Positions 1-64,000 of a stretch of DNA of 64,000 nucleotides are shown piece by piece (positions within the stretch are counted from its first letter, which is position 1; each line of letters opens with the position of its first letter). Both the position numbers and the translations under genes were made by a program. This stretch comes from Candidatus Azambacteria bacterium (GTDB taxonomy: Bacteria; Patescibacteriota; Minisyncoccia; GWC2-36-17; WO2-46-25), in assembly GCA_016200965.1 (NCBI GenBank), contig JACQDT010000021.1, positions 86 through 64,085 of the forward strand. The letters are read 5' to 3'. Below the pieces are notes generated by a model. It did no database searches. It worked only from the letters and a program-made list of their open reading frames with translations, and was not told the origin of the DNA.

Positions 1-68
1 TACAAAGCGCTGGCGGGGGAGAAAATGTAAACAACGCGACCAATCCTTACAATTAAGACAATATTGAT

Positions 69-1040
69 ATGTACGATGTACTTGTGGTGGGAAGCGGCAT
101 CGCGTCCTTTTCAGCGGCGATGTTCGCGGCCAAAAAAAAGGTTACGGTGCAGGTGATTGCCGATGCAACCGGCGGTCAGGCGGCGCGGCAATGGGACATG
201 TACAGTTATCCCGGGTATTTGGGCAAAGACGGCGACCCGCGAACCAAGAGAGCGGAGCAGTCGTCATATGACGGCGCACAATTGGTGCAGAACATACGAA
301 AACAAGCCGAAGAGCTTGGCGTGGCTGTTGCGGAGGCAGAAGGCGGCATTCAAAAAATTTCTTTTCGGCAGGAGCATAATCACGAGATTTTTATATTGGA
401 AGACGCTGGGGGGAATGTGTATGAAGGAAATACGGTTATCATCGCGTCGGGGAAAAAACCGAGAAAGCTTGGTGTGCCGGGAGAAGACGAATTCATCGGA
501 AAAGGGGTTTCGTACGGAATGGAGGAAAGCGCTCAGGCATTTGAGGGAAAGTCGGTAGCCGTGGTGGGCGCGGGGAATGCTGGCCTTGACGTCGCGCTCG
601 CGCTTTCAAAATACGCCAAGAAGCTCTCTATCGTGGAAGTAGGAGATCGCGCAGGAGGCGACAAGTCAACGCAGGAAAAACTCGCGCAGAGTAAAAACGT
701 TGTATATATATTGAACGCGGCGGTGCAGAAAATTATCGGCAACGAGTGGGTTGGCGGCGTAGAATATATAAGCAAAACAACAGGAGAAACGAATCAGCTG
801 GAAGTGGATCAGGTATTCGTGACCACCGGAATGAATCCTAATTCTGATTTTCTCCGGGGATTTTGCGAGGTCAATCAGAGCGGCGAAGTGGTCATTAATC
901 CCCGCACGAATGCCACGAGCCATGTGGGAGTGTTCGCGGCGGGCGATGTAACCGATATTCCTGAAAAAGAGGCGATTATCGCGGCGGGCGAAGGCGCAAA
1001 AGCAGCCCTGCAATGCGTGAAGTGGCTTGTGGATAGGTAA
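69..1040 (+). CDS. Thioredoxin-reductase-like FAD/NAD(P) flavoprotein lacking the CxxC redox motif; carries an in-frame family-A repeat
   Basis: N-terminal GxGxxS FAD Rossmann and second GAGNAG NAD(P) Rossmann; colinear with the downstream TrxB, but the CxxC position reads YGMEESAQ; 14-aa insert DPRTKRAEQSSYDG relative to the paralog. Confidence 0.8.
   Translation: MYDVLVVGSGIASFSAAMFAAKKKVTVQVIADATGGQAARQWDMYSYPGYLGKDGDPRTKRAEQSSYDGAQLVQNIRKQAEELGVAVAEAEGGIQKISFRQEHNHEIFILEDAGGNVYEGNTVIIASGKKPRKLGVPGEDEFIGKGVSYGMEESAQAFEGKSVAVVGAGNAGLDVALALSKYAKKLSIVEVGDRAGGDKSTQEKLAQSKNVVYILNAAVQKIIGNEWVGGVEYISKTTGETNQLEVDQVFVTTGMNPNSDFLRGFCEVNQSGEVVINPRTNATSHVGVFAAGDVTDIPEKEAIIAAGEGAKAALQCVKWLVDR
234..275 (+). 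repeat. Family-A 42-nt repeat unit, in frame in the TrxR-like gene
   Basis: acccgcgaaccaagagagcggagcagtcgtcatatgacgg matches the units at 40473-40555, 42388-42471 and 14688-14712/14778-14798. Confidence 0.85.
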
Positions 1041-1062
1041 TTGGTGTATAATAAATTTATCT

Positions 1063-1989
1063 ATGATGTATGATATTGTGATCATCGGCGGCGGACCGGC
1101 CGGATGCGCTGCGGGAGTGTATGCCGCGCGTAAAAAATTGAAAGCGTTGCTTTTAACCGAAACATTCGGCGGCCAGTCCATCGTGTCGGATGATATTCAG
1201 AACTGGGTGGGCGCAAAATCCATCTCCGGTTTTGATTTGGCGAAAAATCTTGAAGAGCATGTGCGCGCGCAGGAAGGGATAGAAATTAAGGTGCCGGAAA
1301 AAGGCGCGGCGGTCAAAGAAATCAAAGGCGGGTTTGAGGTGACCTCCGATAAAGGAGCGACGTATCAAACAAAGACGGTGCTTATCGCGTCGGGCGGAAG
1401 GCGGAGAAAGCTCGGCGTGCCGGGCGAAGAAAAATTCAACGGTAAGGGTGTGGCGTATTGTTCCACGTGCGACGCGCCATTATTTAAAGGAAAGACGGTA
1501 GTAGTTGTCGGCGGGGGCAATGCGGGGCTTGAGGCGGCGGTGGATTTGTTGCCGTACGCCGCGAAGATCTATCTTTTGGAATTCGGAAGTGCATTGAAGG
1601 GTGATCCGGTCACGCAGGCAGAATTGAAAAAGTCGCCGATGGTGACGATTATCACCAACGCTCAGACAAAGGAAGTGATGGGAGACAAGTTCGTGTCCGG
1701 CTTGAAATATTCGGATCGCTCGACCAATGAAGAAAAAACGCTTGAGGTCGGCGGCATATTTGTGGAAATCGGCTCCATCCCCAATTCGGAAATGGTAAAA
1801 GGCCTGGTGGAAATGAACCCCATCGGAGAAATTCTTGTGGACCATAAGCATTCGTCCACGTCCAAAGTCGGGATATGGGCCGCGGGCGACGTAACGGACG
1901 ATCCGTACAAGCAAAATAATATTTCCGCTGGGGATGCAGTAAAGGCGACGCTTTCTATTTATAATTATCTGCTGAAAACAAAAAAATAA
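1063..1989 (+). CDS. trxB: Thioredoxin reductase
   Basis: IIGGGPAG FAD motif, redox-active CSTC (CxxC), GGGNAG NADPH motif; ATG at 1063 preferred over the TTG at 1027 that overlaps the upstream stop. Confidence 0.85.
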   Translation: MMYDIVIIGGGPAGCAAGVYAARKKLKALLLTETFGGQSIVSDDIQNWVGAKSISGFDLAKNLEEHVRAQEGIEIKVPEKGAAVKEIKGGFEVTSDKGATYQTKTVLIASGGRRRKLGVPGEEKFNGKGVAYCSTCDAPLFKGKTVVVVGGGNAGLEAAVDLLPYAAKIYLLEFGSALKGDPVTQAELKKSPMVTIITNAQTKEVMGDKFVSGLKYSDRSTNEEKTLEVGGIFVEIGSIPNSEMVKGLVEMNPIGEILVDHKHSSTSKVGIWAAGDVTDDPYKQNNISAGDAVKATLSIYNYLLKTKK

Positions 1990-1992
1990 TTC

Positions 1993-3003
1993 ATGATTAA
2001 AGTCGCCATTAACGGATTTGGGAGAATAGGAAGGATGTTTTTTCGCGTTGCTTTCGACAATCCGGAGATAGAAATAGTCGCCGTGAACGATCTGGGCGGT
2101 GCTGAAAATCTTGCGTATCTTTTGCAATATGATTCCGTCTATCGGAAATGGGAGAAGGAGGCGCGGACCGAAGGAGGAAATCTGGTCGTGGACGGCAAAA
2201 AAATAAAATTCACGCAGGAAAAAGACCCGACGAAACTGCCGTGGGGCACGCTTGGCGTTGATGTGGTGGTGGAATCCACGGGCGTGTTTGAAACGTTTGA
2301 GAAAGCCGCGGTGCATCTTCAGGCGGGTGCGAAGCGCGTGGTGATATCGGCGCCGGCAAAAGACGAGGATGGCACCGGCAAGACGGTGCTGTTGGGTATC
2401 AACGAGGAGGAATTGAAAACATGCAAAGTGAGTTCCAACGGCTCATGCACGACGAATTCCGTGCATCCGGTGATGCATATTTTAAATGAAGCCATCGGCA
2501 TAAAAAAGGCGATGTTGACCACCATTCATTCTTATACCGCATCGCAAAAGTTAGTGGACGCTCCCGATAAAGGCGACTGGCGCAGAGGACGCGCCGCGGC
2601 GGGCAATATTGTGCCGTCCACCACAGGCGCCGCGGTGTCAGTGACGCGGGCGGTGAAAGGTCTGAAAGGGCTTTTTGACGGCATTGCCCTGCGTGTACCG
2701 ACCATTTCGGGGTCGGTGTCCGACATCACCTTCCTCGCCAAGCGCCACACGAGCGTGGCGGAAATAAACGGCGCCATGAAGGCGGCGGCGAAGGACCCCC
2801 GATGGAGCGGTATTTTTAAAACCACCACCGATGAGATTGTGTCTTCTGACATCATCGGAGAATCGCACGCCTCAATCGTTGATTTGAAATTCACGAAGGT
2901 CGTGGACGGAGACCTGGTGAAGGTGCTCGCGTGGTACGACAATGAAATGGGGTACACGCATGCGCTGGTGCGTCACGTCATTAAAGCAGGCGCGCTTATA
3001 TAA
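1993..3003 (+). CDS. gap: Glyceraldehyde-3-phosphate dehydrogenase
   Basis: NGFGRIGR N-terminus, active-site SNGSCTTN, length 336 aa. Confidence 0.93.
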   Translation: MIKVAINGFGRIGRMFFRVAFDNPEIEIVAVNDLGGAENLAYLLQYDSVYRKWEKEARTEGGNLVVDGKKIKFTQEKDPTKLPWGTLGVDVVVESTGVFETFEKAAVHLQAGAKRVVISAPAKDEDGTGKTVLLGINEEELKTCKVSSNGSCTTNSVHPVMHILNEAIGIKKAMLTTIHSYTASQKLVDAPDKGDWRRGRAAAGNIVPSTTGAAVSVTRAVKGLKGLFDGIALRVPTISGSVSDITFLAKRHTSVAEINGAMKAAAKDPRWSGIFKTTTDEIVSSDIIGESHASIVDLKFTKVVDGDLVKVLAWYDNEMGYTHALVRHVIKAGALI

Positions 3004-3004
3004 G

Positions 3005-3274
3005 ATGTTCAACGATTACAATTTCTATATTTTTATTTTGCTTTTTTTATTTGGGGTTCTTCTTTTTGCGTTCAACGGTTTTATCGCGCACCCCTACTAT
3101 ATTGATGTGCTTGCGCTGATCCTTCTTGCGGTGCCAGTAATGGGTTTTGTGTATCTTTTGAAATTTCCCAACGCAAATACAACGCCCTTTTACATCCTTT
3201 TTTCGGCCCTGTTGGGCGCGTACACGCTCATATTTATCATAGTGAGGGTGTACGATATATTCAATCGCATATGA
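3005..3274 (+). CDS. Hypothetical small membrane protein
   Basis: ATG right after the gap stop; ~89 aa with three hydrophobic segments. Confidence 0.45.
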   Translation: MFNDYNFYIFILLFLFGVLLFAFNGFIAHPYYIDVLALILLAVPVMGFVYLLKFPNANTTPFYILFSALLGAYTLIFIIVRVYDIFNRI

Positions 3275-3717
3275 CGATATACCTTGGTTCTGATCATGCG
3301 GGATTTAAGTTGAAAGAAAAGGTGAAGGCGGCGCTTGGGCAATGGGGTTATGAGGTTGCCGATCTCGGGGCTTTTTCGCTTGATACAAACGACGATTACC
3401 CCGATTTCATTACACCCGTGGCAAAAGCGGTGGCGCATGATTTGATAGAGGGTAAAGAATCATTCGGCGTCATTTTCGGCGGTTCGGGGCAGGGCGAGGC
3501 GATGGCGGCAAACCGCGTGGACGGTGTGCGTGCGGCCGAGTATTACGGCGGGCCGCTTGATACCGTCAAGCTTTCGCGCGAGCACAACAACGCGAATGTG
3601 CTTTCCATCGGCGCGCGGTTTGTTAAAGATCAGGAAGCGCTTGATGCCGTCAAGTTATGGCTCGGCACGCCGTTTTCAAACGACGCGCGGCATGTACGAA
3701 GGATAATGAAGTTTTAA
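3271..3717 (+). CDS. rpiB: Ribose-5-phosphate isomerase B (RpiB/LacAB family)
   Basis: 148 aa; MTIYLGSDHAGFKLKE N-terminus and GGSGQGEAMAANR motif typical of RpiB. Confidence 0.85.
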   Translation: MTIYLGSDHAGFKLKEKVKAALGQWGYEVADLGAFSLDTNDDYPDFITPVAKAVAHDLIEGKESFGVIFGGSGQGEAMAANRVDGVRAAEYYGGPLDTVKLSREHNNANVLSIGARFVKDQEALDAVKLWLGTPFSNDARHVRRIMKF

Positions 3718-3719
3718 AT

Positions 3720-3983
3720 ATGCATCTGACCCCACTGGAGATAATATTAGTCATTTCAACGCTCCTGGAATTCAATCCTTTATTCCAGGCGGTGAAAAGC
3801 ATCAGGATGAAAAGCGTCAAAAACGTTTCCATTTCAACATTTCTTTCGATTCTCATCATTGGAACGTTGTGGCTCTATTATGGAATTACGATAATGAACA
3901 TTCCACTTATCATCGGTAATGCGATAAAATTATTCACCGCTTTGACCGTTGTTGTTATTTATTTCAAATATAGAAACCATTAG
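3720..3983 (+). CDS. SemiSWEET / PQ-loop family sugar transporter (3-TM)
   Basis: ~88 aa, 3 TM helices; colinear similarity to bacterial SemiSWEETs (FNPLFQ vs FLPQ PQ-motif region, WLYYG, NIPLIIGNAIKLF, IYFKYR); sits inside the sugar-phosphate cluster. Confidence 0.55.
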   Translation: MHLTPLEIILVISTLLEFNPLFQAVKSIRMKSVKNVSISTFLSILIIGTLWLYYGITIMNIPLIIGNAIKLFTALTVVVIYFKYRNH

Positions 3984-3985
3984 GT

Positions 3986-4735
3986 ATGTCCGAAATAATC
4001 CCTGCAATCATCGCGAAAGACAAAGAAGAATTGCAGCGCAAGCTCTCCTTGGTGGAGGGCCTTGTTTCGTGGGCGCAGATCGACGTGACCGACGGCGTAT
4101 TCACGCCGGCAACGACGTGGCCTTACGTCGACGGCGTAATTTCCAATTTCCAATTTCCAATTTCCAAACTTAATTTGGAAGTTCATCTTATGGTAAAAAA
4201 TCCTGAACATACGATTGCCAACTGGCTTGCTTCGCCCGTGAAACGCATTTTGCTTCATTACGAATCAACCGCGCCGGAGCGCATAGCGGAGTTAATCGGA
4301 AAAATTACCGCATCAGGCAAAGAAGCGGGGCTCGTTTTGAAATTAGAAACTCCTCTCTCTGTTCTTGACGATCTGTTTCACGCTTCACGCTCCCTGTTTG
4401 TCCAAGAGCGAAGCGATTGGCAACAAACAGCAGTCCAGCGAGGCCACAGGCAGAGTCGTGGCTTCACGCTTCACGTTGTACAACTCATGGGTATCGCCGA
4501 AATCGGCTACTACGGGCATGGATTTGAGCCGTACGCGCTTGACCGCATCAAGGCGTTGCGGGCAAAATATCCGGATGTTACAATAGAAGTAGATGGCGGA
4601 GTGAATCTAGAAAATGCTTCGGTGATTGCGCGGGCGGGAGCGGATAATCTTATTTCAGGAAGCGCGATTTTCAAAACTGACGACGTGAAGGGGGCGATTG
4701 ATGAGTTTAAATCTATCCTACGTTCTACTCCCTAA
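3986..4735 (+). CDS. rpe: Ribulose-phosphate 3-epimerase with an in-frame repeat-element insertion
   Basis: N-terminal IDVTDG...HLMV and C-terminal EVDGGVN...ISGSAIF Rpe motifs; ~32 extra aa (FHASRSLFVQERSDWQQTAVQRGHRQSRGFTLH) where homologs are colinear. Confidence 0.85.
   Translation: MSEIIPAIIAKDKEELQRKLSLVEGLVSWAQIDVTDGVFTPATTWPYVDGVISNFQFPISKLNLEVHLMVKNPEHTIANWLASPVKRILLHYESTAPERIAELIGKITASGKEAGLVLKLETPLSVLDDLFHASRSLFVQERSDWQQTAVQRGHRQSRGFTLHVVQLMGIAEIGYYGHGFEPYALDRIKALRAKYPDVTIEVDGGVNLENASVIARAGADNLISGSAIFKTDDVKGAIDEFKSILRSTP
4138..4165 (+). repeat. Heptanucleotide tandem repeat (AATTTCC)x4 inside the rpe coding sequence
   Basis: Four perfect 7-nt units read directly, encoding ISNFQFPISK; followed by the palindrome ttccaaacttaatttggaa. 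Confidence 0.9.
4377..4475 (+). repeat. Family-B repeat element (quasi-palindromic core ~4389-4463) flanked by direct repeats ttcacgcttcacg; 99 nt total, in frame in rpe
   Basis: Core ctccctgtttgtccaagagcgaagcgattggcaacaaacagcagtccagcgaggcc..gagtcgtggct recurs reverse-complemented at 14713-14777; ctgtttgtccaa/ttggcaacaaacag forms an imperfect hairpin. Confidence 0.85.
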
Positions 4736-4753
4736 TTTTCATTTTCTGTTTTT

Positions 4754-5650
4754 ATGCCGCACTTACACGACGAAAAAATAAAATTTTTGGAAGGGAAAGC
4801 GAACGAGATACGCCAAAGCATCATTGAGATGCTCCTTGCGGCGGGCTCGGGACATACGGCGGGACCTTTGGATATGGCGGATATTTTTACGCTGTTTTAT
4901 TTTCATATCCTGAAGCACGACCCCAAGAATCCTGCATGGCCCGAGCGCGACCGCCTTATTCTCTCAAATGGCCACATTTGCCCGGTACTCTACGCCGCGA
5001 TGGCGCATGCGGGATATTTCCCCGTTAAAGAATTAAAAACGTTGCGAAAATTCGGATCGCGTTTGCAGGGGCACCCGCACCGAGAATGGCTTCCCGCGCT
5101 TGAAACAAGTTCGGGGCCGCTTGGTTCCGGCCTGTCACAGGCAGTCGGCATGGCGCTTGCGGAGCGGATGGATCACGGCAAGGCAACGCCGAAATTTTTT
5201 TATTGCTTCATGGGAGACGGGGAACTCGACTGCGGGCAAATATGGGAGGCGGCGATGCTCGCGGGGAAAGAAAAATTGCATAACGTCATCGGCATCATTG
5301 ATCGCAACAACATCCAGATAGACGGCTTTACGGAGGACATTATGCCAATGGAGCCGCTCAAAGCAAAATGGGAGTCGTTTGGCTGGCATGTGCTTGAAAT
5401 AGACGGGCATAACTTTGAAGCTATCAACGACGCGGTGGGGCAGGCGCAGGCGGTGTTTGAAAAACCATCAGTGATTATCGCGCACACGATTCCGGGAAAG
5501 GGCGTGGACTTTACCGAACGCAGATTCGAGTGGCACGGCAATCCTCCGGGTCTCGGCCCCGAGGATGTGATAAAAAAGGGCGAGCAGGGAAAAGAAGCGC
5601 TGAACGAATTACGTACGCTGGGAGGAAAAATCAAAAGCGAGCATCAATGA
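4754..5650 (+). CDS. tkt: Transketolase, N-terminal subunit (split transketolase)
   Basis: GSGHTAGPL, DRLILSNGH and GPLGSGL thiamine-diphosphate-binding motifs; 298 aa. Confidence 0.88.
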   Translation: MPHLHDEKIKFLEGKANEIRQSIIEMLLAAGSGHTAGPLDMADIFTLFYFHILKHDPKNPAWPERDRLILSNGHICPVLYAAMAHAGYFPVKELKTLRKFGSRLQGHPHREWLPALETSSGPLGSGLSQAVGMALAERMDHGKATPKFFYCFMGDGELDCGQIWEAAMLAGKEKLHNVIGIIDRNNIQIDGFTEDIMPMEPLKAKWESFGWHVLEIDGHNFEAINDAVGQAQAVFEKPSVIIAHTIPGKGVDFTERRFEWHGNPPGLGPEDVIKKGEQGKEALNELRTLGGKIKSEHQ

Positions 5651-6225
5651 AATTGATGCGAAGTCCCGTACCGAACTTGTTCTGGTGCGGGGCGAACATG
5701 AGTAATAACAACATGAGCAAAAAATACTTTATTTTAATTAGTGTAATAGTAATTTTAATCGCAGGAGCTTATTTCTACTTTCAAATTCCTAATCAACGGA
5801 TCGCTAGTGAAACGAAAAGAATTAATGATTCTATAGAAGAATCTAAGAACAATACTAAAGAACTTTTAGATAAAAATGTTAATAATCTTGTTGAAAATTT
5901 AAGACAAACGCAAGCCAATGCGAAAAGTGGAAAAAATGATCTTGCGTGGGGAATTCATCTAATTAACAAGGATTCTGAAAATTCTTTCTATGAAATCTTC
6001 TCAACTGCTTCTGATTATGCTCAGGCTAGAACGAAGGAAATGATCTCTTTGGATAAAAATGTAAAATTCTGCCGCCCCCTCCAAGAAAGCATGGATGTAG
6101 TATTTGCAAAAGGTGAGGGAACAATTAATACTGATACTTCAATTATCCTCTGTTTTAGACATGGTTATACAGACCCCAGATTAATTAATATAAATGGAAG
6201 CGGAGAAATCTCATCATTGGAATAG
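5647..6225 (+). CDS. Hypothetical membrane-anchored protein inserted between the transketolase halves
   Basis: ATG overlaps the tktN TGA (aATGA); N-terminal TM (ILISVIVILIAGAYFY); locally AT-rich; no recognisable family. Confidence 0.5.
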   Translation: MKLMRSPVPNLFWCGANMSNNNMSKKYFILISVIVILIAGAYFYFQIPNQRIASETKRINDSIEESKNNTKELLDKNVNNLVENLRQTQANAKSGKNDLAWGIHLINKDSENSFYEIFSTASDYAQARTKEMISLDKNVKFCRPLQESMDVVFAKGEGTINTDTSIILCFRHGYTDPRLININGSGEISSLE

Positions 6226-6230
6226 GAAAT

Positions 6231-7247
6231 TTGTACAAAATAATTTCTTCTATGCCCCTCAATCCAAAGATAAAATTAAATCCAAAACTGTTTGATAAAG
6301 ACGCGGAGCAGTTGCCTATCCGCAAGGGATACGGCGATGGGTTGTTGGAAGCGGGCAAACAGGATAAAAATGTTGTTGCGCTCTGTGCCGATCTTACGGG
6401 CTCCACAATGACGAGCACGTTTTCAAAAGTATTTCCTGAACGATTCGTGCAAATGGGAATAGGAGAGCAGTCCATGGCCTCCGTCGCCTCCGGCATAGCG
6501 GCGATGGGAAAGATTCCGTTTCTCGCCTCCTACGCGATGTTCTCTCCGGGGCGCAACTGGGAACAAATCCGCACGACGATCTGCTATAACAATCAAAACG
6601 TAAAAATCGCGGGGGCGCACGCGGGAGTATCCGTCGGCCCCGACGGCGGGACTCATCAAGCGATAGAAGATATCGCTATTACGCGCGTGATTCCGCGCAT
6701 GACGGTGCTCACCCCTTGCGACGCAATCGAGGCGAAGAAGGCGACGCTTGCCGCCGCAAAGATGAAAGGGCCGGTCTATATCCGCCTCGCGCGCGAGAAG
6801 ACGCCGATTATCACCACCGAAGAAACGCCATTTGAAATCGGCAAGGCGCAATACTTTTTTATGCCGTCCGGAGCGCCGCAGGTTGGCATCATCGCCATCG
6901 GCGCGTTGGTCTACAACGCGATGGTAGCCGCGAAAGAACTCGAAGCGGAAGGTATTATGGCGACGATAGTGAATTTGGGAACCGTAAAACCAATGGACGA
7001 AAAAACTGTTATTGAACTCGCAAAAACGACAGGTGCGATTGTGACGGTGGAAGAGCATCAGATACATGGAGGCATGGGGTCGCTTGTGGCGCAGGCGTGC
7101 GCGGAGAAACAGCCGACGCCGATTGAATTCATCGGCGTGCGCGACGTATTCGGCCAGTCAGGCGAGCCGAATGAGCTTATTGAACATTACGGGATGGGCG
7201 TTTCCCATATCAAGCAAGCCGTCAAAAAAGTAATTGCACGAAAATAA
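6231..7247 (+). CDS. tkt: Transketolase, C-terminal subunit
   Basis: GIGEQSMASVASGIA, FLASYAMF and pyrimidine-binding/C-terminal domain motifs; 338 aa. Confidence 0.88.
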   Translation: MYKIISSMPLNPKIKLNPKLFDKDAEQLPIRKGYGDGLLEAGKQDKNVVALCADLTGSTMTSTFSKVFPERFVQMGIGEQSMASVASGIAAMGKIPFLASYAMFSPGRNWEQIRTTICYNNQNVKIAGAHAGVSVGPDGGTHQAIEDIAITRVIPRMTVLTPCDAIEAKKATLAAAKMKGPVYIRLAREKTPIITTEETPFEIGKAQYFFMPSGAPQVGIIAIGALVYNAMVAAKELEAEGIMATIVNLGTVKPMDEKTVIELAKTTGAIVTVEEHQIHGGMGSLVAQACAEKQPTPIEFIGVRDVFGQSGEPNELIEHYGMGVSHIKQAVKKVIARK

Positions 7248-7248
7248 A

Positions 7249-8229
7249 ATGTACGACATCATTTCAGTCGGCGACGCCACCATTGACCATTTTTTTTTCA
7301 TCCACGATGCGTCGGTGGTATGCGACATCAATAAAGAGGACTGCAAATTGACGATCAATTACGCGGACAAACTCCCGGTAGACAAGTATCTGCGTTTTAC
7401 CGCGGGCAACGCGATGAATCACGCGATAAGCTCCTCTTTGCTCGGTTTGAAAACCGCGTTTTATACGGTCATAGGAGAGGATAGTGCCGGCAACGACATC
7501 GTGGAGCAGTTGAAAAAATACAATGTCGGTTTGGAATATATCCAAAAAGACAAAGAAAATTCAACCAATGTGTCCGGCGTTGTTTCATTCCACGGCGAGC
7601 GCACTATTTTGGTGTATCACATCGCGCGCAAGTACTGGCTTCCCATGGAAATGAAAACAAAGTGGCTGTATCTGACGTCCGCCGGACCGCAGTCCGCGGT
7701 GCCATTGCTTCACGGACAGGTGGCCTCGTATCTTGCGAAAAATCCGTCCGTGAAGTTCGCGTTCAATCCGGGCACGCACCAGATGCATCTGGGCATGGAG
7801 GCGCTGAAGCCGCTGTTTGCCCGTTCGGAAATTCTGTTTATGAACAAAGAGGAGTATGAGCGCGTGCTCGGATTTCCTGCGGGGTCCGATGTGAAGGAAC
7901 TCATGACTAACATGCGCGAATTTGGCCCCCTTATATGCGTGCTTACCGACGGTCCCAAAGGATCGTACTCGTATGATGGCATCACTTTCCGCCATTTGGA
8001 AATCTATGACAGTCCCGTGGTGGAACGTACCGGTTGCGGCGACGCGTTCGGCGCCGCGTTTACCGCCGCGCGCGTGTACGGCTTGAGCGTGGATGAAGCG
8101 ATGCGCTGGGGGACGTTCAATTCGGCCTATGTTATCCGCATTCCCGGCCCGCAAAACGGCCTGCTCAAAAAAGACGAGATGCTTTCGTTGCTGAAGGACT
8201 CCAAGGATTTCAAGCCGAGAGAAATATAA
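7249..8229 (+). CDS. PfkB-family carbohydrate kinase (ribokinase/fructokinase-like)
   Basis: N-terminal SVGDATIDHF and C-terminal GCGDAFGAAF PfkB signature. Confidence 0.8.
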   Translation: MYDIISVGDATIDHFFFIHDASVVCDINKEDCKLTINYADKLPVDKYLRFTAGNAMNHAISSSLLGLKTAFYTVIGEDSAGNDIVEQLKKYNVGLEYIQKDKENSTNVSGVVSFHGERTILVYHIARKYWLPMEMKTKWLYLTSAGPQSAVPLLHGQVASYLAKNPSVKFAFNPGTHQMHLGMEALKPLFARSEILFMNKEEYERVLGFPAGSDVKELMTNMREFGPLICVLTDGPKGSYSYDGITFRHLEIYDSPVVERTGCGDAFGAAFTAARVYGLSVDEAMRWGTFNSAYVIRIPGPQNGLLKKDEMLSLLKDSKDFKPREI

Positions 8230-9095
8230 TGACTCTCTCTACCAAACAACTATTCCAGAAAGCGGAACAAGGCGGGTACGCCATCGGGCAGTTCAATGCG
8301 TCTACGGCCGATCAGATAAAGGCGATTATGAAAATCGCTAGAGCTTTGAAGTCCCCGGTCATCATCGGCACATCGGAAGGGGAGCGCGACTTTTTAGGTG
8401 TGCGGGTTGCGGTAAAACTGCTTGAAGCGTATGAAGAAGAAACGGGTTTGCCTATCATTTTAAACGCCGATCATACCAAGTCGGCGGCAAAGGCGGAGAT
8501 TGCGCTGAAGGCGGGATACAACTCCATTCATTTTGACGGTTCGGAGCTGGCGTACGAGGAAAACGTGAAACAGACGAAATATGTCGTAGAAATGTGCGCG
8601 CGTTTCAGTGCGGATATCTCAGTGGAAGGGGAGCTCGGGTTTTTGGCAGGCGCGTCAAAAATAATAAAAGAAAAGGTGGAAATAAAACCGGAATACTACA
8701 CCGACCCGGCGCAGGCGCTTGATTTTGTGACGCGTACCGGCGTGGACAGAATGGCAATCATCATCGGCAACAGCCACGGTATTTCCATTGAGGAGCCGGC
8801 GCTTGATATCGCGCGCCTGAAACAAACATACAATCTGATAAAAGGGAGGGCGGTGATCGTCTTGCATGGCGGCTCGGGGATTCCCGACGCGCAAATCAAA
8901 GACGCGATTGTAAATGGCATCCGCAAAATCAACGTCAACACCGAATTGCGCGCGGCGTTTCACGATACGCTTAAAAAGGTCTTGAATGAATCTGATGAAA
9001 CGACGCCGTATAAATATCTGGCGCCCGCCATGGACGCGATGGCTGATATCGTGGATAATAAAATAACGCTGTTTGGTAGCGCAAATAAGGTCTAA
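8229..9095 (+). CDS. fba: Class II fructose/tagatose-bisphosphate aldolase
   Basis: GGYAIGQFN, HGGSGIPD and NVNTEL class II aldolase motifs; 288 aa. Confidence 0.88.
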   Translation: MTLSTKQLFQKAEQGGYAIGQFNASTADQIKAIMKIARALKSPVIIGTSEGERDFLGVRVAVKLLEAYEEETGLPIILNADHTKSAAKAEIALKAGYNSIHFDGSELAYEENVKQTKYVVEMCARFSADISVEGELGFLAGASKIIKEKVEIKPEYYTDPAQALDFVTRTGVDRMAIIIGNSHGISIEEPALDIARLKQTYNLIKGRAVIVLHGGSGIPDAQIKDAIVNGIRKINVNTELRAAFHDTLKKVLNESDETTPYKYLAPAMDAMADIVDNKITLFGSANKV

Positions 9096-9103
9096 TAACG
9101 AAC

Positions 9104-10336
9104 ATGTTTTCATTTTTAAAGAAAAAAACAGGACAGGCGGCGGGAAAAGATATCGGGTTTGAAGAGCGGGAGCGGAAAACGCCCATCGCGGGGTATGTGT
9201 TGCTGATTGCGATGACAATCGTATCGTTATGGCTTGGGTTTACCGCGCTTTCCGATTTAGAAAATGTGCCCGCAAAGCCGCAAGCGCTTTCTTCCTGTTC
9301 GGTGCCATTTATTTCATACGGCTGGCAGGATGCGTGGCGTTTTAGCGGCACGTATTACGAATACTCCGTAAAACCGGTCTATAGCCCTGAAGCCGCATTT
9401 CCGTACCAAGTAAGACCTCCGTCGGCACAACCCTGCGTGTTTTCGGACATTGAAACAAAGCGCGGCGTCGCGGGCGCATTTGCGCAGACGAAAGGAACGC
9501 GCGATCAGATCGCGAATCTGCAAAATCAGTCAAATCAGAAACAAAACGCGCTTTCACAGCTGGATTCCCAAATTAATGAACTGCGGCGGCAATATGAACT
9601 TTCAATAGGAGAAAAAGGCGCAAAAGTATCCGGAGGAATCTATAACATCGGAGAATTACAGACGAAGTTAAAACCATTTGAGGAACAGAAGACGGCATTG
9701 GTGAATGAAGTTGCGAACATTCAGAATCAAATAAGCGCGGCATCCGATCAACTAAAGCCGTTCAACGAGAAACTGCGGGCGCTCTACAAAGAAGTGCTTG
9801 CGGACTGGCGCGTCCAGTGGCGGTGGTATGAGTTATGGGCATTCCTTCTCCAGGGACTTTTCGTGTTCCCGTTTTTCTTTATCATGCTGAAGACATATTT
9901 CCGCTTGAGCGCGAAAAACAGTCCGTATACCGTCATTGCCACCTTCACGCTTGCCACAGCATCCATTTTCGTCGTTAAAATCGCATGCGTGTATTTCTGG
10001 TCGCTGCTTTTGGCGGCGATTTTGGAAGCATTATGGGACCTTATCAACCGGATTCAGATACTCAAGAGCATTATCACGTATGCGGGAATGTTGCTGACAA
10101 TCGTCTTATTCGGCGGCGCGGTGTATTTGCTCCAGCGCAAGATTTTCAACCCTGCGCGGGTCGCTTTGCGTTATTTAAGGGATAAACGTTGCCCGTCCTG
10201 CCAGTTTTCTCTTGAGCTTTCCAAGAATTTCTGTCCGCATTGCGGAGAACAGATCCTAGAGAAATGTCCGAAATGCCATAGCGCGCGCTTTATACGGATG
10301 GCCGTGTGCCCGCACTGCGGAGATAGAAAAACATAG
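9104..10336 (+). CDS. Hypothetical membrane protein with a coiled-coil ectodomain and a C-terminal double zinc ribbon
   Basis: N-terminal TM; Q/N-rich heptad region; 3-4 further TMs; C-terminal CPSC..CPHC..CPKC..CPHC. Confidence 0.6.
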   Translation: MFSFLKKKTGQAAGKDIGFEERERKTPIAGYVLLIAMTIVSLWLGFTALSDLENVPAKPQALSSCSVPFISYGWQDAWRFSGTYYEYSVKPVYSPEAAFPYQVRPPSAQPCVFSDIETKRGVAGAFAQTKGTRDQIANLQNQSNQKQNALSQLDSQINELRRQYELSIGEKGAKVSGGIYNIGELQTKLKPFEEQKTALVNEVANIQNQISAASDQLKPFNEKLRALYKEVLADWRVQWRWYELWAFLLQGLFVFPFFFIMLKTYFRLSAKNSPYTVIATFTLATASIFVVKIACVYFWSLLLAAILEALWDLINRIQILKSIITYAGMLLTIVLFGGAVYLLQRKIFNPARVALRYLRDKRCPSCQFSLELSKNFCPHCGEQILEKCPKCHSARFIRMAVCPHCGDRKT

Positions 10337-10352
10337 AACATGAAGCATGAAA

Positions 10353-10399
10353 CTTGAAACACAAATCTTGAATTTTCGTTTCACGTTTCACGTTTCAAG
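10353..10399 (+). repeat. Inverted repeat cttgaaac/gtttcaag enclosing tandem gtttcac heptamers in the murA 5' leader
   Basis: Read directly; the ttcacgYttcacg motif resembles the direct repeats flanking the family-B element in rpe. Confidence 0.6.
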
Positions 10400-10410
10400 A
10401 TTTAAGATTC

Positions 10411-11718
10411 ATGCCATCAAAAGAAAAATTCATCATCACGGGAGGCAAGAAGCTGGAAGGGGATATAAAAGTGCGCGGCGCAAAAAACGCCGCTTTTGCC
10501 GTTCTTGCGGCGACGCTTCTTACCGATCAAGAGTGTGAAATAGACAATCTACCGCTGGTGGGCGATGTGATGGTCATGCTTGATATTTTAAAGAAAATAG
10601 GGGTACGGCATCGTTTTGTAGGAAAAAGGAAAATTGTTATTCAGGCAAAAAAACTTTATCCGGGCCGGATGCCGCATGAGCTCGTGGAGAAGATACGCGC
10701 GTCGATTTTATTATGGGGAGCGCTACCTTCGCGGGTGAAGCGGTTCGTCATGTATAAGCCGGGCGGGTGTTCCATCGGCGCGCGCATTTTGGATCCTCAT
10801 GTTGAAGCGCTGGGGAGCGCAGGGATCATTTCAAAACAAAAAAACGGTTATCTTGAGATATTAAGAAAAGATTCCATTTCATTGCGCAGAGAGGTGGTGC
10901 TCTCGGAAATGTCGGTTACTGCGACGGAGAACGTCATTTTAGCATCAGTGACGCGCAAAGGGGTGACAGAAGTGTTCTGCGCGACTCTGGAGCCGCATGT
11001 GCAGGACATGTGCCACATGCTCAATAAAATGGGCGCCGAGATTTCAGGCATCGGCACTAATACGCTTGTGATACGGGGCGTTGAAAAATTGAAGGGAGTA
11101 TCGCATACCATCATACCCGATCCGATTGAAATGGGGACTTTCATCGCTCTTGCGGCCGCGACCAAAAGCCACCTGACGATACGAAACTGCGTTCCTGAAT
11201 TCATAAAATTCGATATGTTGAAATTCAAGGAGGCGCATGTTACATTGAAAGTGAAAAACGAAAAAACGGCACAGTTCGGGTGGGGGTACAGAACTGCCGA
11301 TATTGAAGTGTTTCCTTCGCACTTAAAAGCCGTCAAGAAAGTGCACAATCTTCCGTATCCCGGATTGTGTCCCGATGTTCTTCCCATGTTCGCCGTGCTT
11401 GCGACGCAGGCAAAAGGAGTGACGCTGATCCATGATTGGATGTACGAAGGACGGCTCAAATATATTGATGAACTCAAACGGATGGGCGCGGACGCGTTCA
11501 TATGCGACCCCCATCGGGCGCTCATTACGGGCCCGACCCCGCTTGAAGGAAAAGAAATCACTAGTTTTGATCTGCGCGCGGGAGCAGTGCTTCTTATCGC
11601 CGCGCTGTGCGCCAAAGGAGAAACGATAATCTATAACGCGCATCAGGTTGACCGCGGATATGAAAGCATTGAAGCGCGCTTGAGAAAGATAGGAGCCGTC
11701 ATAACACGCGCGGCGTAA
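10411..11718 (+). CDS. murA: UDP-N-acetylglucosamine 1-carboxyvinyltransferase
   Basis: GAKNAA N-terminus, active-site KPGGCSIGARILDPH (Cys), 435 aa. Confidence 0.92.
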   Translation: MPSKEKFIITGGKKLEGDIKVRGAKNAAFAVLAATLLTDQECEIDNLPLVGDVMVMLDILKKIGVRHRFVGKRKIVIQAKKLYPGRMPHELVEKIRASILLWGALPSRVKRFVMYKPGGCSIGARILDPHVEALGSAGIISKQKNGYLEILRKDSISLRREVVLSEMSVTATENVILASVTRKGVTEVFCATLEPHVQDMCHMLNKMGAEISGIGTNTLVIRGVEKLKGVSHTIIPDPIEMGTFIALAAATKSHLTIRNCVPEFIKFDMLKFKEAHVTLKVKNEKTAQFGWGYRTADIEVFPSHLKAVKKVHNLPYPGLCPDVLPMFAVLATQAKGVTLIHDWMYEGRLKYIDELKRMGADAFICDPHRALITGPTPLEGKEITSFDLRAGAVLLIAALCAKGETIIYNAHQVDRGYESIEARLRKIGAVITRAA

Positions 11719-11732
11719 TGTAATTTACGGAC

Positions 11733-12740
11733 ATGTTTATCCGAAAAATCGGTATAGATCTGGGAACCACCAACACACTGGTTTTTATTCCTAAAAGAGG
11801 AGTGGTAGTGAACGAGCCATCGGTGGTGGCCGTGTCGGCGCACGACAAATCCGTCATGGCGGTGGGCGCGGAAGCGAAAGAAATGCTCGGACGCACGCCG
11901 GACGCCATTATCGCTCTGCGGCCATTGAAGGAAGGCGTCATCGCGGACTACAAGATTACCGAAGCGATGATTTCCTATTTTCTTACGAAAGGATGCGGGC
12001 GGATTAGATTCTTTAAGCCGGAGATGATGATTTCCGTTCCGGCGGGTATTACGTCGACGGAACGCCGCGCAGTGGTGGATGCGGCGATGCAGGCGGGCGC
12101 GAAAGCGGCGTACGTGGTGAAAGAGCCGGTGCTTGCGGCAATCGGCGCCGGTATTCCCATCAATGAGGCATCGGGCAATATGATCATCAATATCGGCGGC
12201 GGGACGTCTGAAATTGCGGTGATATCGCTTGGCGGGATCGTGGCATGGTCTTCCGTGCGGGTCGCGGGAAACAAGATAGACGAAGCGATCACGGAATATA
12301 TGCACAAGGTTCATAATTTAGAAATAGGGGAGCGGACTGCGGAAAATGTGAAAATTACTATTGGTTCGGCGGTGCCTGTCAAGGATGAAGAGGAAATAGA
12401 TGTGCGCGGAAGAGATATCGTGACCGGATTACCCAGAACGGTGAACATCTCTACGAATGAGGTGGCGGATGCGATCGCGGAGCCCCTGAAAGAGATCGTG
12501 CGCGCAGTAAAATCAGTATTGCAAGATACGCCGCCGGAACTCGCGGCGGATATCATGCATAAAGGGATGGTACTGTCCGGCGGCGGAGCGTTGTTGCGCA
12601 ATATTGACCAACTCTTGTTTAAAGTTACGGGCGTGGCGTGCACAAAAGCGAACGACCCGCTTTTGTGCGTCGCGAGAGGAACCGGTATCGTGCTTGAAAA
12701 TCTTGACGTGTATAAACGAAGTGTCATGAGTAAAAAATAA
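11733..12740 (+). CDS. mreB: Rod-shape-determining actin homolog MreB
   Basis: IGIDLGTTNT, EPSVVA and GGGTSE actin-fold motifs; 335 aa. Confidence 0.92.
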   Translation: MFIRKIGIDLGTTNTLVFIPKRGVVVNEPSVVAVSAHDKSVMAVGAEAKEMLGRTPDAIIALRPLKEGVIADYKITEAMISYFLTKGCGRIRFFKPEMMISVPAGITSTERRAVVDAAMQAGAKAAYVVKEPVLAAIGAGIPINEASGNMIINIGGGTSEIAVISLGGIVAWSSVRVAGNKIDEAITEYMHKVHNLEIGERTAENVKITIGSAVPVKDEEEIDVRGRDIVTGLPRTVNISTNEVADAIAEPLKEIVRAVKSVLQDTPPELAADIMHKGMVLSGGGALLRNIDQLLFKVTGVACTKANDPLLCVARGTGIVLENLDVYKRSVMSKK

Positions 12741-12743
12741 ATT

Positions 12744-13820
12744 ATGGTTATCGGTATTCACGCGAAAGGCGCGTTTAAATATGAACGAACAGGGGTAGAG
12801 GAATACGTGTTTCAGCTTATCAAGCATTTCGCGATGCTTGATGAGTCGAAAAATCACATATTTCAACTCTATACATCACATACGCACAATACGCTTTTTC
12901 TTCCGTATCATTTCCAGGTAAAACGCCTGTACAACCCTCTCTTTTGGACAAACGGGAGGTTGTCTTTAAACATGTTGTTTCATCCTCCCGATGTTCTTTT
13001 TATGCCGGCTAATTTCCTTCCGCTTTTTTATCCGCGTAAAAATGTGGTAACCATTCACGGACTGGAGTTTGAATATTATCCGGAGGCGTTTTCTCCCGAC
13101 TATTTGGAATATCTCAAGAGAGGAACAAAAAAAACCGTGGATCGCGCACATAAGATCATTGTCCCGTCATTTGCCACGCGCGACGATCTGGTCACGTTTT
13201 ACCGCGCCGATCCGAAAAAAATCACGGTCATCCCTCACGGGGTCAATCCGCAGATCGCGTATCATCATCGGTATCCGCCCATTGATGAAAAATACATTTT
13301 ATTCATAGGACGCCTTGAGAAAAAAAAGAACGTAAAAAGCATTGTAAAGGCATACGCGATCCTAAAAGAAAAATACAAAGTGTCTCATAAGCTTGTGCTG
13401 GTCGGAGCTCCCGGGTTTGGCTATGATGAAATACAAAAGGAAATAGAGGATACGATATATAAGACCGATATTATTGTAACGGGATACATCAGCCACGAAG
13501 AAAAAGAATCGTTTTTTAAATACGCGGACGTGTTCGTATTTCCCTCCTTGTATGAAGGATTCGGCATGATGTCGGTGCTTGAGTCCCAATTGCGGCAAGT
13601 CCCCGTCGTAAGTTCAAACATACCAAGCATAAAAGAGATTGCGGGCGACGGCGCGATGCTGGTAGATCCTCACAGCGTAGCACAGCTTACGGAGGCCGTG
13701 TATAGCGTGATTTCCGATGATGACGCGCGTAAGAAATTGGTGGAAAAAGGGCTGAAAAACACACAGAAATACAGTTGGTATAAATGCGCACAGCAGACCC
13801 TCGCGACGCTTGTTTCTTGA
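12744..13820 (+). CDS. Glycosyltransferase family 1 (GT4-type)
   Basis: C-terminal FPSLYEGFG...E motif of retaining GT-B glycosyltransferases. Confidence 0.8.
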   Translation: MVIGIHAKGAFKYERTGVEEYVFQLIKHFAMLDESKNHIFQLYTSHTHNTLFLPYHFQVKRLYNPLFWTNGRLSLNMLFHPPDVLFMPANFLPLFYPRKNVVTIHGLEFEYYPEAFSPDYLEYLKRGTKKTVDRAHKIIVPSFATRDDLVTFYRADPKKITVIPHGVNPQIAYHHRYPPIDEKYILFIGRLEKKKNVKSIVKAYAILKEKYKVSHKLVLVGAPGFGYDEIQKEIEDTIYKTDIIVTGYISHEEKESFFKYADVFVFPSLYEGFGMMSVLESQLRQVPVVSSNIPSIKEIAGDGAMLVDPHSVAQLTEAVYSVISDDDARKKLVEKGLKNTQKYSWYKCAQQTLATLVS

Positions 13821-13826
13821 GTCCCC

Positions 13827-13855
13827 TTGACGTTTATTGTTTTTGGGACTATAAT
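13827..13855 (+). promoter_or_regulatory. Sigma70-like promoter (TTGACG-17-TATAAT) ahead of a long structured rplJ leader
   Basis: Hexamers and 17-nt spacer read directly; ~330-nt leader with hairpins at 13935-13972 and 14086-14128 (ccccgccctt/aagggcgggg). Confidence 0.45.
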
Positions 13856-14188
13856 GCCATATATACCGTAGACAAGGGGCTGGTGTCGTCAGACACCATA
13901 AGACCTCTCGAGGCACAGTTAGAAATTAGAAAATAGCGAGTAGCGAGTAATGTTGTTTTTTCTACTCGCTGCCACCTAAATTCTACTTTCTGTCCGTTCT
14001 ACGGCCTTTAAAAGGTCGTTTTTTAATTAGGTTTCTCTAAATTTTCAAGTCCGCAGGACGCAGGAAATTTATCAAAAACCAATTACCCCGCCCTTATTCT
14101 GCAATAGAATATTATGCGAAGGGCGGGGTGCTCACTGTGATGGTACAATTTCCATCGCTGGGAGCTTGTAAATTGTAATCACACTGGC

Positions 14189-14749
14189 ATGCCACTTACA
14201 AAAAAACAAAAAGGAGAAATCATAAATTCGGTTGTTGAAAAGTTTTCCAAGAGCAAAACCCTTATTTTTACCTACTTCACGAAAATAAGCGTGGAAAAAA
14301 TCAAAAAATTGCGAAAGAATTTGAAGATGAAAGGATCTGATTTTAAGGTGATAAAAAAGAGCTTGCTTGGGGTGGCGCTGGAAAAAGCGAAGATCAACAT
14401 TGAAGGGATTGACGTGGAAAAAGCGTTTGATGCGGTCGGCGTCGTATTCGGCGGAAAAGATCAGATTCAGATCGCAAGGGCTGTTTCTGTGTTCGCGCGC
14501 GCCAAGAGCAATGAGACGTTCAAGGTGCTTGGCGGGGCATTTGACGGACAATTTGCGGGAGTAGAAAAAATCACCGCATTGGCAAGAATGTCTTCACAGG
14601 AAGAATTGTATGCGCGGCTTTTGGGACAATTCAAGGCCCCTTTGTCGCGGCTCGCATATGTGTTGAAAGCGGTTTCAGAGAAACGGCAACCCGCGAACGC
14701 AGAGAGCGGAGCCACGACTCGGCAGGCCTCGCTGGACTGCTGTTTGTAA
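14189..14749 (+). CDS. rplJ: Ribosomal protein L10 with a C-terminus rewritten by a composite A/B repeat insertion
   Basis: L10 N-terminal ~165 aa conserved; last ~20 aa (RQPANAESGATTRQASLDCCL) are encoded by repeat sequence in a different frame. Confidence 0.85.
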   Translation: MPLTKKQKGEIINSVVEKFSKSKTLIFTYFTKISVEKIKKLRKNLKMKGSDFKVIKKSLLGVALEKAKINIEGIDVEKAFDAVGVVFGGKDQIQIARAVSVFARAKSNETFKVLGGAFDGQFAGVEKITALARMSSQEELYARLLGQFKAPLSRLAYVLKAVSEKRQPANAESGATTRQASLDCCL

Positions 14750-14798
14750 CCAATCGCTTTGCTCTTGGACAAACAGGGAGCAGTCGTCGCATGACGGC
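14688..14798 (+). repeat. Composite repeat: family-A unit (14688-14712, 14778-14798) interrupted by a reverse-complement family-B core (14713-14777)
   Basis: aacccgcgaacgcagagagcggagc | B(rc) | agcagtcgtcgcatgacggc; B insertion flanked by ggagc/ggagc. Confidence 0.85.
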
Positions 14799-14845
14799 AA
14801 TCAGTCTAAGTAGGGTTTGGTCGAATTATTAATTCTATTACAACT

Positions 14846-15217
14846 ATGGCGGATAAATTGAACAAATTGGTTGAGGAAATTGAGAAATTAAGCGCGATTG
14901 AGATAGTTGACTTGGTGAAGATACTTGAGGAGAAATTCGGAGTATCTGCGGCCGCTCCGGTTGCGGTTGCGGCAGGTGGGGGAGAAGTAGCTGCGGCGGA
15001 AGAGAAAACTTCGTTTTCTATTGAATTGAAAACGGCAGGCGAGCAGAAGATTCAGGTGATTAAAGTGCTAAGGGAGATAACAGGACTTGGCCTGAAGGAA
15101 GCAAAAGACATGGTAGATAAGGCTCCGAAAGTGGTGAAGGAGAACGTCTCCAAGGCGGACGCTGAAGAGATGAAGAAAAAGATTGAAGCAACAGGCGCGA
15201 CGGTAGAGATCAAGTAG
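14846..15217 (+). CDS. rplL: Ribosomal protein L7/L12
   Basis: Ala/Gly-rich hinge, C-terminal [15 protein letters not shown]...GATVEIK. Confidence 0.92.
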
Positions 15218-15231
15218 GGCTTTACTGCATT

Positions 15232-15270
15232 ACACACACCCCGGGTTCTCCTTGGGGTGTGTTATTTTTA
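15232..15270 (+). terminator. Rho-independent terminator after rplL
   Basis: acacacccc/ggggtgtgt stem followed by tattttta. Confidence 0.6.
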
Positions 15271-16881
15271 TTGATGCGGGAAGACGTATATCCTTTCTTT
15301 TGTCAGAAGGAGTATCTCTTTTTTATCCTGTGATATCTCAAAATCGATGACAGGAGGGATAGTTCCCAAAAAAACCGTCTCTGTATTTCCATGTATGCTG
15401 CGCTTGATAATCTGGCTTCCTTTTTGAAGCGTATACGCCGCTTCCTGGGTTTCGCGCGTGTTTTGCGCCGAAGCCGTATTAAGAATTTTTTTGAGTGTTT
15501 TTGCCACTTTTACCAATTCATTCTCTTTCGGGAACAGCACATATGCCGCCTTTTGTTCATTATTTATGAAATAAAAATCCCCGTCTTTTGCAAGCATGCG
15601 CTCTATTTTGAATGATTCGGAAAGACGGAGGAATGTGAAAGAAATATCCCCTGATTGTTTTTTCACTTTCGCATAAGTGTCGGGGGACTCCCCGAATACA
15701 TATACGAAGTCACCGCCATCAAATATATATGCCGGAAGGAATTTCATTGCGTTCAGATTTGTCCGCATGTCCGTCAATAAAAGGGGAATTTCCTTATGGA
15801 TACTGTACAGGTGAGCAAGGCGTTCGTCCGCTTCCTTAAAAAGTTTTTCGGCTGAGGAAGCGAGATACCAGGAAGGCATTATTCGTAATGTCTCGGATTG
15901 GATCTCACGCAACAATGATGCCGCTTCTTGTTTATTTTCTCCCGCAAGCGCATCCACACGCGTGAGTTTCGCGGAAAGTTGGCGAAGCGAGTAAAATCGT
16001 GTTCCAATTGCCGCGGCGTTCCATAAGACGGTTACCGCAAGGAAAGACATCGCGATGGAAAGAAGTCCGCGTTTCGAAGTAAATTGTTTTGCAACGAGCA
16101 AAAAAAGTTTTTTCATGCGGATCATGACCATGCTTTTTTCTTTTATCGGTTGTATTTCTGTACTGGCATTGTTGATGCGGGGCATTGTGGCAAACGGAAT
16201 CCACTGTGAAATACTACGCGCGTGTTTTACTTCAAGAAGAATCGCCGCTTGGTCGGGAAGGGGAATACGCCCATTGTTTTTCTGATAGATCTTGGTGATA
16301 ATCTCAGCTTGTTGAGCGAGATTGAGTGCGCATAATTTTTGTATACCTTTCTCCGAGAAAAGATCCATAACGCGCCCTGTGCTGAAAATAAATTTATCCG
16401 AGGGGACTATGCCGCCTGCAATGATCGTAGAGAACAATTCTTTTTTGTTCGCGTGCGCTTTTTTTGCGCTCATGTCAATGAGTCGGCCGGCGCGCCACAG
16501 CCAGGTGATGATATCTCCGATTGTGCAGAAGCGCACTTTATTTTCCGCGATGTTTATCACGCACAGATTGATATCTTGCGCGACATTCTTATTGGTTTTG
16601 CCGATATCTTCCAGTGCGGCGTTCGCTTTTTTCAGTGCGATCTCAAAACACGCTTCGGCGTTCTCTTCGCCGGGTTTGTAAAATTCCCTCCGGATGATCG
16701 AAGCGACGAGATTAGGGAGAAATTCCAATTGGGCTTTTCTGTTCTGCAGCCATCCTATGATATACAGCGAGCCGAATGGCTCTTCGTCAACGGTGGCGGG
16801 CTCATATACGAATGTTTCCGTGCCTCCGCTCCCGCGCGGTTCTTTAAGGATAATTTCCTTTGTTTCTATCTTATAGTTCAT
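15268..16881 (-). CDS. Hypothetical protein (~540 aa) with a central TM segment
   Basis: Long ORF with no recognisable family; start ambiguous (16881 or 16962). Confidence 0.55.
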   Translation of the reverse strand: MNYKIETKEIILKEPRGSGGTETFVYEPATVDEEPFGSLYIIGWLQNRKAQLEFLPNLVASIIRREFYKPGEENAEACFEIALKKANAALEDIGKTNKNVAQDINLCVINIAENKVRFCTIGDIITWLWRAGRLIDMSAKKAHANKKELFSTIIAGGIVPSDKFIFSTGRVMDLFSEKGIQKLCALNLAQQAEIITKIYQKNNGRIPLPDQAAILLEVKHARSISQWIPFATMPRINNASTEIQPIKEKSMVMIRMKKLFLLVAKQFTSKRGLLSIAMSFLAVTVLWNAAAIGTRFYSLRQLSAKLTRVDALAGENKQEAASLLREIQSETLRIMPSWYLASSAEKLFKEADERLAHLYSIHKEIPLLLTDMRTNLNAMKFLPAYIFDGGDFVYVFGESPDTYAKVKKQSGDISFTFLRLSESFKIERMLAKDGDFYFINNEQKAAYVLFPKENELVKVAKTLKKILNTASAQNTRETQEAAYTLQKGSQIIKRSIHGNTETVFLGTIPPVIDFEISQDKKEILLLTKERIYVFPHQ

Positions 16882-16951
16882 GAATACGTAAATACGATAC
16901 TTCCATAATATCATGCCGCCGGCGTTGCATAAAGCGGCGTTTTTTGGTACA

Positions 16952-17521
16952 ATGTATTTCATGACATTTGAACAGTTTTTCAGTTCGGAGATAAGGGCGC
17001 GGCTGGTGAAATTCTTCCTTTTAAATCACGGCAAGTTCTTCCAAGCGGGAGAAATCGCGCGGCGACTTGGCGTGTCTTCAGCGACGGCGAAAACCAATCT
17101 GAAGCGCCTGGTTAAAGACGGTTTTTTGAAATCGCGTTCATCACGCTTATTTTCGGTGAGTTATCAATTTCCGTATTTAAACGAGCTCAGGGCGCTTATT
17201 TCGCAATTTCCCCTTGTATCGGATGAGTGGATTCTGGAAAAGGCAAAACGCATGAAGCGGGTAAAGCTTTTGCTTGTTGCGGGCGCACTTATTCATGCTC
17301 CGAAAGCGCGAGTGGAAGTGTTTATCGTGGGCGATAAGATACGCGCAAAAACCGCCGAAAGGTTCATGCGTGAAATGGAAGCGATTGCGGCGAAAGAATT
17401 GCGGTACGCACTTATGACGACCCAGGAATTTTTATACCGCAAAAAGATGTTTGACCGCTTTGTGCTTGATACGCTTGAGTTCCCACATCGCCTGTTGGTG
17501 AATAAGCTAAAAATTCAATAG
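16952..17521 (+). CDS. Putative winged-helix DNA-binding protein
   Basis: GEIARRLGVSSATAKTNLKRLVKDGFL resembles an HTH recognition helix plus wing; divergent from the upstream gene. Confidence 0.45.
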   Translation: MYFMTFEQFFSSEIRARLVKFFLLNHGKFFQAGEIARRLGVSSATAKTNLKRLVKDGFLKSRSSRLFSVSYQFPYLNELRALISQFPLVSDEWILEKAKRMKRVKLLLVAGALIHAPKARVEVFIVGDKIRAKTAERFMREMEAIAAKELRYALMTTQEFLYRKKMFDRFVLDTLEFPHRLLVNKLKIQ

Positions 17522-17530
17522 GTCGTCAGG

Positions 17531-17603
17531 GGGCGACTAGCTCAATGGTAGAGCGTTGCATTCACACTGCAAAGGCTGAAGGTTCGATCCCTTCGTCGCC
17601 CAC
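17531..17603 (+). tRNA. tRNA-Val (anticodon CAC)
   Basis: Cloverleaf folded by hand: acceptor gggcgac/gtcgccc, D stem gctc/gagc, anticodon stem ttgca/tgcaa with loop ttCACac, T arm gaagg-ttcgatc-ccttc; CCA not encoded. Confidence 0.75.
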
Positions 17604-17616
17604 ACCAAGACAAGAA

Positions 17617-17642
17617 GAAACCCTGCTTTTTGGCAGGGTTTC
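17617..17642 (+). terminator. Hairpin terminator-like structure after tRNA-Val
   Basis: gaaaccctgc-tttttg-gcagggtttc. Confidence 0.45.
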
Positions 17643-17657
17643 TTGCACATCGGAGAG

Positions 17658-17944
17658 TTAGTACACTTCCCATTTGGGATATCTGATTCCCGGCAACTTT
17701 ATTTGTATTTTTCTTGCCTTGAGTCCCAACTTCTTCACCACCCACAAATAACGCTGGGCAGGGGTACTATGCTTTAATTCAGGAATTTGGAGAAGGGGAC
17801 TGCTCGGTTTTGTGATTGCTCCGAAGAGGCCTTTTTCCTCTTTTCTAAGATACGATAATGATAAACCGGGGTAGCTTTTTATTTTCCAAACTTCCCTGAT
17901 TTTTTTAATGATCAATCTCGGGGTATTCAGCTTCTTGTGGCGCA
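17658..17944 (-). CDS. Hypothetical small basic protein (~95 aa)
   Basis: ORF between dedA and the tRNA terminator, K/R-rich; no family recognised. Confidence 0.3.
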
Positions 17945-18538
17945 TTATTTCCTCCTTTGTATGCGGTATTTGCGATACTCGTTGAGTGGTGGAAGGGAAG
18001 TGAGCACGATGATTCCGATGACGATAAAGACGATGTAGCGATCCATATTCGGTATGGTTCCGCCGAGCCACCAGCCGAGCCATGTGAGTCCGATCGCCCA
18101 TAACGCGCCTCCGATGATGTTGTAGGCGAGAAAAGTATGGTAGCGCATTTTACCGACGCCCGCAAGAAGGGGGGCGAAGGTACGGATGATAGGAATGAAA
18201 CGCGCGAGCACTATCGTTTTGGGACCGTGTTTTTCATAAAACACCTTCGTTTTCACGAGATGATCTTTGTGAAAGAAAAATGAGTCCTCCCGTCTGAAGA
18301 TCTTCGGGCCCGCCATGTAGCCGATGGCGTATCCCACGCTGTCGCCCAGCACCGCCGCGCCAAACGCGAGTCCCATGAGCAGTCCTATATTCAACGTCTG
18401 TTGGGATGCCAAAAAACCGGCAGTAAAGAGCAAGCTGTCGCCGGGAAAGAAAAAACCGAAAAATCCCGACTCGGCAAATATAATGCTGAAAAATCCGATA
18501 TAGCCCGCGGTGGTAATGAGGGAAATGATGTCAAGCAT
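17945..18538 (-). CDS. DedA-family membrane protein
   Basis: FFPGDSLLFTAG and GYAIGY...FIPIIRTF DedA/SNARE-associated motifs. Confidence 0.85.
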   Translation of the reverse strand: MLDIISLITTAGYIGFFSIIFAESGFFGFFFPGDSLLFTAGFLASQQTLNIGLLMGLAFGAAVLGDSVGYAIGYMAGPKIFRREDSFFFHKDHLVKTKVFYEKHGPKTIVLARFIPIIRTFAPLLAGVGKMRYHTFLAYNIIGGALWAIGLTWLGWWLGGTIPNMDRYIVFIVIGIIVLTSLPPLNEYRKYRIQRRK

Positions 18539-19558
18539 CTATCCAGAAGGAAGTTGTTTCTTATAAATATCAAGCAGTGCAAAAAGAAAACTGAGCGCGA
18601 GCGGACCAAGAAGAAAGCCGATGGGGCCGAAAAACGAAAGACCGCCCAGCACCGAGAAAAGAATGAGCAGCGGATGGATTTGTATGCCGCGTTCCATGAG
18701 CTTTGGCGTGAGAAAGTTGTCAATGAGCCCCACTGCCGTTGCGCCCCATGCAAGCAAACCAAGTCCGGAAGGAATGCTCCCAGTAAAGAATAGATAGAGA
18801 ATCGCGGGGATGACTATGATAGCGGTGCCGATAAAAGGGATGAGCGCGGTAACTGCCGCGATCGCCCCCCACAATGCGCCGTTGGGCACTCCAAAGACGT
18901 AAAAACCGATGCTGACCAGCATGCCCTGGATCACGGCGACCACCAGCGAGCCCAATACGACCGAATGCACGGCTTTATTGAGTTTGCCGAATATTTCTCT
19001 GTCGTCCACATCGCGAAGGGGACTTAAGACGGCAAGCGCCGATACGAGTTTTTTCCCGTCTTTCAAGAAATAATAAAAGGCAAGCATGCTCAGTAAAAAT
19101 CCAAAGACCAGCTGGGTGATGCCGGAAAACACCGCTCCAGCGTTGTTTAAAATCCATCCGAGCCCCTGTCGCAAGAATTGATTAAGATCAAGCGTGATGT
19201 TGGCATGGATAAGACGGAGCTTGTCTTGGACATACGCGACGGTGGTATCCAAAAAACCCGTTTCGGTATCCGCAGTGATATTCTAATACATCTGTCCCGC
19301 CTCTTTCGCCACTTGTGTTCCGAAAAATACCAGCGGCACAAATATGATAGTAAGAACAATAAAGACGGTAATAAGCGCCGCGACTGTTTCTGATTTGAAC
19401 ATCCCGAATATTCCCCGATAGAAGGGTTCGAATACGACCGCAAGCGTTCCTGCGATGATAAGAATGCTGAAATAAGGGGAGAGGACGAAGAACATAAGCA
19501 ACAACATCCCCACTAACAGCGCGATAAAAAAGAAGGTCTGTAGTTTTTCGCGATCCAT
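18539..19558 (-). pseudogene. AI-2E family transporter (UPF0118/PerM-like) interrupted by a single in-frame TAG at 19283-19285
   Basis: ORFs 19283-19558 and 18539-19252 share a frame (306 nt apart); hand translation reads ...AKEAGQMY*NITADTETGFLDTTVAY...; combined ~340 aa fits the family. Confidence 0.65.
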
Positions 19559-19602
19559 CGTATTGTGTTATGATATGAAGATAGTAATAATGTAGCATTT
19601 TC

Positions 19603-20847
19603 ATGGCTCAATTGCAATTTCCGGAAGGATTTTTATGGGGGGCCGCAACTTCGTCCCATCAGGTGGAGGGAGGCACCCATAATGACTGGAGCGAATGGGA
19701 GAAGCAAAATGCCAAGCGCTTGGCGCATGAAGCGGAAACAAAATTCGGCCATCTCTCAAATTGGGCTGACATAAAGCAACAGGCGCAGGACCCCGCAAAC
19801 TATGTTTCCGGCCGCGCCTGCGACCACTATAACCGTTTTGAAAAGGACTTTGACATCGCTAAATCGCTTGGCCACAACGCGCACCGTTTTTCCATAGAAT
19901 GGTCGCGCATCGAGCCCCAGGAAGGGAAGTGGGATGAAAAAGAAATTGAGCACTATCGTCAGGTTATTAAAGCGCTCCGTGCCCGCGGCATGGAACCGTT
20001 TGTGACGCTGTGGCATTGGCCATTGCCGTTATGGATTCGTGATATGGGCGGATGGGAAAACAAAAAGACAATAGATTATTTTGTCCGATACGCTGATTTA
20101 ATGACTCGTTCTCTCCTAGAAGTTCGGTTTTGGGTCATTTTGAATGAACCAAATATTTATACCCAATTTAGTTATGTAAAAGGAACGGAACCGCCGGGGA
20201 TAAAAAGTATTACAAAAGGCCTTTGCGTTTATTTTCATCTACTGGGCGCGCATAAACGCGCATACGAAGTCATCAAAAAACAAAATAATCAGCTTCGTGT
20301 CGGCATATGTAATTCGATAATGTGTTTTCAGCCTCGAAGCGGACTTTTCGGTAAGGTTCTTGTACCTATCGCTGATTACTTTTGGAACCATCACTCATTG
20401 AGAAATATACGAACAAAACTTGATTTTCTCGGGTCAAATTACTATTCACGTTTTCTTGTTGGAAAAGGAAGCTCCAACAACCTTCAACGAACAGATTTGG
20501 GGTGGGAAATATTCCCTGAAGGAGCATATGTAACCTTAAAAAGTCTGAAGAAATACAACGTACCAATCTATATTACAGAAAATGGTGTTGCCGATGCTCA
20601 TGATAAGCTTCGCATAAAATTTATTAAAGAGCATCTTTCGGAAGTATTGAGGGCGATACAGGAAGGGGTAGATATACGCGGATACTTTCATTGGTCTTTG
20701 CTCGACAATTTTGAGTTACCGGAAGTGCGCGGCTTCTGGCCGCGGTTCGGGCTGGTGGAGATTGACTATAAAACGCTTGAGCGGAAAATCCGGCCAAGCG
20801 CATTAAAGTATGCGGAGATTATCAAATCAAACGCGATAGATGTTTAA
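19603..20847 (+). CDS. Glycoside hydrolase family 1 (beta-glucosidase/beta-galactosidase)
   Basis: FLWGAATSSHQVEG N-terminus, NEP acid/base and ITENG nucleophile motifs. Confidence 0.88.
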   Translation: MAQLQFPEGFLWGAATSSHQVEGGTHNDWSEWEKQNAKRLAHEAETKFGHLSNWADIKQQAQDPANYVSGRACDHYNRFEKDFDIAKSLGHNAHRFSIEWSRIEPQEGKWDEKEIEHYRQVIKALRARGMEPFVTLWHWPLPLWIRDMGGWENKKTIDYFVRYADLMTRSLLEVRFWVILNEPNIYTQFSYVKGTEPPGIKSITKGLCVYFHLLGAHKRAYEVIKKQNNQLRVGICNSIMCFQPRSGLFGKVLVPIADYFWNHHSLRNIRTKLDFLGSNYYSRFLVGKGSSNNLQRTDLGWEIFPEGAYVTLKSLKKYNVPIYITENGVADAHDKLRIKFIKEHLSEVLRAIQEGVDIRGYFHWSLLDNFELPEVRGFWPRFGLVEIDYKTLERKIRPSALKYAEIIKSNAIDV

Positions 20848-20861
20848 TCATTTTAAAAGAA

Positions 20862-20900
20862 ACATTGTACATTCTCACGCGATAGCGCGAAAACGTACAA
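20862..20900 (+). promoter_or_regulatory. Palindromic motif attgtaca-N-tgtacaat just upstream of the membrane-GH gene; second copy at 33975-34012
   Basis: cattgtacattctcacgcgatagcgcgaaaacgtacaat vs aattgtacatattcacgctatagcgggagaatgtacaat. Confidence 0.5.
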
Positions 20901-20907
20901 TTTGTTT

Positions 20908-22740
20908 ATGAACTGGATTATCGTTTCAGTTATAGCGCAAATTATTCTCGGGACTTCCGCAGTGTTTGACAAGATGCTTTTGAAAAAGGGTGTGTTCGAC
21001 CCGCTGGTGTATACGTTTTGGCTGGGGATATTGGATCTTCTCGCGCTGGCGCTTGTGCCGTTCGGCTTTCACGGCATTCCATTTTTAGTGGGAATGGAAG
21101 CGTTTGTGGGCGGCATAGTGTTCATATGCGCCATGTTCTATCTGTTCGCATCTTTGCATAAAAGCGAGGCGTCCAAGTCCCTCCTTTTTATCGGCGCGCT
21201 CACGCCGCTCACCACGTTGTTCGCGGGATACGTCTGGCTTGAAACGCAGATCAGCATTGCCGATTACATAGGGTTCTTTTTTCTGGTTATCGGGGGGATC
21301 ATTCTCTTTTTTGTGGAAGAAAAACATTTGCGCTTGCGCGTGGGATTTTTGGCGCTCGCAAGCGCGATATTTTTTGCTATTTCCAATGTGCTGACAAAAA
21401 GCGCATTTGATCAGGCCTCGTTCGTGACGGGATTTTTTTGGGTGAAAATGGGCGGCGTGGCGTGCGCGCTTGCGTTTCTCGCGTTTCCGGCTTGGCGTGC
21501 GCGGATTTTTTCTTCTTCGCGCAAAAAAGACACGCAGGAGCATCATGCGCCGTATGTGCTTAATCGCGTATACGCCGCCACAGGGTCTTTGCTCGTGAGC
21601 GTTGCTATTTTTCTTGCGCATCCGGCGCTTGTGGAGGCGATGCAGGGGCTGAAATACGTTGTTATTTTTCTCGCGTCATGGTTTTTTCTTCATGAGCATT
21701 TTCGCGGAAAGGTATTGGCGGGAAAACTTGCCGCGATGTGCGCGGTGGGAGCAGGACTCACATGGCTTGCGGTTGCCAGTTATGCCGGGAATATTCCGGT
21801 GGACGCGAATCGTTACATTACATGGGGCGTAACGTTTTCCCAGAAGGCAAGCAGGGGATTGGGACTGGACTGGCATGAGAATTTCAGAGCGATTACGAAT
21901 GATCTTCGCGCGCGTAATATCCGGCTTGCCATGTATTGGGATGAAACGGAAAAAACAAGGGGCACGTATGATTTTACCGACACGGATTGGCTTTTGGACG
22001 AGTCCGCGCGCGCTCACGCAAAAATAACTCTTGCAATAGGGATGAAAGCGCCTCGCTGGCCGGAATGCCACATTCCTGACTGGGCCCGCGATTTTACTGC
22101 CCAAGAAAGAGAAAGTGCGCTTTTAGGGTATCTTAAAGCCATTGTGGAGCGTTACCGGAGCAATTCCGTGATCGCGCTGTGGCAGGTGGAAAACGAACCG
22201 TATCTTGCGTTTGGAGAATGTCCGCACAGAGGGGAGCAGTTTCTTGAAAACGAAATCGCGCTGGTCAAATCGCTTGACCCGTCGCGCCCCGTGCTTACTA
22301 CGGACGGGGGAGAATTCGGCAGGTGGTACAAAGCAGCGCGGCAAGGCGATATGTTCGGAACGACGATGTATCGGAAAGTATATCCGCGCGTCATCGGGCC
22401 AACGTTCGGGGCGATAGAATATCCGCTTGCACCGAGCTATTTCAAGCTGAAGGAAAAAATCGTCAGGCGTGTTATTGGGGACGATACAAAGCCATTTCTG
22501 GTGATAGAATTGCAGGGAGAACCATGGGGAGACAAGCCGATTCAAGAAATGTCGGACGAAGAAGTGCGGGAAAACTTCAGTCCCGAATATTTTAAAGATG
22601 TCATCCGTTACGCGAAAGAAACCGGATTTTCCGAATATTATCTTTGGGGGTCGGAATGGTGGTACTGGCAAAAAATATACGGAGACCCGCGATATTGGGA
22701 TATCGTAAGGAATCTCAGCTCAAATCGTCTTGAGCCATGA
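20908..22740 (+). CDS. Fusion protein: N-terminal multi-TM (EamA/DMT-like) domain plus C-terminal GH5/GH113-like glycoside hydrolase
   Basis: ~8-10 TM helices in the first ~290 aa; C-terminal domain with LWQVENEPY (GH5-type NEP acid/base) and a TIM-barrel-like layout. Confidence 0.7.
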   Translation: MNWIIVSVIAQIILGTSAVFDKMLLKKGVFDPLVYTFWLGILDLLALALVPFGFHGIPFLVGMEAFVGGIVFICAMFYLFASLHKSEASKSLLFIGALTPLTTLFAGYVWLETQISIADYIGFFFLVIGGIILFFVEEKHLRLRVGFLALASAIFFAISNVLTKSAFDQASFVTGFFWVKMGGVACALAFLAFPAWRARIFSSSRKKDTQEHHAPYVLNRVYAATGSLLVSVAIFLAHPALVEAMQGLKYVVIFLASWFFLHEHFRGKVLAGKLAAMCAVGAGLTWLAVASYAGNIPVDANRYITWGVTFSQKASRGLGLDWHENFRAITNDLRARNIRLAMYWDETEKTRGTYDFTDTDWLLDESARAHAKITLAIGMKAPRWPECHIPDWARDFTAQERESALLGYLKAIVERYRSNSVIALWQVENEPYLAFGECPHRGEQFLENEIALVKSLDPSRPVLTTDGGEFGRWYKAARQGDMFGTTMYRKVYPRVIGPTFGAIEYPLAPSYFKLKEKIVRRVIGDDTKPFLVIELQGEPWGDKPIQEMSDEEVRENFSPEYFKDVIRYAKETGFSEYYLWGSEWWYWQKIYGDPRYWDIVRNLSSNRLEP

Positions 22741-23487
22741 CGCAATAATTTCTTTTGTTTCTTTCGGGCCAGAAACAGCTATGGTCTCGACACCCGCTTC
22801 TTTGACAGGGTAATCATTTCCTCCACCATAGAGTGCATCTCCCACAAAAATCATATCAGATACGCTTATGCTGAGGAGTTTTTCCATTTGGCGAATCCCA
22901 TACGCTTTATTGATTCCCTTTTTAGTGACGTCGATGGATGTAAGGCCTGGAATTTGTATTTGGAACTCGGGAAGATATTTTTTGAGTGCCTCCACTATTT
23001 CTCGCCGCCGGTCATCTTGAGATCCCCGCCACCGCTTTTTCGCTTCAAGCGGCGCTTCTTGACCGAGCGCGGAAAACGTTACTTGCGTACCGCGATCTTC
23101 TACGACTTCGCCATAGAGTTTTAAAGGATGCTGATAATGAATATCTTTGAATGCGCAATCAAAAGCGGTTTTTATCTTTTTACGTTCCGCCGATGCCAAC
23201 ATATCGGCATACACCTCTTTCCAGCCATTATCGTAGCGATAAAACCTCGTCGCGCTTGTGGGGAACAAAAAAAGCCGGGAAAGCCGTTCGGGCGGATAAT
23301 CAATCCGGTTCAGGAATTGCTCCTTGAACCTGTCAAATCCGCCGCCCGAAATGACCGCCACCATCCGTTTTGACAGCAATCGTTCCAAGAGCGATGCCAT
23401 CTCGGAGTCCATGTCCGTTTTACTTTCAGTGAGCGTGCCGTCGAGATCAAATATGACCAGCTTCGCTTTTTTTATGTCGGTGGACAT
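22720..23487 (-). CDS. HAD-IIB family phosphatase (Cof / mannosyl-3-phosphoglycerate-phosphatase-like)
   Basis: N-terminal FDLDGTL motif I and C-terminal GDALYGGGNDYP motif IV. Confidence 0.7.
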   Translation of the reverse strand: MSTDIKKAKLVIFDLDGTLTESKTDMDSEMASLLERLLSKRMVAVISGGGFDRFKEQFLNRIDYPPERLSRLFLFPTSATRFYRYDNGWKEVYADMLASAERKKIKTAFDCAFKDIHYQHPLKLYGEVVEDRGTQVTFSALGQEAPLEAKKRWRGSQDDRRREIVEALKKYLPEFQIQIPGLTSIDVTKKGINKAYGIRQMEKLLSISVSDMIFVGDALYGGGNDYPVKEAGVETIAVSGPKETKEIIASWLKTI

Positions 23488-23493
23488 TTTGGT

Positions 23494-25314
23494 CTACACT
23501 TCAATGACCACAGGCAATACCATCGGATGACGGTGTGTTTTGTGGTAGAGGAATTCGCCGACCTCTTCTCTGATGTTGTCTTTGATGTAGGTCCAGTTGA
23601 TCTCGCCCGGCGCATGATTGCCCGCGCTTTGTTCCACTATCCGTTTCACTAACCGCCGTACTTCCATCAGCAGTTCTTTTGATTCCCGCATGTAGATGAA
23701 GCCGCGGGAAATGAGGTCGGGATTGCCCATGACCCTTTTGGTGCGGTTGTCGAACGTCGCGATGACGACGAACATCCCGTCTTTTGCCATCATCTGCCGG
23801 TCGCGCAGTACTACATCGCCCACATCGCCCACACCAAGACCGTCTACGAACACGTAGTCGGACGGCACTTTTTCTTTTGTCCGCACGCATATTCCTCCCT
23901 TGCATTGGATCACCTGCCCGTTGTCGGCAACCAGGATCTTGTCATCGGCATAGCCTGCTCGCGTGGCGATTTTTCCATGGATGCGCAGGAACGAGTGATT
24001 GCCCTCTATCGGCATGAAATAGCGCGGTTTGACGATCTCGATCATTTTTTTAAGGTCTTCTTGTTTTGCGTGGCCGCCGGCATGAATGTCCATCATGCGA
24101 TAGTTGATCACGTCAACGCCTTCGCGGTACAGTTTGTCGGTGAGACGCTGGACCGTGCGCTCGTTGCCCGGAATGACCGAAGATGAGAACACGAATGTGT
24201 CTCCCGGCTCCACTTCAATGAAGCGATGCTCGCGGTTTGCGATGCGCATAAGCACGGCGCGCTCTTCTCCTTGGGCGCCGGTCGCCAGAATCATGATTTC
24301 ATGATTGCGGTAGCTTTTCATCTCTTCAACGGGAATGATGGTCCCTTTGGGGACGGTGATGTATCCGAGCTCTTTGGCAATCTCCACATTGTTTTTCATG
24401 CTCCTCCCTTCAATGATCAGTTTTTTCTTGTATTTTGCGGCAAGCTGGATGATTTCGTTCAGGCGGCCCAAAAGGGATGCGAAGGTTCCGAAAATAAGCC
24501 GTCCCTTCGCGTTTTTCACGATATCTTCAAGCTCGGTCATGATGTCTATTTCGCTGTGTTGTTTGCCGATTTCGCGCGCGTTCGTGCTGTCCGACATTAA
24601 AAGCAGTGGGTTGTGCTTGCCGATGCGCTCAAGCTTGTCCAATTCGGTCACGCCCGCGATATTGGAACGTTCGTCGATCTTGAAGTCGCCGGTGTGCACG
24701 AGGATGCCTTCGGGCGTATGCACGATCACCCCGACCGAGCCGGGGATATTGTGGCTGACGCCGAAGAACTCCACTTTGAATATGCCCAATTCCAATTTCG
24801 TATCATTGGTTATCTGATGGAGTTCAAGCCGCGATGAGATCTCTTTGAAGTCCTCCTGGCGCCTTTTGATGATCGCGAGCGTCAGATCCGTGCCGTACAA
24901 CGGCGGATTGGCCAAACGGGGGATGAGGTGCGGTATGGCGCCGATGTGGTCATAGTGGGCGTGCGTGATGATGACGCCCAGCACATTGCGTTCTTTGCCT
25001 TTGAAGTATTCAATGTTCGGGATGATATAATCAACTCCCGGCATATCTTCTTCGGGGAACTGCAGGCCCATGTCAATGATGAGTATGTTGTCCCCATACT
25101 CTATTGCCACCATATTTCTTCCGACCTCTTCAAGGCCCCCGATGGGTATCACGCGTAGGGCGTTTTTATCAAACACTGCCGGTACCGACGGCGTCGTTTC
25201 GCGGGACGGACGCGAAAAATGCCCCCCATGCGGCCGTTCCGTGCCGCGCTGGTGAGATGGCCGGGAAGCGGAAACTCTCCGTCTCCCGGGTTGTGTGTCA
25301 TGTTCTTTCTTCAT
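23494..25314 (-). CDS. rnj: Ribonuclease J (beta-CASP metallo-beta-lactamase)
   Basis: IPIGGLEEVGRNM N-terminus, HAHYDHIG, beta-CASP and C-terminal domain; basic N-terminal extension; start taken at MKKEHD. Confidence 0.88.
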   Translation of the reverse strand: MKKEHDTQPGRRRVSASRPSHQRGTERPHGGHFSRPSRETTPSVPAVFDKNALRVIPIGGLEEVGRNMVAIEYGDNILIIDMGLQFPEEDMPGVDYIIPNIEYFKGKERNVLGVIITHAHYDHIGAIPHLIPRLANPPLYGTDLTLAIIKRRQEDFKEISSRLELHQITNDTKLELGIFKVEFFGVSHNIPGSVGVIVHTPEGILVHTGDFKIDERSNIAGVTELDKLERIGKHNPLLLMSDSTNAREIGKQHSEIDIMTELEDIVKNAKGRLIFGTFASLLGRLNEIIQLAAKYKKKLIIEGRSMKNNVEIAKELGYITVPKGTIIPVEEMKSYRNHEIMILATGAQGEERAVLMRIANREHRFIEVEPGDTFVFSSSVIPGNERTVQRLTDKLYREGVDVINYRMMDIHAGGHAKQEDLKKMIEIVKPRYFMPIEGNHSFLRIHGKIATRAGYADDKILVADNGQVIQCKGGICVRTKEKVPSDYVFVDGLGVGDVGDVVLRDRQMMAKDGMFVVIATFDNRTKRVMGNPDLISRGFIYMRESKELLMEVRRLVKRIVEQSAGNHAPGEINWTYIKDNIREEVGEFLYHKTHRHPMVLPVVIEV

Positions 25315-25394
25315 ATATATGAGTTGTATAGCGCGTCTTGTAATATAGGCAAAACAATGCGCGCTTTTTATTAATAATAAATGTAGAAAGATGT

Positions 25395-25479
25395 GTGCTC
25401 GGGGGGAGACTTGAACTCCCACGACCTTGCGGTCATAGCGCCCTGAACGCTACGTGTCTGCCAATTTCACCACCCGAGC
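25395..25479 (-). tRNA. tRNA-Leu (anticodon CAG), long variable arm
   Basis: Hand fold: acceptor gctcggg/cccgagc, anticodon stem tagcg/cgcta with loop ttCAGgg, variable hairpin gaccgcaaggtc, T arm gggag-ttcaagt-ctccc. Confidence 0.75.
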
Positions 25480-25484
25480 GAATA

Positions 25485-27260
25485 TTATTGTGCTGTTTTT
25501 TCAATCCGCTTTGTCGCGATATACCATTTTTCCATACCGGCGAACCTTCTTGCGGGCACGTTGACCGTGGTTGCGGAGACCTGTTTCACGTCTTTATCCA
25601 TTGCGTACAAAAAGGAGGGCGAGAATAGGAAGACCGCTGGAACCTCATCGGCCATAATTTCCTGCAGTTTTTTCAAACTGTTTTCGCGTTCTTTCGGATC
25701 CAACGATTCGCGGATATTTTCCAACAGGCGGTCAACCTCTTTATTATCGTACAACGACAAGTTCAATCCGGGGTCTTTCTTTTGGGAAGAATGCCAGAAC
25801 AGATACGGGTCGGGATACAAGGTAAGCGCCTCGCCAAAAAGAAGCGCATCGTATTTTCTCGGTTTGATAACCCGTCGTTTAAGTTCATCGGTGTCATAGT
25901 TCTCAAGATGTATCCGCGCGCCGACCTGTTCCCATTGTGTTTTCAACAGCTCTCCTATACGGATCAGATCAGGGGAGTCGGAAGTGACCAAGGTGATCTC
26001 AAGCGGCGTCGGCTCTTTGTCGCTTCCGATCGTTTTTTCGAGAACGCCATCGCCGTTTTTATCTTTCCATCCCGCGTCTTCAAGGATCGAACTGGCGCGT
26101 TCCTGCAAAGATTCGTTCTGCGCGGCGATAGGTTGATATCCCGTCATCCAGGGCAACAAAGGAGAATCGGTGATCGTCCCGTTTCCCGAAAACACCTCGC
26201 TCATAATTTCTTCTTTGTGCGTGGCGGCTTCAAACGCTTTCCTTACGTTTTTATCCGTAAGCGGTTTCGCGCGGCTTTGGTTGAAAAATACCGCGAAATA
26301 CTTCGGTATATGAAGAGCGTATATGACACTGCCTCTTTTTTCCGCTTCCGTTTTACGCGCCGGCGTAATGTTCGCCAACCCCATCACCTCGCCGTTTTTA
26401 TACGCATGAAGCGCTTCATCTTCATACGCGAAAAAAGAAAAGGTGACCGTCTTTATATACGGCGTTCCGTCCCAGAAACGGTCATGGGCGACAAGCGAAT
26501 ATGAAACCATGTTGCCGAGCTTATCTTTTGTGAATTTACTGAAGCGATACGGACCGGTGCCGATCGGCTTCAAATTCGCGTCGGCGAGATTCGCGTTTAC
26601 GGGCGCAACCTCCTCCCATATGTGTTTCGGAATGATGCCGACGGTGGTCCGTTCGAGAAACTGCGAATATGGTTTCGGCAAAATGATTTTCACCGCATCC
26701 TCGTCGACTTTTTGCGCGCTCACGCCTTGCCAGCTTGCGCGCAGGGGGCTTCCGTATTCGGGATTGGTGATCGCCGAAATGGTGAATAACACGTCATCGG
26801 CGGTAAACGTTTTGCCGTCATGCCACTGGACGTTTTTTCTCAGATAAAAAGTATATTCCTTGCCGTCGCCCGATATGTCGTAGCGCTCCGCGAGATCCGG
26901 AACCAGATTTCCCTCGGGATCATATCTCATAAGCCCCGAGTAGACGAGCGCAACGATGTCGCGATCGGCGTCGTTGATGCCGGCAAGAATCGGATTGATG
27001 AATTTCGGTTCTCCCACGAGCGCCTCCGTGTACGTTCCGCCGTAGGCGGGAACGGCAACCGTTCTTTCAAAATACACCGCGAGCCGCCACGCAAAAGCAA
27101 ACCCGATCGCGCACACAATGAGAGCGGTAATGACCAATCGCTCTTTTTGCGTGAGAATGCTCGGCAACCGCCTCCACTGCGGCCAGGAAGGCCAATTTAA
27201 TTTTTTCAGAAACGTACTAATTATAGTAGAGGTAAGTAAACTAAAAAAAGAGTCGTGCAA
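25485..27260 (-). CDS. ABC transporter substrate-binding protein, family 5 (oligopeptide/dipeptide-binding-like)
   Basis: N-terminal TM/signal, SBP_bac_5-type layout, 591 aa. Confidence 0.8.
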   Translation of the reverse strand: MHDSFFSLLTSTIISTFLKKLNWPSWPQWRRLPSILTQKERLVITALIVCAIGFAFAWRLAVYFERTVAVPAYGGTYTEALVGEPKFINPILAGINDADRDIVALVYSGLMRYDPEGNLVPDLAERYDISGDGKEYTFYLRKNVQWHDGKTFTADDVLFTISAITNPEYGSPLRASWQGVSAQKVDEDAVKIILPKPYSQFLERTTVGIIPKHIWEEVAPVNANLADANLKPIGTGPYRFSKFTKDKLGNMVSYSLVAHDRFWDGTPYIKTVTFSFFAYEDEALHAYKNGEVMGLANITPARKTEAEKRGSVIYALHIPKYFAVFFNQSRAKPLTDKNVRKAFEAATHKEEIMSEVFSGNGTITDSPLLPWMTGYQPIAAQNESLQERASSILEDAGWKDKNGDGVLEKTIGSDKEPTPLEITLVTSDSPDLIRIGELLKTQWEQVGARIHLENYDTDELKRRVIKPRKYDALLFGEALTLYPDPYLFWHSSQKKDPGLNLSLYDNKEVDRLLENIRESLDPKERENSLKKLQEIMADEVPAVFLFSPSFLYAMDKDVKQVSATTVNVPARRFAGMEKWYIATKRIEKTAQ

Positions 27261-27453
27261 ACGCCGTGCCGACGAAAAGAACCGAAAGCACGATGGTCGC
27301 GATGAAGATCATTTTTTCTGCGCCCCGTTTCGCGTAATATACGTTCCCTTCACCGCCAAGCGTCGCAGACAGCCCCGCGCCGCGCTGTTGGAGCAGTACG
27401 GTAATGATCAATAATACGGAAACGACGATTAAAACCACATTAAGCCAAAACAT
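27241..27453 (-). CDS. secG: Preprotein translocase subunit SecG
   Basis: 70 aa, two TMs, LLQQRGAGLSATLGG signature. Confidence 0.7.
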   Translation of the reverse strand: MFWLNVVLIVVSVLLIITVLLQQRGAGLSATLGGEGNVYYAKRGAEKMIFIATIVLSVLFVGTAFARLFF

Positions 27454-27468
27454 AAAAAAAACAGCGCC

Positions 27469-27810
27469 TTATTTTTTCACGAGTATATGAACCGCGAAGT
27501 TTACCGCGCTGACAAGCAGGGTCGCGAGAAATAACGCCCCCATCCCCGCGATATCCAATTGCGAAAGGAATATGTCCGTTATCCACAATACCCCCATATT
27601 GATGATCACAATAAAAAGACCGAAGGTGAGCAAAATAAGAGGGCCGAATACCAGTTTCAGAACCGGTTTCAAAAGAAAATTGACCGCGGAAAACACCAAT
27701 CCTACCGTCACGATGCCCCGCAGGCCGCCTTCCAGGGTAACCCCTTCAATGTAATACGAGGCGAGAAATAACGCAAGAATATTCGCCGCAATTAAGAGGA
27801 TGAGCCTCAT
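27469..27810 (-). CDS. DUF360 / YvlD-like 4-TM membrane protein (phage-holin-4-like superfamily)
   Basis: 113 aa, four TMs, LKPVLKLVFGPLILLTFGLF pattern typical of the family. Confidence 0.6.
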   Translation of the reverse strand: MRLILLIAANILALFLASYYIEGVTLEGGLRGIVTVGLVFSAVNFLLKPVLKLVFGPLILLTFGLFIVIINMGVLWITDIFLSQLDIAGMGALFLATLLVSAVNFAVHILVKK

Positions 27811-27870
27811 TGCCGTTCATTCTATCATCGTTGCGCTTTACTGTCAACATTGTATATACTGAAAAACATG

Positions 27871-28016
27871 CCCAGTAATACAACCTCGACTGGGCACGCC
27901 GTTCGATGAAACGTTTCATCCGCAATGGTTATTCGCACCACAGACGAACCAACGCAGGTCATGTTTATCTAACGGCGCACCCTGACGTTTCATTAAGTCG
28001 AGGTTGATATACTGGG
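27871..28016 (+). promoter_or_regulatory. Structured leader upstream of tmk: 20-nt long-range inverted repeat with alternative local pairings
   Basis: cccagtaatacaacctcgac (27871-27890) vs gtcgaggttgatatactggg (27997-28016); local hairpin cccagt/actggg; palindrome gatgaaacgtttcatc. Confidence 0.45.
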
Positions 28017-28643
28017 ATGAGTATTTTTATCGTCATTGAAGGAATAGAATGCGCGGGAAAAACGACACAAATCAAAAAAGTTGCCTCCGCGCTTGAAGCC
28101 AAAGGACATAAAACAGTCACCATGAGGGAGCCGGGAAGCTCGCAAATAGGGGAGCAAATCCGTACGATTCTCAAAGACCCGTCCCATAAAGAAAGCATGG
28201 ATCCGCTCACCAGCTTATTTTTATTCAATGCGGCGCGACGGCAATTCGTGAAAGAGATTGTGAAACCCGCTCTCAAAAGGGGAGAGGTCGTTCTTTCTGA
28301 CAGATTTTTTCTAAGCACCATCGCGTATCAGGGATACGCCGAAGGAGCGGATAAAGAATTCGTGCGCTCCGTCTGCGCCAAGACGGTGGAAGGATGCATG
28401 CCGAAAAAGACGTTCCTCCTTGATATCGGCATACAAGAAATGAAAAAGCGGTTGCTCGCGCGCGGAGGAATGGAGCACGACCGCTACGACCAAATGGATA
28501 TCTCGTTCCACGAAAAAGTAAGGGAAGGGTATCTTACGGAATGGGAGAAAAATAAGTCGCTCATTGAGCGCATCAACGGCGAGCGGAGCGAGGAAGAAAT
28601 CACGCAGGACATTTTACAAAGAATCTTGCTCTTGTTATCATAA
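28017..28643 (+). CDS. tmk: Thymidylate kinase
   Basis: IVIEGIECAGKTTQ P-loop, DRF motif. Confidence 0.88.
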   Translation: MSIFIVIEGIECAGKTTQIKKVASALEAKGHKTVTMREPGSSQIGEQIRTILKDPSHKESMDPLTSLFLFNAARRQFVKEIVKPALKRGEVVLSDRFFLSTIAYQGYAEGADKEFVRSVCAKTVEGCMPKKTFLLDIGIQEMKKRLLARGGMEHDRYDQMDISFHEKVREGYLTEWEKNKSLIERINGERSEEEITQDILQRILLLLS

Positions 28644-28648
28644 CAGCC

Positions 28649-29227
28649 ATGATTTTATCCGACCGCGACATGAAGCAATATATCAAGGAAGGGAAGCTCA
28701 AATTCGAGCCCGTTTTGACGCCCGATCAGATCGGGCCGGCCTCCATTGACCTGAAACTTTCAAACGTGTTTAAGATTTTCAAGCCGGAACGGTATCTGAA
28801 TCTCGATGTGAAAAAAGGCATCCCCGACGACTACATGGAAAAGGTGGTGATAAAGGACCATGAGCCGTTCATTCTGCACCCGCATATGTTCGCGCTTGCC
28901 GCGACCAAAGAACGCATCACCGTTCCCGCCGACCTTTCGGTGAAGGTGGAAGGCAAAAGCACGCTCGCGCGCATGGGGCTTTTAGTGCATACGGCGGGGT
29001 TTGTGGATCCCGGCTTTGAAGGGGTCATTACCCTTGAGCTTTCCAACCAGTCAAATCTGCCCATCGCTATCTATCCGGGCATGTACGTCTGCCAGATCAA
29101 CTGCCAAATGCTTTCCAGCCCCGCGGAACGTCCGTACAACATACGGAAAAAATCCCTCTATTCAAACAAAGTGGCGGAGCCAGGCACCGCCAATACCGCG
29201 AATTTATTTGAGAAAAGCTCTCAATAA
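28649..29227 (+). CDS. dcd: dCTP deaminase
   Basis: N-terminal ILSDRD...GPASIDLKL and trimeric dUTPase-fold motifs (GFVDPGFEG); 192 aa. Confidence 0.88.
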   Translation: MILSDRDMKQYIKEGKLKFEPVLTPDQIGPASIDLKLSNVFKIFKPERYLNLDVKKGIPDDYMEKVVIKDHEPFILHPHMFALAATKERITVPADLSVKVEGKSTLARMGLLVHTAGFVDPGFEGVITLELSNQSNLPIAIYPGMYVCQINCQMLSSPAERPYNIRKKSLYSNKVAEPGTANTANLFEKSSQ

Positions 29228-29998
29228 ATTTTTAAAGAGATAGGCAACAGTCAGGGGGCCGACGCCACCCGGAACTGGCGTCACTATTTTTGCCTGTCTT
29301 GAAACGCGGGCGACATCAACGTCGCCTTTTATTTTTCCCTTGAAAAATCCCGCGCCCGCGTCAATGACGATAGCTCCTTTTTTCACTTTTTTGATAAGTC
29401 CCGGTTTGCCCACGGCGGAAATCACCGCATCGGCTCGCGCAGTCAACGCGGAAATATTTTTGGTCGTTTTGTCGGCAACCGCAACGTTTGTAAATCCCTT
29501 CCTCAATAAAAAGGTATGGAGCGGTTTTCCGATAAGGCGGCCGTGCCCGACGACAAGAATGGGCGTGTTCCTTTTGATTCTTCCGGCCTTGCCCAGCATA
29601 TGCCAAATCGCCTGCACGGATGGGGAAACGAAAGGCGAATCGCCGCGCAGATTATCCACGTCTTTTTCGGGCGCAATCGCCGAAAGTATTTTTTGGGTAT
29701 TGAATTTCGCAGGGAGAGGAAGCTGGACGATGATGCCGTTTACCGATTTATTTTTATTCAATTTTTTAATGAGTAGGATCACGCGCGTTTCTGACGCGCT
29801 CGCAGGAAGCTGATGCACCGCAAAATTGCATCTTACCGCGCGCGCGGCAAAACCTTTCCGCTTTACATAGTTCAATGAGGCGCGGTTGTTCCCTGCAAGC
29901 ACGACGGCAAGCGTCGGCTTTTGCCGCATCCGTACCGTATACTTCACAATGGCACGCTCAACTATTCGCGCAAGCGGTTTTCCGTATAAAAGCAACAT
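29204..29998 (-). CDS. folD: Bifunctional 5,10-methylene-THF dehydrogenase/cyclohydrolase
   Basis: YVKRK, GIIVQLPLP and PVPGGVGPLTVA motifs. Confidence 0.9.
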   Translation of the reverse strand: MLLLYGKPLARIVERAIVKYTVRMRQKPTLAVVLAGNNRASLNYVKRKGFAARAVRCNFAVHQLPASASETRVILLIKKLNKNKSVNGIIVQLPLPAKFNTQKILSAIAPEKDVDNLRGDSPFVSPSVQAIWHMLGKAGRIKRNTPILVVGHGRLIGKPLHTFLLRKGFTNVAVADKTTKNISALTARADAVISAVGKPGLIKKVKKGAIVIDAGAGFFKGKIKGDVDVARVSRQAKIVTPVPGGVGPLTVAYLFKNLLRAFLK

Positions 29999-30037
29999 AG
30001 CGATAGTGTAGCAGAGTTATTTAAAACAGCGCAAACG

Positions 30038-30075
30038 AAAAGACCTCCCAAGAGATTCCCTTAGGAGGTCTTTTT
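30038..30075. terminator. Bidirectional hairpin terminator
   Basis: aaagacctcc...ggaggtcttt stem with T-runs on both strands. Confidence 0.5.
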
Positions 30076-30084
30076 ACTATTAAT

Positions 30085-30576
30085 TTAAGTTTCTTGAGAA
30101 GCCACCTTCACGACGGCAAATTTGAAAGAGGATCTCAGACATTCTTTTGGCGCATAGAAGGTGAGAACCCAATCCCATTGAGGAACCGAGGTGGCGACAT
30201 GGCAACCCTTATGATTGTCGCCAAGAGCAACCACCTGTTGCAGTAGGGAAAGTTCGCTGTAGTCCTCGACCTTTTCATCACGAAGTTTCTTGAACACCTT
30301 CTTAAAGAGCTGTTCGTGCAAATCAGCAAGCTCAAAACCTGTTGCGAAACGCCAGTGATTTTTGTCGCACCAATCTTGTAGCACCGGAAGAGTTACCTCT
30401 TCTTCCTCATCGCAGATCAACAACCCGATGGTAAGTTTTTCGTGTCTTCCGTGGCTTGGAAGAAGCTCCACCTTATCTCTCGTGAGACCTATCTTTTCAA
30501 GATCTCCGCCAACGGGAGAAAATCTGATTGGTTCTTGCGAAGATTCAATTTTAAATGTTCGCTCGATTTGCATCAT
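30085..30576 (-). CDS. Hypothetical protein (163 aa)
   Basis: ORF with no recognised family. Confidence 0.5.
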   Translation of the reverse strand: MMQIERTFKIESSQEPIRFSPVGGDLEKIGLTRDKVELLPSHGRHEKLTIGLLICDEEEEVTLPVLQDWCDKNHWRFATGFELADLHEQLFKKVFKKLRDEKVEDYSELSLLQQVVALGDNHKGCHVATSVPQWDWVLTFYAPKECLRSSFKFAVVKVASQET

Positions 30577-30650
30577 ATCCCTCCCTTTTTCTATAGGTTG
30601 AAGAACATGAAATCAAGCGTATCACATAAATATAATCCTGTCAATAGCCC

Positions 30651-32267
30651 TTATTTTTCTTCCAACTCGCGTTCTTTCTGCCGCTGTTTTGCTTCAGAGT
30701 CGGCGCGCGCCCATTGGTAGTCGCCGTAGTCCGTGAATTTGAGCATTTCTTTCGCCCAGGGGTAGCGCTGGAGCGTCTGGCGCGCCATTTCCTGGCATAC
30801 TCTGCGATAGGTGGGATGGCCCTGCGGGGTGGTGCGCAGTTCGAACATATGCTGGGCCTCGCGGAGGTTCATGCCCATCGTCCAGCGCATCTTATGGCCC
30901 ATGAGCACGGTGTATTGCGCCACATGCCGTCCGCACGCGCTTTTTACTTTTTTGTACAGCGCTTCCATTTTTTCCCGTATGGCGTCCGCTTTTTCCTGAA
31001 AGCCCGCTTTTCTGATATCGTCGTTATTTTCAAATCCGAGATAGGGATGCAACAGCTGGCGCTGTTGCGTGAGCATCCGGTGGCGCTGGAGGTCGCGGTA
31101 AATCCCAAAGTCGCCGACGATGTCAAAGGTGAGGGGATACCCCGCTTCGAGCGCGCGGTCGGGCCTGTCGCGGCGAGTTTTGCGGTTGCTTACGTAGGTG
31201 TTCAAAATGCGTTCTTTCGCCGCCGCGGGAAGCTTCGCGACTATTTCATGCAATTGCGAAAGGGGGTGTCTGCCGTACGGGTACAGCATCTGAGCGAGCG
31301 TGGACGTATAAAAATCCGCCTGACTGTCAAAAAGCGCGACCGGTTTTTCTGAAGCGGGCTTTATGTCTTTCAATAGTTCGTCGGCGTGTCTTTGCATCTC
31401 CGTCCGCGCTTTCACGAGAAATTCATTTTGCTTTGCGCGTTTCACGAACGTCGGGATCACTTGGTTGAGCGCGCTATGCGCTTTTGCGGCGATATCGCCC
31501 ATTTCAGAGAGTAGGTGCGTGTACAAATGCGACAGCAGATATTGATAAAATCTCCCGTTGCCGAACAGGCCGACATTAGTGAGTGTCGCGGCGGGCAAGA
31601 AAATGCGTATCGTATCGCACGTTTTAGTGCGGATATCGGATTTATACGTGCGGTCAAACGCCTTGAGGTCTTTTTCGTCTTTCAGGTCTGCGCGCTTTTG
31701 TTTTGTTCCTTTCCCGATGACGTCATATTCGGCTTCTTCCATCGGCTTTTGTTTCTGATAAAACTCCTGCATCGGCTCCACCAGCGACGCATATGTTTCA
31801 AACAGTTCGTTCATCACGCGCTCGTATTCGTCTTTCACGGCGCTTTGAGTAACTTCTTTCGGCCGCAAATACCGCCAATTGCCTTCTTCATTTTTATTAT
31901 CGTACACAACATAGCGGGTGGACTGCTCAATGGGGCTTCCGCCGATGCGCCGGTCTTCCACTTCTTTGGTCGCAAGGTTGGAAATCTGCTCCATACTCAC
32001 ATGCGCGCCCTCAAGCTCGCCGACGGAGTCGTCGCCGTAGGCGATCAAGATGCGCTCAATCACTTCCGCCGCTTTCACCGCGTCAAGCACGCCGTCTTTG
32101 ATGAACTCTTTCAGGAATGTTTCCAAAAAACTGCCCTGCGCCCGCGAATAGCGCGCGTATGCCGGCCCGACGATTCCCGTGAGCCCTTTGACAGCAAACA
32201 CATTGGACTCGGGGTGAGTCACATACTGTTTGAGCACGGCCAATTCTTCTTGTGTGAAGCGTGACAT
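30651..32267 (-). CDS. ThyX-like (FAD-dependent thymidylate synthase family), unusually long tandem-domain form
   Basis: N half carries ..RRIGGSPIEQSTRY.. and C half ..QRHRMLTQQRQLL.. (halves of the ThyX RHRx7S..RY signature); sits in the tmk/dcd/folD/glyA cluster. Confidence 0.5.
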   Translation of the reverse strand: MSRFTQEELAVLKQYVTHPESNVFAVKGLTGIVGPAYARYSRAQGSFLETFLKEFIKDGVLDAVKAAEVIERILIAYGDDSVGELEGAHVSMEQISNLATKEVEDRRIGGSPIEQSTRYVVYDNKNEEGNWRYLRPKEVTQSAVKDEYERVMNELFETYASLVEPMQEFYQKQKPMEEAEYDVIGKGTKQKRADLKDEKDLKAFDRTYKSDIRTKTCDTIRIFLPAATLTNVGLFGNGRFYQYLLSHLYTHLLSEMGDIAAKAHSALNQVIPTFVKRAKQNEFLVKARTEMQRHADELLKDIKPASEKPVALFDSQADFYTSTLAQMLYPYGRHPLSQLHEIVAKLPAAAKERILNTYVSNRKTRRDRPDRALEAGYPLTFDIVGDFGIYRDLQRHRMLTQQRQLLHPYLGFENNDDIRKAGFQEKADAIREKMEALYKKVKSACGRHVAQYTVLMGHKMRWTMGMNLREAQHMFELRTTPQGHPTYRRVCQEMARQTLQRYPWAKEMLKFTDYGDYQWARADSEAKQRQKERELEEK

Positions 32268-32299
32268 ATGAATATGGTATCGGGATTTTTAAAAAAGAA

Positions 32300-32367
32300 C
32301 AAGCACCCAAATGATATTGAGTGCTTGCCTTTTTACTTATTTAATTCTTCGGAAGTCGGACTTCCGA
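32300..32367. terminator. Two hairpins downstream of the 32385-32633 gene; the first with T-runs on both strands
   Basis: caagcac..gtgcttg + cctttttac; perfect palindrome ttcggaagtc g gacttccgaa. Confidence 0.5.
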
Positions 32368-32384
32368 AATCTAAAGTTTCTTGC

Positions 32385-32633
32385 TTAACGCACGCTTTTG
32401 ATATGTGAGGCGAACATCTTAATTTCCGGTGTGAGTTTGCCAATTACAGCAGATGAATGTTGACATTCTGAGATATTGCAGGAATTCTGACGTTGAGATA
32501 TCCATTGTTTGAGAGATTTAATCGCCTCTTTCTTGGTTTGTTTCTCGGTTTTTGCTAACTCAAGGAAAGATGCTGCGCAATCATGTCCGCTTCCACTTGA
32601 TGCGTGCTGCAGGGTCGCATACATTTTTTTCAT
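32385..32633 (-). CDS. Hypothetical small Cys-containing protein (82 aa)
   Basis: ORF with nearby terminators; no family recognised. Confidence 0.45.
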   Translation of the reverse strand: MKKMYATLQHASSGSGHDCAASFLELAKTEKQTKKEAIKSLKQWISQRQNSCNISECQHSSAVIGKLTPEIKMFASHIKSVR

Positions 32634-32709
32634 TATTCCCTCCTTTTGTAAAAGACCTCCCTAATTTCTCTGTAGGAATAAGATATAATATTTTTCCAGA
32701 TTAGTCAAT

Positions 32710-33945
32710 TCAAAAAGCTCTCTTTCGTAATAGCTCGTTTACTGAACTCCGTGTTTTCTCTTTCTGTCCCTCCGTTGGATTTTTCAACAAATCCGCAATC
32801 AGTTTGCCGATGGTTTTCATTTCGGGTTCTTTCATGCCACGAGCGGTGAGGGCGGGGGTGCCGAGGCGGATGCCGGATGGGTCGGCGGGTTTGCGAGTGT
32901 CAAAGGGAATCATGTTGAAATTGGTGTAAATACCACACTCGGCAAGCGCATCGGCACCTTGTTTGCCCGAAATGCCGAGGCCTGTGCAATCAATGATCAT
33001 CAAATGCGTGTCGGTGCCGCCCGATACCAGGCGCAGGCCTTTTGCCATTAGCGCGTTCGCGAGCGCTTTCGCGTTTTTAGCGACCTGCTGTTGATACTTT
33101 TTATACTCATCCGTCATCGCCTCTTTGAAACATACCGCTTTTGCGGCGATGATATGTTCCAGTGGCCCGCCTTGCATGCCGGGGAACACCGCTTTGTCTA
33201 TTTTCGCCGCGTGTTCGGCTTTGGAAAGGATGATGGCGCTTCTGGGGCCGCGGAGCGTTTTGGTGGTTGTGGTCATGACGACGTCGTGCGTCGGGACGGG
33301 GCTTTCGTGCACGCCGCCGACCACGAGCCCCGCGATGTGGGACATATCCGCCATCGCGTACGCGCCGACTTTTTTGGCAATGTCGGCAAAGCGCGAAAAG
33401 GGAACTGCGCGGGGATACGCGGTGAAACCCGAAAGAATAAGTTTCGGCTTCGTTTCCATCGCGAGCTTTTCCACTTTGTCCATATCAAGCATTTCAGTAT
33501 CTTTCTCAACGCCGTAGTGGACAAATTTAAACAGCTTGCCCGACAGCGAAACAGGGTGCCCGTGCGTGAGATGCCCGCCGTGCGCGAGGTTCATTGCCAT
33601 GATCGTATCGCCCGGTTCAAGCAGGGCAAAATAGCACGCGAGGTTCGCCTGCGATCCCGCGTGCGGCTGGACATTGGCGTGTTCCGCGCCGAACAACTGC
33701 TTCGCGCGGTCTATTGCAAGCTGTTCTATCTTATCTATGTATGCACTGCCGGTGTAGTACCGCTTGCCCGGATATCCTTCCGCGTATTTGTTGGTCAGCA
33801 CCGTTCCCGCCGCTTCAAGCACGGCAGGGGAGGCGAGGTTTTCAGACGCGATCATCAAAAGCCCTTCGCTTTGGCGCTTTTCTTCCTGCCGGATAAACCC
33901 TTCGAGTTCCGGGTCAAATTGTGGAAGATGGCGCCTCATATGCAT
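32710..33945 (-). CDS. glyA: Serine hydroxymethyltransferase
   Basis: [22 protein letters not shown] and PLP-binding Lys region; 411 aa. Confidence 0.93.
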
Positions 33946-33974
33946 TTCATCATATCACGAAAAAACTTAAAAAC

Positions 33975-34012
33975 GAATTGTACATATTCACGCTATAGCG
34001 GGAGAATGTACA
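33975..34012 (+). promoter_or_regulatory. Second copy of the attgtaca-N-tgtacaat palindrome (between the uvrC stop and the glyA start)
   Basis: See 20862-20900. Confidence 0.5.
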
Positions 34013-34034
34013 ATCTTTCAACTTTCAGAAACCG

Positions 34035-35312
34035 TCATAGTATCCTGCCGCGTAATTTTCTATGGTAGGTTATTGCGAATCGGTGCGCTTCATCGCGGAG
34101 GCGCTGGACGAAAAAGAGAAACGGCTTGCCCAATGTTTCGGCGCGTACTGGCCTTGATTTTTTCGCAAAGTATATCTCTTCGTTCTCTTTCGCAAGCGCC
34201 ATAACGAGCTGGGTTTTAGGAAGTACGCGCATTACCGCGCCTAACTGTCCTTTGCCGCCGTCGAGCAGAATAACATCGGGCGCCGGCCATTCGGCATGCC
34301 TCAAGCGCCGTGAAATGACTTCGGCCATCATTTTGGGGTCGTTGGGCATGTCTCCCGAGTATTGTATCCTAAACTTGCGGTACTGGCTTTTCGCGGGAAA
34401 ACCGTTTTCGCATACCACCATGGAGCCGACCGCAAATTTCCCGGAGATATTGGAAATATCATATCCTTCCACGCGGTGTATGTCTCGCGCGGCGCCGAGT
34501 AATTTCTGCAACGCTTCCTGCACAAGCGGCCACTCAGACGAGTTTGTTTTTTCATGCCTCCATACCCGATCAAGCGATGGGCCGTGCGCGAACACTTTTT
34601 TAAGATACTCTATCCGATGTTTATACTCATTCGCTTTTGTGAATTCCTCTTTGCGCGCCGATTTTTTCATCGCTTTTTCAAGCCGCCCGAGAATGCCTTT
34701 TCGCGCGCCGCTTAAGATATGTAAAATGGCGCTGATGTTCTTTTCAGTGCGCACGTACATTTTAGGATCCGCGCATGCGCCTGTGCATCTTCCGAGATGA
34801 TAATCAAAACACGCGCGTTTTAACGATAAAGGCCGCGCGGCGCAATACGGATAGGCCGCGCGCAACATGCGCACGGTATAGCGCAGGGCGAACGCGTCGG
34901 TGAACGGCCCCACACAAAGCGAGTAGCGAGTAGGGATTTTCGTTGGTTGATGAGTGATAAAAATGCGCGGATACGGCTTTTCATTCGTAGCGCACGCATA
35001 GGCATAATTTTTATCATCCCTGAAGATCACGTTAAAGCGGGGATGATGTTTTTTTATAAGCTTCGCTTCTTCTATAAGCGCATCTATTTCCGAGCCGCAC
35101 ACTTTCCATCCAATAGCGCGTATCGCCGTGCGCAACGCTTCCGTTTTCGGCGACTCGCCTTTTATTTTGGTGAAATACTGCCGTACCCGCGCGCGCAGAA
35201 CCAGCGCTTTGCCGATGTAGATGATCGTATCGGCTTTATCTTTGAAAAAATAAACACCCGGCTTTTGGGGAACTGCTTTCAGTTTTGCTTTCAACCTTTC
35301 CATATAAAGCAA
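34035..35312 (-). CDS. uvrC: UvrC-like excinuclease (GIY-YIG plus endonuclease domain; short, apparently lacking the C-terminal HhH region)
   Basis: GVYFFKDKADTIIYIGKA GIY-YIG; later EGYDISNISG...DGGKGQL UvrC endonuclease motifs; 425 aa vs ~600 typical. Confidence 0.75.
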   Translation of the reverse strand: MLYMERLKAKLKAVPQKPGVYFFKDKADTIIYIGKALVLRARVRQYFTKIKGESPKTEALRTAIRAIGWKVCGSEIDALIEEAKLIKKHHPRFNVIFRDDKNYAYACATNEKPYPRIFITHQPTKIPTRYSLCVGPFTDAFALRYTVRMLRAAYPYCAARPLSLKRACFDYHLGRCTGACADPKMYVRTEKNISAILHILSGARKGILGRLEKAMKKSARKEEFTKANEYKHRIEYLKKVFAHGPSLDRVWRHEKTNSSEWPLVQEALQKLLGAARDIHRVEGYDISNISGKFAVGSMVVCENGFPAKSQYRKFRIQYSGDMPNDPKMMAEVISRRLRHAEWPAPDVILLDGGKGQLGAVMRVLPKTQLVMALAKENEEIYFAKKSRPVRAETLGKPFLFFVQRLRDEAHRFAITYHRKLRGRIL

Positions 35313-35333
35313 GAAAAGTTATAATGGGAGGAG

Positions 35334-36662
35334 ATGGAATCACTCATCAAAATAGAAAATCTTTCCGTGGTTTATGACAAGGGGAAAGCGTCGGAGACCA
35401 AGGCGCTTTCCGACATCAACGTGGAGATATACCCGCAGGAGTATATCATTTTTTTCGGGCCTTCGGGTTGCGGCAAATCAACCCTTTTGTACGTCATTGC
35501 GGCGATGGAAAGAGCGACCACCGGAAAAGTTGTCATCCACGGCAATGATATCAGCAAAATGAAAGAGAGGGAAATAACTTCATATCGGCAAAATACCATT
35601 GGGATGGTCTTTCAGCAATATAACTTAATCCCATCGCTGAACGTGCTGGAAAACGTCGCTATTCCGCAGACATTTAAAAAGATCGGGAAAAAAGAACGGA
35701 GCCCCAAAGCCCAGGCCCTGCTGGACCGGTTCGGCATCGGCGCGTTCTCCGAGCGGCTTCCCACGGAACTTTCCGGCGGGCAACAGCAAAGGGTATCCAT
35801 CGCGCGGTCGCTCGTGAACGACACGCCGCTTATTTTAGCGGATGAGCCGACGGGCAATCTGGATTCCAAGTCATCGCAGAACGTGCTTGACATCTTGCAG
35901 GAACTCAACCAAAAAGACAAAAAAACGATTATTTTGGTCACGCACGATCCCAACCAGCTCCAATACGCGCACCGCGTGTTTCACATGAAGGACGGGAAAG
36001 TAGTCCGGCAGACGATCAATACCCAGCTCCCCCAGCAGATGGACGCGGCGACAAGGGAAAAACTGACGCGGTCGCTCTCCGGACTTTCTTCCGCGATTAT
36101 TGACATCCTTTCGGTATATCCCGAGCTGACGGAATCGCGCCTGAAGGCGAAAGCGCTGGTGAACTATCTTATGTCGGAACTGGACACGCGCCAGCTTGAC
36201 CGGCTGGAGCGGCTGGTGGAAGACCGTATCTTGGGCAAGATCAGCAAAAACGACTTCCACGCGGCGCTTGACGATCCTTTGGAAAAAGGAGGCGCAGGGC
36301 TCAACTACCAGTCGGCGAAAAAAATATGGGAATCCGTGGAATCCCTGCTTTCCGAAACGGACGTCATTCAAAAAAACATTGATGCAACACGCAAGGATCA
36401 CGCCGTAAACGATGCGATAGTTCAAGAAATTTATTCCCAGCTTTCCGACGTACTGACCGCTCAACCGTCAGAGGAGCAGGCGAAACGATGTAAGGAACTT
36501 ATCGCAAAACGGATATCGGGAACGATAGATAAGACGGGATTTTTCGCCGGGCTTGACCTTGCGTTCAGTCACGGCGGGGTAGGGTTAAGAAGAGAGGTGG
36601 CAGAGGATATCACGCGCAGGACGGAAATGTTACTTATCAAATTCAAGGACTTCACGGAATGA
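35334..36662 (+). CDS. ABC transporter ATP-binding protein (MacB/LolD-type) with a ~200-aa C-terminal extension
   Basis: Walker A GPSGCGKST, signature LSGGQQQRV, Walker B ILADEPT. Confidence 0.85.
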   Translation: MESLIKIENLSVVYDKGKASETKALSDINVEIYPQEYIIFFGPSGCGKSTLLYVIAAMERATTGKVVIHGNDISKMKEREITSYRQNTIGMVFQQYNLIPSLNVLENVAIPQTFKKIGKKERSPKAQALLDRFGIGAFSERLPTELSGGQQQRVSIARSLVNDTPLILADEPTGNLDSKSSQNVLDILQELNQKDKKTIILVTHDPNQLQYAHRVFHMKDGKVVRQTINTQLPQQMDAATREKLTRSLSGLSSAIIDILSVYPELTESRLKAKALVNYLMSELDTRQLDRLERLVEDRILGKISKNDFHAALDDPLEKGGAGLNYQSAKKIWESVESLLSETDVIQKNIDATRKDHAVNDAIVQEIYSQLSDVLTAQPSEEQAKRCKELIAKRISGTIDKTGFFAGLDLAFSHGGVGLRREVAEDITRRTEMLLIKFKDFTE

Positions 36663-37858
36663 AATTACCCGACCTGATCATACTTTCAACCCGGATGTTT
36701 TACACGCGCCGCATGCGGACGTTTTTGACTATTTTGGGCATCGGCATCGGCATCGGCGCGATTTTGTTTTTGGTATCGTTGGGATACGGACTCCAGCGGG
36801 CGCTTCTTTCGCAGATCACAAGCTCGGCCGCGCTGTTGTCTTTAGATGTCGTGCAGGGAGAAAAAACCGTCGCGCCGCTTGACGGGCGTTTGGTGGAAAA
36901 AATAAAAGCGTTCCCTGAAGTGACCGAGGTCGTGCCCATGGTGAGTTCCCGCGGCCAGATATCGTTTGAAGACACGACCGCGGACGTAGTAGTAAGCGCT
37001 ACCTCGGCTCTTTTCCTAAACCTTTCGAATATCAAAGCGTCGGTAGGTAGTGAATTTTTGGACAATCGGAAGGAAGTGATCATCTCGGACGCAATCAGCA
37101 AATCGATAGACCTCAAGGAGGGCACGGCGATCATCGGCGCGCAGATCACGCTCTCCATGCTTGCGGCTACCATTAATGAAGAAGGCATTGAACAGCTTAA
37201 TCTGATCACCCAACCGGAAAAATTTTCCATCGTGGGCATCATTGAAGGGGACTCGTCACCGACGATATTCGTTCCTATCTCGCAACTCACGGGCGTCAAC
37301 TTTGATTCGTACTCGCAAATAAAAGTCAAGGTGGGCAGCACGGACCAGCTGGAACCGGTGAGAAACAGAATCATTGAAATGGGATTCGTGGTGGCCGCGC
37401 TTTCGGACATCGTGGATCAGGCCAACAAGGTGTTCAACATCCTTCAGATCATCCTTGCCATATTCGGCGTGGTGGCGCTCGTGGTGTCCGCCATCGGCAT
37501 GTTTAACACCATGACCATCGCGCTCATGGAACGGACGCACGAAGTCGGCATTATGAAATCGCTTGGGGCGGCGCGGAGCGATATTATGTCTATGTTCGTC
37601 ACGGAAGCGGTCATCATGGGATTTCTGGGAGGAATCGTCGGGCTTATAGTCGGATTTTTTGGGGGCCAGCTCTTTAACTTTCTTTTGAACATTCTCGCAA
37701 AAAATCTCGGCGGGAAAACCGTTGATATTTTCTACACGCCGCTGTGGTTTGCGGTGACCATTGTGATTTTCTCAACGGTAGTGGGTTTCGTGACCGGCGT
37801 GTGGCCCGCGCGCCGCGCCGCCCGCTTGAATCCTTTGGAAGCGGTAAAATATAAGTAA
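36659..37858 (+). CDS. ABC transporter permease, FtsX/MacB family
   Basis: N-terminal TM, large extracytoplasmic domain, three C-terminal TMs; overlaps the ATPase gene stop. Confidence 0.8.
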   Translation: MKLPDLIILSTRMFYTRRMRTFLTILGIGIGIGAILFLVSLGYGLQRALLSQITSSAALLSLDVVQGEKTVAPLDGRLVEKIKAFPEVTEVVPMVSSRGQISFEDTTADVVVSATSALFLNLSNIKASVGSEFLDNRKEVIISDAISKSIDLKEGTAIIGAQITLSMLAATINEEGIEQLNLITQPEKFSIVGIIEGDSSPTIFVPISQLTGVNFDSYSQIKVKVGSTDQLEPVRNRIIEMGFVVAALSDIVDQANKVFNILQIILAIFGVVALVVSAIGMFNTMTIALMERTHEVGIMKSLGAARSDIMSMFVTEAVIMGFLGGIVGLIVGFFGGQLFNFLLNILAKNLGGKTVDIFYTPLWFAVTIVIFSTVVGFVTGVWPARRAARLNPLEAVKYK

Positions 37859-37898
37859 ATGATTGACATCCCGCTCCTTTACCCTTATACTAAGGACT

Positions 37899-39281
37899 AT
37901 GAAATTTCTCGTGAAAGTCCTGAAATTTATCTTTGTGCCGGAAGGGGAGCGGGCGAAATCGCTCTATATTCTTCTGTTTATTTTCATCGTCGCCGTGGCG
38001 GCCTTTGGGTTTGATTTTCCAGAAAAATGGAACGCGTACGGCGGAACATGGCATATCCCGAAATTCCGCCAGCTTGATTTCAAGCTCGGGCTTGATCTGA
38101 AAGGAGGAGCGCACTTGGTGTACGTTGCCGATCTTTCCAATGTGAAGCCGGCCGATTACGGTGACGCGATGGCGGGCTTGCGGGACGTCATAGAACGGCG
38201 CGTCAACTCGTTTGGTATCGGCGAACCCAACGTGCAGACCGCGCAGGTGGGAGGAGAGCATCGCCTTAATGTGGAACTCGCAGGTATTAAGGATGTTAAT
38301 CAAGCGATACAAATGATCGGCCAGACACCGTATCTTGAGTTCAAGGAAGGCAGACCGGAAGAAGAGACAAAAAAGATCCAAGATGCGCAGAAGAAAGGAG
38401 AGCGCGTATACGAAGACCCGTATTTCATAGCGACCGAACTCAACGGGAAATATCTCAAGCGCTCCGAGCTAACGTTTGACCAAAATACCTATAAACCGGT
38501 AGTGAACCTCGTTTTTGATTCGGAAGGCGCGGCGCTGTTTGCGAAAATCACCGGCCGCAACGTCGGCAAGACGGTTGCCATTTATCTTGATGGCGGGCCT
38601 ATTTCAGTCCCGCGGGTCAACGAAGCGATCACGGGCGGATCGGCGATCATCACCGGCGATTTCAGCGTTCAGGAAGCAAAACAGCTCGTACAACGCCTGA
38701 ACTCCGGCGCGCTGCCTGTTCCGGTAAAACTTATTTCACAGCAAACCGTAGAGGCGTCGCTGGGCGAGGAAGCGCTGAAAAAAAGTTTTCAAACCGGTAT
38801 ATGGGCGCTTGGCGCGGTGGCCGTATTTATGGTGCTATGGTATAAAATCCCGGGCATGTTGGCTATTATCGCGCTTCTCGGATACGCCCTTTTCACGCTT
38901 GCCGCGTTTAAACTGCTTGGCGTCACGCTCACGCTTGCCGGCATAGTAGGATTCATTCTTTCCATCGGTATGGCCGTGGACGCGAATATTCTGATTTTCG
39001 CCCGCATGCGGGAAGAATTCAGGGCGGGAAAAAGATCAGACCTTGCGGTGCATGACGCCTTTCTTCGCGCATGGCCGTCCATACGGGATTCCAACATATC
39101 CACACTGCTGACCTGCTTTGTGCTTTATTTTTTCACCGCGAGTTTGATAAAGGGTTTTGCCCTCACGCTTGCCATCGGCGTGCTTATTTCAATGTTTTCG
39201 GCGATATTTGTCACGCGCGCTCTGTTGCGAGCTGTTATTTTTGAAAAGCTAAGTAAATTGAAATTTTTATGGTACCGATAA
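37899..39281 (+). CDS. secD: Protein-export membrane protein SecD
   Basis: LGLDLKGG motif, periplasmic domain, 6-TM C-terminus. Confidence 0.88.
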   Translation: MKFLVKVLKFIFVPEGERAKSLYILLFIFIVAVAAFGFDFPEKWNAYGGTWHIPKFRQLDFKLGLDLKGGAHLVYVADLSNVKPADYGDAMAGLRDVIERRVNSFGIGEPNVQTAQVGGEHRLNVELAGIKDVNQAIQMIGQTPYLEFKEGRPEEETKKIQDAQKKGERVYEDPYFIATELNGKYLKRSELTFDQNTYKPVVNLVFDSEGAALFAKITGRNVGKTVAIYLDGGPISVPRVNEAITGGSAIITGDFSVQEAKQLVQRLNSGALPVPVKLISQQTVEASLGEEALKKSFQTGIWALGAVAVFMVLWYKIPGMLAIIALLGYALFTLAAFKLLGVTLTLAGIVGFILSIGMAVDANILIFARMREEFRAGKRSDLAVHDAFLRAWPSIRDSNISTLLTCFVLYFFTASLIKGFALTLAIGVLISMFSAIFVTRALLRAVIFEKLSKLKFLWYR

Positions 39282-40186
39282 CAACGTACAGAAAAGTATA
39301 CTATCTGTTCTCCGGGACGCTGATAGCGCTTTCTCTTGTCGCGCTGTCGGTCTGGGGGCTTAAACTGGGAATTGACTTTAAAGGCGGGTCGCTTCTTTTG
39401 GGGAAATTCTCCGAAACAGCGCCGCTCCAGCCGGAGCTCGTCGGATCAATGCAAAAACTTGCGCTGGGGGAAGTCATTGCGCAACCGGCGGGAGAGAAAA
39501 GCGTCATTTTGCGCTTTAAAGAAGTGGACGAGAAAACCCATCAGGAAGTTCTTTCCGCGCTTGACGGGCTTGCGAAAACACACGGCGAGAAGAACACCTT
39601 CGCGCAAAAAAGCTTTGAATCCATCGGCCCTTCCATTGGCAAAGAATTGCGCACGAAATCCGTCACCGCAATCGCACTTGTGCTCGTGCTCATCATCGGC
39701 TACATCGCGCTTGCGTTCCGGAAGGTCTCTTACCCGCTTTCGTCATGGAAGTACGGGGTCGCGGCGCTTATCGCGCTTTTTCACGATGTGATCATTCCGT
39801 TGGGTCTTTTCGCGATGCTGGGGCATTTCAGAAACGTTGAAATTTCAAGCGGCTTCATTGCCGCGATTTTGACGGTGTTAGGATATTCCGTGCACGATTC
39901 CATCATTGTCTTTGACCGCGTGCGCGAAAACCTCGCAAAACATCAGGGAAAGACATTTGAAGAAACGGTGAACATCTCGGTCAACCAGACGTTCATCAGA
40001 TCCCTTAATACTTCTTTAACGGTGATCCTCGTGCTGTTGGCCATTTACTTCCTCGGGGGCGAATCCATAAAATACATCGCGCTCATGCTGTTGGTCGGCG
40101 TCGGGGTAGGGACGTATTCTTCCATTTTCATCGGCTCAACCGCCCTCGTGACCTGGTACGACTATATGAAACGGCGGGGAAATTGA
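39269..40186 (+). CDS. secF: Protein-export membrane protein SecF
   Basis: GIDFKGGS motif, 6 TM, follows secD. Confidence 0.88.
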   Translation: MVPITTYRKVYYLFSGTLIALSLVALSVWGLKLGIDFKGGSLLLGKFSETAPLQPELVGSMQKLALGEVIAQPAGEKSVILRFKEVDEKTHQEVLSALDGLAKTHGEKNTFAQKSFESIGPSIGKELRTKSVTAIALVLVLIIGYIALAFRKVSYPLSSWKYGVAALIALFHDVIIPLGLFAMLGHFRNVEISSGFIAAILTVLGYSVHDSIIVFDRVRENLAKHQGKTFEETVNISVNQTFIRSLNTSLTVILVLLAIYFLGGESIKYIALMLLVGVGVGTYSSIFIGSTALVTWYDYMKRRGN

Positions 40187-42505
40187 TTATTCCGGATGCA
40201 CTTTCGCCGCGCGTTCGCGCAGATAGCGTTTCAACAGAGGATGACCCTCCAATGAAGGGTCTTCTTTCATAATGCGCAGAGCTTCATCGCGCGTCTCCTT
40301 GACCAGCGCGGCGTCCGCCAGCGATGCCATTGCAAGATCAGGAAGACCCCATTGGCGCGTTCCCAGGAAATCACCCGGGCCGCGCAGAGCCAAGTCCTTT
40401 TCCGCAAGCGCAAATCCACTGTGCGATTCAAGCAGGGCTTTCAAGCGGCGATTTTCCTCCGGTGCCGCACTGCCGTCATACGACGACTGCTCCGCTCTCT
40501 GCGTTCGCGGGTTGTCGTCATACGACGACTGCTCCGCTCTCTGCGTTCGCGGGTTGCCTGAAAAAAGCAGGCAGTATGACTGGTGCTCGCCTCTGCCGAC
40601 CCTGCCGCGAAACTGATGCAGTTGCGCAAGTCCGAACAGTTCCGCGCCTTCTACCATCATGACGGTCGCATTGGGCACATCAATACCCACTTCCACCACC
40701 GACGTAGACACGAGAATATCCGCGCCACCGTTTTTGAACTTTTTCATCGTTTCTTCTTTCTCCTTCGCTTTCATTTTTCCGTGAAGCATTACGACCCGCA
40801 GATCCGGAAACATCTCTGCCGATAGTTTTCTATACTCCTCTTTCACTGTTTTCACTTCCGCCGAAAGAAATTGCCGCACAGTAGCAGGGGACAACTCACT
40901 TCCAACTTCAATCCGAGGACAAATAACAAATATCTGTCTGCCTTCTTTTGCTTGCTTTCTGATAAATGCGTACGCCGCCTGACGATGTGCGGGAAGCACG
41001 ATCTTGGTAATGACCTTTTTTCTTTCTTTGGGCATCTCATCAAGCAGTGAAATATCAAGGTCTCCGTATAGCGTGAGGGCAAGCGTGCGCGGAATCGGGG
41101 TGGCAGTCATACTTAACAAATGGGGAGCCGCACCAACGCGGCTTGTTTTTACAAGTGCCGCGCGTTGTTTGACGCCGAAGCGATGCTGTTCGTCCAGCAC
41201 CACAAGCCCTAATTTGCGAAATACGCAATTTTTTGAGATAAGCGCGTGCGTGCCCACGACCACCGGCAACGCGCCTTGGGCAATCATCTGTATAACATCC
41301 TGTTTTTTCATTTTCCTGTCCGCGCGCAATTCTCCGTCGTGGACGATCGCCTGAGCGCCCGTCAGCAATCCCACGTCACATCCGAACAATGCAAAGAACT
41401 GTGCAAATACTGAAAAATGCTGAAGCGCGAGCACCTCGGTGGGCGCCATCAGGGCGATCTGCCATCCGTTTCGAGCGGCATTTAAAGCGGCAATCGCGGC
41501 GACCACCGTTTTTCCCGAGCCGACTTCGCCTTGCAACAGACGGTTCATCGGGAACGGTTTTTGCATATCTTTTAATATTTCCCATGCCGCGCGGCGCTGG
41601 GCATCCGTCAGCCGGAAGGGGAGTAGGGACACGAATCGTTTCACCGCTTCAAGGTCAAGCGCAAGAGGGGGCGCGGATTCTTTTTTGACGGCGTTCTTCG
41701 CTTCCAACGCCAAAAGGTGGAGGAAAAATAATTCTTCAAACGCAAGGCGTTTTCTCGCGCGCGCGCTCTCTTCTTTTGTGCGCGGAAAATGGATTTCCCT
41801 CAATGCCGCCCCCAACGCAGGAAGCCGATGGCGGCGCAGAGTGTCTTGCGGAAGCGGATCAGTGATATGTGAAATGAACGGCAGGGCGTTTTTCATCAGA
41901 TATCTCAACCAACGGGAAGTAATGCCTGCCGTTTCGCGATACACCGGAACCAGGCGGCCGGTGTGCGTCGCGACACCGTCTTTCGCGACGAATTCATACG
42001 CTGGATTTTGAAGTACCAGCGATGTTTTGTCAGCTGTTATTTTCCCCGAAAGATTCACCATCCTGCCGACACGCAAATTTTTTGTGAGGAACGGCTGGTT
42101 GAACCACACCGCGCGCATGCTTCCGGTCCCGTCGGAAATCACCGCTTCGGTAAGATGCATGCGTCTTTTCCATGTGTGCGCGCTTTCCACCCGCTCCAAT
42201 TTTCCGGAGATGGTCGCGACGGCGCCCGCTTTCACGTCCGCTATGGACACTTTTTTGGAAAAATCATCGTAGCGGAACGGCACGTGCATGAGCAGATCGT
42301 ACACCGTACGGATGCCGAGCGCGGCGAGCGGCTTGATGATTGTGGCACTTGCTCCTTTTAATTTTTCAATAGGGGAGAGAAGCGATGTGTCGTCATACGA
42401 CGACTGCTCCGCTCTCGGGGTTCGCGGGTTGCCGTCATACGACGACTGCTCCGCTCTCTGGGTTCGCGGGTTGCCGTCTTTCAGATGAAGAGATGATTTT
42501 AACAT
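40187..42505 (-). CDS. recG: ATP-dependent DNA helicase RecG carrying tandem family-A repeat dimers near both termini
   Basis: GEVGSGKT Walker A, DEQHRFG motif II and helicase C domain; inserts GNPRTQRAEQSSYDGNPRTPRAEQSSYDD (N-term) and GNPRTQRAEQSSYDDNPRTQRAEQSSYDG (C-term, just before the conserved ..LAEKDLALRGPGD); start taken at MLKSS. Confidence 0.88.
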   Translation of the reverse strand: MLKSSLHLKDGNPRTQRAEQSSYDGNPRTPRAEQSSYDDTSLLSPIEKLKGASATIIKPLAALGIRTVYDLLMHVPFRYDDFSKKVSIADVKAGAVATISGKLERVESAHTWKRRMHLTEAVISDGTGSMRAVWFNQPFLTKNLRVGRMVNLSGKITADKTSLVLQNPAYEFVAKDGVATHTGRLVPVYRETAGITSRWLRYLMKNALPFISHITDPLPQDTLRRHRLPALGAALREIHFPRTKEESARARKRLAFEELFFLHLLALEAKNAVKKESAPPLALDLEAVKRFVSLLPFRLTDAQRRAAWEILKDMQKPFPMNRLLQGEVGSGKTVVAAIAALNAARNGWQIALMAPTEVLALQHFSVFAQFFALFGCDVGLLTGAQAIVHDGELRADRKMKKQDVIQMIAQGALPVVVGTHALISKNCVFRKLGLVVLDEQHRFGVKQRAALVKTSRVGAAPHLLSMTATPIPRTLALTLYGDLDISLLDEMPKERKKVITKIVLPAHRQAAYAFIRKQAKEGRQIFVICPRIEVGSELSPATVRQFLSAEVKTVKEEYRKLSAEMFPDLRVVMLHGKMKAKEKEETMKKFKNGGADILVSTSVVEVGIDVPNATVMMVEGAELFGLAQLHQFRGRVGRGEHQSYCLLFSGNPRTQRAEQSSYDDNPRTQRAEQSSYDGSAAPEENRRLKALLESHSGFALAEKDLALRGPGDFLGTRQWGLPDLAMASLADAALVKETRDEALRIMKEDPSLEGHPLLKRYLRERAAKVHPE
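40473..40555 (-). repeat. Family-A repeat, tandem dimer (2 x 42 nt), in frame in the recG 3' region
   Basis: Two units ccgtcatacgacgactgctccgctctctgcgttcgcgggtt read directly. Confidence 0.9.
42388..42471 (-). repeat. Family-A repeat, tandem dimer (2 x 42 nt), in frame in the recG 5' region
   Basis: Two units gtcgtcatacgacgactgctccgctctc(g/t)gggttcgcgggtt read directly. Confidence 0.9.
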
Positions 42506-42596
42506 AATTTGCTGTGGATAAGGCAAAACAAGTATACTACAAGAAATACTGTTTCTATTGTATAATAGAATAACGGTAATTTCTATATCTACCTGC

Positions 42597-43112
42597 ATGG
42601 ATACATCAACAAAGCAGACCGTCACCATCGGGGCGCTCATTTTTTTTATTTTTCTCGCCACCGCTGCGGTTATTTTCTATAACAGTCGCGGCTATATTCA
42701 GAAGGAAACGAAAACCAAAACCAATGAGGAAGGTTTAAACACGGTTCAGGATCGTCAAAAAATACTTGCGACCGACCCCACAGACCCCTCGCATATCAAT
42801 AATCTTAAATACCTCCAAGCGGGGCTAGAAAAATATTTTACTGAAAAAAGGACGTATCCCAAAAAGCTCGGAGAACTCGCGCCAAAGTACATATCTATCG
42901 TACCGAAGTATTCATCAAAAAAGGATTATTTGTATGCCTATTATCCCAAAGAGAAGCCGTCAGCGTATCATCTGGGCGCGCCGCTGGGCGGAAGAAATGC
43001 GGCATCTCCGCAAGCATTTTCTCAGGACGCTGACTTTAATTCAGAAAAAATAAAATACATAAACGGATTTGACGGCGCCGATCCGGTATATGATTTGATG
43101 GGAGGAAAATAA
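42597..43112 (+). CDS. Hypothetical membrane-anchored protein
   Basis: N-terminal TM, no family recognised; tataat ~27 nt upstream. Confidence 0.45.
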   Translation: MDTSTKQTVTIGALIFFIFLATAAVIFYNSRGYIQKETKTKTNEEGLNTVQDRQKILATDPTDPSHINNLKYLQAGLEKYFTEKRTYPKKLGELAPKYISIVPKYSSKKDYLYAYYPKEKPSAYHLGAPLGGRNAASPQAFSQDADFNSEKIKYINGFDGADPVYDLMGGK

Positions 43113-43155
43113 ATAAAAAGAACAACGCCGCAAAAGTAATATTGTGCGACGTGCT

Positions 43156-43671
43156 CTATTTTCCTACCCCCACCAGATCAATGGCCTGCTGATAGATATC
43201 GCGCATAACCGAAAATGCCTCCTTCATTGAGTCGCCCCCGATATCGGGCGCCTTACTGAGAACTTCTTCGAGCGATTGCTGCTGTTTTGCAATCGTCAGT
43301 TCAACTTTTTGCAATAGATTTTTAGTTTGGGTGTCAATTTCGTTTTCCGCTTTTTTCTTAAGACCTTGTTTTACATCTTGAGCGAGTTTGGTATATTCTT
43401 GGTCTATTTTCTGGGCATACTCCTTGCTTAATTCATTATTGCGCGCAAGATCAAGAAGCTCGTCCAAACGCTCCTGCATGAACTTCAAGCGCAATTCCAA
43501 ACGCCCCGCTTCATTGAAAGTAAGGAGGTTAAGCTCTACCCATTCCCCCACCCGATCAAGCGCGTACCATACGCTTTGCGGCCCGACGCCGCCGGCATCT
43601 TGCTGATAGTACACTCCTATTCCGACGCCCAAAAACAATATAAGCAAGCCCGATACTATGAGTTTCAGCAT
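43156..43671 (-). CDS. Hypothetical secreted coiled-coil protein
   Basis: N-terminal TM/signal, heptad-rich. Confidence 0.5.
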   Translation of the reverse strand: MLKLIVSGLLILFLGVGIGVYYQQDAGGVGPQSVWYALDRVGEWVELNLLTFNEAGRLELRLKFMQERLDELLDLARNNELSKEYAQKIDQEYTKLAQDVKQGLKKKAENEIDTQTKNLLQKVELTIAKQQQSLEEVLSKAPDIGGDSMKEAFSVMRDIYQQAIDLVGVGK

Positions 43672-43674
43672 GTG

Positions 43675-45243
43675 TTATAACGATAGACCTTGCGCGACTT
43701 GCAATGCTTTATCAAGCTGGGGGTCTCTCCCCGCAACTCTGTCCTGGTCGGTTAATTCTACCGCGATATCCGGATCTATGCCAAGGCCGTCGATGGGCTT
43801 GCCTGAAGGCCGCAGCCATTGCGCAATGGTCACCTTCAGCGAAGACCCTCCGGGAATCCGAAGCACCTCCTGAATCGTTCCCTTCCCAAACGTTTTCTCC
43901 CCTATCAGCACCGCGTTGCGCGAATCCTTCAATGCCCCCGCGAGGATTTCCGATGCGGATGCCGATCCGCCGTTGACTAAAACGACGATGGGCATTTTTT
44001 CAAGCACACCGCCGCCGTATGAAGCGAATTCTTCTTTGTTTTTCCCTTCGCCGAAATCCGCCGACACCACGAGATTTCCTTTGGGAATAAACTCCGATGC
44101 GATATTGATTGATGCGTCAAGCAGTCCCCCGGGATTGTTGCGCATGTCAAGCACGAGTTTTTTCATTCCTTGCGCTTGCGCTTCTTTTGCGGCTTTGACA
44201 AAATCCATTTCCACTTCTCCAAAAAAATTATTGATCTTGATATAAAAAATATCGCCGGTCTTTCTGGACCATTCAACCGTCGCGACTTTCACCAGCGCTC
44301 TTTCTATGACAAATTCAAGTAAGACATCCTGTCCTGAACGCTCTATGGTAAGCGTTACTTTGGTGCCTTTCTCGCCGCGGATGCGCGCCACCGCGTCTTC
44401 AACCGTCATGTCAATGGTGGACTCGCCGTTTATTTTTACTATTTTATCTCCCGCTTTCACCCCGGCGGTTTCAGCGGGAAGCCCTTTCAAAGGAGCTATT
44501 ACCACTACACCCTTTTTATATCCGAGCTCCGCCCCGATGCCAAAAAACTCTCCCGCGACGTCCTGCGAAAACTTTTTCGCGTCATCCGGCCTGAAAAAAA
44601 CAGTGTATGGGTCGCCAAGCGATTTTATCATCCCTTCCGCCGCTCCCTGGACTAATTTCTGGCGATCAAGCGTCGCACCGTTGCGATATTTTTCTTCAAT
44701 GGTTTTCCAGACATTCCATAACACGCTAAAATCAACGCCCGCCGGGGCGTCCGATTGCGGCAGGACCTGATTGATTTCAAGAGTCGCCGTTTTACCGGAA
44801 ATATCGCCCGTCACATCAGGCCCCGCTTCATAACTTTCAAAATCAGCCGCATTTACCCGCTGTATCGCGTTCCAGTCAAATGCGTTGGCGTTAAACGCTT
44901 CGGGCGAGACGATCCAGCGCGCCTTCGCGCTTTCCACATAATATATTTTTGTGTTATCCGACGAGGGCGAAATGAGATTCACATCCGGCAAAGAAGCAAG
45001 CGTTGCCGCATCAACTTCCCGGATATTTTTCCATAAAAAACGATATGAACTGAACACTTTCGGCGTGCGGAGCCAATATTTATGGCCCCTGAATGTGGTA
45101 TATATCCTGCTCTCTCCTTTCGCCTTAAGCAGGGTTCCATCGGGATAATATGTCTGTCCTGCCAGCGCGTTATCTCCGATTGAAAATCCGCCCGCAAAAA
45201 TAACGGCAATCAATACGGACGCGAATATTTTTTTCGTGTTCAT
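43675..45243 (-). CDS. ctpA: Carboxyl-terminal processing protease (S41, PDZ-containing) with an N-terminal extra domain
   Basis: PDZ (GDKIVKINGEST) and S41 catalytic region GGSASASEILAGALKD. Confidence 0.85.
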   Translation of the reverse strand: MNTKKIFASVLIAVIFAGGFSIGDNALAGQTYYPDGTLLKAKGESRIYTTFRGHKYWLRTPKVFSSYRFLWKNIREVDAATLASLPDVNLISPSSDNTKIYYVESAKARWIVSPEAFNANAFDWNAIQRVNAADFESYEAGPDVTGDISGKTATLEINQVLPQSDAPAGVDFSVLWNVWKTIEEKYRNGATLDRQKLVQGAAEGMIKSLGDPYTVFFRPDDAKKFSQDVAGEFFGIGAELGYKKGVVVIAPLKGLPAETAGVKAGDKIVKINGESTIDMTVEDAVARIRGEKGTKVTLTIERSGQDVLLEFVIERALVKVATVEWSRKTGDIFYIKINNFFGEVEMDFVKAAKEAQAQGMKKLVLDMRNNPGGLLDASINIASEFIPKGNLVVSADFGEGKNKEEFASYGGGVLEKMPIVVLVNGGSASASEILAGALKDSRNAVLIGEKTFGKGTIQEVLRIPGGSSLKVTIAQWLRPSGKPIDGLGIDPDIAVELTDQDRVAGRDPQLDKALQVAQGLSL

Positions 45244-45250
45244 GAATGAA

Positions 45251-45730
45251 TTATTTAGTACAGCTTTTCGCCAACGTAAGTCCCGCCTTTTTCGCGTCTT
45301 CCTCTGTATTGAAAAATATCTTATTTTCCTCCTTTATCTGATTAGCGCACGTCACGCGATAATACGTTTTCCCGTATCGGCTCGCCACATACTCCCCTTT
45401 TGAGACAGATGCTTGTTGCTTTGGTTCCGGTCGCAGTTGCGGGGAAATATTTTCCGCATCAATGAGCTTCACCGGCGCGGCGCGCACATAGCCATTTTCC
45501 AGCTTGGCCACGACAATAGGCGGTCTTGGATATACGATGCGCTCAACATATAACGCGCCAAGCCCGAAAAAAATAACTGCCACCAAAAGAATTTCCGCCA
45601 CATGCGATATGCGGCTGTCATGCTCGCCCCATAACTCTTTTATTCTGCCGATCATTGACTTTGTGGCAATCTCTGTATATAATGGGTTAATTCTAATATA
45701 ACCATACTTCAATGGCAACAGCAAAATCAT
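45251..45730 (-). CDS. Hypothetical membrane-anchored protein
   Basis: N-terminal TM; no family recognised. Confidence 0.45.
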
Positions 45731-45996
45731 CGGGTTCTACGCGTTTAGGAAGGGACTCCCGGTCAAAACGGCTCGGCGTCAAGCTCTTTGCGGGTGAAAC
45801 CGCCAAGCCGGGCGACATCATCATCCGCCAGCGCGGCACGAAATTCATAGCGGGGCAAAACGTCAAAATGGGCGGCGACAACACGCTTTACAGCATGGCA
45901 AACGGCTACATAAAATTCTCATCTCGCCGGCTGAAAAAATTCAACGGCGCGACAAAAGTGTCAAAAGTGGTAAATGTGTTGACCGTAGCAAAATAA
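45712..45996 (+). CDS. rpmA: Ribosomal protein L27
   Basis: [17 protein letters not shown]...[10 protein letters not shown] signature. Confidence 0.9.
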
Positions 45997-46012
45997 AAAA
46001 ATCGAAACTTCT

Positions 46013-46456
46013 CTACTCTTTCTCTACCTTCAGGGTAACTTCCGGTTCAAAACCATGATCAAGTTTTACTTTGATTTTGTGTTCGCCGAGGGTTTTTATC
46101 GGATGCTCCAGCGCAATGGCTGACTTTTCAAATGCGATACCCTGCTCTTTCAAAAGCGACAGTATTTTCGCGGCGCTGACCGAGCCGAACACGCTGCCAT
46201 CTATTCCCAGTTTCAGCTTCGCTTGTAAAGTAAGCCGCCGCAGTTTCTCCACAAGCTCTTTTGCTCCGGCTTTTTCTTTTTCTGTTTTGTGCTGCGCCGT
46301 CTTTTGAACCTGCGCAAGCGCGTTCAACGCGCCCGGCGTGGCGGCAACAGCGAACTTCCGCGGGAAAAGAAAATTCCGCGCAAAGCCGTCCGAGGCGTTT
46401 TTCACCTCTCCCCTCTTCCCCACCTTCGGCACATCCTGAAGAAGAATTATTTGCAT
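46013..46456 (-). CDS. rplI: Ribosomal protein L9
   Basis: MQIILLQDVPKVGKRGEVKNASDGFARNFLFP N-terminal domain. Confidence 0.85.
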   Translation of the reverse strand: MQIILLQDVPKVGKRGEVKNASDGFARNFLFPRKFAVAATPGALNALAQVQKTAQHKTEKEKAGAKELVEKLRRLTLQAKLKLGIDGSVFGSVSAAKILSLLKEQGIAFEKSAIALEHPIKTLGEHKIKVKLDHGFEPEVTLKVEKE

Positions 46457-46457
46457 A

Positions 46458-47672
46458 TTACAATTTTTTGATGATTTCCAGCGCTTTTTCAAGCTGTGGA
46501 TCTTTCCCTTCGTCTCTATCTTTCGCAGTCATTTCCACCTTCACGTCCGGCTCAATACCCTGATCCTGAATGGATCTCCCTGAAGGCGTCAGCCACTTTG
46601 CCACCGTTACTTTAATGAGCGTCTCGCGCGCCAGATTCATCACTTCCTGCACCGACCCCTTCCCGAACGTCTTTTCGCCAACCAGCGTCGCATTGCGCGC
46701 GTCTTTCAGCGCGCCCGCCACAATTTCAGACGCCGACGCCGAACCGCCGTCAATGAGCACCACCACAGGCATTTTTTGGAAATAGCGGTAGCCAAGAGAG
46801 CGAAATTCGTTTCGCGCTCCATCGCCGAAATCCTCAATAGATACCACCTCTCCCCTGGACACGAAATAACTTGCCGCCTCAACGGCCGAATCAAGAAACC
46901 CGCCGGGATTATTGCGCATGTCAAGCACTATTTTTTTTGCGCCGCTGGCAAGGATTTCTCGCGCCGCCCGCCGGAATTCCGCGTCAATGTCGCCGACAAA
47001 ACTGTACAATTTCAGATACGCGATACCATTCCCCTTTTTCTCCCACTCTAACACTGGCACATTAATGATGTCTCTGATAATGACAATGTCCTTCGCCTCA
47101 GCGAAACCGTCCCTGAAAATATTCAGCGTCACCGAAGTTCCCTTCTCGCCTCTGATTTTTGACACCGCTTCTTCAAGCGTCATGTCCGTCGTGAACGAAT
47201 CGCCGATTTTTATGATCTTATCGCCGGTAAAAAGGCCCGCTTTCTGCGCCGGGGAATCTTTCAGAGGCGCGATCACCGTCAAAGCGCCTTTTTGAAATCC
47301 TATTTCCGCCCCTATGCCGCCGAACGTTCCGCTGATGTCGCTCTCAAGCAATTTTGATCTTTCGGGGGGAAAGAACGCGGTGTAAGGGTCTTTCAAAGAC
47401 GCCACCATGCCCTCCACGGCGCCGTACACCATCTTTTGCCTGTCAATGTCCTTTCTCCCCACGTATTTTTCTTCCACCGCGCGCCACGCATCCCAAAAAA
47501 TATTAAAATTAACGTTTATCGCCTGATGCTCTTTGTTTTCTACCCCCTGGACTTTATATATGGATGAAACCGAATTTCCGCCCGCGGAAAACCCAAGCGC
47601 GTATGCCGCTCCCACAATAAGGAAACCCATTATGAATTTTCCGATTCGGCTATACATGAATCTATTTTGCAA
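46458..47672 (-). CDS. Carboxyl-terminal processing protease (S41), second paralog
   Basis: PDZ (GDKIIKIGDS) and GGSASASEIVAGALKD. Confidence 0.85.
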   Translation of the reverse strand: MQNRFMYSRIGKFIMGFLIVGAAYALGFSAGGNSVSSIYKVQGVENKEHQAINVNFNIFWDAWRAVEEKYVGRKDIDRQKMVYGAVEGMVASLKDPYTAFFPPERSKLLESDISGTFGGIGAEIGFQKGALTVIAPLKDSPAQKAGLFTGDKIIKIGDSFTTDMTLEEAVSKIRGEKGTSVTLNIFRDGFAEAKDIVIIRDIINVPVLEWEKKGNGIAYLKLYSFVGDIDAEFRRAAREILASGAKKIVLDMRNNPGGFLDSAVEAASYFVSRGEVVSIEDFGDGARNEFRSLGYRYFQKMPVVVLIDGGSASASEIVAGALKDARNATLVGEKTFGKGSVQEVMNLARETLIKVTVAKWLTPSGRSIQDQGIEPDVKVEMTAKDRDEGKDPQLEKALEIIKKL

Positions 47673-48663
47673 ATACGCTTCTGAACCTGTCCTTTATCTC
47701 GTTATAATTTTCTATTCCCGCTCTGGGATACAGCACATACGCGCTGGCGGCGAATCCGGACGCCAATAAACCATTTTGGGAATCGTCAAACACAATCCTG
47801 GCAAGATCCGCCTCGCTCATCGCTTTCGCATATTTCGTAAAACGCAACAAACTGATGAAGTCAATGTCAGTATCCACACCTTCGGAAAGCGCGTCAAGCA
47901 TTTTGCTTAATTTGATCGGATTGGCGAATACGCCGATACCCGCGACCTTATTGCCAAGCGCCGTTAGTACGTCCTGCTGTCTCCGCGCGCGGTCAAAATC
48001 GTTTGAAGAATAGCGGGAACGGGAGTAATACAGCGCCGTTTCTCCATTCATATGATTTACGCCTTTCGGCACTTGGAAATCAAATCCCCACTGCGCCGAC
48101 TCCGAGAAATCATTCGGCACGTATACGTCAATGCCCCCTACCATATCAATCAGTTTCATGAATGATGAGAAATTGACGGCAATCGCATAGTCGATATGCA
48201 CGCCTGCGACCCGCTCGACGACGCGCGTCGCTATCTGCAAACCGTCGTGAAGCGTCTGCTTTCCGTATGCGTACGCGAAATTGATCTTTTCCATCTTTCC
48301 CCAGCCCGGCACACGCACGTACAGATCGCGCGGAATGGAAAACAGCGCGGCTTTGTTGGCATCGGTTTTTATGGAAAGCACCATCATGGTATCCGTCAGA
48401 TATTCGCCGTTAAGCACATCCCCCTTCCCCCGCAGGCCCATGATGAGGATATTGACCCTGTTTTTCTCCTGATAGTCGTCCTGGTTGTCAACCTGAAACA
48501 CTTTTGAGAACATCTTTGTATTGATGAGGGAAAACGTCTTTTCAACTTTGAAAAGAAAAAAACTTACAAACAGCAAAACAAATACTGCCGCACACGCGCC
48601 AAGCCGTTTCATCCACGACCATTTCCGCACCGTTTGTACTATTTTTTTCGTGATAAATCGCAT
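47662..48663 (-). CDS. LytR-CpsA-Psr (LCP) family cell-wall glycopolymer transferase
   Basis: N-terminal TM, NILIMG...DTMMVLS...FSIPRDLYV motifs. Confidence 0.85.
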   Translation of the reverse strand: MRFITKKIVQTVRKWSWMKRLGACAAVFVLLFVSFFLFKVEKTFSLINTKMFSKVFQVDNQDDYQEKNRVNILIMGLRGKGDVLNGEYLTDTMMVLSIKTDANKAALFSIPRDLYVRVPGWGKMEKINFAYAYGKQTLHDGLQIATRVVERVAGVHIDYAIAVNFSSFMKLIDMVGGIDVYVPNDFSESAQWGFDFQVPKGVNHMNGETALYYSRSRYSSNDFDRARRQQDVLTALGNKVAGIGVFANPIKLSKMLDALSEGVDTDIDFISLLRFTKYAKAMSEADLARIVFDDSQNGLLASGFAASAYVLYPRAGIENYNEIKDRFRSVFAK

Positions 48664-48669
48664 CTTATT

Positions 48670-49662
48670 TCATTGAAACCATTTCTCCATTTCCCGCCGC
48701 GCTATTTTTTTATGCGCCATGATATATCTCCGCTTCCTGAACACGCGCGGCAACAGATGAAACATGCGGGAAAGCGCTTGCAATACGAACGGTTCAAAAA
48801 TAATGACATAGCATAAAAGAAAAAATTCACGTACAAAAAAATATCGGAGATCTTTTAATTCGGAAATAAAAAAATCATTTTTGAGAAAAGTAAAATGCAG
48901 ATTTTGCCAGTCAAGCCGCCGCTTATGCGCGGGCACTGTTGTGCGCAATCGCATGAAATCAAACCAACTTCTGCTCAGCCGTTTCGTGGTCTGCCGGTCA
49001 TGAAAGGCAACCACGTCCGGCGCATAGTAGCTTTTCCACCCGAACAACCGCATCCGCCATCCCAAGTCGATATCGTCCGCATACCAAAAATAATCCTCGT
49101 CATGCGCTTCGCCCAGCACCTTGCTCTGTTCAAGCGCCTCGCGTCTCCAAAACGGCGCGGCACCCTCGTAGGAGAAAACCTCCCCTGCCTTGTATTGTCC
49201 TTTGTCTTTTTCCCCGTGCCCGCGATTAACGACCCTGCGCGATCTGAAAATTTCAAAACCGGTCGTATCGATCACATCCGTCGGTTTCCCGTCACGAAGC
49301 TGATAGATCTTCGCCTGCACAGCGCCGACATCGGGATGCGTTTCCATCGCCACGACGGCGTTTTTTACAAAGTCCTTGTCCAACATCACATCCACGCACA
49401 ACCCGAGAACATATTTCCCTTTTGTGAATTCAAGGCATTTATTCTGCCCCGGACCGAATCCGTAGTTTTGATGATTTTCAATCAACCGGAACTCAGAAAA
49501 TTCTTTCTTCACTATATCCTGGGTGCCATCGGTTGAATGATTGTCAAAGACCGTTAATGTAACGCTGTCGTATGTCTGCCTTTTGACCGCTTCCAAACAC
49601 TCTCTTATGTATTTTTTCCCGTTCCAGACGACGAGATTAATTGATACGAGCGGTTGTTCCAT
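48670..49662 (-). CDS. Glycosyltransferase family 2
   Basis: ISINLVVWNG...FDN(H)S DxD-type GT-A N-terminus. Confidence 0.8.
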   Translation of the reverse strand: MEQPLVSINLVVWNGKKYIRECLEAVKRQTYDSVTLTVFDNHSTDGTQDIVKKEFSEFRLIENHQNYGFGPGQNKCLEFTKGKYVLGLCVDVMLDKDFVKNAVVAMETHPDVGAVQAKIYQLRDGKPTDVIDTTGFEIFRSRRVVNRGHGEKDKGQYKAGEVFSYEGAAPFWRREALEQSKVLGEAHDEDYFWYADDIDLGWRMRLFGWKSYYAPDVVAFHDRQTTKRLSRSWFDFMRLRTTVPAHKRRLDWQNLHFTFLKNDFFISELKDLRYFFVREFFLLCYVIIFEPFVLQALSRMFHLLPRVFRKRRYIMAHKKIARREMEKWFQ

Positions 49663-51175
49663 AACGAGATGGGAGCGCGAAGATAACTCCCAGAAGGATC
49701 ATAAAAAGTAAAAATGCCCTTTCGTCAAAAACGGCAACATCCGTCATACTGTACCACAGTATCCACAAAAAATAAAGAAGGAAGTTAAGGCCGAAAAAAC
49801 TCATCAGGACATCCTCACGGCGCATGAAAAGGCGCCAACCCGCTTTCCATATTTCATATACGATACACATAAACAGGGCAAATCCGAATACGCCCAATTC
49901 CGCAAAGAAATTCAAATACAGATTGTGCGCCGACGCGCCCGCTTTGCTCGCGGTGGGATTTAACTTGAGTATGACGGGGAAATTCCCAACGCCCACCCCC
50001 AATAGCGGGTTGTTTTGTATTGAACCGATGGTCTTTTTCCAGATGAAAATCCTTCCCTGATTTGATGTCTCGCCTGTGTCCAATATGGACTTTATACGCT
50101 CCGCGAGCACCGCTCTTTCCGCCCCGGTTCCCGTGAGCTTGAACTGCGTTGAATTGAAGATAAAACTTGAGAGAAGAAGAAGAAGAAAAAATAAGATAAA
50201 CGGCGAAAATACCGCGGAGGGCAACTGGAATTTTTTCACAAAAAGATATCCTAAAAAAAGGAGGGGAAACAGCACGCTTGCCCATATGCCGCGCGTGCCG
50301 GAAAGCACCACCTCGGCGCACGCCAATGCGACAAGCAAGGAGACAAAAAACGTCTTCCGTAAAAACATCGCGAAACATATCACCATAAGAAGATACAACG
50401 GGAATGAATGGGTGTCCGGAAACGATGAAAACATGCGGAGGTGTATGGTGTCGTTGTAATACGCAAACCACGTATTGGCGTTGATGGCGATGTTGGCCCA
50501 TGCGGCGCCATACAACGTTTTATTCACTCCAAGCGCCCAAAATTCTGAAAAATTGTCCACGCCCATCGTATAGGCGGATATAAGCTGCAGCGCGCCGACC
50601 GCGATGACGACGCTTCCTCCAATAACCGCATTCCACGCTATCTTCACCGCATTTTCGCGATTCGCCGTCTGGCGCACCACGAAAAAAAGCATCCATAGGT
50701 TTGCAAAGTAAATAATGCGTTTTATGCCAAGTGTCGGATTTTCCGCGTTCACCAGGGAAAGAACGGACACAAGAAACAAAAGTAGGGCAAGCGTTTCCAC
50801 ACGCCACTCTTTCCACGCATACAACCATGCTCCCCAAAAACCCTGCCGCGCCTTTGAAAATAAGAGCGCGCAGCTGTTTAGGAATCCTGAAACGCGTTCA
50901 CCGACAAACAACCATCGCAAAAATAAAATGAGCACCGCCACACGCCACATGTTCAGCGAATCGAATGTTTCTGTAATGGGTAGCGCAACAAACACGGGGA
51001 TGGAGCGCGTAATGAAATACACCGACTCTTCAAGAGAACTAAATAACATAAAGAAGACGATTATCCCCGCCAAAAACAAAAAAACCTCCCGCGGGAAGAC
51101 GCCGAAAACAGCGAGCGTTACCGTCGCGACCTGCAGTGTAAATATAATATTCAATTTGGTGAAGTACGCATTCAT
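49637..51175 (-). CDS. O-antigen ligase / Wzy-type polymerase-like membrane protein
   Basis: ~12 TM, LSGTRGIWAS motif similar to the Wzy_C SR(G/S)AW signature. Confidence 0.7.
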   Translation of the reverse strand: MNAYFTKLNIIFTLQVATVTLAVFGVFPREVFLFLAGIIVFFMLFSSLEESVYFITRSIPVFVALPITETFDSLNMWRVAVLILFLRWLFVGERVSGFLNSCALLFSKARQGFWGAWLYAWKEWRVETLALLLFLVSVLSLVNAENPTLGIKRIIYFANLWMLFFVVRQTANRENAVKIAWNAVIGGSVVIAVGALQLISAYTMGVDNFSEFWALGVNKTLYGAAWANIAINANTWFAYYNDTIHLRMFSSFPDTHSFPLYLLMVICFAMFLRKTFFVSLLVALACAEVVLSGTRGIWASVLFPLLFLGYLFVKKFQLPSAVFSPFILFFLLLLLSSFIFNSTQFKLTGTGAERAVLAERIKSILDTGETSNQGRIFIWKKTIGSIQNNPLLGVGVGNFPVILKLNPTASKAGASAHNLYLNFFAELGVFGFALFMCIVYEIWKAGWRLFMRREDVLMSFFGLNFLLYFLWILWYSMTDVAVFDERAFLLFMILLGVIFALPSRYGTTARIN

Positions 51176-52347
51176 CGGTGTTTCGTGCCTGTGAGATTAT
51201 AAAAGACATCGAAAAGTTTTTCAATATGCGCCTGCCACGTGAATTTCCTCAAGCGCGCCGCCTGCTCCCGTGCGATTGCCCGGCTATGAGCTTCATTTTC
51301 AAATACTTCGGTTAAACAAGCCGCGATCTTGCTGGGATCGGAGGGATCACCCACAAAAAATCCTTCTTCTCCGAAAAACTCGCGGGTCGTGGGCGTGTCC
51401 GCAATAACTGCGGGCGTGCCGCACAAAACCGCCTCAACAGGCGGGAGACCGAACGCTTCCTTTGAAGATACGTATACAAGCGCCTTCGCCTCGTTCATTA
51501 TATAGGGCATGACCTCGCGCGCAAGATAGCCGACGAGTACTACTGCCTTCCTTCCTTCCTTTCCATTCACTTTATCGACCGACGCTGCAAGTACCGGAGG
51601 ATCGTATTTATCCGTGCACGCGACAAGATACTGAAGGCGCGGATGGTGCGCCGCAACCCGCCCGAATGCTTCAATCGCCTCTTTGACATGCCTGCGCGGA
51701 AACGCTTGTCCCACGGAAACGATAAAATCATTTTCAATGCCAAACTTTTTCTTCAGCGCGCGCATATTCGCATCGTATTGAGCCGTATGCGCAAGCGCGC
51801 GAAACGACTCTTGAATGCTCCAGGGGTTCACGAAAATGCGTCCGTCCGGAATACCGTAAAACCGCTGTAACTCCTTTTTGGAAAATTCGGAAATAGTCAT
51901 GATGTGTGCGCGCTTCGCCGCCCACCAGCAAAAAAGCAAATACGATATCCTGTGCTTGAACGGAATGGTGCCGTGGTGCGCCTCCCAATAGACGTCGTTA
52001 ACCAGCACTACCACCGCTTTCCCGACAAAAAACGCGGGCAACATATTGCTCGGGAACAAAAACACGTCAATGACGTCCATCCAATACCGCAGCGGTAAGA
52101 GGATGTGATAAAACACGTTGAAGCTCAGATTGAACAATCCCTTCCCTTGCATCAGCACTCTTTTTTCAAACACGGGATGATCCAAAAATGCGTCGCCGGG
52201 TAATTTTTCCTTGAAATACAATACAAACCGAAAATGCCTTTGCACATCGGGCACTTTTGTCATTGCCTCCAGAAGCTGGGCGAGGGTATGCCCTATCCCG
52301 AACCGATTCTGCTCCAATTGCTCGCATTCAATGCCGACGCGTATCAT
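51172..52347 (-). CDS. Glycosyltransferase family 1 (GT4-type)
   Basis: C-terminal VSSKEAFGLPPVEA...GTPAV GT-B motif. Confidence 0.8.
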   Translation of the reverse strand: MIRVGIECEQLEQNRFGIGHTLAQLLEAMTKVPDVQRHFRFVLYFKEKLPGDAFLDHPVFEKRVLMQGKGLFNLSFNVFYHILLPLRYWMDVIDVFLFPSNMLPAFFVGKAVVVLVNDVYWEAHHGTIPFKHRISYLLFCWWAAKRAHIMTISEFSKKELQRFYGIPDGRIFVNPWSIQESFRALAHTAQYDANMRALKKKFGIENDFIVSVGQAFPRRHVKEAIEAFGRVAAHHPRLQYLVACTDKYDPPVLAASVDKVNGKEGRKAVVLVGYLAREVMPYIMNEAKALVYVSSKEAFGLPPVEAVLCGTPAVIADTPTTREFFGEEGFFVGDPSDPSKIAACLTEVFENEAHSRAIAREQAARLRKFTWQAHIEKLFDVFYNLTGTKHR

Positions 52348-52420
52348 ATATCAATAATGGTACGGCATCATGTAAAAAAGATAAAGCGCGGAAAGATTCT
52401 CTCTTCCCGCGCTTTGTAAC

Positions 52421-52930
52421 TTAATATACCCGTCCTTTCACCCCGAATGCGATTTTGCTGAATGCTTTAAATGGAATATTTGCAAGACATAACAAGTGCA
52501 ATTCCATTAAAGCCTCTTTGACTTTTTCAATCGCGCTCAAAGAATTCGCCTCCGCTTTCTTTATTCCCACATCGACCAAAAGATTAACCTCATCCATGTT
52601 GGAAAGGATCTTTTTGGCAATTTCCTGGATATCTTGAACTGCACCGTTATTTCTTGTTCCCGTATAATAACCACGCGGAACGGTTCCCTGTACTACGCAT
52701 GCAATATGAACTTCTACATGTGTTTTTTCTATCGCCGCGATACAGCGTGAGAGTCGCCAAAGCGCAAGCCCTATTCGTTCGCGCAATTTTCGTCCCAGTA
52801 ATATACTCCTCTCCTTGCCATTATCCGCTCTTACCAAATCAATCATATCCACGTTGATATAGCGCACCGCCCACGTCAGAAACGAAATACCAACGAGAAT
52901 GAAAAAAAGAATAAAAACAAGAAAATACAT
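52421..52930 (-). CDS. Hypothetical membrane-anchored protein (169 aa)
   Basis: N-terminal TM; no family. Confidence 0.45.
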   Translation of the reverse strand: MYFLVFILFFILVGISFLTWAVRYINVDMIDLVRADNGKERSILLGRKLRERIGLALWRLSRCIAAIEKTHVEVHIACVVQGTVPRGYYTGTRNNGAVQDIQEIAKKILSNMDEVNLLVDVGIKKAEANSLSAIEKVKEALMELHLLCLANIPFKAFSKIAFGVKGRVY

Positions 52931-53039
52931 AGCCCACCGCCCTTTCTTTTGTATGGTTTTTAAATGAACGGTCCGAAACTCATATTGCTATGGCTACAAT
53001 GGTAACACCTGAATGGAAAATATCAATGTCACGCAAGTA

Positions 53040-53068
53040 TTGACAAACATGGAAAATGAGTGTATACT
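53040..53068 (+). promoter_or_regulatory. Consensus sigma70 promoter TTGACA-17-TATACT
   Basis: Read directly; followed by a strong SD (gaggaggg) and ATG at 53104. Confidence 0.5.
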
Positions 53069-53103
53069 TAAGTTATAAAAAAATCAAACGAGAGGAGGGA
53101 AAA

Positions 53104-53382
53104 ATGAGCGCCAGCCAAGGCAAAATCGTCAGAGATATTGGTTGGATGTGCCAGGAGCCGGTCTGCCATAAACCCGTTGGGAAGATTAAAAAGTTCTGTC
53201 CGTGGTGCGGGACAGAAAACCCTCATTTTGATGAGGATGAATGTGAATACCGGTTGGGAGCCCTGCGAAGAAGAAAAAAGGATTGTACATACGGGCATCC
53301 CACAGCAAAAGAAAGCAGGAGAGAATTTCCCGGTCAGGCGTATTGCTTTCTTTGTGGAGTATTCATCGGGACTGAAAACTGA
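53104..53382 (+). CDS. Small zinc-ribbon protein (92 aa)
   Basis: CxxC...CPWCG...CFLCG cysteine pairs; strong SD; terminator downstream. Confidence 0.55.
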   Translation: MSASQGKIVRDIGWMCQEPVCHKPVGKIKKFCPWCGTENPHFDEDECEYRLGALRRRKKDCTYGHPTAKESRREFPGQAYCFLCGVFIGTEN

Positions 53383-53386
53383 AACG

Positions 53387-53416
53387 AATGGCCCAACCAA
53401 AATTTGGTTGGGCCAT
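53387..53416 (+). terminator. Rho-independent terminator
   Basis: aatggcccaacc-aaaatt-tggttgggccatt followed by ctgcttttt. Confidence 0.6.
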
Positions 53417-53435
53417 TCTGCTTTTTGTCCGTATG

Positions 53436-56054
53436 CTAATATGCTTTCTCAACGCTCACTCCTTTGTAATAGTAGGCCAGAATATCCTTATACGTCTTCC
53501 CAAGCTCCGCAAGACGCCGCGCGCCTGCCGCGCTCATGCCCACGCCGTGGCTTGCTTTTTGTACGGCCGCGTCGCGACGAATCGTTCCCTCCGGATCCCT
53601 CACTCCTCCTGAAAGATACGCGTAATCCGGCGAGCAAAATTCTCCGCCAAACGCGGTGCAGGCGTTTTTCGTGACGCCCCCGGAATCGGAGGAATATACT
53701 GCCCGGGCAATTTTCCCATTATACTTCATCGCTTCTCCCGCGGTCGCCTCCTGGGCCTGAACAAGTTTTGGCGCATACTGCTCCCACCCGTATCCCTTAT
53801 ATACCTGATCTGAGGACGTACTGCCCAAATGAAAGACCTCACCCTTATATTTCCCTCCGTTATCCAGATGAAAAAGCGCGTAACTGCGAGCGGCAACCGC
53901 AAACGCTTTTTGATACTCCGGATGATCTGAGTTTAACGCCTCACCGATACCGGCAAGATATTTTTCAAGCGGGAGTTCGTTCACCATCCATACTTTTTTT
54001 GACACGGGAGAATACGCCAGTTCAAGATTCCCGCGGAAAGAATTGAAATTAACCGATTTGTTCCAATTATATAAACTGTAGCTTGCGACGGTAAAGATCG
54101 TGCCGTCGCTCTGCGCGGTGAATGTTGTGTTACCCGCCATTTTCCAATTGACGACCGCAATATCTCCCGCTCCGTATTCCTTCTGACCGCCCCCCGCAAA
54201 AAAAGTTTTAAACGCCCCGTTTGCGCTCACCGATACATTTTCATCCTCGCTCACGCTAAATAATCCGATCCGTATGTTGCGATCTGATGACTGTTGCTCC
54301 TCCGACGGCAGTGAAACGCTTATTTTTTGCGCAACCGGCACCTTCCCTTGCGTAATATTTTTCCAGTCCTCCGGTGCGGCGACTGCAGGGCCGTCCGGGT
54401 AGCGCGCCAGATTTTCAACGCTCAACTGCACCGTTTTGGCGATCTTGAACCCCGATTTCTGTAATATATCGTACTGGGTTATCCAATGTTTTTTGCCGCC
54501 GAACACCGCATACAATTCCGGCCGCGGCGCGGCGCGTACCAGCGTGCCATTGGGAAGCAACAACTCCCCCTTATCCGGATAAAGGTCAAAATCCTTTTGG
54601 GAAATAATCGCTATTTTTGTACGGCTAAATTTCCAGCGGTCAAACATTTCCCATGAAGGTATGAGTTTTCTTCCCCCGTCGGCAATAACATAATTGGGTG
54701 CGGATGCTTTATAGGAAAGCGATACAAGTGTATTATCGGGAAGCCCGACCACGCCGTCGGAAGGATACTCTTCAAGTTCCGTTTCAAACACGGATACCAC
54801 GTTCTTCTGTTTGAATTTGCGCTGTTGGAATATCTTTTGCGAAAGAATATGGCGCTTCTTGCCCCCATTGCCGACCAGGTACGTCTTTCCGCTCTTTGCA
54901 GAGGCAAGCAATGTCCCGTCGGGAAATACGATCGGATTTCCTTTTGCGTATCCGAGCAGTTCCCTGTCTGAAAGCACCCGCACGTCCCCCAGCGAATATC
55001 CCAGCCGTTTAAATAATACGGCGGAAGTGATGTGACGGCGTTTCCCGTCTTCTATTTTATATATTTCTCCGCGCGTGCGGCTTTTTATGAGCGTACCGTC
55101 CGGCAACACGGTCTTATTTTCTTCGGGAAAAAGATATAGTTGGTTACTGTTGATTGCTACCGCCTGATCACCTGTATTCGTCAATTTCTTTATCACTCCT
55201 CCCACGACATCAAAGACCTGCGAAGTCCCCTGCTCTACATAGTGTAATCCCGCATATTTTTCTTTCCATACGCTTGCTTCCTGCCGAAGACGGCTCATAT
55301 CAAGCACGCCCGGATCGGAATTGGTTACCTCGATTTCCTTGTGTCCCAAAACCACCGGCCCGGTGAAAGAAGACGAGAAGCTCCCGAACTGCGGGTCGCA
55401 CTTTCCATTCAGTTTCGGATTTGCCCATATCAGGGTGGTCTTTGACAGTTCGGCGGGCTGGATCCCGTTAGTGGCGGAAAGCCACCCTACGAGTTTGGAA
55501 AGCGATGCAAATGCGGCGGCGGGAACCTGCGTATTGGCATAATTGCCCAGCAACACTATCCCGATGGTGCCCACGTTGAAATTACGGCATGTTTTTGAAT
55601 CATACACATGCGCGCCGCGCGCCCCGTTGCCCCCGTAACGCGCTTCATAAATATTCCCTTTGCGGTCAACGATATACTGATACCCGATATCTCCCCATCC
55701 GCGGATCACGGCGTGATTGCGGTAAATGCTCTGGATAACCTCAATCGGATTGACCGTATCGCTATTGCAACGGGAGCTGCTTGGCGGACAGCCGGCATCA
55801 TGGATGACAATGCGTTCCACTGGCGCATAATCCGGGATAGCTTCATTGCTGTTGGGATTCCCGTTTTCCGGGGAGTTGGCATCTTTATCTTCCGGCGCCC
55901 ATTGCAAGATGCCGGAAAGCGCCGCGCTATTTTCCCATGTTTCCCGCGGCAGTATCAACGGCACATCGGAATCCGCGTATGTTCCCGCAGATCCGGCAAA
56001 GGGAAATGCGGCAAAAACAAGCGCGAAGATAATAATGTAAATATTATTTAACAT
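53436..56054 (-). CDS. Secreted cell-wall hydrolase: N-acetylmuramoyl-L-alanine amidase (Amidase_2/PGRP) + repeat domains + C-terminal SpoIID/LytB domain
   Basis: Signal peptide; IVIHDAG...GWGDIGYQYIVDRKGNIYEAR amidase_2 motif; C-terminal SpoIID-like ...YSSDSGGVT... Confidence 0.75.
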   Translation of the reverse strand: MLNNIYIIIFALVFAAFPFAGSAGTYADSDVPLILPRETWENSAALSGILQWAPEDKDANSPENGNPNSNEAIPDYAPVERIVIHDAGCPPSSSRCNSDTVNPIEVIQSIYRNHAVIRGWGDIGYQYIVDRKGNIYEARYGGNGARGAHVYDSKTCRNFNVGTIGIVLLGNYANTQVPAAAFASLSKLVGWLSATNGIQPAELSKTTLIWANPKLNGKCDPQFGSFSSSFTGPVVLGHKEIEVTNSDPGVLDMSRLRQEASVWKEKYAGLHYVEQGTSQVFDVVGGVIKKLTNTGDQAVAINSNQLYLFPEENKTVLPDGTLIKSRTRGEIYKIEDGKRRHITSAVLFKRLGYSLGDVRVLSDRELLGYAKGNPIVFPDGTLLASAKSGKTYLVGNGGKKRHILSQKIFQQRKFKQKNVVSVFETELEEYPSDGVVGLPDNTLVSLSYKASAPNYVIADGGRKLIPSWEMFDRWKFSRTKIAIISQKDFDLYPDKGELLLPNGTLVRAAPRPELYAVFGGKKHWITQYDILQKSGFKIAKTVQLSVENLARYPDGPAVAAPEDWKNITQGKVPVAQKISVSLPSEEQQSSDRNIRIGLFSVSEDENVSVSANGAFKTFFAGGGQKEYGAGDIAVVNWKMAGNTTFTAQSDGTIFTVASYSLYNWNKSVNFNSFRGNLELAYSPVSKKVWMVNELPLEKYLAGIGEALNSDHPEYQKAFAVAARSYALFHLDNGGKYKGEVFHLGSTSSDQVYKGYGWEQYAPKLVQAQEATAGEAMKYNGKIARAVYSSDSGGVTKNACTAFGGEFCSPDYAYLSGGVRDPEGTIRRDAAVQKASHGVGMSAAGARRLAELGKTYKDILAYYYKGVSVEKAY

Positions 56055-56796
56055 GTGTACTTCTCTGTTTTGGTTTTAACATTGCTTCGCGAAATACCAG
56101 GAAAGGAAAAATTATCACCGCATTCACTATCCGCTTAAACCGCTTCCGCGGTTCCCGCACAAAACGCCACAACCATTCCAATCCCGCCTTTTGCATGAAT
56201 CGCGGAGCGCGAGGCGTTGCACCAGAAAGCATGTCAAACGCGCCTCCCACTGCCATCGCCACACGAATCCTTGATAAGTGCCGTAAATGATGGAATATCC
56301 ATTCCTCCTGCAAAGGAGAACCGAGACCAACAAACACCACATCCGCGCGGTGAAGCGCCCGGTTTTCCTTCCACATCTTAAGACCTTCAAAGCCATCGCA
56401 CCACCCCGCAACCTCCAATGCCGGAAACATACGCTGTATCGCCATAGACGCTCCTTGCGCCGTGCCGTTTCTTCCTCCAAGAAAAAATACGGATTTCCCA
56501 AGCCGTGAAGCGTCTTGGCACACGCGGAGCATCAAATCAGCCCCTGCAATTCGTTCCCTGAAAGATGCGCCGACCAATCGTCCGAATAATTTCAATCCAA
56601 AACCGTCGGGAAATAAAAGATTCGCGCTTTGCACTATATCACGGAATGCCTTATCGCGGGACGCGGCCACGAGTATTTCCGGATTGCAATAAAACACCGC
56701 CCGCGCCCATGCGGACGAATACATCTGGACAATCCGTGTAGCCGCTTCATCGAGCGTCACGTCGTCTATGGATACTTCTAAAACTTTGTATCGCAT
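56044..56796 (-). CDS. WecB/TagA/CpsF family glycosyltransferase (GT26)
   Basis: VFFLGG...VGLGSPLQE GT26 signature. Confidence 0.8.
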   Translation of the reverse strand: MRYKVLEVSIDDVTLDEAATRIVQMYSSAWARAVFYCNPEILVAASRDKAFRDIVQSANLLFPDGFGLKLFGRLVGASFRERIAGADLMLRVCQDASRLGKSVFFLGGRNGTAQGASMAIQRMFPALEVAGWCDGFEGLKMWKENRALHRADVVFVGLGSPLQEEWIFHHLRHLSRIRVAMAVGGAFDMLSGATPRAPRFMQKAGLEWLWRFVREPRKRFKRIVNAVIIFPFLVFREAMLKPKQRSTHVK

Positions 56797-56841
56797 CTAC
56801 TTTCATTTTAACAAAAATTGCGGTATCATAAAAGAACATAT

Positions 56842-57072
56842 ATGGCCGTCCACAACGAATTTCAGGATTTTGCAGACCGCCACTACCAATGGCTCGGAGG
56901 ACGAAAACACTTCGGGTATTTAGTGAAAATGGCAAAAAAATTCGGGGTATCGCGCTGTGATGAAATCATCTCCATGATGAAACATGAAAAAGAATTGAAG
57001 AAAGAAAGCAGGATCAAGTATTTCAACGCCTGCTTTCGCACTCCGCCGGCGAAGAAACAAAAAACAGAGTGA
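56842..57072 (+). CDS. Hypothetical small protein
   Basis: ORF upstream of def; no family. Confidence 0.4.
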   Translation: MAVHNEFQDFADRHYQWLGGRKHFGYLVKMAKKFGVSRCDEIISMMKHEKELKKESRIKYFNACFRTPPAKKQKTE

Positions 57073-57073
57073 C

Positions 57074-57565
57074 ATGACAATACTTACCATCGAAACCGAA
57101 CTCAAAGGGAAAAACAAGATCCTCAGGGCGACATCAAAAGAAGTGAAAGATATCAAAAGCCCCGGGGTGCAAAAACTCGTGCGCGATATGCATAAAACGC
57201 TCGCCGCGACCGAACACGGCATCGGGCTTGCCGCGCCGCAGGTGGGAGCGAATGTGAGGATCTTCGTCGCTTCTCCGGCGCTTGGTTTGAATCAAACCGT
57301 CTTCATCAATCCCATCATCCTCAAAATCTCAAATAAAACGGAGCAGATAGAAGAAGGGTGCCTTTCCTTGCCGGGACTCTACGGGAAAATCGCGCGCGCA
57401 ACCTCACTGAAAGTTCAAGCCCAAAACCAAAACGGCAGAATATTCAAAATGAAAGCAGAGGGGCTTATCGCCCAGCTCATCCAGCACGAAATCGGCCACC
57501 TGGACGGCGAACTTTTCAAAGACAAGGCCCAGGAACTGTTTCCGGTGAACAAAGAAAAGAAATGA
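57074..57565 (+). CDS. def: Peptide deformylase
   Basis: GIGLAAPQ, EGCLSLPG and QHEIGHLDG (HExxH) motifs. Confidence 0.92.
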   Translation: MTILTIETELKGKNKILRATSKEVKDIKSPGVQKLVRDMHKTLAATEHGIGLAAPQVGANVRIFVASPALGLNQTVFINPIILKISNKTEQIEEGCLSLPGLYGKIARATSLKVQAQNQNGRIFKMKAEGLIAQLIQHEIGHLDGELFKDKAQELFPVNKEKK

Positions 57566-58512
57566 AACGCCGCAGAATCATCTTTATGGGCACGCCGGAA
57601 GCCGGCGCGATTATCCTTGAGCGGCTCATACTCTCGGACGCCTATAAACCGGCACTGGTCATCACGCAACCGGACAAACCGACTGGGAAAAAACAAACTC
57701 TCACTGCCCCTCCGGTAAAAATAACGGCGCAGGCGCATCATATCGAAGTATGGCAGCCGGAAAAATTGAACAACCAGCGGGTGATCGAAAAAATAGCGGC
57801 ACAAAAGCCCGACTGCATCATCGTGGCCGTTTACGGCAAACTGATTCCGGAAAAAATCCTCAATATTCCTGCATGCAAAACGCTCAATGTGCATCCTTCG
57901 CTCCTGCCGCGCCACCGCGGCCCATCCCCGATTCAATACACCATTCTTGAAGGCGATACGGCCGCAGGCGTGAGCATAATGCTCACCGACAAAGGCATGG
58001 ATACGGGGCCCGTACTCGCCCAGAAATCCGTACCGATTGAAAAAGATGACACCGCACCGGTACTTTCACAAAAGCTTTTTAACATTGGCGCCGATATGCT
58101 TCTGGAGATGCTTCCGCTTTGGTTTGATAACAAGATAATTCCCGTACGGCAAGACGATGCGAAAGCGACCCTTACCGCGCTTTTGAAAAAAGAAGATGGA
58201 AAAATAAAACCGTCCGACACCGCCCAGCGCATCAAACGCATGGTGCGCGCGCTTGCCCCGTGGCCGGGCGTGTATCTTGAGTTCAATGACGGCAGAACCC
58301 TCAAAATATTAAAAGCGGAGGCGTCGCCGTGTGAAAAAACAGATGCCCCTCTCGCCCTCTCGCTCACCTCGAAAAAAGAGCTGTGCCTGCATACCGCCGA
58401 TGGCTGCCTTGTCCTTGAAACCGTCCATCCTGAGAGCAAAAAACCGATGTCCGGATATGAGTTTTATATTGGGTGGCACAATGCTACGCAAAAACAAAGC
58501 CCCGCAGAATGA
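57562..58512 (+). CDS. fmt: Methionyl-tRNA formyltransferase
   Basis: IIFMGTPE N-terminus, NVHPSLLPRHRG formyltransferase motif; ATG overlaps the def TGA (ATGA). Confidence 0.9.
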   Translation: MKRRRIIFMGTPEAGAIILERLILSDAYKPALVITQPDKPTGKKQTLTAPPVKITAQAHHIEVWQPEKLNNQRVIEKIAAQKPDCIIVAVYGKLIPEKILNIPACKTLNVHPSLLPRHRGPSPIQYTILEGDTAAGVSIMLTDKGMDTGPVLAQKSVPIEKDDTAPVLSQKLFNIGADMLLEMLPLWFDNKIIPVRQDDAKATLTALLKKEDGKIKPSDTAQRIKRMVRALAPWPGVYLEFNDGRTLKILKAEASPCEKTDAPLALSLTSKKELCLHTADGCLVLETVHPESKKPMSGYEFYIGWHNATQKQSPAE

Positions 58513-58532
58513 GAACTGCAGGGCTTTTGTTT

Positions 58533-58928
58533 TTATTGAAAAAGATTCGTGATGCGAACGCGTCTATTGCGAAAGTCAATCTCCAACACGCAGTCCGAAA
58601 GGAGCCGGGTGCCAAGCATGATATCTTCGTCATGCGTGAGCCAAACGGTAACTTGCCGCTCAACCCCAAACCATACGATCTTCGTGGAGGGTCTATCAAA
58701 TTGCCTGGTCTTACCATCAGCCAGTTTCACATTATCCCGATCTTCAATGGTACTTTCCCATTGCAAGCCATACGCAGGATCAGTGTATTTGCTGTGCATG
58801 AGCAGATCTCCGTTGCAACCGGTATCCACGAACACTTCTTTCGGTTCCCCCCAGCCGACGAATTCAATATACACGTACGGGACAAAGCGCCAATCAAACG
58901 ATCCCTCTATGATACTCTCATGGCGCAA
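58533..58928 (-). CDS. Retropepsin-like (clan AA) aspartic protease
   Basis: FVDTGCNGDLLM D-T-G catalytic motif in a 131-aa protein of typical single-lobe size. Confidence 0.6.
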   Translation of the reverse strand: MRHESIIEGSFDWRFVPYVYIEFVGWGEPKEVFVDTGCNGDLLMHSKYTDPAYGLQWESTIEDRDNVKLADGKTRQFDRPSTKIVWFGVERQVTVWLTHDEDIMLGTRLLSDCVLEIDFRNRRVRITNLFQ

Positions 58929-59262
58929 ATCTCCTGTTTCTGCGCGACACCATCAATGCTCCCTGTATGTCGGGCGGCTCGGAGGTGCGGTGGAGGAAAA
59001 TGTTGAGAAGAGGGGAAGAAAATTTTTTCCGGGCGGCGCGTTCCGCACCTCTCTCGTCATCTGACTCAAATGTGAGATAGTCACCGCTTGGAATGGCGAT
59101 AGCAATAATTTTAGCTGTATTCGCCAGATCAAGGCGGTGGTAGAGATGGTCGTATATCTCCATTCCTTTCACCAATATCGCGTCCTTTTCATCCTGACTT
59201 GCATCTTTTCGCACAATATGCCAACAAATCATCCGATCTATTTTTATATGAAACTCTCCCAT
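58918..59262 (-). CDS. Hypothetical protein (~114 aa)
   Basis: ORF directly upstream of the retropepsin-like gene; start chosen to avoid overlap with the DUF3105 gene. Confidence 0.35.
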   Translation of the reverse strand: MGEFHIKIDRMICWHIVRKDASQDEKDAILVKGMEIYDHLYHRLDLANTAKIIAIAIPSGDYLTFESDDERGAERAARKKFSSPLLNIFLHRTSEPPDIQGALMVSRRNRRFAP

Positions 59263-59344
59263 GGTATCTCCTTCCTGTAGTTGAATGTTAAGGTTCAGGA
59301 TTTCTTCGCTTAAAGCATACACGAAAAGGGATTGGGGATCAATG

Positions 59345-59872
59345 TCAATCAGGCGTGAACTCAGGTCCTTTGTTGATGTGCGCGTTGATAAAACCGACGA
59401 TGCGGCATTCGTCGAACTCGTCCATCTTATCCAGATATGTCCACGCGGTAAGCGCGATATTTCTGTCCAAGCTCTCACGCGGCGCCATGAGCACTTTTGA
59501 TGTGTAACGTTTTACGATTTCTTCCAGTTTCTGTTTGGTTTCGTTGCTTATGCCTTGCTTATACTGAATAGCGATTCCGCCATGTTCCAAGTTGTGGGTC
59601 TGTATCTCGTTGGGAATGGGATCGTTGCTCACTCCCCATTTGGCAGTATAGGGAGTATGCCAGCCAGAAGTAGGAGGATTGCTGTTGTACGGCGGATGAT
59701 CATCGCCGAGTTCAACGTGCTTATTGCCGCCGTCAGCAATAAAAATCCCTTCGTTGATATTCACGCATTCTTTCGGCGTGCCGCTTTTCGGTACAAATCG
59801 CCATACCAGCCCGATACCGATGACCGCCGCAATAACTATCCCTCCTATTATCTTAAGCGTATTGCGCCTCAT
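59345..59872 (-). CDS. DUF3105-family secreted protein
   Basis: N-terminal TM; HNLEHGGIAIQY resembles the DUF3105 HGG motif. Confidence 0.6.
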   Translation of the reverse strand: MRRNTLKIIGGIVIAAVIGIGLVWRFVPKSGTPKECVNINEGIFIADGGNKHVELGDDHPPYNSNPPTSGWHTPYTAKWGVSNDPIPNEIQTHNLEHGGIAIQYKQGISNETKQKLEEIVKRYTSKVLMAPRESLDRNIALTAWTYLDKMDEFDECRIVGFINAHINKGPEFTPD

Positions 59873-60426
59873 TGATTCTTGATGTCACCCTTCAGCGAGA
59901 ACGAACGGTAATACCCGTCCACCCATTTTCCCTCTTTTGTTTTTTCCACCACCAGGAATTTCCAGTCAATCGTGTCTTCCGCGCCCGACATGATACAGTT
60001 AAATGTCATCTCCGCCTTTGCGGGCGTTTTCCCTTCCACCTCGGAAAACGTCAGCCAAATCGGCTTCGCGCCGGTCATGCCCCAATGCAATTCCTTCGAC
60101 GGGTCGGAACTTTGCACTTCCACCGCGCCTATCTTGTCTCCGCAGGGCGTTTTGCCGACAATGATATCGTACGAAAAATCCGTCTTCCCGACGAGCACTA
60201 TGCGCGCGGGAACAGCCGCCGTTTTCTCCGGAGTACTTGTCGCGGCCGGTTTTGGCGCAGATATCACCGGCGCCGGCTTTTTTCCGGGCGTTGCGCTCGC
60301 TTCACTTTGTATCGGTTCTTTAACCGGTACATCTGCCGACGGAACGGGATTCCGGCTGATAAGCCACACTCCTCCCGCGACCGCCAAAACCGCTATTGCA
60401 ATAAAAATGTTCTTTTGATATAACAT
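59869..60426 (-). CDS. Hypothetical secreted protein with a Pro/Ala/Thr-rich linker
   Basis: Signal/TM then PAPVISAPKPAATSTPEKTAAVPA linker and a C-terminal domain. Confidence 0.5.
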   Translation of the reverse strand: MLYQKNIFIAIAVLAVAGGVWLISRNPVPSADVPVKEPIQSEASATPGKKPAPVISAPKPAATSTPEKTAAVPARIVLVGKTDFSYDIIVGKTPCGDKIGAVEVQSSDPSKELHWGMTGAKPIWLTFSEVEGKTPAKAEMTFNCIMSGAEDTIDWKFLVVEKTKEGKWVDGYYRSFSLKGDIKNQ

Positions 60427-60491
60427 AGTAAATATTGTAGTAGAAAAGCAATGTTTTTTCAAGAGCATTTTTAACAAAAAGGAGGCGCCCG

Positions 60492-60878
60492 ATGATGCAT
60501 AATGGAAAAGAAACCGCGCAGCAAATGGACATATGCAATCTCCCATATGGGAATCAAACGCTCCTTGTCCAGTATCAATACGTATTTGAAGAGGACACGG
60601 TGTTGCAATGCAGGAACGGGTGTAATAATCCGGTAGATGGCGCGACTATAAAACGTGCCGTGCGTATCACCGCCGTTTACGCCAATGGAAATCCGAGAAC
60701 TGATATATTGTCGAATTTCCATGCGTATAAGAGAATAATGGCACAGATAATAACCATCATGCTTCACAAACAGATTGATTCCATTGGCGATCTACTTTGT
60801 AAAGAATGTCGCGGAGCAGGGTTTAAAAATCATCCTCTTAACAATTTTCTGAGTATGCCGCATCGGCAATTAAAATGA
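60492..60878 (+). CDS. Hypothetical protein (128 aa)
   Basis: Strong SD aaggagg 7 nt upstream of ATG; Cys-containing. Confidence 0.5.
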   Translation: MMHNGKETAQQMDICNLPYGNQTLLVQYQYVFEEDTVLQCRNGCNNPVDGATIKRAVRITAVYANGNPRTDILSNFHAYKRIMAQIITIMLHKQIDSIGDLLCKECRGAGFKNHPLNNFLSMPHRQLK

Positions 60879-60957
60879 GAAGGAGGTGGTGCACATTGGC
60901 GAAAAAGAAAGCAAAAGGTAAAAAGGGGAAATAAGGACGATCCCCTTGTAAGGAGAA

Positions 60958-60990
60958 TGCGGGACACGAATCATGTGTCCCGCATTTTTA
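60958..60990 (+). terminator. Rho-independent terminator
   Basis: gcgggacac-gaatcat-gtgtcccgc followed by atttttatt. Confidence 0.6.
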
Positions 60991-61851
60991 TTATGCGGGG
61001 AATCCGTCTATCCAATCTGAAAAAATGCGTTTAATTTCTTTTAAGTGCTCCGTATCCCGAAATGTATGTTTCGCATTTTTGATAACCTGAAATTCCTTAT
61101 GCCCTTCAGGCAACGCCTCGTACAGGATTCTTACGTGTTCCGGCGGCGTTACATCGTCATGTTCCCCTACTACAAGCAGGACAGGCATGGTCAGTTTTTG
61201 AGCACCCGGCAAAAGATCGTAGCGCAAGCGGTCGATCATATGCGACCACGGGAGCCGTTTCATCTTGCCCGGCTGTGAGCGGCTTTCCGTTTCCTGCCAG
61301 CCCGTTTTCTTCCACTGTGCAAAATCCTCCGGTTCATACCGCTTGTGCGCCTGGACGCTTAATGCTCCCGACACGACGGGAGAAACAGGCGCGACCGCCA
61401 AAACCCTTTCGGGATGTTTTTGGGCGTACAAACCGACGCACATGCCTCCCAAACTATGGCCCGCGAGCGCAAACGGCTCCCGGTACCATAGTTGCGTACG
61501 CGCCCATGCGATCACATCTTCCAGATCCTGATAATAATTCGTAACGGTCGCGTCTTCATATTTCCCGCCGCTTTCCCCAAGCGTGTCCGCCGCGTCAAAA
61601 CGGACAACGGTAAAACTCTTCTCTATGAACGTCTCGGCAATGGCCGCTATATGTTTTTGCTCCTTGAAACCGCCAAGGCCATGCATGACGAAAGCGAGCC
61701 CAGATAGAGGACTTCGGCTGTCGCCTTTGGCAACAACTTGCGGAGCTGCCGAAGTGCTTCTACTGGGCGAGCCCTTTTGTAAGTCGTTGCGCTCTTCAAC
61801 AATGACCGAGATATCCTGTCTTTTTCTGTTTTTGATAAAAAATTTGTTCAT
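60991..61851 (-). CDS. Alpha/beta-fold hydrolase
   Basis: GHSLGG nucleophile elbow, later Asp/His positions. Confidence 0.8.
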   Translation of the reverse strand: MNKFFIKNRKRQDISVIVEERNDLQKGSPSRSTSAAPQVVAKGDSRSPLSGLAFVMHGLGGFKEQKHIAAIAETFIEKSFTVVRFDAADTLGESGGKYEDATVTNYYQDLEDVIAWARTQLWYREPFALAGHSLGGMCVGLYAQKHPERVLAVAPVSPVVSGALSVQAHKRYEPEDFAQWKKTGWQETESRSQPGKMKRLPWSHMIDRLRYDLLPGAQKLTMPVLLVVGEHDDVTPPEHVRILYEALPEGHKEFQVIKNAKHTFRDTEHLKEIKRIFSDWIDGFPA

Positions 61852-63089
61852 GTAGCAACGGATGCTGTCCTGTCGTCTTGTACGCGCATAAGCGCGAAAA
61901 ACCCGAGTACGATGAATACGGTTATGGCAAGCACCGCGATTCTATAGCGGTCGCTTCCGATAAAAATCAGATTTGAAACGGTCAATCCCCACACAATCGG
62001 CCCGATAAACGAGGACGCGCGCTCCGCCAAGCCGAAATAAGCAAACGCCAGATTATGCTTTCCCTTCGGCGCAACATACGACATGACCAAGCGGGACACC
62101 GCCCAATTCGCGCCAAACCAAAAACCCATGAGCGTCGAGGCAATTATAAACAAAGCAAAATTGGTAAGCAATCCCATGGTGGGCAGAATGAAGACCCATC
62201 CGGCGAGCACCCATAGAAGCGTCCTTTTATGCCCAAAGCGGTCAGCGAGAAAACCCGACAATGTTCCGCCCAAAGCGGACGTAATGAGGATGGCAAGCAG
62301 TAGATATGTTTTTGTCGTATCGGACACATGCCACACCTGTTCCAGAAAAATAGGGAAATTATTCGCCGCAGTGAGCACCGCGTCGTTGAATAAAAAGTAG
62401 GAGGCGAGGAAAAAGGCCACGCCGGGAAAAACGAGTAATCCTTTCGTTTCTTTAAACACATTTTTCATTTCCATTCTGAGCGGTATGTTATGAGAAACGC
62501 GCTTCGGTTCTTTAAAAAATAAAAGTGTCGGGAGCGAGAGCGCGCAAAATATCGCTACGGAAGGCAACAGCGTTTCCGCCCGCGGCGCAGAGCCGAACAC
62601 GCTTATACTGCCGTTTGAAAATGGCAGCGCGATCACCAATCCCGCGAACTGGCCGAGATAGTTTGCGGTAATGCCGAAACCGGATACAAGCCCTCTTTTT
62701 TGGGGCGGCGCGATGTCGTTGATGAGCGGCGTGTAAAACGTGAAAGAAAGCAGATACGCGTACAGGCCGAGCGTGAAGAAAATAAGCGCGCCGACTTCTT
62801 TGTCCGACACAGCGTACAAGGCGCACGCTCCGTAACATATGGCGGTAAAGGCGGTGGTCAGCCGCAGGCCCGAAATTCTTCGCCAGAACCTGTCAAGCAA
62901 GACGCCCGTGAGAGGGACCGTGCACAGCAGGAGCGCCGCCGAAGCGGTGAACGTCACGTTGAAACGAAAATCGGAAATTCCCCTGTCAATGACAACCCAC
63001 TGGGCGAAATAAAGAAAAAATACGATGGAAACGATGGAATTGGCAAAATCATACAGCACCCAAAGAAAAATATTTTTGCGGGACTCCAT
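61848..63089 (-). CDS. MFS transporter
   Basis: 12 TM, 413 aa, G-rich loop motifs between TM2/3 and TM8/9. Confidence 0.8.
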   Translation of the reverse strand: MESRKNIFLWVLYDFANSIVSIVFFLYFAQWVVIDRGISDFRFNVTFTASAALLLCTVPLTGVLLDRFWRRISGLRLTTAFTAICYGACALYAVSDKEVGALIFFTLGLYAYLLSFTFYTPLINDIAPPQKRGLVSGFGITANYLGQFAGLVIALPFSNGSISVFGSAPRAETLLPSVAIFCALSLPTLLFFKEPKRVSHNIPLRMEMKNVFKETKGLLVFPGVAFFLASYFLFNDAVLTAANNFPIFLEQVWHVSDTTKTYLLLAILITSALGGTLSGFLADRFGHKRTLLWVLAGWVFILPTMGLLTNFALFIIASTLMGFWFGANWAVSRLVMSYVAPKGKHNLAFAYFGLAERASSFIGPIVWGLTVSNLIFIGSDRYRIAVLAITVFIVLGFFALMRVQDDRTASVAT

Positions 63090-63135
63090 GTGGATAGGTT
63101 GTAAACAAATAATACGACTCTTTCATTTCCTAACT

Positions 63136-63250
63136 GGCGGAGGCGAGAGCCCCGCTAGAGCGGGATTGCGTTTTGTAACTTTGCTGCGCTTCAGACAAAA
63201 CGGGAAGATTCGAACCTCTGATACCTTTCGGTATACTCGCTTCCCCCGAC
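63136..63250 (-). pseudogene. Duplicated tRNA-Ser 3' fragment (T arm + variable arm) with a 57-nt structured insert; not foldable as a tRNA
   Basis: gattcgaacctctgatacctt(t/g)cggtatact shared with 63286-63320; gcggaggcgagag shared with 63271-63283; this copy encodes CCA. Confidence 0.4.
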
Positions 63251-63269
63251 ATTTTTTATATTCAGGCAA

Positions 63270-63358
63270 AGCGGAGGCGAGAGGATTCGAACCTCTGATA
63301 CCTTGCGGTATACTTGCTTTCCAAGCAAGCGCACTCGGCCTCTATGCGACGCCTCCGC
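63270..63358 (-). tRNA. tRNA-Ser (anticodon GGA), long variable arm
   Basis: Hand fold: acceptor ggaggcg/cgcctcc, anticodon stem cttgc/gcaag with loop ttGGAaa, variable hairpin gtatacc-gcaa-ggtatc, T arm agagg-ttcgaat-cctct. Confidence 0.7.
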
Positions 63359-63383
63359 CTTGCCAAATTATGAATGCCGGCCG

Positions 63384-63719
63384 TCATCTGCCTTGCCTCG
63401 CCGCAATCGCAAAATGCGTAAAATAGCGATTGATATCGGCAAGCGAACTGCCGTATTCCTTGCCTCCCAGCACCGCATCGCAAAATACCTCGCGCGCGCG
63501 CCCCACTTCCGTCAAGCGGCCGCGCCAGCGCGCATCGGAAAGGGTCAGATCAAAAAGCTCAAGCGCGCGGTCCGTCGCGTTTTGGAAGCGCGCCGTATCT
63601 TTGTTTTGCGCGCTCTGCGCCCGGCTTACTTCGCTTCCGATATTTCCCAACTGCTCCATAAGCGAAAGCTCAAACCACCGCCCGTCCGCAAGATTTTTGT
63701 GAAGAATGGCCATATTCAT
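63384..63719 (-). CDS. Hypothetical all-alpha protein (weak resemblance to MazG-like NTP pyrophosphohydrolase fold)
   Basis: 111 aa; LMEQLGNIGSEV...ELFDLTL pattern only loosely MazG-like. Confidence 0.35.
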   Translation of the reverse strand: MNMAILHKNLADGRWFELSLMEQLGNIGSEVSRAQSAQNKDTARFQNATDRALELFDLTLSDARWRGRLTEVGRAREVFCDAVLGGKEYGSSLADINRYFTHFAIAARQGR

Positions 63720-63988
63720 TGTGATACCAGCTTTCCTATGACTGCTTGTATCTTCTCGCGGATTTCGATATTGTCCACAGAGCGGGAACGGTTGCCAACC
63801 GCCGGTTTCAGATTGATCATTGAATCAAATTCAACAAACGCATCGCCTGATTTGTTCGGATAGAGATTCACGCCCCACACGTGCTCTTGCCGCGACCCTT
63901 CTTGTTCAATGAGCGTTACCTCCTCATCCATATGAAGCTCGCCTCCCAACGCCATGATTCCTTTCTCTATATCAACCGCCGCTTTCAC
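63716..63988 (-). CDS. Hypothetical protein (90 aa)
   Basis: ORF overlapping the previous stop; no family. Confidence 0.4.
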   Translation of the reverse strand: MKAAVDIEKGIMALGGELHMDEEVTLIEQEGSRQEHVWGVNLYPNKSGDAFVEFDSMINLKPAVGNRSRSVDNIEIREKIQAVIGKLVSQ

Positions 63989-64000
63989 TAAATCTCCGAA

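Follow-up and report, generated by a model that had tools for sequence, protein, structure and literature searches.

Canonical flavin-dependent thymidylate synthase (ThyX) consists of one domain of 220-250 aa that carries a complete RHRx7S motif, and its tetramer contains four identical sites, each built from three identical subunits. In such a site, one subunit (role A) provides the RHR residues and R199 of M. tuberculosis (R174 of T. maritima) as contacts to the FAD phosphates, flavin and uracil. A second subunit (role B) provides a Ser and R190 (R165 of T. maritima) to the FAD phosphates, and a third (role C) provides the dUMP loop and tyrosine lid through the Q103 backbone, R87, S105, R107 and Y108 in M. 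tuberculosis numbering (PMC6514825, section 3.1). The ThyX of C. trachomatis was studied as a cloned and purified enzyme, in assays of its activity and of its inhibition (PMC3498832). Chlamydia is tabulated as having neither ThyA nor Tdk (PMC4913046, Table 1). In addition, Valas and Bourne (2009) noted a "domain duplication" in ThyX of Chloroflexi, which they called uncharacterised and described without residue analysis (PMC3224940).

Two ThyX domains in one chain

The gene considered here occupies positions 30651 to 32267 on the minus strand of the window, by which we mean the whole 64-kb stretch of Candidatus Azambacteria DNA that was analysed. It is one uninterrupted ORF with an ATG start, 538 codons and a stop codon, and its product is 100% identical to the NCBI protein 'FAD-dependent thymidylate synthase [Candidatus Azambacteria bacterium]' (P0001). 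An earlier note, made from the DNA sequence, had described a 538-aa tandem ThyX, and this description was borne out by profile searches. The whole protein matched the Pfam Thy1 profile (PF02511; gathering cutoff 24.8 bits) in two stretches with a score of 108.1 bits (E = 6.4e-31). When the halves were separated, residues 1-269 alone scored 54.1 bits (E = 2.3e-14) and residues 270-538 alone scored 55.8 bits (E = 6.8e-15). As each separated half exceeded the gathering cutoff, we conclude that the gene encodes a tandem ThyX-domain protein. The Pfam envelope of the N-half domain spans residues 62-273 (31449..32084, minus strand) and covers Thy1 profile positions 34-191 of 191. The envelope of the C-half domain core spans residues 379-504 (30756..31133, minus strand), with hhalign placing the domain at approximately residues 299-524.

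The protein scored 44.9 bits against the NCBIfam thyX equivalog TIGR02170, which was built on single-domain ThyX and has a cutoff of 87.9. With the 538-aa protein as query, phmmer found no match in the PDB at E ≤ 0.01, solved ThyX proteins included, and a family profile, matching in the C-terminal third of each half, gave no better E value against the PDB than 0.017. Because no solved ThyX was recovered by the single-sequence search, both halves are taken to be highly diverged from canonical ThyX.

An AlphaFold2 monomer model was generated from alignment A2, which contains 72 sequences and mixes the CPR and Chlamydiae branches. The modelled chain is compact, and the mean pLDDT of 89.8 and pTM of 0.90 over its whole length indicate that the two domains are confidently placed relative to each other. 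The order strand-helix-motif...helix-strand-helix-helix is repeated in both halves of the model. When the model was compared with the PDB using Foldseek, the best 50 matches were all ThyX/FDTS chains (probability 1.00) from T. maritima, M. tuberculosis, PBCV-1 and T. thermophilus, with TM scores of 0.50-0.59 as normalised to targets of ~215 residues. No double-length ThyX chain was present among these 50 matches or in the PDB sequence searches. On the basis of the model, the 538-aa protein is assigned the ThyX fold. The intramolecular pseudo-dimer that the earlier note had put forward for structure prediction agrees with the monomer model, which predicts one compact and confident two-domain body.

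The same note had called the protein unusually long, which holds in comparison with canonical ThyX but not within the Chlamydia-type family, where 500-620 aa is the normal form. A word-indexed protein search returned more than 7,800 matches. Among the best 120, nearly all measured 530-610 aa and two were shorter, one of these being labelled partial; most of those with a named source belonged to Patescibacteria. A further relative, P0006, is 82% identical to the Azambacteria protein. When 1.84 billion cluster representatives were searched exhaustively, 3,054 matched at E ≤ 1e-3, of which 1,528 reached E ≤ 1e-10 and 443 reached E ≤ 1e-30. Of the best 150, nearly all were 500-620 aa in length.

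Active-site residues divided between the halves

Since the PDB search with phmmer was empty and the family profile gave only the marginal E value cited above, active-site residues were mapped by hhalign onto T. maritima TM0449, the sequence of which was verified to be identical to PDB 1KQ4 over residues 13-232. For this purpose, an alignment of 137 family members, a diverse set with identities to the query as low as ~30%, was cut into halves. The C-half profile aligned with TM0449 over 205 columns with a probability of 95% (E = 8e-9), with RHR, N163, R165 and R174 in register. The N-half match was weak (probability 5%, E = 2e-3) and consistent in register, the significance of this half resting on its Pfam match. 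The similarity of the N half to the C half was marginal (probability 57%, E = 1.5e-5).

The N half contains the degenerate motif D105-R-R107-I-G-G-S-P-I-E114-Q-S116-T-R118-Y119 (31911..31955, minus strand), in which the E-x-S-x-R-Y loop and one Arg of RHR are kept; the peptide IEQSTRY is found at residues 113-119. E114, S116, R118 and Y119 register on E86, S88, R90 and Y91 of T. maritima, and among the 137 sequences these residues are conserved in 135, 137, 137 and 135, respectively. R107 is conserved in all 137, although an indel at G110 leaves its register uncertain between the adjacent H79 and R80 of T. maritima. Further along the N half, D218, R221 (codon at 31605..31607, minus strand) and P225 fall on E144, R147 and P151, and S81 is equivalent to T55; all four are invariant in alignments A1 and A2. 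Two arginines have been lost from this half, as D105 occupies the R78 position and L248 occupies the R174 position.

The C half carries the motif R395-H396-R397-M-L-T-Q-Q-R-Q-L-L-H-P (31044..31085, minus strand), which includes the second peptide quoted in the earlier note, RHRMLTQQRQLL, at residues 395-406. Its RHR is intact, with R395, H396 and R397 aligned to R78, H79 and R80 of T. maritima and kept in 137, 132 and 136 of the 137 sequences. A downstream segment, N467-L-R469...E476-L-R478...Q482-G-H484 (30816..30869, minus strand), supplies the equivalents of N163, R165, R174 and H178, which contact FAD and uracil (N467 in 127, R469 in 135, R478 in 135 and H484 in 134 of 137). E374, the equivalent of E58, is invariant in A1 and A2. 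In this half it is the dUMP loop that is lost, R403, L405, H407 and P408 standing at the E86, S88, R90 and Y91 positions, and Q451 stands in place of the Arg at the R147 position.

A contiguous RHRx7S(xRY) motif within one domain is absent from both halves, and the full set of residues is obtained only when the halves are combined. With the exception of N467, the mapped active-site residues of the split signature are kept in at least 132 of the 137 relatives, and the signature is likewise invariant in A1 and A2. This near-invariance among diverse homologues excludes chance as the origin of the split motif. Judged from these alignments, the loss is complementary, each half being devoid of the part of the active site that its partner retains. 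Thus, the split RHRx7S signature described in the earlier note was found, with E-x-S-x-R-Y and the R147 equivalent in the N half and RHR and the R174 equivalent in the C half, and the suggestion that the halves contribute complementary active-site residues is supported both by the mapping on T. maritima ThyX and by conservation.

Genomic context, proposed mechanism and alternative readings

The neighbours of thyX in the window are those that the earlier note had named. They are tmk, encoding dTMP kinase (28017..28643, plus strand; TIGR00041 170 bits, cutoff 83; Pfam PF02223 E = 6e-45); dcd, encoding dCTP deaminase (28649..29227, plus strand; TIGR02274 175 bits, cutoff 92.8; Pfam DCD E = 2e-44); folD, encoding methylene-THF dehydrogenase/cyclohydrolase (29204..29998, minus strand; Pfam PF00763 and PF02882); and glyA, encoding serine hydroxymethyltransferase, which supplies CH2-THF (32710..33945, minus strand; NF000586 588 bits, cutoff 335; Pfam SHMT E = 1.7e-150). 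NCBIfam FolD models matched folD at E = 6e-58, yet below every equivalog cutoff. The window was also searched by tblastn with T. maritima ThyX and with unverified ThyA, Tdk, FolA and Dut query sequences, and the best E value was 0.37. The earlier note had recommended checking the genome for thyA, canonical thyX and tdk; by this search, and as far as the unverified queries can be relied on, none of these three genes is present in the 64-kb window, and the Dut query revealed no dedicated dUTPase gene beside dcd. Without a dedicated dUTPase, the step from dUTP to dUMP is unaccounted for unless Dcd is bifunctional, which qualifies the complete dCTP to dTDP route stated for the cluster in the earlier note.

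Conservation of this neighbourhood was assessed at 80 related loci. Within 8 kb of thyX, dcd was found at 18 of them, a weak tmk match at 18, glyA at 5 and folD at 3, and the arrangement glyA-thyX-folD-dcd was kept only in L001 and L002, which come from close relatives within Azambacteria. On these counts, tmk-dcd-folD-thyX-glyA was rejected as a conserved operon. The cluster is real in this genome and poorly conserved elsewhere, its conservation as a dTMP cluster being limited to close Azambacteria relatives. Domain fusions provided additional information. Ten family members that were unusually long (667-781 aa) included four with an N-terminal thymidylate kinase domain and one with an N-terminal dUTPase domain. 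Because the fused enzymes catalyse the steps directly after and directly before dTMP synthesis, these sequences support a role of the duplicated ThyX as a thymidylate synthase.

Taken with the model, the residue map suggests that the ORF product is probably a flavin-dependent ThyX of the internally duplicated Chlamydia type, in which two diverged ThyX domains of one chain pack as an intramolecular pseudo-dimer and a dimer of chains holds two complete sites. The C half would fill role A through its RHR and R174 equivalents and would supply the role-B arginine through its N163/R165 equivalents. The N half would fill role C through its equivalents of E86, S88, R90, Y91 and R147 and would supply the role-B Ser/Thr position. 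As to which half is the source of the second, FAD-phosphate role, sequence conservation points both ways: R469 of the C half is kept in 135 of 137 relatives, and position 239 of the N half holds R in 84 and Q in 51 of them, yet S81 of the N half matches the Ser/Thr position, at which the C half has R371. Since the N and C halves hold different roles, the A and C partners of any D2 site would be halves of different types, and the true two-fold dimer axis would consequently lie along one of the two remaining axes. With either of these, exactly two FAD/dUMP sites of the dimer would be complete and two would be degenerate pseudo-sites, the dimer being a pseudo-tetramer. The complementary loss of active-site parts thus predicts that the number of catalytic sites per domain is halved. 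The chemistry would be that of the normal ThyX reaction, in which dUMP is reductively methylated by CH2-THF via N5 of reduced FAD. By analogy with the Chlamydia orthologue, and in keeping with the Tmk and dUTPase fusions, this protein, with bound FAD, would convert dUMP to dTMP in a manner dependent on NAD(P)H and CH2-THF.

The C half also contains a family-specific Arg-rich loop, R362-K-T-R365-R366-D-R368-P369-D-R371-A-L-E374 (31146..31184, minus strand), for which the hhalign alignment shows a 5-residue insertion relative to H51-E58 of T. maritima. Four of its residues (R362, R365, R371 and E374) do not vary in A1 or A2. R368 and P369 are constant within A1 alone, whereas R366 is constant in A1 and almost constant in A2. 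In the N half, N237-G238-R239 is invariant in the 72 sequences of A2. The invariant R107 and N237-G-R239 sit in the presumed dead N-half pseudo-sites; the two-site reading does not account for their conservation, which counts against it. R469 would likewise be an invariant pseudo-site residue if the N half supplied the second role.

The persistence of such invariants at sites that are expected to be dead (R107 in 137 of 137, N237-G238-R239 in the 72-sequence set, and the Arg-rich loop) would be accounted for if all four pseudo-symmetric sites were catalytically active, with the loop R362-R371, R403 or K101 replacing canonical residues. However, the C half has L405, H407 and P408 in place of the dUMP-loop Ser, Arg and Tyr as well as Q451 for R147, the N half is devoid of R78/H79, its R174 position being taken by L248, and the PDB contains T. 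maritima ThyX mutants S88A, R90A, R174K and Y91F, indicating that these positions are regarded as functionally important. We judge four active sites to be quite unlikely. Invariant R107 and N237-G-R239 occur in the same chain as the Arg-rich loop, and it could also be that the enzyme is obligately two-site and that its two degenerate pseudo-sites have been repurposed, for example as a regulatory site or a second-ligand site for NADPH or an allosteric nucleotide; we put this forward tentatively, as something that may be so and probably is not.

Function, rather than the number of sites, is at issue if the protein is a ThyX-fold paralogue that does not make dTMP, such as an enzyme of some other flavin-dependent nucleotide modification, with thymidylate obtained by another route. 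The dUMP-, FAD- and uracil-contact residues are all kept across the two halves, the gene has dcd, tmk, glyA and folD as neighbours, and family members are fused to Tmk and dUTPase. Moreover, the Chlamydia orthologue serves as an active ThyX in enzyme assays, in a genus listed without ThyA and Tdk. These points speak against a paralogue, for which one can cite the score below the NCBIfam thyX equivalog cutoff, the great divergence from all solved ThyX proteins, the Swiss-Prot-derived name 'UPF0159' of the Chlamydia orthologues and the fact that the genome search covered 64 kb only. Such a paralogue seems to us very improbable. Finally, the unusual length, and nothing else, might suggest an artefact in which a pair of adjacent thyX genes was taken for a single gene, or else a duplicated pseudogene undergoing decay. 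The ORF is single and uninterrupted, residue conservation is strong in both halves, and full-length homologues of 500-620 aa number in the thousands across independent assemblies, complete Chlamydia genomes included. These independent homologues refute an artefact, which we regard as having practically no chance of being correct. The preferred reading remains the duplicated ThyX with two complete sites per dimer.

Comparison with known thymidylate synthases

The gene is correctly annotated in NCBI and is ordinary as a gene, and its family is large and already known. As the protein is annotated, the family extensive, a Chlamydia member assayed and the duplication in print, the architecture is not new. 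What is worth keeping is the residue-level map of complementary loss, which predicts two pseudo-sites per dimer. Neither this map nor the two-site prediction was found in the ThyX literature that we searched, a scope outside which Griffin et al. (2005) and Liu and Yang (2004) fall; on duplicated or fused ThyX, that literature yielded a single pertinent sentence, that of Valas and Bourne (2009). Any further novelty would lie in the pseudo-sites and the Arg-rich loop R362-R371 having gained a function of their own, if this is true. ThyX is a pursued antibacterial target, and the family member from Chlamydia is well established, both as an enzyme and as a target for drug screening. The duplicated protein is the form found in Chlamydia and apparently in most Patescibacteria, and it serves as the sole thymidylate synthase in Chlamydia and many CPR bacteria. 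Solving the structure of this form would therefore be useful in practice.

Chlamydia ThyX, which is ~529 aa in length, was retrieved by using an approximate sequence as a database query. The top match was a 529-aa cluster representative that was 93% identical to this query and whose cluster members are named 'FAD-dependent thymidylate synthase [Chlamydia trachomatis]'. The matches also included proteins of 529-531 aa from other Chlamydia species, and 'UPF0159 protein' is a further name given to the orthologues TC_0921 of C. muridarum and CPn_0746 of C. pneumoniae. Pfam detected two Thy1 stretches in C. trachomatis P0241 and C. pneumoniae P0255, as well as in P0097 and P0185, so that the 529-aa C. 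trachomatis ThyX has the same two-Thy1 architecture as the Azambacteria protein. In BLASTP against the C. trachomatis cluster representative, the alignment was collinear over residues 4-529 with 35% identity (E = 4e-104). The two proteins have in common the N-half motif ...RIGGSP(L/I)E(K/Q)S(S/T)RY and the C-half motif DLQRHR(I/M)LTQ(E/Q)RQLL, and in the C. trachomatis alignment ARIGGSPLEKSSRYV of the N half and DLQRHRILTQERQLL of the C half lie at matching places. By its length and two Thy1 stretches, its collinear homology and its split signature, the Azambacteria protein is a member of the duplicated Chlamydia-type ThyX subfamily. The two proteins differ in that the Azambacteria protein has ~24 extra N-half residues (~175-198, 'EEAEYDVIGKGTKQKRADLKDEKD') that are absent from Chlamydia ThyX, whereas Chlamydia ThyX has an insertion near residue 57 that is absent from the Azambacteria protein. 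Their hosts also differ, one being a CPR bacterium and the other an intracellular pathogen.

The duplicated ThyX of Chloroflexi described by Valas and Bourne (2009) resembles the Azambacteria protein by its description. The fold of each half is shared with canonical ThyX, as represented by T. maritima TM0449 (1O26/1KQ4), M. tuberculosis ThyX (2AF6/3GWC) and PBCV-1 ThyX (4FZB). The catalytic residue set of the canonical enzyme equals the sum of those of the two halves, and the FAD/CH2-THF chemistry is presumably shared. In contrast to the single domain, complete motif and four sites per tetramer of canonical ThyX, the Azambacteria protein combines two diverged domains in each chain with a split motif, and its dimer is predicted to contain two sites. 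With ThyA it has only the product dTMP in common, the fold and mechanism of ThyA being unrelated to those of ThyX.

Intervals flanking thyX and neighboring genes

An ORF of 163 aa (30085-30576, minus strand) lies between thyX and folD. This ORF had no match in Pfam, NCBIfam or PHROGs, and tblastn identified no homologue of it among the 80 related loci. The thyX-folD gap is approximately 600 bp in the window vs approximately 27 bp in L001, a relative with 82% identity. Thus, the 163-aa ORF is either an insertion specific to the window or an ORFan.

The spacer between glyA and thyX (32268-32709) contains an 82-aa ORF (32385-32633, minus strand) for which no family match exceeded any cutoff, and Rfam identified no RNA within the spacer. 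Spacer length differs among close relatives, with values of ~490 bp in the window, 53 bp in L002, 103 bp in L003, ~1,026 bp in L004 and ~1,406 bp in L001. This spacer looks like a hot spot of small insertions.

The UvrC homologue (34035-35312, minus strand) is short, containing 425 aa vs model lengths of ~570-700. Its NCBIfam matches are divided into two segments, which leave the central part of the models uncovered and end before the C-terminus of the models. The dcd (plus strand) and folD (minus strand) genes are convergent, and their 3′ ends share 24 bp (29204-29227).

Fusions and taxonomic labels among thyX relatives

Inspection of related proteins revealed N-terminal fusions to the duplicated ThyX. 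Thymidylate kinase occupies this position in four relatives (P0276, P0332, P0333 and P0390; 764-781 aa), and dUTPase does so in one (P0321; 703 aa). The extensions of five further long members (P0357, P0275, P0271, P0353 and P0377) had no Pfam match.

Many MAG records titled 'uncultured Gammaproteobacteria', 'Woesearchaeota' or 'Methanosarcinales' carry close relatives of the CPR-type thyX with 50-58% identity (loci L011, L015-L017, L019, L027, L034, L058 and others). These non-CPR titles are probably taxonomic mislabels introduced by automated binning rather than the result of real horizontal spread.

R107 and the Arg-rich loop of thyX

R107 in the N half (31947-31949, minus strand) was invariant in the alignment of 137 relatives (137/137) and is the only remnant of the RHR triad in that half. 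Under the two-site model, a dimer would contain two complete FAD/dUMP sites and two degenerate pseudo-sites. R107 resides within a pseudo-site, which the model predicts to be dead, and yet the residue is invariant; the model leaves this invariance unexplained.

The family alignments also identified an Arg-rich loop in the C half, RKTRRDRPDRALE (residues 362-374; 31146-31184, minus strand). R362, R365, R371 and E374 were invariant in both the CPR-rich alignment and the 72-sequence alignment of CPR and Chlamydiae members, whereas R368 and P369 were invariant only in the former. This loop may bind phosphate. Relative to H51-E58 of the canonical single-domain T. maritima ThyX, the loop constitutes a 5-residue insertion.

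Follow-up and report, generated by a model that had tools for sequence, protein, structure and literature searches.

Rickettsia palindromic elements (RPE), reportedly described by Ogata et al. in 2000, are, by description, short, dispersed and hairpin-capable repeats which lie in frame in housekeeping genes and have no transposase of their own. They keep a consistent frame, their hydrophilic peptide falls into loops or termini of proteins, and their hosts are reduced-genome, host-dependent bacteria. In all these respects, with only a putative hairpin on its side, they resemble the 42-nt repeat family analysed here, which we found to be dispersed, multi-copy, in frame in intact genes and absent from orthologues. 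Differences exist as well: RPE-1 measures ~100-150 nt, whereas the present unit has 42 nt and a long form of 111-114 nt; the phyla differ; and RPE are confined to one genus, whereas the 42-nt family is near-identical over several Parcubacteria orders and, unlike RPE, builds head-to-tail tandem arrays.

The other close parallel is provided by intragenic REPs of the GTAG/CGTC super-families. REP units are 20-40 nt long, corresponding to ~10-15 aa; intragenic copies are often dimers, sometimes two per gene, more than half of the inserts being dimers or groups of 20-30 aa, and they are frequent in replication and repair genes such as uvrA and uvrB (Di Nocera et al. 2013, PMC3733652). The 42-nt family likewise inhabits repair genes (recG, mfd, MPG, rarA) and can occupy one gene twice, and the reverse strand of its unit opens with CGTC; REPs are, however, mostly extragenic, whereas the 42-nt family is mostly intragenic. 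In REPs of the CGTC families, a terminal CGTC precedes a stem of 8-9 bp whose first bases are AT; the loop measures 4-5 nt, a CCA tail is present, and paired copies are mostly head-to-head (PMC3733652). Membership of the 42-nt unit in these families was rejected: its reverse strand starts with CGTCATACGACG, but the CGTC/GACG stem comprises only 4 bp, the loop of its main hairpin has 11 nt, the CCA tail is absent, and arrays are head-to-tail in 22 of 22 instances. The 42-nt repeat is of the same kind as RPE and intragenic REPs, yet probably a separate sequence family in Parcubacteria; the unit has no match in Rfam.

The stretch of 64,000 nt that was analysed (hereafter the window), from Candidatus Azambacteria, contains recG with two tandem dimers of this unit (Table 1), which are probably copies of a non-autonomous miniature mobile repeat with a putative hairpin that were doubled locally. 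An earlier note on this DNA had claimed that both dimers are in frame, that they represent two independent insertions, and that the units differ slightly between the two sites; all of this could be corroborated. TRF reported period-42 arrays at 40474-40556 (2.0 copies, 100% match) and 42391-42478 (2.1 copies, 97% match), a pattern search allowing up to three mismatches returned exactly four units in recG (none expected, 100 shuffles), and the frame check placed all four in the recG reading frame, head-to-tail within each dimer. The 42 nt make 14 codons with the peptide GNPRTQRAEQSSYD. In the protein, the N-terminal dimer reads MLKSSLHLKD[GNPRTQRAEQSSYD][GNPRTPRAEQSSYD]DTSLL, and the C-terminal one CLLFS[GNPRTQRAEQSSYD][DNPRTQRAEQSSYD]GSAAPEE, with LAEKDLALRGPGD located ~22 residues further on. 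The units diverge by 1 nt inside each dimer and by 1-3 nt across sites. The single difference between the N-terminal units lies in a hypervariable triplet (CCA vs CCC); in place of ACC, found in both N-terminal units, both C-terminal units have ACG.

Table 1 Features of the 42-nt repeat family and its recG host in the window
Feature	Position	Strand	Context
Single in-frame unit (GDPRTKRAEQSSYD)	231..272	+	Thioredoxin-reductase-like pyridine nucleotide-disulphide oxidoreductase ORF 69-1040; Pfam Pyr_redox_2
Hairpin module that splits the long form, standing alone	4389..4445	-	Inside 249-aa ORF 3986-4735 (+)
Long form, 111 nt	14685..14795	+	3' end of rplJ; Pfam Ribosomal_L10
recG (ATP-dependent DNA helicase RecG)	40187..42505	-	772 aa from MLKSS start; hosts both dimers
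C-terminal tandem dimer, recG	40475..40558	-	Units 40517-40558 and 40475-40516; residues 649-676
N-terminal tandem dimer, recG	42392..42475	-	Units 42434-42475 and 42392-42433; residues 11-38, ahead of wedge domain

At E<=1e-30, 8000 RecG homologues were collected, and the closest full-length orthologues were 57-65% identical; the nearest relative with a name was Candidatus Azambacteria. Both 28-residue inserts were missing from eleven orthologues (the N-terminal one from all 10 full-length sequences aligned), and the linker at the C-terminal dimer site measured 7 residues in these proteins. This marks the recG copies as two independent insertions and not ancestral sequence. The MLKSS start finds support in orthologue P0002, which likewise opens with MLKSSLH. 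Downstream of the N-terminal dimer, no in-frame ATG, GTG or TTG codon occurs before the conserved PIEKLKG segment, and the dimer is therefore predicted to be translated. Pfam recognised RecG_wedge (residues 58-210), DEAD (301-475), Helicase_C (552-638) and RecG_dom3_C (696-753), and the C-terminal dimer falls into the variable linker between the latter two. Given their positions, one N-terminal to the wedge domain and the other in the linker that precedes RecG_dom3_C, the inserts are probably harmless. An AlphaFold2 model built from a 12-sequence alignment had a mean pLDDT of 63.8, with values below 50 for residues 1-39 and 631-719, which include both insert regions; because the whole stretch of 631-719 around the C-terminal insert scored this low, the model only weakly suggests that the inserts are disordered.

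Short-read metagenome assemblies can miscount tandem repeats, and the N-terminal recG dimer is known from one assembly. It is nevertheless hardly credible that the dimers are artefacts produced by collapse or expansion of repeats during assembly. A second, independent assembly (GCA_016178885.1, contig JACOSM010000047, our locus L122) has the C-terminal dimer with the same number of units; this contig covers the C-terminal dimer region only and differs from the window by 2 SNPs in 1384 nt, one of them inside C-terminal unit 1. Moreover, 84 nt fit well within read length, a SNP separates the units in each dimer, both dimers keep the reading frame, and dimers and trimers recur across many independent projects.

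In the window and 121 Patescibacteria loci (19 from GTDB species genomes and 102 metagenome loci), we counted 177 units in 153 arrays. The family consensus is GGCAACCCGCGAAC-NNN-GAGAGCGGAGCAGTCGTCGTATGAC. The 19 GTDB loci were titled as Patescibacteria group or CPR ('Saccharibacteria', Giovannoni-, Zambryski- and Liptonbacteria) or plain 'bacterium', with the sole exception of a 1.5-kb contig binned as Gammaproteobacteria. About 120 of the 153 arrays lie in long ORFs, and copies in non-coding DNA were also found. Sense frame 0 was used by 87 arrays (~71% of 122 in long ORFs), other sense frames by 23, and 12 were antisense. Host genes encode, among others, MPG glycosylase, Mfd, RarA, ThiI, MiaA and tRNA synthetases; the units sit in linkers and termini of these housekeeping proteins, whose Pfam domains are intact. 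A peptide search with a trimer query collected 170 candidate clusters, only one of which passed E<=1, indicating that the family is rare, and a viral origin was discarded after two scans of viral contigs, with the unit pattern and the module pattern (see below), had given no matches. In a comparison with replication strand, meant as an indicator of single-strand transposition, the unit-sense strand was G-rich in 44 of 56 sense-oriented cases, a bias confounded by coding-strand composition, the antisense cases numbering only 7.

The unit is conserved at the DNA/RNA level and not at the peptide level. No position, be it a first, second or third codon position, varies in more than 6% of units except the loop triplet 15-17 (59/36/18%), boundary positions 1-2 (14% and 10%), and positions 34 and 37. 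This bears on the proposal that selection maintains the 14-residue peptide in its hosts as a functional module, such as a tag for degradation, localisation or interaction, and that it is not selfish DNA. Such a role would accord with the favoured reading frame (87/122 arrays in long ORFs), the hydrophilic peptide and the position of the inserts in low-confidence regions of the RecG model, but we hold it to be highly improbable: third codon positions equal first and second ones in invariance, the sole hypervariable spot alters the encoded residue freely (Q, E, K, P, W), copies occur also in other sense frames, in antisense and in non-coding DNA, the host functions are unrelated, and orthologues work without the insert. 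As for secondary structure, a 16-nt quasi-palindrome, GTCGTC-GTAT-GACGGC, spans the 3' junction of the unit, the putative junction hairpin being GTCGTCGTATGAC|GGC. Owing to this quasi-palindrome, folding z-scores of the recG dimers were -3.9 and -5.3, and a single unit, at -1.1, was no better than shuffled sequence. Pair 33/42 showed five compensatory G-C to A-T changes, and another pair 22 C-A mismatches.

Two comparisons of filled and empty sites document precise insertion. In mfd, the filled site of L010 (...CCAAA[42 nt]GGCAACGCG) corresponds to the empty site of L062 (...CCAAAAGCAACGCC), the gain being exactly 42 nt. In L087, a non-coding module exists in two copies, one filled (...AAAATTCGG[42 nt]AAAG) and one empty (...AAAATTCGGAAAG), again with an exact 42-nt gain. 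At 88 sites, the right flank was strongly biased (G 100%, G 92%, C 86%, A 65%, A 73%) and the left flank showed a weak GAC (45-49%). The gains adjoin sequences resembling the unit's own 5' end (GG, GGC, GGCAA, GCAAC); the flanking repeat is variable in length (2-6 nt) and always matches the start of the unit.

This mode of insertion invites comparison with two further groups of elements. Correia elements of Neisseria and other MITEs are bounded by terminal inverted repeats 15-30 bp in length, and their TSD is fixed, for example TA. The 42-nt family is similar to them in being non-autonomous, in having a short flanking duplication and full-length as well as internally deleted variants, and in nested insertions. 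Membership among MITEs was rejected, however, since inverted complementarity of the unit termini reaches at most ~6 nt (GACGGC/GTCGTC) and the 2-6-nt flanking repeat is variable and mimics the element end; a parent IS was not seen either. Elements of the IS200/IS605 group and RAYT-associated repeats move by single-strand (HUH) transposition. Features of the 42-nt family that resemble this mechanism are exact insertion beside a short specific sequence and without a true TSD, similarity of the element end to the target, and a putative dependence on a subterminal hairpin. A difference is that IS608 has its conserved target 5' of the left end, whereas the strongly conserved flank of the 42-nt unit is 3' of its sense strand.

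A conserved non-coding module of ~155 nt, the one mentioned for L087, carries the unit at a fixed place in 11 distinct lineages. Frame 0 of the unit runs within it to a conserved TGA, and another frame yields QPANAESGAVVV*, which resembles a tmRNA tag; that of E. coli is ANDENYALAA. We therefore considered that the unit might derive from a conserved small RNA, possibly from the tag-coding part of a tmRNA-like RNA. Besides the constant place of the unit, the length variants between GGC and TGA (multiples of 3 in 4 of 4 cases) and the variable hairpins of the module, as in structured RNA, speak for this. Nonetheless, ARAGORN (normal and relaxed) and Rfam (gathering thresholds and E<=10) detected no tmRNA in the window or in L001-L121, nor any other RNA family in the module even under permissive settings; a tRNA-like domain is absent, and no complementary acceptor strand was found. 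Furthermore, the module paralogue in L087 misses exactly 42 nt, which makes the unit an insertion in the module, too. On these grounds a tmRNA or other ncRNA origin was rejected, its probability being very small. The module is not protein-coding either: an in-frame TGA occurs three codons upstream (L006 and L009), frame shifts separate the lineages, and there is no start codon.

As for the origin of the dimers, the earlier note had left the choice between dimer-wise transposition and local tandem amplification after insertion. Our survey gave 131 monomers, 20 dimers and 2 trimers, multi-unit arrays making up ~14% of the wider sample, all head-to-tail with a period of 42 nt. The proposed comparison of identity within and between sites showed a mean difference of 1.8 nt between adjacent units and of 3.6 nt between units of different arrays on the same contig. 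The hypervariable triplet was common to 18 of 22 adjacent pairs; between arrays of one contig it was shared by 21 of 51 pairs (41%), and overall by 18% of pairs (Mann-Whitney p=2.8e-4). Variation of copy number between relatives, a check that the note had named for the recG sites, was found at one orthologous site, where L021 and L031 have a monomer, L042 and L061 a dimer, and the flanks are ~90-95% identical, a trait of slipped-strand tandem repeats; it was not seen at the C-terminal recG site, with the same number in the one other strain (L122). Further monomer/dimer pairs are suggested by flank matches without alignment (L048, L095 and L106 vs L035; L056 vs L085). Local tandem duplication accounts best for the dimers. 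Inside the window, evidence on local duplication comes from one informative position.

Dimer-wise transposition, in which an 84-nt dimer would be the mobile unit and recG would have received two of them directly, is not needed to explain the recG dimers, and we deem it very unlikely. Both recG sites do carry dimers, uncommon as multi-unit arrays are, and the GGC/GAC pattern of first and second units in the C-terminal dimer is also present in the dimers of L022 and L036. On the other hand, most arrays (131/153) are monomers, in both cases where a short-form gain could be set against an empty site it was a single 42-nt unit, the same sites exist as monomer and dimer, and the two recG dimers differ mutually at a position where the units inside each dimer agree.

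A somewhat stronger competitor, though still a doubtful one, is that arrays grow by repeated site-specific insertion at the unit-unit junction and not by slippage. The unit ends with GAC and is followed by GGC(AA), so the target consensus equals the unit-unit junction; several loci (L046, L063, L076, L077, L082 and L097) have the loop broken at GCA by a partial unit copy; and L010 has gained new single units since its split from L062. Mixed arrays with different hypervariable triplets, namely L007 and the trimer of L102 (ACA, ACA, CAG), could also reflect reinsertion beside an existing copy, but duplication followed by divergence fits them equally. The sharing of the triplet by 18 of 22 neighbours, against 41% elsewhere on the contig, would not arise from a random donor; repeated insertion would require donor choice biased to the neighbouring copy and would then be hard to tell from local duplication.

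According to the explanation that we prefer, local duplication of an inserted mobile repeat, each recG site would first have taken one unit; slipped-strand mispairing, or else unequal recombination between the repeat and short flanking homology, would then have duplicated it there. Head-to-tail reinsertion could also contribute, as the target (GAC|GGCAA) is rebuilt by the end of the unit. Mobilisation would proceed in trans, perhaps by a putative hairpin-recognising enzyme (HUH/RAYT-like, acting on single strands) or by microhomology-driven template switching. A bolder reading, which we consider rather unlikely, is that the unit is a currently active mobile element whose 3' end and flanking target rebuild the hairpin and junction (GTCGTC-GTAT-GAC|GGC) at which it inserts, and which may spread horizontally between Parcubacteria orders on the ~155-nt non-coding carrier with its putative promoter TTGACT-N17-TATTCT. 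Such rebuilding would allow exact insertion in multiples of 14 codons and seed arrays without any encoded protein. If true, the unit would represent a new class of selfish DNA, minimal and compatible with translation, relying on either a host single-strand nuclease put to new use or enzyme-free template switching. The units are near-identical across several Parcubacteria orders, which would require that they spread horizontally, stem from a conserved source or are under selection at the nucleotide level, and raises the question of horizontal exchange among co-occurring groundwater Parcubacteria.

A search of one literature collection found no paper tying bacteria of the Candidate Phyla Radiation to REP, RPE or MITE elements, and the 42-nt family, probably a selfish repeat of ultra-small groundwater Parcubacteria, appears not to have been described there before. 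Because CPR genomes are tiny and streamlined, selfish DNA tolerated inside essential genes is unexpected. For annotation, the family can serve as a marker of recent insertion and explains length outliers and unaligned blocks of 14 or 28 residues in Parcubacteria proteins. Its copies are also natural experiments revealing which loops of RecG, Mfd, MPG, tRNA synthetases and other proteins accept 14-42 extra residues, and they raise the question by what means REP-like elements lacking a dedicated transposase are moved.

Finally, other copies in the window illustrate the variants of the family (Table 1). The single unit in the oxidoreductase ORF is bordered by a GACGGCG direct repeat. The long form in rplJ is composed of the 5' part of the unit (14685-14712) and its 3' part, separated by 69 additional nt (14713-14781) with a GGAGC direct repeat at their bounds; L10 owes its terminal ~21 codons and its stop codon to this long form. 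The same composite was present in L089, L010, L003, L024, L103 and L092. The hairpin module that stands alone is flanked by duplicated GTGAAGC heptads.

The earlier note had described two in-frame, head-to-tail dimers of a 42-nt unit in recG, and both were confirmed by Tandem Repeats Finder and a pattern search. The former reported two period-42 arrays in the window (see table), and a 42-nt pattern with ≤3 mismatches found exactly four units, all in these arrays, with 0 expected from 100 shuffles. All four lie in a 2.3-kb minus-strand ORF, identified as RecG by Pfam and homology (8000 homologues at E≤1e-30), in whose frame each unit is translated as GNPRTQRAEQSSYD. The N-terminal dimer directly follows residue 10 (MLKSSLHLKD), and the C-terminal one, flanked by CLLFS and GSAAPEE, occupies the linker joining Helicase_C to RecG_dom3_C. 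Both 28-residue blocks were absent in 10/10 aligned full-length RecG orthologues (57-65% identical). The MLKSS start codon is supported by one of these ten, which likewise begins with MLKSSLH. By eye, no in-frame start codon was seen from the N-terminal dimer to the conserved PIEKLKG segment, from which translation of this dimer is predicted. A structural model of RecG contributed little, given its low confidence (mean pLDDT 63.8, insert regions <50).

An NCBI Candidatus Azambacteria MAG (GCA_016178885.1, contig JACOSM010000047) encodes a 100% identical partial RecG protein, by which the organism is identified, and also carries the C-terminal dimer; an assembly artefact is therefore unlikely at this site. 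Just two SNPs in 1384 nt separate the two recG alleles, and one of them falls within the 84-nt repeat, in unit 1. A G-to-A change (GAGAGC to GAAAGC) between window positions 40517-40558 and this sister-strain recG recurs in units at unrelated loci (L042 and L007; L numbers denote Patescibacteria loci with the unit).

A 25-base core pattern of the unit matched 19 loci in GTDB species genomes. Their titles named only Patescibacteria-group/CPR taxa (among them Giovannonibacteria, Zambryskibacteria, Liptonbacteria and a unit-rich 'Saccharibacteria' MAG) or 'bacterium', with the exception of one 1.5-kb contig binned as Gammaproteobacteria. A second unit pattern yielded 102 metagenome loci, many of them on contigs whose names are Rifle-like or point to Hainich groundwater. 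The monomer-versus-dimer comparison proposed earlier was run beyond the window: the window and all loci together (≤10 mismatches) held 177 units in 153 arrays, of which 131 were monomers, 20 were dimers and 2 were trimers. Within ORFs of ≥120 codons, 87 arrays were read in sense frame 0 (GNPRT...), 23 in other sense frames and 12 in antisense; a further 19 arrays (11 distinct) lay within a conserved non-coding module. Pfam-confirmed hosts include methylpurine DNA glycosylase (four units), RarA/MgsA, Mfd, ThiI and MiaA, and methionyl-, valyl-, arginyl-, isoleucyl- and phenylalanyl-tRNA synthetases were recognised by eye. The unit is nearly identical across Parcubacteria orders. Variant unit ends (...GCAGTCGTCGCACCCAATGGCAACCC...) in L052, L065, L103 and L027 point to a sub-family of related repeats whose 3' end differs. 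In the window, two adjacent, overlapping thioredoxin-reductase-like paralogous ORFs (69-1040 and 1027-1989) carry the unit in the first only.

Coordinates of repeat units, related modules and RecG domains
Feature	Sequence	Position	Strand	Remarks
Single unit	window	231-272		in frame in thioredoxin-reductase-like ORF; translation GDPRTKRAEQSSYD
Lone hairpin module of long form	window	4389-4445 (region 4377-4475)	-	in frame within 249-aa ORF 3986-4735 (+)
Split unit copy	window	14685-14795		3' end of rplJ
C-terminal recG array	window	40474-40556	-	2.0 copies, 100% match
N-terminal recG array	window	42391-42478	-	2.1 copies, 97% match
RecG_wedge	RecG protein	58-210
DEAD	RecG protein	301-475
Helicase_C	RecG protein	552-638
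RecG_dom3_C	RecG protein	696-753
Long form	window	14713-14781		extra 69 nt that split the unit of the rplJ copy
Long form	L089	1929-2019
Long form	L010	1827-1911
Long form	L003	320-410
Long form	L024	4077-4192
Long form	L103	9740-10108
Long form	L092	199-246
Non-coding module	L006	3958-4250	-
Non-coding module	L008	2886-3162
Non-coding module	L009	1273-1451
Non-coding module	L013	6127-6280	-
Non-coding module	L017	4742-4895
Non-coding module	L087	9270-9470
Non-coding module, second copy	L087	9830-10060	-	no unit
Non-coding module	L045, L054, L055, L110, L111
Second non-coding block	L006, L008, L009, L013, L017, L045, L054, L055, L087, L110

As for the origin of the dimers, adjacent units differed on average by 1.8 nt; the mean was 3.6 nt for units from different arrays of one contig and 3.9 nt over all pairs. 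The hypervariable triplet (unit positions 15-17) matched in 18/22 adjacent pairs, 21/51 pairs from different arrays of one contig and 18% of all pairs (Mann-Whitney p = 2.8e-4, Fisher p = 0.002). In recG, both N-terminal units carry ACC and both C-terminal units ACG, in line with the slight difference between the sites noticed earlier. At a site in the MiaA gene, one unit was present in L021 and L031 and two in L042 and L061, with flanks ~90-95% identical; unaligned flank matches suggest further monomer/dimer pairs (L048/L095/L106 vs L035; L056 vs L085). Because neighbours are alike, copy number varies at the MiaA site and the recG units differ by site, the dimers are best explained by local tandem duplication and contraction of the unit at their site. 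Of the two routes envisaged in the earlier note, local amplification is thus supported, whereas transposition of the unit as a dimer is not supported, since monomers dominate (131/153 arrays) and the gains observed are single units. Besides local duplication, there is room for array growth by head-to-tail reinsertion, given that a small number of arrays are mixed (L007, L102 trimer) and that the target mimics the unit-unit junction.

Exactly 42 nt were gained in both comparisons of filled and empty sites. The mfd site is empty in L062 (...TTTCCAAAAGCAACGCC) and filled in L010 (...TTTCCAAA[42 nt]GGCAACGCG), and the module paralogues of L087 differ by precisely one unit (...AAAATTCGG[42 nt]AAAG vs ...AAAATTCGGAAAG). 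Insertion of the unit thus has a defined target: at 88 distinct sites, its 3' flank reads G (100%), G (92%), C (86%), A (65%), A (73%), a consensus equal to the first five bases of the unit itself, and the three bases of the 5' flank show a weak likeness (45-49%) to its final GAC. As the flanks mimic the unit's own start and end, the preferred target looks like the unit-unit junction GAC/GGCAA. The unit 3' end and the next GGC form a quasi-palindrome, GTCGTC-GTAT-GACGGC; because this requires the following GGC, folding is much better than in shuffled sequence for the dimers (z = -3.9 and -5.3) but not for one unit on its own (z = -1.1). The junction hairpin shows five compensatory G-C to A-T changes at one pair, and another pair is often mismatched. 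In the flank listing, L046, L063, L076, L077, L082 and L097 have the 5' part of the unit (to ...GCGAAC) followed by a shortened copy from GCAACCC, which enters at the hypervariable loop triplet, with a junction resembling the usual GCA(A) target.

Among 137 distinct units, most positions, third codon positions likewise, vary in ≤6% of copies; variable are the triplet 15-17 (59/36/18%), positions 34 and 37, and boundary positions 1-2 (14%, 10%). The triplet lies within the loop of an inner CCCGC...GCGGAG hairpin and freely alters the peptide (Q, E, K, P, W). This, together with the equally constrained third codon positions, argues against selection for a function of the 14-residue peptide. Conservation is at the nucleotide level, and its pattern fits recent spread, homogenisation, or DNA/RNA-level constraint. 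The family is recently active, since mfd of L010 gained three extra copies after the split from L062; the mfd unit common to both has diverged at 4/42 positions, about as its flanks (12-15%). In this common unit, the triplet is each genome's predominant variant (AGA vs GCA), a hint that copies undergo gene conversion or that the same target was hit independently.

The rplJ copy (111 nt) consists of the unit and 69 extra nt between two GGAGC direct repeats, and provides L10's stop codon and last ~21 codons. Long forms of 111-114 nt, again a multiple of 3, occur in further loci; that of L010 (114 nt) is in frame in mfd, and L062 is without it. Some long-form copies contain extra nested hairpin insertions, and L103 has a ~290-nt insert. 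The 42-nt form may derive from the long one by deletion; alternatively, the long form may be a nested insertion. Its hairpin module also occurs alone, for instance in the window, where duplicated GTGAAGC heptads stand on either side; by eye, the surrounding ORF is a candidate ribulose-phosphate 3-epimerase.

The non-coding module (~155 nt) is near-identical in 11 Parcubacteria lineages and always holds the unit at one fixed position, with at least four variable hairpin-insertion positions and unrelated immediate flanks. Candidate identities for it are a structured RNA and a small mobile module. A tmRNA-like source RNA was rejected, as ARAGORN and Rfam gave no match, no tRNA-like domain was found, and L087 holds an empty paralogue. 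This second, inverted copy lacks exactly 42 nt and therefore represents an empty site, with GG duplicated; a sigma-70-like TTGACT-N17-TATTCT lies ahead of this copy, and its 3' module is different. A second conserved non-coding block (...GGAAAAGTCAA-hairpin-AAATTGTACGGAGTTTTCGGGGCAAAAAG...) lies 0.6-1.2 kb downstream of the module, beside a tRNA gene in several loci. It adjoins the reverse complement of a tRNA 3' end (TGGTGC), and the module starts with the same TGGTGC(AG); this arrangement may reflect integration of a small cassette through att-like junctions.

The closest known kinds are Rickettsia palindromic elements (RPEs) and intragenic REPs (Di Nocera et al. 2013, PMC3733652). Both are short repeats with hairpin potential that are translated in frame with their host genes. 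Intragenic REPs are often dimers encoding 20-30 residues, at times two per gene, and frequent in replication/repair genes (PMC3733652). The present unit lacks the defining geometry of CGTC REP families, and it pairs head-to-tail and not head-to-head; it is therefore filed as a new family of the RPE/intragenic-REP kind, outside CGTC REP families. The top-ranked matches in full-text literature held nothing relevant tying Patescibacteria, CPR or Parcubacteria to REP, RPE or MITE. As for mobilisation, we can only infer a mechanism: either a single-strand hairpin nuclease, which would act in trans, or microhomology-mediated template switching. Cumulative GC skew of the window climbs until ~26-40 kb and then drops, and gene orientation switches there too, which suggests a replication terminus or origin within the window. 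At four of the four element sites in the window, the sense strand is the G-rich strand.
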